Positions 1-32,000 of a stretch of 32,000 nucleotides of DNA are shown here, in pieces. Every line of letters begins with the position of its first letter. Position 1 is the first letter of the stretch. This DNA comes from Candidatus Harpocratesius repetitus (GTDB lineage: Archaea > Asgardarchaeota > Lokiarchaeia > Sigyniarchaeales > Promethearchaeaceae): assembly GCA_021498095.1 (NCBI GenBank), contig JAIZWK010000001.1, positions 420,001 to 452,000 on the forward strand, written 5' to 3'. Made by a program: the position numbers and the translations under genes. A model generated the notes under the pieces. It was not told where the DNA came from. It saw only the letters and a program-made list of their open reading frames with translations, and did no database searches.

Positions 1-127
1 GAAATGTTAAGTAATCATTCCTTCAAAGAAATGTACTAAGGGATTAAAAAAAGTATTTCAATTTTAAATATTTTTCTGAATTTCTGCAATACAACATTTA
101 AAAATCGTGTTAACCAAGAATTCTATC

Positions 128-907
128 ATGGAGTTAAAAAATATTCTTTTTACTTATGAAAATTACATTGCAGTCATTAAATTTAATCGCCCAAATGTGT
201 TAAACGCAATTAATATTCAAACTATGCATGAATTGGGAGAAGTAATAGAGGCATGTGCAGCAAATCCAGAAATCCGAGTGATTATTATCACAGGGGAAGG
301 AAAGGCTTTTGCCGCTGGTGCAGATATTTCTGAACTTCAGAAATTTGGTCCAGAAAAAGCAAGAGAACTTTCAAAATATGGAATTGAAGTTTATCGAAAA
401 ATAGAACTTCTCAATAAGGTAGTTATTGCTGCCGTGAATGGATTTGCTCTTGGTGGAGGTTGTGAACTTGCAATGGCTTGTGATATACGAATAGCAAGCG
501 AAAAGGCAAAATTTGGTCAACCAGAAATAAAATTGGGAATAATTCCTGGATATGGAGGCACTCAAAGATTAACGCGGTTAATCGGAAGAGGAAGATCGAA
601 ACTATTAACTTTTACAGGAGATATGATTGATGCAAAAACGGCAGAGCGATATGGTTTGGTGGATGAAGTCGTTGCTCCAGAAAAGTTACTTGAGAAAGCA
701 AAAGAACTTGCAAAAAAGATTGCCGCTCTTTCCCCAATTTCAATTCGATGTGCAAAGAATGCAATTAATACAGGTATTGAAAGTGGAATTGAAGCCGGTT
801 TGGCCCTTGAAAATGAACTTTTTGCATATTGCTTCGGTACTGATGATGCAAAAGAAGGAATACAAGCTTTTCTAGAAAAACGAAAGCCAGCTTTCACCGG
901 AAAATAG
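128..907 (+). CDS. Enoyl-CoA hydratase/isomerase (crotonase family)
   Basis: Crotonase motifs FAAGADISE, AAVNGFALGGGCELAMACDIR and FGQPEIKLGIIPGYGGTQRL. The ORF track starts at GTG 107; ATG 128 is the more likely start. Confidence 0.95.
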   Translation: MELKNILFTYENYIAVIKFNRPNVLNAINIQTMHELGEVIEACAANPEIRVIIITGEGKAFAAGADISELQKFGPEKARELSKYGIEVYRKIELLNKVVIAAVNGFALGGGCELAMACDIRIASEKAKFGQPEIKLGIIPGYGGTQRLTRLIGRGRSKLLTFTGDMIDAKTAERYGLVDEVVAPEKLLEKAKELAKKIAALSPISIRCAKNAINTGIESGIEAGLALENELFAYCFGTDDAKEGIQAFLEKRKPAFTGK

Positions 908-1013
908 AATATTTAAACAAAAAAAGAATCATAACTTTTTTTTCGTTACTTTTTAAAAATTTAATTTTAAAATCAGAATTTTTAAGGAATCTGGAAGATT
1001 TATTATCGCATAT

Positions 1014-2027
1014 ATGCCGCAATGTAAATTCTTTCGCGAGTGCAGATCAAATGCAGTGATTCAGATTCCTCATACTAAAATGGCTCTCTGTAAAGATCAT
1101 TTTCTTCGTTATATCGAAAATCGAGTTAAAAAAAATATTGAAGACAACCATTTAATTGATTTTCAAAACCCAAAAGAAAAAGTATTAGTTGCTATTAGTG
1201 GTGGAAAAGATTCGCAAACTCTTTTAACAATTTTACACAAAGCTTTACAAGGTAGGGTTGCTCTTGAAGCACTTTATATTGAAGTCGGAATCACCCCACG
1301 AAATTATTCATACGATTCTGCCATTATTGCACGTAGCTTATGTGAGAAATTAGGTGTTCCTTTTCACATTCTTAACGTGAAAGAACATTTGGGATTTACC
1401 ATTGATGACATTCACCAATTAGGAACTTATATAAAAAAAGGAAAGCGTAATCGTAAAAGGAATAATTATAGAGGAGAATGTTCATACTGCGGTTTGTTAA
1501 AGCGATATTATATTAATTATTTCGCTGTAAAGCATAATTTTACAAAAGTTGCCACAGGACATAATTTGACGGATGAAGCTTCACAATTATTATCCAATTT
1601 TTTTAGTATTGATATAGAATTAATGAGCCGAGCAGGTCCCATTACTTTACGGGATGTTGAAGGTCTTATTCCCCGAATTAAGCCATTGTATTATATTTAT
1701 GAGACAGAACTAATTATGTATGCTTATTTCGCCAAGGTGGAGCATCTTCCTACAGAATGTGAATATGCTACCGATTCTCCTGTCATCAGCGTTAAGAAAT
1801 CTCTCGAAAAAATTGAAAGTTTTCGTAGAGGTTCTATGATGAATATGGTCAGGGATTTTCAGAAAAATCTTAAACCAATTTTAGCAGAAACCATAACAGA
1901 GGATCATCAAATCGTCAAGAAATGCAGCCAATGTGGGATGACGACATATTTAGATATGTGTTCATTTTGTACTACAACAAATAGATTAAAAGAACAGATG
2001 AAACAATTTCATATATTAGAAGAATAA
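1014..2027 (+). CDS. TtuA/Ncs6(Ctu1)-like tRNA 2-thiolation protein (PP-loop ATPase)
   Basis: PP-loop SGGKDS, CSYC, GHNLTDE, RIKPL, a third Cys in ECEYA, N-terminal Cys/His Zn finger and C-terminal CxxC...CxxC Zn finger. Confidence 0.88.
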   Translation: MPQCKFFRECRSNAVIQIPHTKMALCKDHFLRYIENRVKKNIEDNHLIDFQNPKEKVLVAISGGKDSQTLLTILHKALQGRVALEALYIEVGITPRNYSYDSAIIARSLCEKLGVPFHILNVKEHLGFTIDDIHQLGTYIKKGKRNRKRNNYRGECSYCGLLKRYYINYFAVKHNFTKVATGHNLTDEASQLLSNFFSIDIELMSRAGPITLRDVEGLIPRIKPLYYIYETELIMYAYFAKVEHLPTECEYATDSPVISVKKSLEKIESFRRGSMMNMVRDFQKNLKPILAETITEDHQIVKKCSQCGMTTYLDMCSFCTTTNRLKEQMKQFHILEE

Positions 2028-3403
2028 AATTCTAATATTAGATCTTGCCATTGATCATCAATTTGTGATTTTAAATCGGTTTCTCCGCAATTTTTAGTAA
2101 TTGAAATTAGCTCTTGCATAAGAATTCGGAATTCGTCAAAAGAGTTCATCCAAGAAAGATTAATTGTTTTTGGGTAAGAATCCAAATTCTCTAAATTCTT
2201 TCTATATTTTTTTATTGTATTTTGAAGTATATCTAATTTTTCAAAGATAAGTTCATCATTTCGATTTGGTTCATAACTATTTTTAATAATTGATTTCATT
2301 TTTTCCAAAATAAGTTCAGAATTTTGATAACCATTAAGATGTTGAGGTAGTATTAATTCATCAGCTAAACGAGCAGTTGCAAGATCTGTAATTTCTTCCC
2401 ATGCATGAGCGTATTTAATAATTGTGGGATAAAGAATTCGATTGATTTCCATTGATAGTTTCCCGTGAATGATTTTTTTGGGCTTATCTTGTAGTTCTGC
2501 AGCTATTTTCATTAAGTTCTGATTTTCACAGAAAATTAATCGAGAATAATGAATATAATGATCTGGTTGATTTATACAAGGTAAAATCGATGCACCCGTT
2601 TTTAAATATAAGCTCACGCAACTTTGGGGTGTATGTAAAAGATAAGGGTATTTGCCAAAATAAAATGGTACTCGTAGTTGTTTTTTCGTTCCGAAATCAA
2701 AATATAAAACAACAATATGATTTTTTCGTAGGTGACGTTCTAGATGATGTGATATTTTTACAAATGAAGTACTGGCATAAAGGTAAACATGATCATAGCC
2801 AATTCGGTTTGTATATTGATATGTAATCAAATGGGGTGTATAAATAACGGTGGCAACAGGAATTTTTTGAGGTAATTTCATAATTGCATAGACAGAATGA
2901 ACCAGTTGTCCAAGGTGAGTCGTGGGAATTATCACTCCTTTTCCTTTTTCCAACTCACGGAATAGTAAATTAAGATTTTTAAATGAAATGAAGTTTTTCA
3001 AAGACAAGTCGATATTTTTCGGCAATCCATTCATAAAATCAAAAAATAATTTCCCCATATAAGCGCAGTGTGCAAAATATAGTCGATGAAGTATTGATCG
3101 TGATTTTACCTTAGGATATAAAACATGAAAAGCAGATAACACCTTATTACGATTAGTTTTTGAAAAATAAAGAAAAAGCTGCCCTAATGCACCAGCAATT
3201 CCTTCTCTTAGTGGGAGAGGAAAAAGATTAAAAAGAAGATATAATCGTAATCTCATCCACTGTTTCAAAAACCAAAAAACATATCCAAGCGAATCAATCC
3301 AACTAGTTCCAGCATGCACGGGAGGAAGATTTTCTTTTTCATTAACATTTTTTCTTTTTATTTCCCGCTCAAATTTCCGATCAGCATAAAAAATATGAGT
3401 CAT
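2009..3403 (-). CDS. Lysophospholipid/lipid A-type acyltransferase family protein (LPLAT superfamily) with C-terminal helical extension
   Basis: GKGVIIPTTHLG, L..N.IVVLYFD, VPF.FG and KTGASILP match the block order of LpxL/HtrB-like acyltransferases. The acidic residue of HX4D/E is not seen. Convergent 19-bp overlap with the TtuA-like gene. Confidence 0.7.
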   Translation of the reverse strand: MTHIFYADRKFEREIKRKNVNEKENLPPVHAGTSWIDSLGYVFWFLKQWMRLRLYLLFNLFPLPLREGIAGALGQLFLYFSKTNRNKVLSAFHVLYPKVKSRSILHRLYFAHCAYMGKLFFDFMNGLPKNIDLSLKNFISFKNLNLLFRELEKGKGVIIPTTHLGQLVHSVYAIMKLPQKIPVATVIYTPHLITYQYTNRIGYDHVYLYASTSFVKISHHLERHLRKNHIVVLYFDFGTKKQLRVPFYFGKYPYLLHTPQSCVSLYLKTGASILPCINQPDHYIHYSRLIFCENQNLMKIAAELQDKPKKIIHGKLSMEINRILYPTIIKYAHAWEEITDLATARLADELILPQHLNGYQNSELILEKMKSIIKNSYEPNRNDELIFEKLDILQNTIKKYRKNLENLDSYPKTINLSWMNSFDEFRILMQELISITKNCGETDLKSQIDDQWQDLILEFYSSNI

Positions 3404-3431
3404 TATTCATCAGGAGAATCTTAATCTCTTT

Positions 3432-4703
3432 TTATTCTTCATTTTCTTCATCAGTGAAATCTTCTTCTTCAAAATTTTTTTCTTCAAAAATTTCCTTGTC
3501 ATTATTTTCGCTAGGATCTGTTTTCCCATCATTTTCTTTCTCAATTTCTTCCTCTGGAGTTATAGAACCTGTCCAATCTAAATTGCTTAATTCAAAATTT
3601 ACTCGTTGATCTTCAATTATTTCCAGTTCGCGCTCTTTCTGAAGATATTTCTGGCGATCTTCTTCATCTAGTAGACGTAATTCCTCTAATTCTTCTTGTC
3701 GGCGGCGAATTTCTTCAATTTTTTCTTTATCATATATCTCATCAATTCGAAGCTGTCCTGTTCGAATAATTTCAGCATTTTGTAGGATTTTTTCTAATGC
3801 TTCAGTAAATTCAGTAATAGATTCACAAATTTCAGTCATATCACCTTCAAATTCAATTGGATCATACCCAATTGCAAAATTAAAAACAAATTTTTCAGTT
3901 CCAACTAAAATACTAAACTGTTCAGTATGAATCTCATATCGTCCTATGTGATAAGGAGGAACATCTTCAACTTCGTCTAAAGAATCGAGATAATTGGTAA
4001 TGTGTTTATCAATATATTCATTTAAACGCTTTGATTCAAAATAACTTCCAATTTCATAATTTTCAACAAATAGCATACCAAAAGAAAATTCATATTCCCA
4101 GCAAAATGATTCGATAGCATCACATAATGTTTCATAAATCGTTTTATTTCCTAATAATGGCTGTGAAAAGGCAGAAATTACCGACATAGGTTTGTAAATA
4201 GAGGTATGAAATACTGTAGGTGTGATTTTTGAGTCTTGAATTTTTCGAAGAATATCTGAAAGAAATCGATCTTCAATCTCTGGAAAAATCACAGGCCCTT
4301 CATAATCTGGATCCACTTTATGGAAAAAGAGAAATACTTGAAAATCTTCGCTAAATTCTAAGCAATTTTCGAATATTTGGATAAAATAATCAATACTCTC
4401 ATCAATTCTTTCTACATCTTGCGTATCAATTACATAATACAGATATTGTATGCCTTGAAAATACATCATGGGATTCTGTAGGTAAGAATGGCGGTAGGTT
4501 ATTTGTCCACCAAAATCCCAGATCAGTAATTCTCTTCCAAAAAAATCAATACTTGTTCTATCTACTCCAGTAGTAGGTAACAACGATGAAAATGCATTAA
4601 ATTCACTTAATAGGGTTTTTACAATAGATGTTTTTCCAGCATTGCCGAGCCCAAAGAGTGCAATCTTTGAAGGAAGTTCACGAGGTTTAGGATTCACAAC
4701 CAT
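3432..4703 (-). CDS. Rag/Gtr1-like small GTPase with C-terminal roadblock/longin-like region and acidic tail
   Basis: G1 GLGNAGKTS, G2 PTTG, G3 WDFGGQ, G4 FHKVD and G5 TSIY. HKxD and TSI are Rag-type signatures. About 130 aa of alpha/beta sequence follow, then a charged coil and a Glu/Asp-rich tail. Confidence 0.85.
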   Translation of the reverse strand: MVVNPKPRELPSKIALFGLGNAGKTSIVKTLLSEFNAFSSLLPTTGVDRTSIDFFGRELLIWDFGGQITYRHSYLQNPMMYFQGIQYLYYVIDTQDVERIDESIDYFIQIFENCLEFSEDFQVFLFFHKVDPDYEGPVIFPEIEDRFLSDILRKIQDSKITPTVFHTSIYKPMSVISAFSQPLLGNKTIYETLCDAIESFCWEYEFSFGMLFVENYEIGSYFESKRLNEYIDKHITNYLDSLDEVEDVPPYHIGRYEIHTEQFSILVGTEKFVFNFAIGYDPIEFEGDMTEICESITEFTEALEKILQNAEIIRTGQLRIDEIYDKEKIEEIRRRQEELEELRLLDEEDRQKYLQKERELEIIEDQRVNFELSNLDWTGSITPEEEIEKENDGKTDPSENNDKEIFEEKNFEEEDFTDEENEE

Positions 4704-4726
4704 ACAATTATCAACTAATTTTTTTT

Positions 4727-4796
4727 AATAATTATTGTATTGAATAATTATCATGCTGAATAATTATCATGTTGAATAATTATTGCATTGAATAAT
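4727..4796. repeat. Tandem repeat, 4 x 16 bp plus a partial unit (consensus AATAATTATyrYRYTG)
   Basis: Units read directly: aataattattgtattg 4727-4742, aataattatcatgctg 4743-4758, aataattatcatgttg 4759-4774, aataattattgcattg 4775-4790, then aataat. Confidence 0.9.
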
Positions 4797-4911
4797 AATT
4801 ACTGCGAATTCTTAAATATATTCGGGTTGTTTAGCATTAAGTTTGACCCATTGAGTTCCCGTGAAACAGCTATTTTTAAAAGGTGATGATTTTTAAAATT
4901 ATGATCACTAA

Positions 4912-5694
4912 ATGAATGAAAACAACTCGACAAAAAGATTTTCTTCAAGAGCAGAAAACTATCAGAAATATCGTCCAAACTATCCTATTGAGGTAATTCA
5001 AGAAATTAAATCATTCTTTCCAGAAAAATCAAGAATAATTGCAGCAGATATTGGCTCAGGAACGGGAATTTTTACCAAGCGTTTGATTGATGCTAATTTT
5101 GAAGTGTATGCAGTTGAACCTAATGATGAAATGCGTACTATTGCAGAAAAATCGTTAAGTGACAATCCAAATTTTCATAGTATTAAAGGAACTGCAGAAA
5201 GTACAACTCTTCCTGATGAATCCATTGATTTAATAACAGCCGCCCAAGCTCTTCATTGGTTTGATCTTGAATCAACATTGACAGAATTTCAAAGGATTTT
5301 GCAGCCTGAAGGAATAATTGCATTTATATGGAACGAACGAGATTTAACAGCCACATCCTTTATGCAGGAATACGATCAAGTTTTAATCGATCTATGCCCA
5401 GAATATAAAAATTCACCTCATCTCTACATAGATAAGGAGCAGATCTTTAATTTAATTGAAGAGATATCATTGCAAGAATTCCATTACTCTAATGCGCAAG
5501 AATTTGATGAGAAAGGGTTCATCGGCAGAGTATTATCTTCATCATATACACCATCACCTGATTCCACCGAATATTCACCATTTATTGATGCACTTTCGCA
5601 ATTATTTGAAAAATATCAAAAAGAAGGAAAAATACAAATACATTACAATACCCACCTTTATTTGGGGCGTGTAATGAGAAAATGGGTTTTTTAA
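4912..5694 (+). CDS. Class I SAM-dependent methyltransferase (Methyltransf_11-like)
   Basis: FS..AENY.KYRP.YP N-terminus, motif I DIGSGTGIF, AVEPN, GTAE and DLITAAQALHWFD. Confidence 0.92.
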   Translation: MNENNSTKRFSSRAENYQKYRPNYPIEVIQEIKSFFPEKSRIIAADIGSGTGIFTKRLIDANFEVYAVEPNDEMRTIAEKSLSDNPNFHSIKGTAESTTLPDESIDLITAAQALHWFDLESTLTEFQRILQPEGIIAFIWNERDLTATSFMQEYDQVLIDLCPEYKNSPHLYIDKEQIFNLIEEISLQEFHYSNAQEFDEKGFIGRVLSSSYTPSPDSTEYSPFIDALSQLFEKYQKEGKIQIHYNTHLYLGRVMRKWVF

Positions 5695-5697
5695 TTG

Positions 5698-5806
5698 AGG
5701 ATATTTTATCTTTTTTAATTTAAACGCTTTTTTGAATATCATTTATATATATCCAACTTAAATCTGAAATATCGCAATTCTTTTTTTGTCGAACTCGATT
5801 TTTTCA
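5698..5806 (+). repeat. 109-bp dispersed intergenic repeat, copy A (inverted copy at 19771-19880)
   Basis: Manual alignment with the reverse complement of 19771-19880 gives 5 substitutions and 1 indel (in a T-run) over 110 nt. Confidence 0.93.
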
Positions 5807-6065
5807 AAGAATTTGTTAAATATTTACCATCCTGTTTATAAATTCTTCAATCTAAAGTCGATTTTATTATAATTTTTGAATTACATATCTTAAATTTGGC
5901 ACCTTGGTAAAATCGACAAAAAATAAGGAAGGATATTTTAGATTTGAGCCGGGAGAATTAAGATGAAGGAATGAAAAACTTCGATTCTTTGAAATTTAAA
6001 ATACCCTCAATTTTAAAAAAAAATTTTTTCTTTTATTTATTTATTATCATCAATTTTTCTTGAAA

Positions 6066-7142
6066 TTACTGAACTTGATTTCCGCAATTTGTGCAGAATT
6101 TAGCATTTGAAAATATCAATTTGCTTCCACAATATGTACAGTAAACAGGATTATTTGTTTCGCTTACGTTAGTTTTAGGAATTGTAACTACTCCTATTTG
6201 TGGATATTGCACCATTGTTGGACCAGGACTTGAATGAGACGGAATGGATTGATATAAAAATTGCGTAGGTTGATAACCAATTTTTATATTCTTTTTCATT
6301 TGGTATTTAGGAATGATGTAAATTTCTTTAAATGAATATAGATTAAAACCATCAGATAATTTCTTTAATCCTATATTGAAAATGATATTTCCAACTGTAT
6401 TCTCTACAAGCATTACAGCAATACCTAATTTCATTAAATTACATCCTAATTCCATTTGTCGTAGAATTATAGAAGAATATCCATTTTCAACTTGTTCCAT
6501 TTGTAATAGGATCCATTTTTTAAATGCATTCCAGCTAAGATAATTAACTCTCTTTTCTGCAAGCGAAGAAATTACAAGCATAATCCCCAATATAATAATT
6601 ATAGGATCAATTCCAAAGATTTCTGGATAATGAGAAATATCATAAAATACTCTATTTATATTAGCGAAAACATTAATCATACGGTAATAAGCATCTAATT
6701 GTGTGAGCACACGTTTAGCAATCAGAAAAAATATAAAAACTAGAAAAGCATAAAGTAGTAATCGAATTTTCTGATACCTGAATGCTTCACTAAATTGCCG
6801 ATCATTAACTTGCTTTGAAGTTTGATTCAATTGTATTATAAAATTAATATTACCAATTAATCGAGGTATAGATAGGAATATAAATCCAAATATAAACAAG
6901 CTTAAAGGGATACTTGAATAACTACTTCCATCACCAGAATTTATGTTACTCGACCAAATTAAAATGGGCCCCATGAATATTTTTTGAAAATACGATTTAA
7001 AGGCAAAGAGAATTGTAAAAATAATAAATATCCAGCGGGTTGTATTTAGTGTTTTAAAGCTTTTCCCAAGTTCTATAAATTTTTCACGAAGTGGCGCATT
7101 TAATTCTCTCTTTAATGGTTTATTAAATGTATCTTTATACAT
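6066..7142 (-). CDS. Membrane protein with C-terminal double zinc ribbon
   Basis: Several hydrophobic segments, a Pro/Gln-rich linker and terminal CTYCG...FCTNCG. Confidence 0.75.
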   Translation of the reverse strand: MYKDTFNKPLKRELNAPLREKFIELGKSFKTLNTTRWIFIIFTILFAFKSYFQKIFMGPILIWSSNINSGDGSSYSSIPLSLFIFGFIFLSIPRLIGNINFIIQLNQTSKQVNDRQFSEAFRYQKIRLLLYAFLVFIFFLIAKRVLTQLDAYYRMINVFANINRVFYDISHYPEIFGIDPIIIILGIMLVISSLAEKRVNYLSWNAFKKWILLQMEQVENGYSSIILRQMELGCNLMKLGIAVMLVENTVGNIIFNIGLKKLSDGFNLYSFKEIYIIPKYQMKKNIKIGYQPTQFLYQSIPSHSSPGPTMVQYPQIGVVTIPKTNVSETNNPVYCTYCGSKLIFSNAKFCTNCGNQVQ

Positions 7143-7334
7143 TTTAGATCAATATAAAAGAGAATTTTTTACTTAAAAAATTAGGTATATATTTTTAAAT
7201 TAATTCAAAAAAACCTGTTCTTCAATCAAAAAATAATTATAAACAAATCTTTCATGTATGTTCAGCCATTTTAGAAATACTTGATATGAGAAAGAGAACA
7301 ATTCTTAAAGGCTTTTCTCTTAATTTATCACATT

Positions 7335-8411
7335 ATGAGCTTTGATGAAACGATAAATTTAGAATTTCTTAAAAAATTTGTAAATGCACCTTCTCCAACA
7401 GGCTCTGAAGAACCTGCACAAAAATTATATCAAGACTATTTAAAAGATATTGCTGATGAAATCAAAACGGACGTATTAGGCAATGTAGATGCTGTTTTGA
7501 ATCCTAATGGAAAACCTCGTATTGTTTTAATGGGACATGTCGATGAAGTAGGTTTGCAAGTGCGTTATATATCTGATAAAGGATTCATTTACTTTAATCC
7601 ATTAGGTGGATTGGATGCACATCTCTTACCCAGCAAACGTATAACAATTCTAGCAAAATCTGGCAATATTTTTGGAGTAATTGGAAAAAAAGCAATTCAT
7701 CTTCAAGAACCAGACGAACGTAAAAAAGTAATAAAAATTCAAGACCAATACATTGATGTAGGAGCAAGATCAAGAGAAGAAGTGGAAAAAATGGGTATCC
7801 AAATAGGTGATCCTATTATTTTCAATGATTCATTTGCCTACTTAGGTAATAATGGAGATGTTGTTAGTCGATGTTTTGATGATAAAATTGGTGCTTTTAT
7901 AATTGCTGAGGTGTTACGTTATTTAAAACAAGAAAATATTGAAGCATCCATTCATGCTGTTTCAAGTGTTCAAGAGGAAATTGGCACTCGTGGAGCAGTA
8001 GTTTCAGCGTTTAGTGTTGATCCTGATGTTGGAATTGCTTTCGATGTAACACACACCAGTGATACTCCTGGAATAAAAGAAGCAGATTTAGGAATAAAAA
8101 AACTCGGCGGCGGTCCTGTGATTGTACGAGGTCCTAATATTAATCCAAAACTCTATGAATTATTCGTTAAAACTGCTGAAGAACTAGAAATACCTCTCCA
8201 GATAAGTGCTGCTTCTAGACCGACAGGAACTGATGCTCGTTCAATTCAAATGACCCGAGCAGGAGTTGCGACAGGTTTAATTGGAATTCCTAATAGATAC
8301 ATGCACAGCATGACTGAAATTGTAAATTTGAAAGATGTGGAACAGATTGTGAAACTAACCGTCGCAGTTATTAAGAAAATCACCAAAGACACTTCTTTCA
8401 TTCCAGAATAA
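7335..8411 (+). CDS. M42 family metallopeptidase (TET aminopeptidase/FrvX-like), paralog 1
   Basis: PSPTGSE, GHVDEVG, FDDKIG, QEEIG, DVTH, GTDA and RYMHS; metal ligands intact. Confidence 0.93.
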   Translation: MSFDETINLEFLKKFVNAPSPTGSEEPAQKLYQDYLKDIADEIKTDVLGNVDAVLNPNGKPRIVLMGHVDEVGLQVRYISDKGFIYFNPLGGLDAHLLPSKRITILAKSGNIFGVIGKKAIHLQEPDERKKVIKIQDQYIDVGARSREEVEKMGIQIGDPIIFNDSFAYLGNNGDVVSRCFDDKIGAFIIAEVLRYLKQENIEASIHAVSSVQEEIGTRGAVVSAFSVDPDVGIAFDVTHTSDTPGIKEADLGIKKLGGGPVIVRGPNINPKLYELFVKTAEELEIPLQISAASRPTGTDARSIQMTRAGVATGLIGIPNRYMHSMTEIVNLKDVEQIVKLTVAVIKKITKDTSFIPE

Positions 8412-8435
8412 TTAACAAGTCAGGAAATATAAAAT

Positions 8436-9512
8436 ATGACACTTCCCACATTGCCTTCCGATATCAAAGTAGATGAAAAATTTCTGCAATTATTGGTGAA
8501 TACTCCTAGTGTTTCTGGATATGAGACCTCTGCTCAGCATATATTTAAGGATTATCTTGCATCATATGTTGAAAGAATAAATACAGATGTAATGGGAAAT
8601 GTATTTGCAACCCTCAATTCCTCAGGAAGCCCCAAAATTATGTTGGCGGCACATTGTGATGAAGTGGGTTTACTAATTAAATATATTTCTAAGGATGGAT
8701 TCCTCTATTTCTATGCAAACGGCTTGGATCCTCATTTATTACCTGGAACATTTGTGAAAATCATTACAAATCAAGCGGAAATTTTAGGAGTGATTGGAAA
8801 AAAAGCAATTCACCTTCAAGAACCCAATGAACGAAAAAAAGTTGTTCAAATTTCAGATTTATTCATCGATATAGGGGCTCGTTCAAGAAAAGAAGTAGAA
8901 AGTCTTGGGATCAGAATAGGAGATTCAGCAATATTTGATTACTATTATGCTCGCTTAGGTTCTTCCGGAGATGTCGTTAGTCGCTGCTTTGATGATAAAA
9001 TAGGTGTATGTATTGTTGCTGAAATCATGAAGCGATTATCAGAGATTCAGCACGATCAAATTTCAGCTCAAGTAATCGGTGTATCAACTACACAAGAAGA
9101 GGTAGGATTGCGTGGTGCGACCACCGCTTCATTTCAAGTTGAACCAGATATCGCTTTAGTATATGACGTTGATTTTTCCATGGATACTCCGCATTCTCAA
9201 GAAAAATATCAAGGTCGAGCTAAATTAGGGGGCGGTCCAATTATTTCTATTGGTCCAAATATGAATTCAAAAGTTATTCAATTATTAAAGGAAACTGCGA
9301 ATGATTTGGATATTCCCATTCAATTAATCGCAGAACCAAGAGGAACTGGAACTGATGCAAATGTGATTCAATTAACAAAAAAAGGAGTAGCAATTGGTTT
9401 GATTGGAATTCCAAATCGATATATGCACAGTTATTCTGAAGTAGTTAATCTTTATGATGTTGAGGCAATAATCCAATTATCGGTCGAATTTATTAAGCGA
9501 GTGAAAGAATAA
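8436..9512 (+). CDS. M42 family metallopeptidase, paralog 2
   Basis: PSVSGYE, AHCDEVG, FDDKIG, QEEVG, DVDF, GTDA and RYMHS. Starts 24 bp after paralog 1 and has the same length (358 aa). Confidence 0.93.
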   Translation: MTLPTLPSDIKVDEKFLQLLVNTPSVSGYETSAQHIFKDYLASYVERINTDVMGNVFATLNSSGSPKIMLAAHCDEVGLLIKYISKDGFLYFYANGLDPHLLPGTFVKIITNQAEILGVIGKKAIHLQEPNERKKVVQISDLFIDIGARSRKEVESLGIRIGDSAIFDYYYARLGSSGDVVSRCFDDKIGVCIVAEIMKRLSEIQHDQISAQVIGVSTTQEEVGLRGATTASFQVEPDIALVYDVDFSMDTPHSQEKYQGRAKLGGGPIISIGPNMNSKVIQLLKETANDLDIPIQLIAEPRGTGTDANVIQLTKKGVAIGLIGIPNRYMHSYSEVVNLYDVEAIIQLSVEFIKRVKE

Positions 9513-9566
9513 ATATGAAAATTTTTGAAATTGAAATAGAAATAGAATTTTGAAAAATTGCGGATA

Positions 9567-9989
9567 TTATGAAAAATATCTATCTGTTAATCTTTTTTGA
9601 AAATAATCAAACATTGAGAGATTGCCGTTCCAATGTGGAATTATTTCATTAAATTCTTTTATAAATTCCTCATAAATCTCTTGTAAAACGGCTCGTACTC
9701 TGCGAGATTTTACATATTTATAAGTAAGTGCTACTAAAAAGAGCGGAATAGGATCTAAAATTGGGAGTAACACTAGTTGCAAATCGTTCATAGCAATATG
9801 GCTTAATTTTTTTTCAGAAATGAATTCCATTGCAGCTAACATTCCTGAAAATAATAGAGGGTCAACTTTATTTGTATTTGAATAGTGTAAATTTCGTGTA
9901 TTAAGCAAAAGCAATCCTGAATTATTGAAAATCCATAATTCAATTAATTTTGGAATCCGAGATCGCTTAATTATCGAACGAGATTGCAT
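9567..9989 (-). CDS. Stand-alone longin/roadblock-like protein (Asgard type)
   Basis: Pattern LWIFNNSGLLL (beta-beta), DPLLFSGMLAAM (helix), three strands, L.EIYEEF..EF helix and W.GN...F..F...L tail, typical of longin-fold proteins. Confidence 0.65.
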   Translation of the reverse strand: MQSRSIIKRSRIPKLIELWIFNNSGLLLLNTRNLHYSNTNKVDPLLFSGMLAAMEFISEKKLSHIAMNDLQLVLLPILDPIPLFLVALTYKYVKSRRVRAVLQEIYEEFIKEFNEIIPHWNGNLSMFDYFQKRLTDRYFS

Positions 9990-10097
9990 TGATTGTCAAA
10001 TAATTAACAAAAATCAACACCTTAATTTATTTGCATTAGCCAAGTTAAAAATGCTTAAAAGGATAAATTTCCATTATCAGCATGAGCTGAATTTATA

Positions 10098-10982
10098 ATG
10101 GGAAAAGAAAATAAAAAAAAGAAAAAAGGCTTATCTCAGCAAGAATACCGCAACAAGCTCATTAAAATAAAGAAGTTACTTTCTAATGTAAAGAATAAGA
10201 AAGAAATTGAAACACTTAAACTCGCACTACTAAAATTGTTTGAAGCGTCTAAAAATAATCCAGCTCTCCATAATTTGGAACCTTTTCGTATAACCTTGTT
10301 TAAAACCTGTAATCTAAATCTTCAATTTTTGAATTTAAATGAAGATGTTTGGGACCTTTTCTCTCAAGGTAAAATTGAAGATGCATATAACTTAATTCTT
10401 AAAGGGGTGGGATCTATGAATAATCATCCCGATCGTGAATATTTACATGGTTGGGTTAGAGAAAAAATTCAAAGTACTTTAGAAAAAATCGCAGATATTG
10501 CTACATCTAATAAAAAACACCAATCTGCTCAAATCACTTCTCAAATCTCACAAAAGCAAGGTGTAAATTCAGACACAATCATGAATCCACTTGGCCGAAA
10601 AATTGATTTAGCTCAAGATGGTAAACAAACAATCCTTTCTAATTCAGTAAATATGGATCATCTTGCATCACTGTCAAATACTCAAATGCCTACAATATTT
10701 CCAAATGGAAGAAAACAAAATGCGACTATAAAACCTCTACAATCTTCTCAAAGCGAAAAAACAATGAAATTAACCTCAAATCAGGAGTTTGAAACTTTAT
10801 TTAAACCTCAAAATTTTTCAGAACAGCAAGTTTTAAGAACTCCAGAAAACCCTTTTATAAAAAATGGGGAAAATGAAGAAGAAAATCCAATTCATACTTA
10901 CTGGATTCGGAATCAAAAAATAAAAAAGCAATTACAAGAGAGTTCTACTTTTCCTAAAAGGAAAAATGAAGAGAAAAATTGA
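10098..10982 (+). CDS. Hypothetical protein (basic helical N-terminal half, low-complexity Q/S/N-rich C-terminal half)
   Basis: 294-aa ORF filling the gap; no family motif recognised. Confidence 0.7.
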   Translation: MGKENKKKKKGLSQQEYRNKLIKIKKLLSNVKNKKEIETLKLALLKLFEASKNNPALHNLEPFRITLFKTCNLNLQFLNLNEDVWDLFSQGKIEDAYNLILKGVGSMNNHPDREYLHGWVREKIQSTLEKIADIATSNKKHQSAQITSQISQKQGVNSDTIMNPLGRKIDLAQDGKQTILSNSVNMDHLASLSNTQMPTIFPNGRKQNATIKPLQSSQSEKTMKLTSNQEFETLFKPQNFSEQQVLRTPENPFIKNGENEEENPIHTYWIRNQKIKKQLQESSTFPKRKNEEKN

Positions 10983-11024
10983 ATATTTATTGATTTGATA
11001 AAAAAGAATCATTCACTTTATCAA

Positions 11025-11978
11025 TCAATCTACATTTGAACGATTTAATGGATCAAATTTGGATAATATCTCATACAATGCCCATAAGACAATAAGAATT
11101 TTATTACTATCAATGCTTTTTGATCTTTTTACTATGAAATTTTCTTCAGCAATTTGTGATTTTAAATCATTATGAATTAATGAAAATATTTGATCAATCT
11201 CATCTAAAGCTTGTTCAAATTTCCCATTCTCGATAAAATACTGAAAAGATTTTGTTAGTTTTAATTGTTTCAAAGAAATTTTAGTTTGTTGTTCTGTGGT
11301 TAAATAAATTTTCGTGAATAACCATAATGTCGTTCGTATTCGAAATAAATATTCATTAAATTGGATAATTCTCTTTTTTTGTGAATTTTTATCTATTGTT
11401 TCACGGGTTTTTTGCTGAAAACTAATTCTTAATTCTTCAATAATTCTATCTGCTTCGTTTTCTGATATTTTCTTAATTTCTAAGTTTTCTTTGTATATAA
11501 ATAAAGAATCGATAAGATTTTCACCAAATTCAGCTTGAAACTCTAATACTTGAAATTTAAGGATGAATAGTAAAGAATAATTAAGAGATATCTTATATTC
11601 TTCTTTAGGATCTTGCTTGCTAAGAAAAGTTTTAATAAGATAAAAGAAACTATTCCAATCCCCTTGCTGAAATTTTATAAATATATCATCAACAGCATAT
11701 CGAAATTCTTTTTTGATATTTTTCCATTGTAATAGATCGAAAAAAATAGATCTTACCATTAAATAGATTTGTGGAGGAAAAATTTTCTGAAAATCAACTC
11801 CAATTGGATCATTATAATGTTTTGTCAATAATTCGACATTTGTAGAGAGGAGAGAGTCAAGTTTATTATTATCTAGTGGAGATTTAACAATCTTTCCCAC
11901 AGTTAGGATTTCTCCTTTTTCTAATGCTTTTTTTAATTCGTCGCTTATAATTATCACCTTTACTTTAACTGTTAACAA
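11025..11978 (-). CDS. Hypothetical all-alpha protein, last gene of the E2-JAB-E1 operon (start uncertain)
   Basis: Long open frame. The track's ATG at 12059 overlaps the E1 gene by 65 nt. In-frame alternatives are TTG 11978, GTG 11957, and ATA 11948, which lies 5 nt after AGGTGA. Confidence 0.7.
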   Translation of the reverse strand: MLTVKVKVIIISDELKKALEKGEILTVGKIVKSPLDNNKLDSLLSTNVELLTKHYNDPIGVDFQKIFPPQIYLMVRSIFFDLLQWKNIKKEFRYAVDDIFIKFQQGDWNSFFYLIKTFLSKQDPKEEYKISLNYSLLFILKFQVLEFQAEFGENLIDSLFIYKENLEIKKISENEADRIIEELRISFQQKTRETIDKNSQKKRIIQFNEYLFRIRTTLWLFTKIYLTTEQQTKISLKQLKLTKSFQYFIENGKFEQALDEIDQIFSLIHNDLKSQIAEENFIVKRSKSIDSNKILIVLWALYEILSKFDPLNRSNVD

Positions 11979-11994
11979 TGATCTATAATAATAC

Positions 11995-12846
11995 CTAAGG
12001 AGTTTCAGCAAGAAAAGCAGCAATCTCCTCAATTTCTGCTTTCTTTTGTTTTCGTTCAAGTTTTGATTCTTGTTTTAATATATCAGGATCAACTTCTTTT
12101 AAGATTTTGCGACATTCACATTGTTTTTGGCGAACTATACGCTCAAAATAAAAAGATTTTTCAAATCGAAGATCAAATTTAAATAATCCTGGAATTAAAG
12201 GGGGATCTGATGGAAGTGGTAAAAGTACTTGGCGAACACAATTTACCATAAAACCAGCTACAATTTGACTAGTATAAACAACACTGGGTTCAGGTTTTTG
12301 AATGCATGATGTTTCTTGCTGAGTCTCTTGATCTTGTACTGATTTAGGAAAAATACAATTTATACAGGGTGTTTTTCTGGTTAAAATTCCAATTTGACCC
12401 CCAAACCAAGATAATCCTCCATGAATCATAGGAATATTTTTACGAATACAATAATAATTCAATATTTTTCTCACTCTAATTCGATCAACACAATCAATAA
12501 CTAAATCTACTTTTCGAATTACTGAATCAATAGTTGTCTCTTCAATCCTTTCATCTATACCCACAATAATTAAGGAGGAGTTTCTTTCAATTAGTCGTTC
12601 AGCAAGTACTTCTGCTTTATTTTTACCTATATCTTTTTCACAGAAAAGTGATTGCCGATTTAAATTATGGGTAGAAATTGTATCAAAATCAAAAATTTTA
12701 ATTGTTCCAATTCCTAAGCCGATAAGACCAAGACATACATGATTTCCAAGAGCTCCTGCACCAATAACAGCAACACTTGCATTAGATAATTTTTCTTGAT
12801 TCCAACCTGGAATTCTAGATTGTCGATCATATTTTAAAGAATTCAT
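11995..12846 (-). CDS. ThiF/MoeB/E1-like adenylating enzyme
   Basis: YDRQ..I.GW.Q.KL, GAGALG, DFDTISTHNLNRQ, KAEV, DCVD, Zn ligands C161xxC164 and C243xC245, and candidate catalytic C181 (ETSC). Confidence 0.93.
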   Translation of the reverse strand: MNSLKYDRQSRIPGWNQEKLSNASVAVIGAGALGNHVCLGLIGLGIGTIKIFDFDTISTHNLNRQSLFCEKDIGKNKAEVLAERLIERNSSLIIVGIDERIEETTIDSVIRKVDLVIDCVDRIRVRKILNYYCIRKNIPMIHGGLSWFGGQIGILTRKTPCINCIFPKSVQDQETQQETSCIQKPEPSVVYTSQIVAGFMVNCVRQVLLPLPSDPPLIPGLFKFDLRFEKSFYFERIVRQKQCECRKILKEVDPDILKQESKLERKQKKAEIEEIAAFLAETP

Positions 12847-13616
12847 AATTTAACCCTATTATTTTTTTTATTTTCAAAATGAATTTTATTTTTTAATTCC
12901 ATTTGAATTTCTTTTCTAATTCCAATTAAATCCAAATCATTGGGTAACGCTTTAATTATTTTAAACGAAGCAGATTCATGAAATATTTTCCCAGTAAAAA
13001 CTTGAGTGCTTACCAAACCAAAATACTTATGGTTTAAATTGACAGTTATTCCATAAACATATTTAACTTGAATTCCATTCCATTTTCTATAATTCGATGT
13101 CTCTGCCAAGAGAGTATCTTGATTGAAATAATCAGTACCTGAAAAAAACACATTAAGATTTGCATGACTGTGAGTCCAACCTAGAATTGTTAGATTTTTT
13201 TTGTGTATGTAAGAACTTAAATCTAAAAGATCGCGACCTTCTACGTTAACAGATGCAAAATGAACTTGTTGATTAGGAATAAGAATATCTTCAATTATAT
13301 GGTTTTTTCCTGTGCATAATGCATAGACCTCAACTTCTTTAGTCGTAATTTTTGTCACTTCTTCAGCCATAATAAACATTTTTTCTAAAGCATATTCAGT
13401 TATTAAAATTTCAGTAATTGGATGAAAACCGTTTAAAACCTCGAAAGAATCAACAGAAAAAGATGTTTCAGAAGGATTTTGGATATTTTGAAATTCTTTT
13501 TCTCTTATTATCTCTTTTTTCTTAATATTATTTTGTCTATTGGGGATCTCAGTTATAATTGTTTTATTTAATATCTCTTCAATAGAATTTCCAACCAAAA
13601 TCTTCTTTTTTGACAT
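12843..13616 (-). CDS. JAB/MPN+ (JAMM) metallopeptidase
   Basis: E96 plus H149-S-H151-x7-S159-x2-D162 (GWTHSHANLNVFFSGTD). Its stop overlaps the E1 start (ATGA). Confidence 0.9.
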   Translation of the reverse strand: MSKKKILVGNSIEEILNKTIITEIPNRQNNIKKKEIIREKEFQNIQNPSETSFSVDSFEVLNGFHPITEILITEYALEKMFIMAEEVTKITTKEVEVYALCTGKNHIIEDILIPNQQVHFASVNVEGRDLLDLSSYIHKKNLTILGWTHSHANLNVFFSGTDYFNQDTLLAETSNYRKWNGIQVKYVYGITVNLNHKYFGLVSTQVFTGKIFHESASFKIIKALPNDLDLIGIRKEIQMELKNKIHFENKKNNRVKL

Positions 13617-13629
13617 GTTTTTCCCTTTT

Positions 13630-14454
13630 TTACTTTTTTTTCTTCTTTTTAGTTGAAGTTATTGTTGCTAAGTATTTTGAGTATTGAGGTGTACCTAAAT
13701 GCCCATTTGCTGGTGATACGCGCCGATTATAACCTGTGATTAAAATCTGAACTGCTTGGCGTATCAAACTATTAATTGAATTAGCAAATCTTAATCGGTT
13801 GAATTCTTTTTCATCATCAGAATTATAAAAAGAACCCATACAAATTTTTTGACCAAAAAAGTGAAAATCCCGATAAACAAAAGGATGCTCATAAAATGAA
13901 TTTGGGGATTCTGCAATAACTTCTGGGTTTTCTGGATGTAAATTTTCATCAATTCGAATTGCAATAGTGCAAGCAGGCATCTGATAAACGAGATTTTCAA
14001 AATGAATTTGATAAGGAGGAAGATATCGAATCGCAGCTAAAGCTTTTTCTTGAGGATTTCGAAATAAAGGTTTCATTACAAATATTATATGACTTTCAGT
14101 TAAATTAGCAATATCTTGGGGAGGTATCTTCTCATATAGATCAATGAGAGATTTCTTTTCTCCTATAATTCTTCTCATATGCTGGTGATAGATTGTAAGA
14201 ATTTCTTTCAGTCTCCCCTTTAAATTGAGACCACGAATTGTACTATAAATAATACCATTGAAAATCACTATTTCTTTTGTTTGAATAACTGAAAGTAATT
14301 TAGATTGATGACTAAATGGAATTTTCTTTCCAATTTCAATGAAATCAGATAAGTACATCAAAGGACACATTTGATAAATCCGATTATCTTTGATAAAACT
14401 TACTCCTTCATGAGGAGATAATATTTCTTGAATTTCTTCAGTAAATGATTTCAT
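13630..14454 (-). CDS. Divergent E2/UBC-fold-like protein with N-terminal extension
   Basis: YEHPFVY...GQKICMG resembles the E2 HPN...GxICL active-site motif (H190, P191, C205), followed by helices ending in L.TGY. Lies 13 bp upstream of the JAB gene. Confidence 0.6.
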   Translation of the reverse strand: MKSFTEEIQEILSPHEGVSFIKDNRIYQMCPLMYLSDFIEIGKKIPFSHQSKLLSVIQTKEIVIFNGIIYSTIRGLNLKGRLKEILTIYHQHMRRIIGEKKSLIDLYEKIPPQDIANLTESHIIFVMKPLFRNPQEKALAAIRYLPPYQIHFENLVYQMPACTIAIRIDENLHPENPEVIAESPNSFYEHPFVYRDFHFFGQKICMGSFYNSDDEKEFNRLRFANSINSLIRQAVQILITGYNRRVSPANGHLGTPQYSKYLATITSTKKKKKK

Positions 14455-14580
14455 AATGCGAATTAGCTCAACTAGTAGTAATTAGGTGATTTAATCTTTA
14501 GAACTCACCCTTTTCAAATTTTTTGTTTCTTGTGCTAAAAAACCACTATTTTTTTTGAACGGAATATATAGTAAATTAGA

Positions 14581-15255
14581 ATGTTTACACTATCCACTCG
14601 TACGAGTTGGCAAAAGGAACAAACACGCCTTGATTTAACTGATATGAAGGAATTTTTATATCCATATCCCTTAATTGAAAGGAAATTTTTTGATGATCTC
14701 ATGAAATTATGCCGCTCCCAAGCCACTTACTATGTTGAAATGGGATTAATCAGTGTTTTCAATAATAAAAAACAGCAATTAAATCCAGATACATGGATTT
14801 TAATTTGGGCTTTGGATTTTAAAGATCGAGTCTATCAAATTCTGATTGATCGAAATGTGAAGCATAAAGGAAGAGGTGCAATAGCAGCAGTAGGTCCTCA
14901 AGATTTAGGTGAATTTTTTGCACGAATGAAGCAAAATGCTATCCTTCCTTTACTTACTTTAATTAATACACCAGAAAAAATGAAATCAGTAGGTGTTATT
15001 GTATCTCGTCCAAAATCTTATAGAGATAAACAAAAAGAGCGCCAAGAGTTTCAAGCGTTTGCTAGATTCCAAAAATGGATAGCCCAATTAAAAGCCACAC
15101 CTAATAAAGAGGGGCAATGGTTTCCAAGTTCAGCTCCAAAATGTCCTGTTTGTGGTAATCCATTAGTTGGAATTTCAGACAATTATCGAATTGGGTTTGG
15201 ATATTTGATATGCCCAGAATGCGGTCATAGTGAACGTCGTAGAATTGGTATGTAA
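14581..15255 (+). CDS. Hypothetical protein with C-terminal zinc ribbon
   Basis: CPVCG...LICPECG at the C-terminus; divergent from the E2-like gene across 126 bp. Confidence 0.8.
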   Translation: MFTLSTRTSWQKEQTRLDLTDMKEFLYPYPLIERKFFDDLMKLCRSQATYYVEMGLISVFNNKKQQLNPDTWILIWALDFKDRVYQILIDRNVKHKGRGAIAAVGPQDLGEFFARMKQNAILPLLTLINTPEKMKSVGVIVSRPKSYRDKQKERQEFQAFARFQKWIAQLKATPNKEGQWFPSSAPKCPVCGNPLVGISDNYRIGFGYLICPECGHSERRRIGM

Positions 15256-15372
15256 TTGTATGTAATTCATTTTATTTCCTTTTTTCTTTTCAACATTTCA
15301 ATTTTTTTCAATTTAGTTTTGACCACCACTATGTAAAATAGAGGAATTTAATCGCTTTGATAATTAATATTA

Positions 15373-16197
15373 TTATTTTACTTTGCAATTATATTTATCT
15401 CTAATTTGGAAAGCTTTATCTGGGAAATTTGTATATATTGCATCAGGATTAAATTTTAAGAATTTTTTAAGTATTGTTTTTGTGTGCATATCCCATAGAA
15501 ATATCTTTAATCCAGCGCTCTTTAAAAGTATTTTATATTCTTCTTTAAAACGAGGAGCTTGAATATTAAATCCTTCAATCTTTAATTTGTGAATTTTTCC
15601 ATTAGGTTCAAGATGATGATGACGGATGTGATATTCTAAATTTGAGGCAATAAAATGTAATGAGTATGTGGGAAATTGCAATTTCAAATTCCTAATTTTC
15701 CATAAAGTATTGCTGCATAAAAAAGTTCTATCCAAAAGATTATAATGGGCTAATATTGGAATAATGTAAAAGCCTACTCGATTATCTTGTAAATCAATGC
15801 TAAATAAAAGTTTTGAATAACCATTTATTGGTTCATGTATCTTTACATCTTGATAACGTTGACAGAATTCTTCTAAAGTTGGAATATGTTGGCCATTTGG
15901 AAGGATAAGTTTCTTTATTTCAGAAATAGATAGCCTATTTAAGTTAATATGACGATTTGTGGTTTGATTAAAAAAAAAACGATCATGATGAATAATAACA
16001 TGCTCATCTTTAGTTAACCAACAATCAAATTCAACTCCATGAGCACCTAATTCCACTGCTTTATCAAAAGCTTCAAATGAATTCTCGTGAGCATAGCCTG
16101 AAGCACCTCGATGAGCAAAAATAATTGGATTGCAAAAAGAATTAGAAAAATGGTTTTTCATGAACTGTTGATCAAGTTTGGTTAATTTGTGCCTCAA
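15373..16197 (-). CDS. Glycerophosphodiester phosphodiesterase (GDPD family)
   Basis: IFAHRGASGYAHENS..AF..A...GA.GVEFDCWLTKD...IIHHD, IPTLEE and AIYTNFP. TTG start in the track; ATG 16161 is possible. Confidence 0.92.
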   Translation of the reverse strand: MRHKLTKLDQQFMKNHFSNSFCNPIIFAHRGASGYAHENSFEAFDKAVELGAHGVEFDCWLTKDEHVIIHHDRFFFNQTTNRHINLNRLSISEIKKLILPNGQHIPTLEEFCQRYQDVKIHEPINGYSKLLFSIDLQDNRVGFYIIPILAHYNLLDRTFLCSNTLWKIRNLKLQFPTYSLHFIASNLEYHIRHHHLEPNGKIHKLKIEGFNIQAPRFKEEYKILLKSAGLKIFLWDMHTKTILKKFLKFNPDAIYTNFPDKAFQIRDKYNCKVK

Positions 16198-16436
16198 TTT
16201 AAATTATAGCGCTGTTGAAGAAGAGCAGTCAAATTAATCTCATAACGATTTGCAATTTCAACAAACTCCATGGTGTAATCGCTCAAAATTTTTTCAATTT
16301 CAAGTTTTGCTTCTTGTTCTAAAGATTTTTTTAATCTTGTATGAAGATCGTCAAATTTTTCTATGAGATCATAGATTTCTATAGGATGATCAAATTTATG
16401 CAAATTTTTCATAAACTTTTGAATTTTTTCTAACAT
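16194..16436 (-). CDS. Small helical hypothetical protein
   Basis: 80-aa ATG ORF in the gap, stop overlapping the GDPD frame start; amphipathic helices. Confidence 0.6.
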   Translation of the reverse strand: MLEKIQKFMKNLHKFDHPIEIYDLIEKFDDLHTRLKKSLEQEAKLEIEKILSDYTMEFVEIANRYEINLTALLQQRYNLN

Positions 16437-16551
16437 AAATGTTGTTTATTTTTTAAATATAAAAAGCTGAGGTTTTAAGAAGAAGAAAGGTCAAATTAAA
16501 TATTAAATAATACGAAGTGACGAATTGATCAATTCAGAGGAATGAAAAAAT

Positions 16552-18096
16552 ATGAGTAAATATGTTGCAGCTTTAGATGTAGGCACAACTGGAACCAGAT
16601 GTATCATTTTTGATTTATCTGGAAAAGAAATAGGCAGAGATTATAAAGAGTGGCAAAGTTTCTATCCTTCTCCCGCTATGGTAGAACAAGATGCAAATGC
16701 ATGGTGGGATGCAGTAAGAAAAACAATCTTTAATGCCATTCGTCGCTCGAAAATAAACAGCGAAGATATAATTAGCGTAGCAATAACAAATCAGCGGGAA
16801 ACGATTGTTCCAGTGGATTTAAACGGGAATCCATTACATAATGCAATTGTTTGGCAAGATAGAAGAACGACAGCAGAGTGTGATTGGATAAAAAACAATA
16901 TCGGAGAAGACGAAGTATATCGTACAACTGGCTTAACCATTGATCCATATTTTAGTGGCTCGAAAATTCTATGGTTCAAAAACCATCACCCAGATATGTA
17001 TTCTAAGACACATAAATTTTTACTTGTACATGATTTTATTCTATATAAATTAACAGGGAAATTTATAACCGATTTTTCAAATGCGAGCCGAACTATGCTA
17101 TTTGATATAAATCAATTAAAATGGTCTGATGATTTTGCTGTAAAAATGGAGATAGATTTAGATAAAATGCCAGAAGCAGTCGCCCCTGGTACTGAGGTTG
17201 GTACAATACAATCATCAGATACAGGCTTTAGTACATCTACAAAGATAATAGCTGGAGCAGGAGATCAACAATGTGCAGCTTTGGGAGTGGGAGTGGTAAA
17301 ACCAGGTCGAATGAAATGTACCACTGGAACAGGTTCATTTATTTTAGGATATTTGGATAAACCTTCTTTTGATCCTCAAAAGCGAGTACTTTGTAGTTGT
17401 GCAGCCGTACCTGGAAAATGGGTACAAGAAGCAAGCATATTTACGTCTGGTGCAGCATTACGCTGGTGTCGAGATAATGTAGGAGCCGCTGAATCTATTC
17501 AAGCCTATTTAGAAACAAGTCGTGGAAATACAGTTGATCCTTATGACTTAATTACAGATGAAGCAGCTAAATCCCCAGTTGGAGCAAATGGATTACTATT
17601 CCTTCCTCATCTGGCAGGGGCAGGAGCACCTTATTGGAATCCGAATGCACGTGGAATTATGTTTGGTTTGGCCTTAGGACATAAAACCAGAGACTTATAC
17701 CGCGCTGTATTAGAAGGTGTTGCATTTGAAGTTAAAAAGAACATTAAAGTTTTCTCAGAACTCGGATTGAAACCACAAGATTTGAGAATTACCGGCGGTG
17801 GATCTCGATCAGATCTCTGGAATCAAATTATGGCAGATGTACTGGGAATACAATGCGGACGAGGTGATTTAGAAGAATCAACTGCTGTGGGAGCATCAAT
17901 TTTAGCTGCTTTTGGAGCAGGAGAATATTCAGATTTAGCCAAAGCAGCTGATGATATGGCAAATATCAATCATGTTTGGACCCCAAATCTTGATAATGCG
18001 GCTAAATATGAAGAATTGTTTAAAATCAATCAAGAAATCTATCAATCACTCCATGAACGCAAAATTTATGCGAAATTAGCCAACATAATGAAATAA
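16552..18096 (+). CDS. FGGY-family carbohydrate kinase (glycerol kinase/xylulokinase-like)
   Basis: ALDVGTTGTR, ITNQRET, VWQDRRT, DPYFSGSK, TDFSNASRTMLFD, GDQQ and GGGSRS. The N-terminal half is GlpK-like; the substrate cannot be assigned. Confidence 0.9.
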   Translation: MSKYVAALDVGTTGTRCIIFDLSGKEIGRDYKEWQSFYPSPAMVEQDANAWWDAVRKTIFNAIRRSKINSEDIISVAITNQRETIVPVDLNGNPLHNAIVWQDRRTTAECDWIKNNIGEDEVYRTTGLTIDPYFSGSKILWFKNHHPDMYSKTHKFLLVHDFILYKLTGKFITDFSNASRTMLFDINQLKWSDDFAVKMEIDLDKMPEAVAPGTEVGTIQSSDTGFSTSTKIIAGAGDQQCAALGVGVVKPGRMKCTTGTGSFILGYLDKPSFDPQKRVLCSCAAVPGKWVQEASIFTSGAALRWCRDNVGAAESIQAYLETSRGNTVDPYDLITDEAAKSPVGANGLLFLPHLAGAGAPYWNPNARGIMFGLALGHKTRDLYRAVLEGVAFEVKKNIKVFSELGLKPQDLRITGGGSRSDLWNQIMADVLGIQCGRGDLEESTAVGASILAAFGAGEYSDLAKAADDMANINHVWTPNLDNAAKYEELFKINQEIYQSLHERKIYAKLANIMK

Positions 18097-18201
18097 TTTC
18101 AGTTATCACTTTTTTCCTACTTTTTGTTATTTTATATTTTATCTTGTAATAGTAAAGGGTATGGAACAAAAGGAAGAAAAATGAGTTATTCCAATATTGG
18201 A

Positions 18202-18789
18202 TTATATGAATTTGAGATTTTTCATCATATATAATAAGACGAGTTTTTTTGAATTAGTTGCTTTTTCTATAATTGGACGAGTTCTTTTATTTATTTTTAA
18301 ATCTTTCCAATCTTCATATCCTGCTTCTTCGAAAACTTCTTTCAATCCATTAATTATCGGAGTTCCTAACGATTTATTATCAAAATGGTTTACATTATAC
18401 AGAATATAACATCTAATAAATCTAATTCCTACTTTATTCGAAAATTCAAGTGCCAATTCTTCAATATAATCTAAAATCGCAAGTAATAAATTCTTAATAC
18501 TCTCAAATTCTAAATCTTTGTTAAAACCAAGAAATGAAAGATCAATAATAGGTAAATGAAAATTCTTTTCACCATCAAAAGGCACTTTATAATTATTTAC
18601 CCGTAATGAAAAAAAGGAATAAATCTCGCTATTATCATCAGAAACAATGCAATATAGGCTGTGAATCATATTTTCATTCTGATATTCTGCACAATTCTTC
18701 CAAAATGGTTTTGAATAATAGAGATCAAAAAATGAGATAGAATCCTTTAGTTTAGGATTAAGATCTTCATAAAAGATAATTGAAACCAC
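18202..18789 (-). CDS. GNAT-fold-like protein (TacT/AtaT toxin-like layout, degenerate acetyl-CoA motif)
   Basis: YCIV...EIYSFFSL, P.IDLSFLG, LL...I and S.KVGIRFI follow the GNAT toxin strand order. GTG start with GAGGAG 5 nt upstream. Confidence 0.55.
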   Translation of the reverse strand: MVSIIFYEDLNPKLKDSISFFDLYYSKPFWKNCAEYQNENMIHSLYCIVSDDNSEIYSFFSLRVNNYKVPFDGEKNFHLPIIDLSFLGFNKDLEFESIKNLLLAILDYIEELALEFSNKVGIRFIRCYILYNVNHFDNKSLGTPIINGLKEVFEEAGYEDWKDLKINKRTRPIIEKATNSKKLVLLYMMKNLKFI

Positions 18790-18803
18790 TAATACTCCTC
18801 AAT

Positions 18804-19205
18804 TTACTTCTTTTTTGATACTTGAAAATCAAAAATAACTCTATTTTCATTTTTAACTTTATTCAACTTCAATTCTTCTTTTATTGGAGCTCCTTTTTCA
18901 TTCAATTTCTTTTGTATAATTTTTGCATCTTCTTCATCGAATTTTGAAAAAGGATCTTCAGAAAGGATGTATTTTGAAATTAGTTTAAGATACCTACTAT
19001 AAACTCCAAAAGATTTAAGTAATTCAATATCAATCCATGATTTAGGTAATAAACCTTCCTCAATTTTTGTAAAAATCAAATTTATAGTTTGTAATGCAGG
19101 TTTGATTAATCCTATTGATTGATACATCCTAAATATAGAAGTAAACTCAATTATATCACTTTTCTTGAAGTTTTGTAATTTTTCAATAAATGTGATATTT
19201 TTCAA
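18804..19205 (-). CDS. Hypothetical protein (possible antitoxin/partner)
   Basis: 133-aa ORF, TTG start after GGTGA; 5-bp gap to the upstream gene and 14-bp gap to the downstream gene. Confidence 0.6.
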   Translation of the reverse strand: MKNITFIEKLQNFKKSDIIEFTSIFRMYQSIGLIKPALQTINLIFTKIEEGLLPKSWIDIELLKSFGVYSRYLKLISKYILSEDPFSKFDEEDAKIIQKKLNEKGAPIKEELKLNKVKNENRVIFDFQVSKKK

Positions 19206-19210
19206 CCATT

Positions 19211-19738
19211 TTATTCACCAATTATTGAAATATCTGAATTATTACATTTTTCTCTAATTTTTACTTCTTTTTCGATAGCTCTTTCAATGTTTTCTTTCAA
19301 CGCAATTAAATCTTGATGATCTAATCCAATAAGTAACTTTTCGATTCTTCTATTTTTATTTAACAATTCTAACTTCAATGTATGCATAATAATTGTTCTA
19401 TTGAAAGCACCAATTTCACCATCATCAAAAATAGGACGAATATCAGTCATTATTCTTGATTTCATCAGCAAATTTTCTCGCTCTCGCTCCAAATTTCTTG
19501 CTTTTTCATACAATTTGATATTATCATTAGATTTATATAGATTAAGTAAAAAAGTATCAAAATCTTTAATTTTTTCTAATTTTTCTTTAGAATCATCTGC
19601 ATTTTCTAATGTAATTTGTTCAATTAGGACTTCTTTTATCATTTCAACTAAATCTTCAAGACTTATTTTCCTATCTTCTTTTATATTATAATAAACACTT
19701 AATAGAGTCAATAATTCCCTAATAATTGGTCGATACAT
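19211..19738 (-). CDS. COMMD-like protein (helical N-domain plus COMM-like beta3-alpha domain)
   Basis: About 90-aa helical N-terminus, then strands SRIMTDIRPIF / IMHTLKLEL / EKLLIGLD and helix DLIALKENIERAIEKE, matching COMM-domain topology by eye. Confidence 0.55.
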   Translation of the reverse strand: MYRPIIRELLTLLSVYYNIKEDRKISLEDLVEMIKEVLIEQITLENADDSKEKLEKIKDFDTFLLNLYKSNDNIKLYEKARNLERERENLLMKSRIMTDIRPIFDDGEIGAFNRTIIMHTLKLELLNKNRRIEKLLIGLDHQDLIALKENIERAIEKEVKIREKCNNSDISIIGE

Positions 19739-19770
19739 ATTCTTTTGTTCATTTTTCTTATCAATATCGC

Positions 19771-19880
19771 TGAAACAATCGAGTTCGACAAAAAAAAGAA
19801 TTGCGATATTTCAGAATTAAGTCGGATATATATAATTGATATTCAAAAAAACGTTTAAATTAAAAAAGATAAAATATCCT
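19771..19880 (-). repeat. 110-bp dispersed intergenic repeat, copy B (inverted relative to 5698-5806)
   Basis: Reverse complement aligns to copy A at ~95%. Ends 32 bp upstream of the 19738 start and contains a TTATATATA TATA-like tract. Confidence 0.93.
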
Positions 19881-19930
19881 TATAAACTCTTAAAAAAAAT
19901 GATCAAGAATCAACTTTTCATTTAAATAAC

Positions 19931-20701
19931 ATGATACTTTTCATTTTACACAGAATAATGGCGAGTAATATGGATAAAAAATTGTTAGTGAAAACAAAAG
20001 ATTTGCGCCGAGAATTTGAATTTGGAAACACAAAAATCCATGCTCTAGATGGGGTTGACTTAGAAGTTAAAGAAGGAGAGTTTATTGTAATTTTAGGTCC
20101 TTCTGGAGCAGGAAAAACAACCCTTTTAAATATGATTGGAGGCATTGATCATCCCACTTCAGGCTCTATTGAAGTAGATGGTGAACCGATACACGAATTT
20201 TCTAATAAACAGTTAAATGATTATCGAAAGGAGAAAGTAGGTTGGGTTTTCCAATTTTTCAATATAGTTGATAGCCTACGTGCTTGGGAAAATGTCGGAC
20301 TTGCCTTAGAATTTAAAGGATTAAAGGATCATAAAGAAATCAAAGCAAAATCCTTTGATATTTTAGAAAAAGTTGGATTAAAAGGGAAAGAAATGCGATT
20401 TCCCAGCCAATTATCTGGGGGAGAACAACAAAGAGTTGCAATTGCCCGTGCTTTAGTAAAAAAGCCAAAATTGATTGTAGCAGACGAGCCAACAGGAAAT
20501 TTAGATTACATTACGGGTCAAACAATTGCTGAATTGATGCAAAAGCTCAATCGCCAAGAGGGTATCACTTTTATTGTGGTTAGTCATGATATTAGTATTA
20601 CTAAATTTGCTGAGTGCATTTATCATCTGAGAATGGGTAAAATTGATAAAGTGCAAAATTCCATATCTGATCTTCAATATACAAAAAAAATCCAGGAGTA
20701 A
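19931..20701 (+). CDS. ABC transporter ATP-binding protein (LolD/MacB-type)
   Basis: [33 protein letters not shown] and VSHD. The real start may be ATG 19958 or 19970. Confidence 0.96.
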
Positions 20702-20706
20702 GAACC

Positions 20707-23175
20707 ATGAACTTAATGGATATTAAGGTACTTCGCGAAATAAAAATACAAAAATTCAGATCATTTTTGATTATAACTATTATAACAGTGACAATAGCGC
20801 TGATTTTGGGAATGCATTCGGGTGGTACAATGGTTCTGGCATCATATGAAGAAAATTTACGCCAAAACAACGTAGCTGATGGCAGATTTACTTTTACTGC
20901 TCCTGTACTGGATACAAATATTACACAAATTCAAAATGATTCTGTTTTTCTAACGAAAAATAATATTGCAGATATCGAAGGGAGATTGATTATTTATACT
21001 GAGATGACTTATAACGATGAAATATTCCCTTGTTTAGTTATTGGAGTCGATTTTCCTAATATAATAAATAAAGTATATTTAGAATCAATAGGAGAAAATA
21101 TTACTGATTCAGCAAGTGTGTTAAATGAAACTACAAATTGTATTATTGAATCACGCTTTGCTGGGATAATGTTGGGACAAGATGTGCAATTGGGAGAAAA
21201 TGTTTCTGTTCTATTGGGAGTTGTTCACAATAACTTTACTGTGCAAGCTATCGGTCAAGATACTGATCAAGTTTATGTAGTGGATCCTGTTAGTCAAATG
21301 ACTTTAATGGGTCAAATGGCAATTATATGGGTAAATCTATCCGGATTGCAACAAGATTTATTCGGTGGCTTGCCATTGGTCAATCAAATACTGTTTACAG
21401 TTGATTCTCGTTTAGATAAATCAATGATAAATCACGCAGCAGAGGCTTTAACACAACGATTTATTAGCCAAAATATTGATATAAGCACTACTAAATTTAC
21501 AATTTATGATGAAACGGATGACCGTACCTTTTTTGACGCTGATGCTGGTTCCATTGATAAAATGGGTACAATTTTTGGCGCAATTGGATTGGTAATGTGC
21601 TGTGTTGCAATATTTAATACCATCTCTCGTTTAGTTCAAGCACAGCGGAAAAATATAGGTCTTTATATGAGTATGGGTGCTGAACCTTCTGTAATAATCT
21701 TGCATTATATGAAAATAACCATGATTCTTTCCTTGATAGGAGTAATAATTGGTGTTCCTTTGGGACATTTTTTTGCTACTGGAATGACGAAGCTCATAGC
21801 GAGATTTTTTCCATTTCAAACATTTGTATTTCCTATCGTTTGGCAAGAATATCTTTTTGGATCTTTGATTACATTTGCTGTCTGTGTAATCTTTTCTGGT
21901 ATTAGTGCTTTTCCGATCACAAAGATCACACCTCGTGAAGCCATGTCCGCTGTATTTAATCGAATTAAATCAATAAAATCCACAGTCTCAGAGAAATTTT
22001 TCAGTTGGATTCCAATTTTTCATCCCCTTCATATGCGCATTCCCATTCGTGAAATATTTTTGCGAAAGCGCAAATCAATAATTACAATCTTAGCAATTTC
22101 TACATCCATGATAATGATGATTAACTCACTTGCTATGGTTTCAAATATGTTTACGGGAATAAATAGGAATTTTACAGAATATAATACAGCAGATTATCAA
22201 GTTATATTGGAAACACCCATTCCTGTATCAGAAATTACAGATTTTATGAATTCATTACCATCTAATACGATTGATCATTACGAAGCAAAAATTACCTTGT
22301 ATTCACCATTATATTTTGAAAATGATAGCAAAGGCGCTCTAATAATTGAATGTTACCAAGAAAATTCTACTTTACGTAATGTACATATTATTCAAGGCTC
22401 TATAAACTCGATAAAAGATACAACTCCCAATGAAATAATAATGGGTAGTGGGATTGCAGATAAATTCGGAATTACTTTAGGAGATACAATTCAAATTGGG
22501 TTATTTGAGAATATTTCAGTAAAAGTAGTGGGATTAGTTGGAGAATTAATTGATTATTCTGCATTTTGGAGTATTGAAGCCTTTCAATCAAATAATATAA
22601 GTACCAAATTTGGTCTGTTACCAAATTATGTAAATGGATTCATTTTCAATCCCCATGCAGGAGTGGACATCACATCATTACGGGCACAAATTGAGAATAA
22701 TTTTTCAGTTGCCCAATGGGTTAATGCAAAACAATCCCAGCAATCAATTCTAACTCTAATGCAATCTATGATGAGCCTTCTTTTCCTATTCATATTGATA
22801 GGAATGTTCATTGGGATTTTCTTTAGTTTTAATACCATGTACATGGGTTTTATCAGCCGAGAAAATGATTTTTTGGCATTTAAAGCCATGGGAACGAATC
22901 CCCGATATTTTACCAAGATGATATTCTGGGAAAATGCCATATTAAGCGTATTTAGTCTTATAATTACGGTACCTGTTGGATACTATGTATATTGGCGATC
23001 AATGGACTATTTATTGGGAAACAGGTATTATATGCCTCTTTCAATTCCGTGGTATACGTGGCCTCTCGCTTTACTTTTGAGTTTCATATCAATATGGATG
23101 GCTACATTACGCTTAACCAAGCGGATTAGAAAGATGAATTTGGCTGATGAATTGCGGAGCCAAATGGTAAGCTAA
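20707..23175 (+). CDS. ABC transporter permease, FtsX/MacB-type (two repeats)
   Basis: Two TM blocks with Q.R.NIGL..SMGA and RE.DF...KAMG motifs separated by large extracytoplasmic domains; 5 bp after the ATPase gene. Confidence 0.92.
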   Translation: MNLMDIKVLREIKIQKFRSFLIITIITVTIALILGMHSGGTMVLASYEENLRQNNVADGRFTFTAPVLDTNITQIQNDSVFLTKNNIADIEGRLIIYTEMTYNDEIFPCLVIGVDFPNIINKVYLESIGENITDSASVLNETTNCIIESRFAGIMLGQDVQLGENVSVLLGVVHNNFTVQAIGQDTDQVYVVDPVSQMTLMGQMAIIWVNLSGLQQDLFGGLPLVNQILFTVDSRLDKSMINHAAEALTQRFISQNIDISTTKFTIYDETDDRTFFDADAGSIDKMGTIFGAIGLVMCCVAIFNTISRLVQAQRKNIGLYMSMGAEPSVIILHYMKITMILSLIGVIIGVPLGHFFATGMTKLIARFFPFQTFVFPIVWQEYLFGSLITFAVCVIFSGISAFPITKITPREAMSAVFNRIKSIKSTVSEKFFSWIPIFHPLHMRIPIREIFLRKRKSIITILAISTSMIMMINSLAMVSNMFTGINRNFTEYNTADYQVILETPIPVSEITDFMNSLPSNTIDHYEAKITLYSPLYFENDSKGALIIECYQENSTLRNVHIIQGSINSIKDTTPNEIIMGSGIADKFGITLGDTIQIGLFENISVKVVGLVGELIDYSAFWSIEAFQSNNISTKFGLLPNYVNGFIFNPHAGVDITSLRAQIENNFSVAQWVNAKQSQQSILTLMQSMMSLLFLFILIGMFIGIFFSFNTMYMGFISRENDFLAFKAMGTNPRYFTKMIFWENAILSVFSLIITVPVGYYVYWRSMDYLLGNRYYMPLSIPWYTWPLALLLSFISIWMATLRLTKRIRKMNLADELRSQMVS

Positions 23176-23456
23176 TACAACAAGATAGTGTTGATAAGTT
23201 CAAAAGATGAAAGTATTACTTTTTTTATTTATTATTACTTCTTGTGAGTATTCTCATGGAAGAAAGAGAAAGAAGTGTAAATAGAAGAATTACAGTGTCA
23301 ATAAGTGAATTATTAACTTAATTTTGATTTGATCAAAAATACATTTTTTAAAAAGTATTTTTTATAGATAATTACCTTTTTAGTAATGTAATTTTAAGTA
23401 TTTATTTACATTCTTAATGGGGTAAATTTATTTAAAAAAAAATCTATTATAATAAT

Positions 23457-24833
23457 ATGGATTCTTCAGCAATTAAGAAGTATTTTTTAGATTTTTATGA
23501 AACACCTCTTCCTAACGTAATTCCCCGAAATTATCGATTTAGTAAAGAGAATCGCCCTCAAATAATTATAGGAGCCCGACGAATCGGAAAAACTTATCTT
23601 CTTTTCCAACGAATTCATGAATTGATTGCTGAAGGTGTTCGTAAATCACAAATTCTTTATCTAAATTTCGAAGATATTGCATTTTCAGATCTTGAAGCAA
23701 ATGAAATTCCTGATATTTTAGAGATTTACTGGGCATTATTTCCTCATGAAATAGATAAGACTCTATATTTATTTATTGATGAACCCCAATGTATAAAAAA
23801 TTGGGATTTAGCAATCTTAACATTAATGAAACATAATTTCCCCATTTATATTACTGGTTCTTCATCAAAACTTTTAAGTTCTGAAATTGCTTCAGCGTTT
23901 CGGGGAAGAAGTACACCTATTTTCTTTTATAGCCTTTCTTTTGATGAATTTTTGAGATTTCGCAATTTTAATTATCAAAAATCATTAAGTTCTAAAAATC
24001 ATGCACTTCTTGAAGCTTTATTCCAAGAATATCTTGAATACGGAGGTTATCCTGAAGTAGTTTTAGAACCAGAAATTTATAGAAAACAGCAAATATTGAG
24101 AAATTATTATGATACAATTATCTATCGAGATTTGATTGAAAGATATAATATAAAAAATGGCTTTCTTATAAAGGAATTCTTAAAAACTCTAATAAAAAAC
24201 ATAGCAAATCCACTTAGTATAAATAAAATCTATAAAGATTTCAAGTCTAGGAAAATAAACACAACAACTGACACGCTTTATAAATATTTGGATATATTGC
24301 AAGAAATAGGAATATTTTATTTAGTATACAGATATGATCCTTCATTAAGACGAGAAATACACTCAATACCTAAAATATATCTTCATGATTTAGGACTTAT
24401 TTCTTTATTTTCTAGAAAAAATATTTCAGCAAGATATGAAAATCTTGTTTTTATGGAATTAAAGAGAAAAATCATATATTATCCGTTCCGATCTATTGGA
24501 TTTTGGAGAACTCCTCAAAATAGAGAAATAGATTTTATTATTAGAGACAGAGATGAAGTAATTGAAGCAATTCAAGTTTCAGCGAGTTTTTTAGATCTTA
24601 AAACAAAAAAAAGAGAAATTTCATCCCTAATAATGGGAATAAGAAATATTAATCAGCTGTGTGAATTTTCGCTCCATTCTGGGATGATTATTACCCATGA
24701 AATTAGCAATAACGAACCAAATAATTTGTTTGAGAAAGATATTCAAATTTGTATAAAAGATCTACTAGAATGGTTATTAGAAAAAAATAAGGAAAATGTT
24801 AAAATAAATAAGGAAAATGATGAAAAAAAATAA
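23457..24833 (+). CDS. ATP-binding protein, AAA_14 + DUF4143 family
   Basis: Walker A GARRIGKT, YLNFED, Walker B FIDEPQ, ITGSS, YL.YGGYPE, KIY..DLG, YEN.V..EL and EIDF...AIQV (PD-(D/E)xK-like tail). Confidence 0.9.
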   Translation: MDSSAIKKYFLDFYETPLPNVIPRNYRFSKENRPQIIIGARRIGKTYLLFQRIHELIAEGVRKSQILYLNFEDIAFSDLEANEIPDILEIYWALFPHEIDKTLYLFIDEPQCIKNWDLAILTLMKHNFPIYITGSSSKLLSSEIASAFRGRSTPIFFYSLSFDEFLRFRNFNYQKSLSSKNHALLEALFQEYLEYGGYPEVVLEPEIYRKQQILRNYYDTIIYRDLIERYNIKNGFLIKEFLKTLIKNIANPLSINKIYKDFKSRKINTTTDTLYKYLDILQEIGIFYLVYRYDPSLRREIHSIPKIYLHDLGLISLFSRKNISARYENLVFMELKRKIIYYPFRSIGFWRTPQNREIDFIIRDRDEVIEAIQVSASFLDLKTKKREISSLIMGIRNINQLCEFSLHSGMIITHEISNNEPNNLFEKDIQICIKDLLEWLLEKNKENVKINKENDEKK

Positions 24834-24921
24834 CGTATTTTAATTGAGAAACAATGTGGATAATATTACTGGAAAGATTACAGTAAACATTATTCAATTT
24901 GAGACCGAAAAAATAATTTCT

Positions 24922-26244
24922 TTACGATATTTCAAAATCTTTGGAAAGAATATACTCTTTTAGTAATGAGAGAATTGCCATAACAGCTTGATATTCGATA
25001 TGCTCCACTGTATCATTCGATGTATGATAAACAACATTATCATCATTGAATTCTGTAGGTACTGCTAAAATAGTTACTGCATCCACTCCAATTTTTGAGA
25101 ATTCAGCTGCATCTGTTCCTCCTGCACCAAAGAGAATGGGATATAACGAAGCTGAATATCCGAGGGTTTCAAAAAGCGATTTTATCTCTTCAGCCAAAGA
25201 ATGAGAAAGTTTTACAGTTCCATTAATATCAGTTATCATTATCTGAAGATCTTTCAAATTATATATACTATCCATGTTGATATTGAAAGTAGGAATCGCT
25301 CTTAACTCTTGAAAATGTTGCCGAACGTAAGCAGAAGCACCTCTTAAACCACATTCTTCACCATCGGTACTTAAAATAATAAGACGTGTGTGATATAATG
25401 GATAGCATCCCATATTTTTTGCAATTGAAAATTTTTGACCGATTTTCATCGCCATTACTGATGAAATTAGATTATCTCCAGCACCAGGACTTCCCTTTCG
25501 ATTTTTAAAGAAATAATACTGCAGAACAATAACAGAACCAATGATAACGCCAAACCGAATAATATTTACAATGGGAGGATTAATTCCAGAGAATAATTTA
25601 AAAATAGCCCAATAGAGAGCAAAAAAGAGAGTAATTGTGAAAATCAGAAATCCAGATAGAACGCGAATAGTATAAAATCGTGGATGATGCTGAATATAAT
25701 TAAAGATAAAGGCAGAATCATGATGACCTGAGAGTATAATTTGCTGCTTGACTTCACCAGCCGGTTCAATAACTGTGCTTACATTGTAACCCTTCATTTT
25801 CCGATATAGAGGATCAAATGTTTTTTCATAGAATACAAATTGCAGAATTGCATAAAAGGCACCAAAAAGGTACCCAAAAACGCCAAGATAAAGCCAAAAT
25901 GATCCAAAGAAGAGGAATATTGAAGAGATTAGATAAGAAGTGGCTAAAACAGGCAGAATACTTAGAAATGATTCGGGATGAACACTAAACTGCTCGATAT
26001 GTGTGTGATCACCGAATTTTTTCATTTCTTCAAATAAAAGCTGAGCTGCTTCATGATCTTGATGAGTTCCAGCCAACCGAGGACCAACTCTCTTTATTAA
26101 ATCATCTGTATATTGTAAACAACTTTTCACATCCTCATCCTTAATTTGTATTACAGAGTGAGCAATTTTAGCTTGAGTAGGAGATAAATGCATAAAGCGA
26201 TTATTTACAAGATTTCCAGTTGATCGGGGCATAATTTTCACCAA
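24922..26244 (-). CDS. M28 family metallopeptidase with transmembrane insertions
   Basis: GPRLAGT, SGHHDSA, GAGDN, GEECGLRGA, INMD, GGTDA and YHTSND. TTG start in the track; ATG 26232 is possible. Confidence 0.88.
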   Translation of the reverse strand: MVKIMPRSTGNLVNNRFMHLSPTQAKIAHSVIQIKDEDVKSCLQYTDDLIKRVGPRLAGTHQDHEAAQLLFEEMKKFGDHTHIEQFSVHPESFLSILPVLATSYLISSIFLFFGSFWLYLGVFGYLFGAFYAILQFVFYEKTFDPLYRKMKGYNVSTVIEPAGEVKQQIILSGHHDSAFIFNYIQHHPRFYTIRVLSGFLIFTITLFFALYWAIFKLFSGINPPIVNIIRFGVIIGSVIVLQYYFFKNRKGSPGAGDNLISSVMAMKIGQKFSIAKNMGCYPLYHTRLIILSTDGEECGLRGASAYVRQHFQELRAIPTFNINMDSIYNLKDLQIMITDINGTVKLSHSLAEEIKSLFETLGYSASLYPILFGAGGTDAAEFSKIGVDAVTILAVPTEFNDDNVVYHTSNDTVEHIEYQAVMAILSLLKEYILSKDFEIS

Positions 26245-26343
26245 TTTTTAGAGATATGTTATGATTCAATATTATACAACTTAACTCGAGCAAATACAGT
26301 AAGGGAATGAAAAATTAAGTTTTGTTATATTGAACATATAAAT

Positions 26344-26363
26344 TCTACATATTTTTATGTAGA
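26344..26363. promoter_or_regulatory. Perfect palindrome TCTACATA-TTTT-TATGTAGA, candidate operator
   Basis: 8-bp arms with a 4-nt spacer, about 100 bp upstream of the M28 gene; a further half-site lies at 26564-26571. Confidence 0.35.
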
Positions 26364-26666
26364 CTTCAAATAAAATAAATCAGTTTCAAATATATAAATT
26401 TATGTAAAAATACATCCCAATATAGATTTACTTAAAGATTCTGATATTTGGTTAAGTAATTATCGATATAAATTGAAGATTTACCTTGAAAAAATTAAAT
26501 TTTCCTTAATAGACCAAAAATCTAACTCTATGGTAAATAATAAAATCAAGACTTTTTTTTTAATCTACATATAGAATTAATTGTCGACATTTAGTATACA
26601 TCTTGATAAAAAACGATAAAAAAGAAAACTTAACTTAATCTAAATTGATAAAAGCACTTTTAGTTA

Positions 26667-27569
26667 TTATTCCACACTTTCTCTAATCTTTTTAATAACT
26701 CTTTCAAATGCCTTAGCCGATTCACTCTCAGGATCCTTTAATACCACAGGAAGACCTAAATCTCCTTGCTCTCTTACGATTGGCTCAAGCGGAATTTTTC
26801 CCAGAAATGGAACATCTAACTCGCGCGCAGCTTTTTCGCCACCTCCGAAGCCAAATACATCCACCTCGATAGTTTCGTTACAATGTGGACATTTTACCAC
26901 CAATCCAGACATATTTTCCACGATTCCAACTACGTCTAATTGTAAAGTCTTGCTCATTTGAACTGTTTTCCTGGAATCCATCATAGCGACCTCTTGAGGA
27001 GTGGTCACTATAACCACAGATCCTTTGGTTAACTGCATTATATCCAAAGTTTCATCAGAAGTGCCTGGTGGTAAATCGATAACCAAATAATCCATCGGCT
27101 CCCAAGCCCCATCAGCAATAAACTGACGAATGGCACCCATTTTTAATGGACCTCTCCAAATTACAGGAGTATCTGGAGTCTCCAACAAAAAGGCCATGCT
27201 CATTACTTGAATATTTAGAGGCCCATTTACTGGTTTAAACTTCTTAGTTCCGGGAACAATTTCTGGACGTCTTCCTTCAAGGTTTAACATCTTAGGGATA
27301 TTAGGCCCTGTAATGTCTACATCCAAAACACCAACACTTAATCCTTGGGAGGCAAGGGCTACAGCAAGATTTGTGGCAACTGTACTTTTTCCAACTCCGC
27401 CTTTTCCAGAACAAACAATGATTTTATGCTTAATCTTTTGCATGATTTGATTAATTTCATCCATTTGTGATGCTTGCGAGTCTTTTTTAGGGGCATTTTC
27501 ATGTAATTTCTTTAAATCTTCATCTGTGACTTCTATTTCGACATCAACTTTTTTATTTTCATTACTCAT
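26667..27569 (-). CDS. mrp: Mrp/NBP35 (ApbC) family Fe-S cluster carrier ATPase
   Basis: SGKGGVGKST, DVDITGPNIPKML, VIWRGP, DLPPGTSD, TTPQEVA, VENMS and CPHC. Confidence 0.95.
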   Translation of the reverse strand: MSNENKKVDVEIEVTDEDLKKLHENAPKKDSQASQMDEINQIMQKIKHKIIVCSGKGGVGKSTVATNLAVALASQGLSVGVLDVDITGPNIPKMLNLEGRRPEIVPGTKKFKPVNGPLNIQVMSMAFLLETPDTPVIWRGPLKMGAIRQFIADGAWEPMDYLVIDLPPGTSDETLDIMQLTKGSVVIVTTPQEVAMMDSRKTVQMSKTLQLDVVGIVENMSGLVVKCPHCNETIEVDVFGFGGGEKAARELDVPFLGKIPLEPIVREQGDLGLPVVLKDPESESAKAFERVIKKIRESVE

Positions 27570-27886
27570 ATTTTTCTCTGCTTCCTTTTATTGAATTTTC
27601 CATTGATAAGTTGTTTGAAATTGAATTATCAAAATTTGGAACCACAATGGAATTTTCAATGAATATCTATTCAGATAAATGAAGTATTGATTCCACTTAA
27701 AATTGTTCTTACTGATTTGAAAGATTTTTGGGCAATTTAATTATAAAATATTACAAGATTGATCAATAATCTTCATCTCGCTTAAAGACGAAAATGGAAT
27801 ATAAGAGTAAAATTGTGAAATTTAATTAGAATTTAATAAGAAATTTATAAGAATTTAGACAAATTAATTTAGATGATTAAGTAAAA

Positions 27887-29236
27887 ATGGAGTATATTGG
27901 GCTCATCATTCTGTTATTAGCGCTTTTTATTGGAATAATAATTGTTTTCAGCAAAGAAAATTGGGATTATGTTGCAATTTCTTTACTTTTTGCAACAATA
28001 GCAGTCTTTACTACAATTATTACAATCACTGATCTTGGTACTAATATTTTGGGTGAATTTGGTCGAGAAAAATCGTCACAAGAAATAATTTTTTGGAGAT
28101 TTGTTCATACAATTGAATTTGAGCCAATTATTTTTTTAATTTCTATGCAGATAATCGTTTTAATGGTTGAAAAGCAGAAGATTTTCGAATGGATCGCTTT
28201 ACGTGTTTTACGCGCCACAAAAGGAAATCATCGAAAATTTTTTTATCTAATTAGCGCAATCAGTGCATTAACTGCATCGCTAATCGACGATATTACAGTA
28301 GCGATAATTTTCATTCCATTAGTTGTTCGAGCATGTCGAATTTTACGAATCAATGCAGCACCTTATCTATTTGCGATAAGTTTTACTATTAATATTGGTA
28401 GTCTTTATACACCCTTCTCTTCCTCTGAAAATATCTTAATTTCAGCAGCATTTGGTCTTGATTTTCTTTGGTTTTTAAAATCATTTTCCCTTTATGTATT
28501 CCCAATGCTTCTTTTTACACTGGCAATTTTGGATTGGTTTTTACTTCGAAAAATCGCACCTCCAGCAGAAGAACGAAAGAAAATACTCTTAGAAATCATG
28601 GATCCCAGCTTAGTTGTAGTAGATCGAAAGCATTTTATTTTAAATAGCATTTATTTTATAGCAATACTATTAGGATTCTTATTCTACCCAAATCCTTGGG
28701 TTGTGGCTGTTATCGGTGCTCTTGCTATGAGCTTATTAAATAGGCTCCAATTTACAGAGAATGCAAAACAAATTGATTGGAAAATCATATTTTTCTTTAT
28801 TGCCCTTTTTTTACTCATAGGTTGTATGAAAATGGCAGGTTTATTTGAAATTATTGGTAATTGGGCAAAATTATTTATACCTAATAATGAATTATTTGCA
28901 GCGTTTACGATCTTGATTATGATTGCAGTATTATCCGGATTTTTAGCGCAAGTTCCTACTGCTCTGGTTTTTATTACTCTATTGCAGAATATTTATGGAA
29001 CAAATTCTGGTGATGTTCCGAATTTAATCATGATGGCATTTTTATTTGGAATTAATTTGGGCTCAAATTTTCTTCCTCAAGGTGCAGCTTGTGATTTAAT
29101 GGCACTGAATCTTGCAGAGAAAAATGATGTCCGAGAATTTAATTACAAAAATCTTCTTTATCGAGGTTCAATGATTACCGTGCTGCATATTATTATGGGA
29201 TCGTTTTATCTTTCACTATATTGGCTGTTTCAATAA
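27887..29236 (+). CDS. ArsB/NhaD/SLC13-like (IT superfamily) permease, paralog 1
   Basis: More than 10 TM segments; hairpin motifs IDDIT, NIGSLYTPFSSSENILI and NLGSNFLPQGAACDL. Confidence 0.85.
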   Translation: MEYIGLIILLLALFIGIIIVFSKENWDYVAISLLFATIAVFTTIITITDLGTNILGEFGREKSSQEIIFWRFVHTIEFEPIIFLISMQIIVLMVEKQKIFEWIALRVLRATKGNHRKFFYLISAISALTASLIDDITVAIIFIPLVVRACRILRINAAPYLFAISFTINIGSLYTPFSSSENILISAAFGLDFLWFLKSFSLYVFPMLLFTLAILDWFLLRKIAPPAEERKKILLEIMDPSLVVVDRKHFILNSIYFIAILLGFLFYPNPWVVAVIGALAMSLLNRLQFTENAKQIDWKIIFFFIALFLLIGCMKMAGLFEIIGNWAKLFIPNNELFAAFTILIMIAVLSGFLAQVPTALVFITLLQNIYGTNSGDVPNLIMMAFLFGINLGSNFLPQGAACDLMALNLAEKNDVREFNYKNLLYRGSMITVLHIIMGSFYLSLYWLFQ

Positions 29237-29279
29237 AAATAAAACAATACAGCTAATTCTGACTCAGATAATATTGATT

Positions 29280-30569
29280 TTAATACACAACAAAATAATA
29301 TGCACTTATATAGAGAATGCACATCAAAATGTGGATTAAGGCAAATTTTCCACCTGTTCGTAGCAAGTTCTTATACGTAAATCCTTCGACTTTATGCTTA
29401 AGTGCAATATTCAATGTCATAACATCACAAGCAGCCCCTTGTGGTAATAAATTTCCCCCCAAATTGATACCCAAGATAAATGCAATAATTACAATCGCAG
29501 GTGGATTGAATGCGAACATTTCATTTAGAAGAGTAATTCCAATAATTGCTGTGGGAGAATTTGCTAAAAATCCAGATAATACACTAGTCACAATTAATAC
29601 ACCAATCGAAAGTAGCCATAAATTCCCACCTGCAACAGATCTTAAACTGTCTAAAATTAATGTAAAAGTTCCATTATCAATCATGTTTCCAATAATCAAA
29701 AATAACGAAATAAAAAAGAAAATGACCTTCCAATCTATCTTTGTCACATTATCAGTGAATTGATCGCGGTTTAATAAAGACATTATGATTGCTCCGAACA
29801 ATGCGACTAAATAGGCATAATCGGAAAGAATAACAAATCCTATAATTACAGTAGAGAAATAAATTGAATTCAGTATAAATTGCTTTCGGTTAATTATTAC
29901 CAATTCTGGGTTCATAATTTCTAAAAGAATGCGTTTTTGTTTTTCAGCTGGAGGTGCGATTTTTTTTAAAAGTAAAAAATCTAATAATATTAATGTTCCA
30001 ATTAATGCAGTAATTACGAAGATTCCAGTATTAACAAAAAACCATTGAACTCCTAATCCAAAACTGGAACTAATCAGAATATTTTCCGATGAAGAGAAAG
30101 GAGTAAAAATAGAGCCAATATTTATTGTTATTGTAATCCCGTAAAGGTATGGAGAGGGATTTATTTTTAAAATTCGACAGGCTCTAATAGTCAGGGGGAT
30201 AAAGATAATCGAAACAGTTACATCTGCAATAATTGAAGCAGTAAAAGTTCCAATAATACAAATAAGGTAGAAGAAAAGTCTGTGATTCCCTTTTGTCAAA
30301 TGTAGAGTTTTTACAGCGATCCATTGAAATATTTTATGTCGTTCTGCAATTAAAACGATTACTTGCATAGAAAGTATAAAAATCAGCGGACTCCACTCAA
30401 TAGAATCGATTATATTAACATCCTCAAATCTAAAGAAAGTAATCAAACTTGAAATGGCGGCACCTAATAGAGCAAAGGCTACATAGTCTGCATTCTCTTT
30501 GCTAAAAATAATCATTATTAAGACAAATATAACAAATGTAACAATAATTGCAAACCAATCATAAGCCAT
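29280..30569 (-). CDS. ArsB/NhaD/SLC13-like (IT superfamily) permease, paralog 2
   Basis: IADVT, NIGSIFTPFSSSENILI and NLGGNLLPQGAACDV; convergent with paralog 1. Confidence 0.85.
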   Translation of the reverse strand: MAYDWFAIIVTFVIFVLIMIIFSKENADYVAFALLGAAISSLITFFRFEDVNIIDSIEWSPLIFILSMQVIVLIAERHKIFQWIAVKTLHLTKGNHRLFFYLICIIGTFTASIIADVTVSIIFIPLTIRACRILKINPSPYLYGITITINIGSIFTPFSSSENILISSSFGLGVQWFFVNTGIFVITALIGTLILLDFLLLKKIAPPAEKQKRILLEIMNPELVIINRKQFILNSIYFSTVIIGFVILSDYAYLVALFGAIIMSLLNRDQFTDNVTKIDWKVIFFFISLFLIIGNMIDNGTFTLILDSLRSVAGGNLWLLSIGVLIVTSVLSGFLANSPTAIIGITLLNEMFAFNPPAIVIIAFILGINLGGNLLPQGAACDVMTLNIALKHKVEGFTYKNLLRTGGKFALIHILMCILYISAYYFVVY

Positions 30570-31110
30570 CTATAAGTGGTCTCCCCTTTTTTTTTCTCGA
30601 TGTTTCTCTAATTTAGTTAGTACGGAATATTACATTTTGAAATTTAATTATTTTTTGATTTCATAGGCGAATAAAGATTTTTTTTATAAAATTTTATAAT
30701 AATATTCTTGCAAATAGAAATTTATTCAAATTCCATTGAATTTTCGGATTTACAGCCATATTAATCATACCTTTTTACATAAATTATCATATATCGAGGA
30801 ATTTTACAATTGAATTATAAATTAGAAAAATATTTCGAGAAGAACATCTTTAAAAAGCGAAAATCTTTTTATATGAATTCGACATAATTATGATTGTATA
30901 TATTTGCGAAGGAAATCGAAGTATGACTATATTCTAGGAGAAATACAGATAACAATCAAAATTTGGGGGATTATATATACTCTTTCCATGAGTAGTCAGT
31001 TAAATCGTGGTATAACTTCGTTTTAGGATGCTTTTCTGAATGTCAATTCATTTTAGAGAAGAAGAGCAAATCTATAATCTTTTTTGAAAGAAATACAGGA
31101 GGATAAAAAA

Positions 31111-31371
31111 ATTAGGATTGTCACTTGTAATGTTCCAATAACGTATTTAACCGCAATTGATAAATTGATCACCTCCGGCAATCATCAAGGACTATATCCT
31201 TCTCGTTCTGAATTGATAAGAATAGCTGTGCGAGAGTTCTTGTTAAAGGAATTAGAAGCAGCTAAGGAGTTTGAAAAGTTAAAATTTCAATCAAGAAATA
31301 AAGATGAGATAATAACTGAATCAAAAGAGATTAACCAACCAGCTATATTAAAAAAAATAAAAACACCATAA
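31111..31371 (+). CDS. Ribbon-helix-helix (CopG/Arc/MetJ) regulator, paralog 1; probable ATT start
   Basis: RIVTCNVP..YL.AIDKL....G.YPSRSELIR.AVREFL. The track uses TTG 31084, but AGGAGG (31097-31102) sits 8 nt before ATT 31111. Confidence 0.85.
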   Translation: MRIVTCNVPITYLTAIDKLITSGNHQGLYPSRSELIRIAVREFLLKELEAAKEFEKLKFQSRNKDEIITESKEINQPAILKKIKTP

Positions 31372-31419
31372 TATTTAATACAATAGCCAGTCTTTGCTGA
31401 AACGATTTAAATATTTACT

Positions 31420-31441
31420 TTTAAAGCTAGATAGCTTTAAA
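31420..31441. promoter_or_regulatory. Perfect palindrome TTTAAAGCTA-GA-TAGCTTTAAA between the two RHH genes (operator or terminator hairpin)
   Basis: 10-bp arms with a 2-nt centre, read directly; function is inferred. Confidence 0.4.
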
Positions 31442-31766
31442 TAGTTGACGCTTTTTCCAAAATTGATAAATTATTCTTTCTTCTGACATTTATTATCTAC
31501 TTAATACTAGATAATTTTCTATTAAAACAAAAGGATTATATAGAAGTGCAACATAATTAACTATAGTTATTAATTCGATAATCTCGGAAAGATAACAATC
31601 ACCCTTTTACAGGATAGTGTGTTTATCATACTAGGGGAGAGTAGGATACATCAAATAAGTGAAATCATCAATATATTACCTTAACTTAAAACGTGGGTCT
31701 TGCATTTTAACACACAATTCTGTAGATTGAAGTAATGGTATTTCAACATAATAGGAGGAATAACTA

Positions 31767-32000
31767 ATTCGCATTATTACCGTTAATTTACCTGTATCAT
31801 ATCTTAAGGCTATAGATTCACTCACTGGCCAAGAAGGATTGTATCCTTCACGTTCAGAGTTAATTCGTGTAGCAGTAAGAGATTTTTTAATTAGAGAACT
31901 TGAAACTGCAAAATCGTTTCAAAAGTATCAACAAACCCAAGTACCAAATAAGATCACTCATAAACCACTCGATGAAAATATGTTTGTTCAAGTTCCCGTT
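31767..32000 (+). CDS. Ribbon-helix-helix regulator, paralog 2 (not in the ORF track; ATT start; runs off the window end)
   Basis: Manual translation IRIITVNLPVSYLKAIDSLTGQEGLYPSRSELIRVAVRDFLIRELETAKSF... In-frame TAA at 31761-31763; AGGAGG at 31753-31758, 8 nt before ATT. Confidence 0.85.
   Translation, partial: MRIITVNLPVSYLKAIDSLTGQEGLYPSRSELIRVAVRDFLIRELETAKSFQKYQQTQVPNKITHKPLDENMFVQVPV

Follow-up and report, generated by a model that had tools for sequence, protein, structure and literature searches.

The origin of many eukaryotic ubiquitin-like cascades is an open question. Asgard archaea have so far been credited with the canonical set of ubiquitin, E1, E2, and RING proteins; MK-D1 and Lokiarchaeum ossiferum are the closest cultured relatives of eukaryotes. 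In Haloferax, archaeal sampylation by SAMP, UbaA, and HvJAMM1 is E2 independent. The eukaryote-like operon of Caldiarchaeum and Asgard archaea encodes ubiquitin, E1, E2, a small RING E3, and an Rpn11-like protein (PMC5654768, PMC6043591). The bacterial BilABCD operons (Bacterial ISG15-like; 6C/CEHH operons) have the order Ubl-E2-DUB-E1; the DUB removes a short extension after the conserved Gly, and the E1, BilD, has tandem IAD-AAD domains with an inserted CYS domain (bioRxiv 10.1101/2023.09.26.559546).

The locus considered here lies in a window of 32,000 nt, the whole stretch of DNA that was analyzed, and coordinates are positions counted from its first letter. It is an E2L-JAB-E1-X operon, of which a full-text literature search found no description. 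In our reading, it probably encodes the enzymes of a chromosomally fixed ubiquitin-like (Ubl) conjugation system whose modifier is a trans-encoded HxGG protein of about 100 residues. Judged from sequence, the E2L and tag families are novel, and the gene order is of the Bil type.

Four co-oriented ORFs, called on the minus strand of the window, make up the operon: the E2-like protein (E2L; 13630-14454, 274 aa), a JAMM/MPN+ metallopeptidase (JAB; 12843-13616, 257 aa), a minimal ThiF-type E1 (11995-12846, 283 aa), and protein X (11025-11957, 310 aa counted from the GTG at 11957). The layout given in the initial annotation was found again on the sequence, including the 13-nt spacing between E2L and JAB and the ATGA overlap of JAB with E1. 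As a raw ORF, X runs from a TTG start at 12059 to 11025; homologues moved its start to the GTG at 11957, which lies 37 nt beyond the E1 stop (TAG at 11995-11997), so that X does follow closely behind E1. The putative catalytic residues named at the outset for E2L, JAB, and E1 all exist, and all are invariant across relatives. One Lokiarchaeal family, to which Promethearchaeum syntrophicum MK-D1 and L. ossiferum belong, keeps the gene order, and the order recurs in at least 10 other loci. Since, in addition, each of the genes has homologues, a chance set of ORFs is ruled out. The same genome separately encodes a PF00179 E2, a PF00240 ubiquitin, and a 573-aa E1-like protein, and also a 561-aa E2-E1 fusion. 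Because the canonical E2, the ubiquitin, and the long E1-like genes are separate, the operon would belong to a second, parallel system, as was first proposed in setting this conjugation/deconjugation module apart from the canonical Asgard ubiquitin set.

The E1 matches PF00899 over residues 8 to 245 of its 283 (E, 2.1e-54; 184.6 bits against a cut-off of 28.1). It consists of a single adenylation (ThiF) domain with four zinc-site cysteines and a crossover-loop cysteine, C181; there is no separate Cys domain and no UFD, and the C-terminal tail is charged. G29-x-G31-x-x-G34, N61-L-N63-R64-Q65, and cysteines C161, C164, C181, C243, and C245 are invariant in nine sequences. Its best solved relatives are ThiF (5e-28), the active adenylation domain of Uba1 (3e-25), and MoeB. 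These matches to ThiF and MoeB, and the MoeB-type Cys4 zinc site that the E1 retains, would fit a protein that is a sulfur-carrier enzyme first, making a thiocarboxylate of the GG protein for tRNA thiolation or cofactor synthesis, with conjugation secondary or absent. GG-ended carriers are usual in the SAMP/UbaA and Urm1/Uba4 pathways, and in L. ossiferum the third gene upstream of the operon encodes a rhodanese. We nevertheless consider this role very improbable. The operon E1 stays under the NCBIfam equivalog cut-offs for ThiF (157.9 against 275), MoeB (122.3 against 449), and UbaA (106.7 against 450), and two paralogues in the same genome match the MoeB and UbaA models much better (250/197 and 230/165 bits, compared to 122/107 bits). 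Six ThiS/MoaD-like proteins are encoded elsewhere in the genome, and sulfur transfer is, as far as these models indicate, already covered by them and by the two paralogues. No conserved sulfurtransferase was found across the compared operons. Sulfur-transfer systems need no E2, whereas this operon retains, across distant lineages, both a JAMM peptidase and an E2-like protein whose Cys is invariant.

The zinc site of the JAMM peptidase (E96, H149-S-H151-x7-S159-x2-D162) is invariant in eight sequences, distant ones included, and its residues align with the motif of 6fjv. This Caldiarchaeum Rpn11-like protein is the top match of the JAB family profile (E, 1.1e-9), followed by Rpn11, AMSH, BRCC36, and CSN5; the single sequence falls under the Pfam cut-offs for JAB and Prok-JAB (17.5 against 22.5 and 17.3 against 25 bits, respectively). 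A short conserved N-terminal motif (hhVGxS-helix) precedes the catalytic domain.

E2L matched nothing in Pfam (E of 0.1 or better), PF00179 included, or in NCBIfam or PADLOC. Comparison by hhalign with the canonical E2 of the same genome gave no link (E, 0.13), and the family profile found no E2 in the PDB. A UBC fold is predicted for the 13630-14454 product. Its AF2 model has a pLDDT of 83, and the best 50 rows of a VIA-align search are all UBC, UEV, or RWD proteins; the best row, with 129 residues aligned over approximately residues 100 to 263 at an rmsd of 4.1 Å, has a Z of 7.8, a value below 8 and thus middling by the tool's own note, and the fold is to be read as a prediction. With Foldseek, E2s recur among the best PDB rows for the model, at an E of 0.14 or worse, and the top-ranked row is an unrelated endonuclease; an Atlas fold search gave nothing informative. 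The core (residues ~100 to 263) holds YEHPF...GQKICMG, which includes C205. H190, P191, and C205 are invariant in 31 sequences, and HP...C is invariant throughout the wider family, in proteins of 190 to 490 aa. A far relative sits within an E2L-JAB-ThiF operon of another archaeon. We take E2L to be a predicted member of the UBC/E2 superfamily without a sequence link to solved E2s.

One can also envision E2L as a noncatalytic adaptor of the UEV or RWD type, leaving the JAB-E1 pair to act without an E2 step, as in E2-independent SAMPylation. UEV and RWD domains are indeed among its fold matches (Z, 4.2 to 6.5), a Phe replaces the Asn of HPN, PF00179 is not matched, and the H-to-C spacing is 15 residues here compared to the canonical 10. 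However, the fold search ranks catalytic E2s above UEV and RWD domains, the distant members have the canonical 10-residue spacing, and the H, P, and Cys are retained in every member of the family, and we regard a noncatalytic E2L as extremely improbable.

The initial annotation had described a module without a Ubl gene. This is correct for the window but not for the genome, which has two candidate modifier genes at other sites. In three distant Asgard genomes (G025, G058, and G237), the gene immediately 5' to that of the E2-like protein encodes an HxGG-ended protein of 108 to 122 aa, so that the operon there reads modifier-E2L-JAB-E1, with the modifier endings HVGG, HVGG, and HRGGN. By tblastn, two homologues are encoded in trans in the genome of the window (E, 2e-13 to 3e-10), at G000:C1:926990-927319 on the plus strand and at G000:C1:4123746-4124057 on the minus strand. 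All of the collected modifiers (11/11) have HxGG at the end, with the stop coming either at once or after a single residue (F, N, or K). The modifier tail LDLVTSHSGG has the same spacing as the ubiquitin tail. Modifier copy a lies within a conserved Zn-ribbon/cyclophilin/RIO-kinase block in six genomes, and a proteasome alpha-subunit gene adjoins the cis modifier in G025. Within the class, E2L and the modifier have identical distributions, each occurring in the same 12 of 161 genomes, although this 12/12 co-occurrence overstates independence because the genomes are kin; three genomes of the same family have neither. In a sample of 301 genomes from the phylum, the two again coincide, in 8 genomes, and the modifier was also found in the genomes of loci L041 (MK-D1), L045 (L. 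ossiferum), and L047. The idea of a system without a Ubl thus gives way to a dedicated HxGG family, in cis in distant relatives, in trans here, and co-occurring perfectly with the E2-like gene.

The modifier had no match in Pfam or among PDB sequences, and hhalign found nothing in comparisons with the genome's own ThiS-like proteins and ubiquitin. Its named language-model (Atlas feature) neighbors are all beta-grasp proteins (scores of 0.82 to 0.86), a lead only, by which the modifier may be a ubiquitin-like beta-grasp protein. A predicted complex of the E1 dimer with the modifier had a median ipSAE of 0.47, compared to 0.01 for the best control, with a partner pLDDT of at least 74. The calibration set had 58 of 80 solved complexes and 2 of 110 mismatches at or above the mark; only 7 of these 80 solved complexes scored no higher than 0.60, as did both of the mismatches that passed. 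E1-Ubl complexes have already been solved, so that likeness may contribute to the score. The model hints that the E1 dimer may bind the modifier.

Protein X had been entertained as a possible modifier. This is ruled out by its C terminus, which is unconserved and has no Gly-Gly. Conservation is confined to the N-terminal ~95 residues (ELKKALExGxhhxVG ... YNxPIGIDFxK), and the remainder is hypervariable. A homologue search returned only 2 matches among 5.8 billion clusters; positional homologues are 14 to 29% identical, with nine invariant columns, eight of them within the first 62 residues. Distant operons have a short fourth gene, and its product shares the N-terminal motif. X matched no family in Pfam, NCBIfam, or PADLOC, and an Atlas feature search with it gave nothing usable.

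Other neighbors were considered as components. The zinc-ribbon gene divergently transcribed from the operon (14581-15255, plus strand) does not covary with it and was ruled out as a fifth component: 83 of 301 genomes carry it, among them 64/69 of the operon-free sister family, and it is missing from the three distant operon carriers. In the AF2 model of its product (pLDDT, 82), the N-terminal domain resembles DUF22 (AFDB E, 2.5e-8); among solved folds, none scored above a Z of 3.8, and an Atlas feature search gave nothing usable. The distant operons have a fifth gene of their own, for a protein of 177 to 198 aa, with TPR repeats fused in one genome; it has no homologue in the genome of the window. 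Gene Y (10098-10982), convergent with the operon, is beside X in some genomes only and is not counted as part of the system. The 90-nt inverted repeats at 5698 and 19791 were ruled out as borders of a mobile island, as there are about 50 copies across the genome.

Another reading is an antiviral defense module of the Bil type; a defense role had been suggested in the initial annotation. Upon infection, the Ubl would be placed onto virion or host proteins. X would serve as sensor or specificity subunit, and the threshold would be set by the JAMM peptidase. The ancestral order Ubl-E2-DUB-E1 equals that of BilABCD (bioRxiv 10.1101/2023.09.26.559546), the distribution is patchy (12/161 genomes of the class and 0/135 of the sister family), and X evolves very fast. 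The E1 matches PADLOC models, and the best 25 of the 34 families are all CBASS "E1-E2" (Cap2) models (E, 5e-20); the match covers the generic adenylation domain only. In contrast, E2L, JAB, and X have no PADLOC match, and the E1 is one ThiF domain, unlike the tandem inactive/active adenylation domains and CYS domain of BilD. In the fold search, E2L scores higher against canonical eukaryotic E2s (Z up to 7.8) than against the E2s associated with Cap2, Bub, and CdnG (4.8 to 5.5). Around the operon, we saw no integrase, transposase, or neighboring defense genes, and the 90-nt repeats are dispersed. In several genomes, the flanking genes are those for an FGGY kinase, GDPD, and actin, and the position of the operon in the chromosome, amid metabolic and cytoskeletal genes, is the same across several genera; the modifier, too, is in a conserved block, with cyclophilin and RIO kinase. 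Defense has found no positive support, and the patchy distribution and hypervariable X, features that defense systems typically show as well, leave it some room; we consider it unlikely. The stable position among housekeeping genes favors a regulatory or proteostasis role over antiviral defense.

For the conjugation system that we favor, we imagine the following. The E1, probably a MoeB-like homodimer, would adenylate the terminal Gly of the modifier, and C181 of its crossover loop would take the modifier as a thioester. From the E1, the modifier would move to C205 of E2L and then onto lysines of target proteins. X, whose putative N-terminal docking motif is conserved and whose body is variable, could be a specificity factor or a dedicated substrate. 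The JAMM peptidase may remove the one-residue extension that follows the GG of some modifiers and may reverse conjugates. We infer the chemistry of every step; what the analysis establishes is the set of genes, the invariance of the residues at their putative catalytic sites, a UBC fold as a prediction, the conserved gene order, and the linkage of modifier and operon across genomes.

MK-D1, L. ossiferum, and the genome of the window would thus have an additional complete E1-E2-DUB-modifier system, the E2 and modifier of which escape Pfam, NCBIfam, and PADLOC. With its unlinked modifier identified, the system is testable at once, as five small soluble proteins. Lokiarchaeia of the Promethearchaeum/Lokiarchaeum family might have in it a second, ubiquitin-independent tagging pathway that could be a surviving relative of the stem of one of the non-ubiquitin eukaryotic UBL cascades in which a minimal, UFD-less E1 is combined with an atypical E2 and a dedicated adaptor. 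This is a long shot, and we think it quite unlikely; if true, the targets, which may be connected with the proteasome or with ribosome biogenesis, would reveal a pre-eukaryotic use of protein tagging.

How, then, does the system compare with those already described? As in CBASS Cap2/Cap3, E1, E2, and JAMM activities occur together, and its E1 domain matches the Cap2 models; however, E1 and E2 are separate proteins here, and there is no CD-NTase and no effector. With SAMP, UbaA, and HvJAMM1 it shares a minimal MoeB-like E1, a JAMM peptidase, and a small GG-ended modifier encoded apart from the E1. It differs in that an E2-like protein is an invariant member of the operon, the E1 is far below the UbaA equivalog cut-off, and the modifier matches no ThiS/MoaD model. 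The Caldiarchaeum/Asgard ubiquitin operon is likewise archaeal, its Rpn11-like enzyme is the best solved match of the JAMM peptidase, and the UBC core of E2L is closest to canonical eukaryotic E2s; the present system, however, lacks a RING E3 and has a minimal E1, and its modifier and E2 fall outside PF00240 and PF00179, respectively.

Compared to BilABCD, this system has an E1 of 283 aa that is a single ThiF domain bearing a Cys4 zinc site, its E2 has HPF...C rather than the C...H (CEHH) signature of the Bil E2, and E2L and JAB match no PADLOC model. In this Lokiarchaeal family, the modifier is unlinked and the operon has X as an additional, conserved fourth gene. It belongs to an archaeal system and holds a stable chromosomal position without a defense context. 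The same four roles are nonetheless filled in both, the E1 has no UFD, and the conserved Gly of some modifiers is followed by a short extension. The order Ubl-E2-JAMM DUB-E1 is found in G025, G058, and G237, with the Ubl unlinked in the genome of the window. The operon can be seen as an archaeal counterpart to the bacterial Bil operons, and as such it bears on whether cascades of this kind originated in immunity or in housekeeping.

All four genes of the operon are on the minus strand, arranged head to tail: E2L, an E2-like protein (14454..13630, 274 aa); JAB, a JAMM peptidase (13616..12843, 257 aa); E1, of the ThiF type (12846..11995, 283 aa, with a TAG stop at 11995-11997); and protein X, whose ORF spans 12059..11025. 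The co-oriented arrangement in the initial annotation, with a 13-nt gap between E2L and JAB and an ATGA overlap between JAB and E1, was confirmed from the ORFs. For X, homologues place the start codon at GTG 11957 (giving 310 aa) instead of TTG 12059. The G+C content of the operon (25-30%) resembles that of the flanking DNA, the closest relatives of its proteins are all from Promethearchaeota/Lokiarchaeia, and the genome is a single contig of 4.36 Mb.

When gene order was surveyed, E2L-JAB-E1-X proved to be conserved in L. ossiferum (loci L001, L002, and L045), in P. syntrophicum MK-D1 (L041), and in several MAGs (L003, L005, L006, L039, L040, and L044). In one further MAG locus (L004), the JAB gene is absent from its place in the operon, and another (L047) has two E2L genes in tandem. 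The flanks are also conserved: the operon is accompanied by GDPD, an FGGY kinase, and a divergently oriented zinc-ribbon gene, in many cases with actin as well. Its location is chromosomal and its inheritance vertical. In another archaeon, a very distant relative of E2L (467 aa) heads an operon that continues with a JAB-domain protein (950 aa), ThiF (466 aa), a 259-aa protein, and a ClpB-like ATPase; the association of E2L, JAB, and E1 is thus a property of the whole family. A fifth conserved gene (177-198 aa) is found in the operons of distant genomes [L024 4752-7667 (+), L022 4152-4685 (-), and L023 8970-9566 (+)] and is fused in one of them to a long TPR-repeat region; no homologue was found in the window's genome.

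Two neighboring features were rejected as parts of the locus. The divergent zinc-ribbon gene [14581-15255 (+), 224 aa; modeled with a DUF22-like domain at the N-terminus, a long helix, and a CxxC...CxxC zinc ribbon at the C-terminus] is highly conserved, widespread in the order, and present in 83 of 301 genomes of the phylum. As an operon member it fails on both sides: 64 of 69 sister-family genomes without the operon carry it, and the three distant operon carriers do not. Its match in many sister-family genomes contains one in-frame stop (TAA, TAG, or TGA), which could reflect a split gene or recoding. The 90-nt inverted repeats at 5698-5787 and 19791-19880, 14 kb apart around the operon, are not island borders; the repeat is AT-rich, is dispersed in about 50 genome copies at 95-100% identity, and looks like a MITE-like element. 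The inverted orientation of the two copies here is chance placement. The window also holds three 358-aa ORFs [6066-7142 (-), 7335-8411 (+), and 8436-9512 (+)], probably paralogous peptidase-like genes; over 300 nt, the two in tandem on the plus strand share about 70% identity.

E2L had no match among Pfam, NCBIfam, or PADLOC models. Its AlphaFold2 model (31 homologues; pLDDT 83) has two domains, and in an exhaustive structural comparison of residues ~100-263, all 50 rows listed were UBC, UEV, or RWD proteins, the best with a Z of 7.8 and an rmsd of 4.1 Å over 129 residues. The stretch YEHPFVY..GQKICMG resembles the HPN...C active site of E2s; H190, P191, and C205, initially read as intact catalytic residues, are invariant in a protein for which a UBC-type fold is now predicted. 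With a profile, 45 relatives were retrieved from 1.84 billion representative proteins. On inspection of the 43 newly found sequences, HP(F/Y)...C was kept in most full-length members, and more distant relatives have the canonical 10-residue spacing. Sequence-based links from E2L to solved E2s failed, so its probable membership in the E2 superfamily rests on the predicted fold and the motif.

As a single sequence, JAB falls below Pfam cut-offs; an 8-member family profile matched a Caldiarchaeum Rpn11-like enzyme best (E 1.1e-9), followed by Rpn11, AMSH, BRCC36, and CSN5. E1 belongs to the ThiF family (PF00899, E 2e-54, residues 8-245), with ThiF, the active adenylation domain of Uba1, and MoeB as its nearest solved relatives. 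The catalytic signatures first noted for both bear out: the JAMM residues E96, H149-x-H151-x7-S159-x2-D162 are all invariant, as are GxGxxG, NLNRQ, C161/C164/C243/C245, and C181 of E1 in nine sequences, distant ones included. The four cysteines correspond to the MoeB-type zinc site. C181 is in the crossover loop; a pairwise alignment places it four residues away from the E. coli ThiF loop Cys. E1 leaves no space for a distinct Cys domain or a UFD. That such an E1 might serve mainly in sulfur transfer seems unlikely. Two other minimal E1s in the genome score much higher than the operon E1 on MoeB and UbaA models, six ThiS/MoaD-type proteins are encoded in the genome, and sulfur-carrier systems are not known to need an E2. 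A second minimal MoeB/UbaA-like E1 paralogue is encoded at 416022-416840 (-) of the same contig (G000:C1), 3 kb before the window begins and just 15 kb away from the E1 of the operon; its surroundings contain no ThiS-type gene.

The initial annotation had reported no Ubl gene, which holds for the operon in the window but not for the genome. Among 301 genomes of the phylum, weaker E2L matches were found in three further families, and at all three of these loci (in the distant Asgard genomes G025, G058, and G237) the operon reads small protein-E2L-JAB-E1. These small proteins (108-122 aa) end in ...HVGG, ...HVGG, and ...HRGGN, respectively. With tblastn, two homologues were detected in the window's genome: copy a, at G000:C1:926990-927319 (+), ending LDLVTSHSGG then stop, and a second, at G000:C1:4123746-4124057 (-), ending HHSGG then stop. 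Whole-genome searches with Pfam ubiquitin and ThiS models had missed both. In all 11 collected members, H-x-G-G comes immediately before the stop or is separated from it by one residue (F, N, or K). Such an ending is the hallmark of conjugatable ubiquitin-like proteins. Members with the one-residue extension would be precursors for trimming by the JAMM peptidase, in the way that BilC has been shown to process BilA of the bacterial ISG15-like Bil operon (bioRxiv 10.1101/2023.09.26.559546).

The distribution of this HxGG family follows that of E2L. Across all 161 genomes of the class, each is found in 12, the identical 12; in the 301 sampled from the phylum, E2L is found in 8 and the HxGG family in the same 8 plus one marginal match (E 7e-4, containing a stop codon), although the co-occurring genomes are kin and these counts overstate independence. 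Both are absent from three same-family genomes (76-91% complete) and from the sister family (0/135); the distribution needs several joint gains or losses. In 11 of the 12 class genomes, the modifier is unlinked to E2L. The copy number is two in MK-D1, one in L. ossiferum, and two or three in the L047 genome. Copy a sits in a block (81-aa Zn-ribbon, modifier, cyclophilin, RIO kinase) conserved in six genomes, both cultured species included, implying that relocation of the modifier is old and stable. The 81-aa zinc-ribbon gene (L025 5618-5863 = G000:C1:926618-926863) is directly upstream of copy a, a position conserved in at least four related genomes. In G025 (L022, G025:C4), a proteasome alpha-subunit gene [8597-9322 (+)] is the divergent neighbor of the cis HxGG gene. 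The HxGG protein is, on this genomic evidence, the trans-encoded candidate modifier of the operon; identification of its genes and their perfect co-occurrence with E2L are new here, as are the conserved neighborhood of the modifier gene and the rejection of the zinc-ribbon gene and the flanking repeats as parts of the locus.

Complex prediction with the E1 dimer and the modifier lends weak support to their pairing. The ipSAE median was 0.47, compared to 0.01 for the best control (partner pLDDT at least 74). In calibration, 58 of 80 solved complexes attained the mark, as did 2 of 110 mismatches; scores of 0.60 or lower comprised only 7 of the 80 solved complexes and both passing mismatches, and memory of already solved E1-Ubl complexes may contribute.

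X is the least conserved part of the operon, with 2 matches in 5.8 billion clusters and positional homologues at 14-29% identity. Conserved motifs in its first ~95 residues are ELKKALExGxhhxVG and, further on, YNxPIGIDFxK, with Lys58 invariant. The former also begins the short (92-143 aa) fourth gene of distant operons and is comparable to an N-terminal hhVGxS-helix motif of JAB proteins. We infer that these N-terminal motifs may serve as strands onto which the modifier or the E2 docks, in which case X would be an adaptor or a dedicated substrate.

A role of the operon in defence, as first suggested, is possible but rather unlikely. The Bil-like gene order, patchy distribution, and variable X fit that suggestion. 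Against it, searches with defence models gave no match for E2L, JAB, or X, both operon and modifier occupy stable housekeeping neighborhoods, and the cis modifier of G025 adjoins a proteasome gene. The components also look closer to archaeal/eukaryotic Rpn11 and canonical E2s than to bacterial defence versions. The E2L fold scores Z 7-7.8 against canonical eukaryotic E2s, higher than against Cap2 and a Bub E2 (5.5 each), UFC1 (5.1), a CdnG-associated E2 (4.8), or Atg3 (4.3). Elsewhere in the genome, outside the window, a 561-aa protein [G000:C1:2402507-2404192 (-)] joins an E2-like N-terminal region to a ThiF domain. It gives a weak match to the anti-phage 6A-MBL cap2_3 model (E 3e-13, below cut-off) and may be a separate defence-type E2-E1 fusion.

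Full-text literature searches turned up no description of the operon. Its sequences suggest a variant of the E1-E2-DUB-Ubl systems, with a conjugation function that is partly supported. The proposed distinction from the canonical Asgard ubiquitin set stands: a ubiquitin ending GGY, a PF00179 E2, and a 573-aa E1-like protein are encoded separately in the same genome. Given that this set and the E2-E1 fusion both lie apart from the operon, the operon constitutes an additional, parallel system.

Follow-up and report, generated by a model that had tools for sequence, protein, structure and literature searches.

Two neighbouring RHH genes of Candidatus Harpocratesius repetitus very probably initiate at ATT, as judged from computational comparison of their start regions with those of paralogs and orthologs. 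It is quite likely that both genes are intact, under selection and translated from AUU as one instance of a family-wide habit of starting at AUH (AUU, AUC or AUA; ATH, for ATT, ATC or ATA, in the DNA). The genes lie at the end of the window, the 32,000-nt stretch of DNA that was analysed, which comprises bases 420001-452000 of a 4.36-Mb, single-contig genome of 31% GC. Coordinates are given as window positions and all of the features described are on the forward (+) strand.

The two genes, referred to as paralogs 1 and 2, open in the same way. Paralog 1 is an 86-codon RHH gene (31111-31371, stop codon included) whose first codons are ATT AGG ATT GTC ACT, the ATT occupying 31111-31113, and it is preceded by the Shine-Dalgarno (SD) sequence AGGAGG at 31097-31102. 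Paralog 2, of 97 codons, extends from 31767 to the end of the window at 32000 and continues for 60 nt beyond it, stop codon included. Its first codons are ATT CGC ATT ATT ACC (ATT at 31767-31769), behind an AGGAGG at 31753-31758. In both genes the SD and the ATT are separated by 8 nt, exactly as had been reported in the preliminary description. The encoded proteins share 64% identity over the RHH core. Both 16S rRNA 3' ends of the genome (n = 2) terminate in ...GGATCACCTCCT, and AGGAGG is a perfect 6-nt complement of the CCUCCU in this terminus. In long ORFs of this genome the modal SD spacing places GGAGG 7-10 nt ahead of ATG, and the 8-nt spacer falls within this mode. The bare combination of AGGAGG, 8 nt and ATT showed no excess, ATT being found at +8 in 27 of 1021 AGGAGG sites versus ~50 expected from composition. 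The significance of the ATT codons derives from homology, in that they are the counterparts of the ATG of paralogs and of the start codons of orthologs, and not from a count of the motif.

Five other RHH paralogs in the genome have ATG at the exact codon occupied by ATT in the pair, with N-termini of the form M-[KR]-[IL]-[IV]-T. Ten genomes contain the tandem pair, and the 20 start codons concerned are ATT in 15 cases, ATC and ATA in one case each, TTG in three and ATG in none. Paralog 1 starts with ATH in all 10 of these genomes, the third base varying between T, C and A but never being G; TTG is the start codon of paralog 2 in three. In 20 further, more distant genomes of the order, the single ortholog starts with ATG (15 genomes), TTG (four) or ATT (one); three members of the family also have extra copies, four in all, that start with ATG (three) or TTG (one). 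Alignment of homologous loci, proposed in the preliminary description as a check on the ATT codons, thus showed that they are kept in pair-bearing genomes and swap with TTG or ATG in relatives.

The sequences surrounding the start codon are conserved to different extents. The SD and its spacing are maintained across orthologs, the remainder of the leader being divergent, and the G-rich SD of paralog 1 is present in all of its orthologs. Many orthologs have an in-frame stop codon 2-12 codons upstream of the start with no canonical codon between, the next canonical codon lying 25-80 codons downstream. In Prometheoarchaeum-type genomes, a GTG precedes the start by two codons and follows the SD by only 1 nt; genome G013 has GTT at this position and keeps the ATT. 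Residues 3-9 are invariant or nearly so among 41 homologs. For the tandem-pair genes, dS is saturated even within a genus and dN is 0.07-0.30. Gene order, with a HerA/DUF87-type ATPase gene behind the tandem pair, is conserved in four genera of the family, and ATT, ATC or ATA is retained at the start codon of both paralogs over four genera. Each paralog combines a normally spaced SD with a start codon homologous to the ATG or TTG of relatives, and neither has a usable canonical in-frame start: paralog 2 has a TAA upstream, and the only candidate in paralog 1 is an unconserved TTG 5' of the SD. Together, these comparisons support the predicted conservation of non-canonical initiation in both RHH paralogs. 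Conserved initiation of this kind had been put forward on the basis of the window sequence; its persistence over four genera, with upstream stops that bar canonical starts, upholds that proposal.

A genome scan for SD-led ORFs beginning with ATT or ATA had also been suggested, and we extended it to all codons. Candidates consisted of an SD motif followed by a codon opening a coding-like ORF of 70 codons or more, with a stop codon close upstream, no canonical start between the two and none within the next 12 codons. The scan returned 14 ATT, 11 ATA, four ATC and four CTG candidates, as compared to ~4 for each of the equally or more common control codons, a background of ~4 false candidates per common codon. 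At an aligned spacing of 7-10 nt, the same window as the ATG peak, there were 29 ATH candidates versus ~8 expected (~1.9 per spacing elsewhere). No peak was found in the spacing profiles of five AT-rich control codons or of the remaining 54 codons. This profile served as the control; a reversed-motif control was unclean, as TGGAG overlaps real SDs. The 7-10-nt window contained 165 ATG and 37 GTG or TTG starts versus the 29 ATH, such that ATH accounts for roughly a tenth of strongly SD-led genes.

Among the candidates are genes for RNA polymerase subunit A' (rpoA1, ATC), TFE (ATT) and a DRG GTPase (ATT), together with isopentenyl phosphate kinase, an E1-like enzyme (CTG), two MazF proteins, two PIN proteins and a TrmB-like protein. 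Besides rpoA1, TFE and DRG, there are about 20 more SD-led ATH candidate genes in the genome. In seven genomes from the genera of the RHH pair, rpoA1 starts with ATC or ATT, two of these genomes having a stop two codons upstream; the codon aligns with the ATG of M-S-Y... in farther genomes. TFE starts with ATT in nine genomes. DRG starts with ATT or ATC in six genomes and with ATG or TTG in others. The genus distribution of the ATH starts of these three genes is that of the RHH pair. Because rpoA1, TFE, DRG and some 20 further genes have such starts, the sequence data would be most simply explained if the lineage as a whole tolerates AUH behind an SD, a tendency to which AT mutation pressure probably contributes. 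It is reasonably probable that relaxed start selection is a property of the Loki-type family, in which AUU, AUA, AUC and some CUG would be regular starts at about a tenth of strongly SD-led genes, those for RNA polymerase subunit A', TFE and the DRG GTPase included, and would be stable past the saturation of dS. With their duplicated SD-8 nt-AUU module and conserved ~200-nt leaders, the two RHH genes would provide some of the cleanest examples of AUH initiation.

The leaders contain sequence blocks that are paralogous between the two genes. A BRE/TATA-like block, AAAATCTTTTTATATG...ACATAATTA, occurs at 30860-30890, ~240 nt upstream of paralog 1, and forms a direct repeat (D1) with 31529-31559; its role would be that of a promoter. 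The corresponding promoter-like BRE/TATA block of paralog 2 at 31529-31559 (AAAAGGATTATATAG) has the form GAAAG-N2-TTAWATA, and a block of this form precedes paralog 2 in all 10 pair-bearing genomes. Downstream of the blocks, which lie ~230-250 nt ahead of the genes, the 12-mer AGATAACAATCA in the paralog 1 leader (30947-30958) is identical to 31590-31601 in the paralog 2 leader (exact repeat D4). The two copies are 164 and 177 nt, respectively, from the ATT codons. From the conservation of the paralog 2 block, we infer that each gene has its own promoter and a leader of ~200 nt. Transcription would begin near 30895 for paralog 1 and near 31565 for paralog 2.

A two-part inverted repeat or hairpin, GTTATT-AA-TTCGA-TAATC-TCGGA-AA-GATAAC, lies at 31566-31596, where the leader of paralog 2 is predicted to begin. 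In single-sequence folds of this segment, which was picked after the palindromes had been seen, a hairpin with genus-specific arms was predicted at the equivalent place in 10 of 10 leaders (-5.3 to -9.3 kcal/mol versus shuffle means of -1.5 to -4.3 kcal/mol). RNAalifold found no consensus in MAFFT alignments of the whole leader or of the hairpin segment, the arms probably being out of register, and an Rfam search of 30400-32000 returned no match. We consider the repeat at 31566-31596 a lead: it may act as an operator that covers the transcription start or form a hairpin at the 5' end of the RNA.

The leaders bear on the proposal, made in the preliminary description, that the ATT limits the dosage of these regulators. 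According to this proposal, AUU is a gene-specific regulatory device, that is, a weak or factor-sensitive start that tunes the amount of the regulator as in bacterial infC. It is favoured by the start codon of paralog 1, which is ATH in 10 of 10 pair-bearing genomes and never ATG, and by the long conserved leaders and conserved hairpin or palindrome of both genes, which suggest extra control. Moreover, several of the ATH candidates (the two MazF, two PIN and TrmB-like proteins) are low-copy regulators or toxins. However, the same type of start, with the same genus distribution, is used by rpoA1, TFE and DRG, and ATH is found in ~20 more genes; it is not reserved for low-abundance regulators. 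The TTG of paralog 2 in three genomes and the ATG or TTG of the extra copies also argue against a dedicated device. Gene-specific dosage control by the ATT is not required by the evidence, and we consider it unlikely; this part of the preliminary description was not borne out.

Family-wide AUH initiation was also weighed against the use of canonical starts, in which paralog 1 would be translated from the TTG at 31084-31086 to yield a 95-residue protein and paralog 2 either from a TTG at 31839 or not at all. The TTG at 31084 is in frame, serves as the start of the public paralog 1 call (P0121) and persists in a 91%-identical relative. By contrast, this codon is located 5' of the SD and lacks an SD itself; an in-frame TAA occurs 12 codons upstream of the ATT. 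The nine-codon extension is retained only in the 91%-identical relative, where it changes in two of nine codons versus six of 86 in the remainder of the gene; in further species of the genus and family it is either missing or broken by stop codons. More specifically, a stop is found two codons before the ATT in G001 and six codons before it in G002, and G011 has no canonical codon. In G012, paralog 1 starts with ATA and its ORF is entirely without ATG, GTG or TTG.

For paralog 2, an in-frame TAA (31761-31763) is situated two codons ahead of the ATT, and the first canonical start codon is the TTG of codon 25 (31839-31841). These findings confirm the earlier observation that no ATG, GTG or TTG precedes the DNA-binding strand of paralog 2. 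Initiation at 31839 would remove the N-terminal β-strand and helix 1, with the invariant residues I3, T5, N7, L19 and G21. Given the near-invariance of residues 3-9 and the loss of these two structural elements, as placed by the AF2 model described below, a start at codon 25 is untenable. Overall, canonical initiation of the pair is very unlikely. A 10-codon uORF with an ATG start ends in a TAA that overlaps the ATT of paralog 2 (TAATT). Coupling by termination and reinitiation was rejected because this arrangement is unconserved in G002 and G001.

In paralog 2, codons 3 and 4 are likewise ATT. The public call on the contig (P0001; 94 aa, MTVNLP...) begins at the latter, three codons short of the start proposed here. 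Initiation at either of these codons would entail a spacing of 14 or 17 nt from the AGGAGG versus the mode of 7-10 nt, and the ATG or TTG of orthologs and paralogs aligns with codon 1 rather than with codon 3 or 4. A start at a later ATT is thus highly improbable. Finally, an artefact or decay, which the preliminary description had allowed for as a start-codon sequencing error or a degenerate paralog 2, can be dismissed: no point in its support was found, ATH at the start position is shared by independently assembled genomes of nine other species, the saturated dS, low dN and invariant N-terminal residues indicate strong purifying selection, neither ORF is disrupted and the downstream HerA-like ATPase gene remains syntenic.

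The family assignment of the two proteins is consistent with a DNA-binding function. In Pfam searches, paralog 2 matched RHH_1 (29.8 bits; cut-off of 20.5) and RHH_8 (28.7 bits; cut-off of 25.4), and paralog 1 scored below the cut-offs at 17.8 and 22.3 bits, respectively. The AF2 model of paralog 2 (mean pLDDT of 76) has an extended segment at residues 1-9, helices at residues 10-19 and 29-57 and a C-terminal β-hairpin, and therein shows the N-terminal β-strand and two helices that define an RHH protein. According to Foldseek, the best matches to this model in the PDB are the RHH domains of ParD and NikR (~50 residues, target TM-scores of 0.6-0.8, RMSD of 1.5-2.5), with weak E-values. A sequence search of the PDB returned only NikR RHH domains, at E ≥ 0.04. 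The family is near-universal in the order, occurring in 39 of 41 genomes. The gene downstream of the pair encodes a 600-residue HerA/DUF87 ATPase and is conserved in six genomes of four genera.

Several more specific assignments were rejected. NikR proteins have ~135-150 residues and a C-terminal, nickel-binding ACT-like domain, as compared to 86 and 97 residues in the Loki paralogs, and NikR profiles match the RHH part only, at 13-21 bits versus cut-offs of 83-119. A type II antitoxin of the ParD/CopG type was not indicated either: the ParD_antitoxin score was 13.8 bits versus a cut-off of 21, and the neighbours are the second RHH gene and the HerA-like ATPase gene, with no toxin ORF. PADLOC found no match for either RHH gene, and a role in a defence system was rejected. 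The best NCBIfam matches were to CdrS (26.1 and 24.1 bits for the two paralogs; cut-off of 100) and aCcr1 (12.4 and 20.5 bits; cut-off of 60). Membership in these groups was rejected on the basis of scores far below the cut-offs and the lack of linkage to division genes, the neighbour being the HerA/DUF87 ATPase. We therefore file the two proteins, as predicted small RHH DNA-binding regulators, outside CdrS and aCcr1.

CdrS of Halobacteria and aCcr1 of Sulfolobales are archaeal RHH regulators of the cell cycle, cdrS forming an operon with ftsZ2 (PMC7439475, PMC8406309, PMC9976878). Like them, the Loki paralogs are small archaeal RHH proteins with a β-strand at the extreme N-terminus, and their family is highly conserved. 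Unlike them, the Loki proteins possess a C-terminal extension, which in paralog 2 is a β-hairpin ending ...EYKTYRLIKK, and the pair adjoins the gene of a HerA/DUF87-type ATPase rather than ftsZ2 or cdvA.

Public gene calls for these loci vary in their starts. Beyond P0121 and P0001, the NCBI call for the ortholog in G002, a metagenome-assembled genome, begins at precisely this ATT. Over-extension (145 aa) or truncation (63 and 81 aa) is seen in others. The calls from Prometheoarchaeum-type genomes start at the GTG 1 nt past the SD, the nearby-GTG calls reading MIIRIITV... and MWTDLRIITV.... As anticipated in the preliminary description, gene callers do mis-start such genes: the public calls of both RHH genes are short, over-extended or truncated. 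With the query used, paralog 1 had eight database protein matches versus 399 for paralog 2, which fits with orthologs lacking a canonical start having been missed by gene callers. Database proteins 72-91% identical to the two paralogs are labelled Candidatus Harpocratesius sp., Ca. Lokiarchaeum ossiferum and Promethearchaeia. Two relatives of the same family have closed genomes (4.3 and 6.0 Mb).

If AUH initiation is routine in Lokiarchaeia, public Asgard protein sets will hold truncated, over-extended or missing proteins, as seen for both RHH genes. Mis-started proteins would affect structure prediction, phylogenies of eukaryotic signature proteins and estimates of completeness. Few small regulators of the order are as conserved as these RHH proteins, and a correct N-terminus, which carries the DNA-reading strand, is needed for functional work on them. 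It would further follow that the fidelity of the start-codon check by aIF1 and aIF2 differs among archaea.

We propose that initiation at the two genes proceeds as follows. AGGAGG in the transcript, whose leader of ~200 nt would arise from the gene's own promoter-like block, would pair with CCUCCU of the 16S rRNA and set the AUU, 8 nt downstream, into the P site, where AUU would be read by the ordinary initiator tRNA (anticodon CAU) through a third-position mismatch. A search of the genome identified a single anticodon arm of the initiator type, GGGCTCATAACCC, with the normal CAU. The tRNA set was resolved only in part, as ARAGORN returned only 36 tRNAs and assigned the initiator-type one to Pyl, with an intron. 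A special initiator tRNA was rejected on the basis of this arm, the sole one of its type found, and AUH decoding would in consequence presumably occur by third-position mismatch. The likely start of aIF1 in this genome is TTG. Initiated with Met, the proteins would begin Met-Arg-Ile-[Val/Ile]-Thr, and the DNA-reading β-strand would form the very N-terminus, as it does in paralogs that start with ATG. The habit would extend over Prometheoarchaeaceae-like, Loki-type Asgard archaea (Harpocratesius, Prometheoarchaeum and Lokiarchaeum-type genomes) and include housekeeping genes. Its cause may be an AUH-tolerant discrimination of start codons combined with AT mutation pressure, as in this genome of 31% GC.

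In Escherichia coli, AUU starts behind an SD occur in infC and pcnB. The Loki RHH genes resemble these in having a near-cognate AUU at a normal distance behind a strong SD, in the conservation of this arrangement among relatives and in the apparent use of an ordinary initiator tRNA. Unlike the bacterial cases, they belong to an archaeal system with eukaryote-like aIF1 and aIF2, in which dozens of genes, rpoA1 among them, appear to share the feature. Moreover, the autoregulatory loop of an initiation factor, as in infC, is not evident; aIF1 seems to start with TTG, and the two genes encode predicted DNA-binding RHH proteins rather than initiation factors.

Within the Asgard archaea, the database protein of the tubulin AtubA was described as too short, with a 'rare ATT start codon' located upstream at a plausible distance from a ribosome-binding site (Sci Adv 2026, PMC13394414). 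In the literature searched, we found this remark on AtubA (PMC13394414) and no systematic account of ATH starts in Asgard archaea. That case concerns a single gene of another Asgard family and was noted without comparative or genome-wide analysis, whereas the ATT of the RHH genes is traced across genera and is part of a genome-wide pattern. In eukaryotes, near-cognate non-AUG initiation is policed by eIF1 and eIF5 (PMC5666671, PMC4705826). The Loki and eukaryotic systems are alike in using codons one base removed from AUG and in possessing homologous factors (aIF1 and eIF1). They differ in that the Loki start would be set by SD pairing rather than by scanning and Kozak context, and in that AUH, not CUG, is favoured.

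Apparent ATT and ATC starts behind a Shine-Dalgarno (SD) sequence were also found at core genes outside the window (positions given as genome are in the whole-contig numbering of this single-contig genome). The RNA polymerase subunit A' gene (genome 1566379, + strand; loci L043-L049) has an apparent ATC start preceded by AAGGTG and 7 nt, and the apparent start codon of the same gene in the related Prometheoarchaeum-type genomes is ATT. In alignment, this ATC/ATT corresponds to the ATG of M-S-Y... in farther genomes, and in two relatives a stop lies two codons 5' of the start codon. The TFE and DRG-family GTPase genes (genome 926345 and 2770762, both on the + strand; loci L066-L109) have ATT starts behind SD sequences, and among relatives these interchange with ATC, ATG and TTG.

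ARAGORN predicted only 36 tRNAs in this genome, indicating that its intron-rich tRNA genes are poorly resolved. A classic initiator anticodon arm, GGGCTCATAACCC, is carried by a gene at about genome 751326-751433 (- strand) that the program calls tRNA-Pyl (CTA, with intron).

Besides the tandem ribbon-helix-helix (RHH) genes, a further duplicated SD-ATT module was observed in two MazF/PemK-like toxin paralogs (genome 1349291 and 3652085, both + strand). In each, GGTGA and 6 nt precede the apparent ATT start, and a stop lies three codons 5' of the ATT.

Upstream of the two RHH genes, paralogous promoter-like blocks occur at window positions 30860-30890 and 31529-31559, and the leaders share a 12-mer (30947-30958 and 31590-31601). 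The block and the 12-mer were copied in the same duplication that produced the two RHH genes. The leaders of both genes appear to be ∼200 nt, which is unusually long. A two-part inverted repeat, or hairpin (window 31566-31596, + strand), occupies the predicted 5' terminus of the leader of paralog 2 and was present at the equivalent place in 10/10 orthologous leaders (L008-L019) with differing arm sequences; RNAalifold yielded no consensus structure for it across these leaders. Two candidate roles for the repeat are an operator and a 5'-terminal RNA hairpin.

In four Prometheoarchaeum-type genomes (L011-L014), an SD-like GAGGGGG lies ∼110 nt 5' of the paralog 2 start, and 8 nt separate it from an ATT or ATA that opens a 9-codon frame, ending in CCT-stop in all four. 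This frame may be a regulatory uORF, although these genomes are closely related to one another. The equivalent place holds an 8-codon ATG uORF in another relative, G008, and only ATC-AAA-TAA in this genome.

The RHH pair is preceded by two convergent, paralogous membrane permease genes of similar sequence, encoding 449 aa (window 27887-29236, + strand) and 429 aa (window 29280-30569, - strand); the second also adjoins the pair in the relative G002 and in Prometheoarchaeum-type genomes. Directly 3' of the pair, just beyond the window end, is a gene for a 600-aa HerA/DUF87-type ATPase (genome 452236-454038, L110:236-2035, + strand), and the order RHH-RHH-ATPase is kept in six genomes of four genera. 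No partner nuclease was observed beside the ATPase. Its C-terminal region is coiled-coil-like, and the protein matches the HerA and mad8 profiles of PADLOC.
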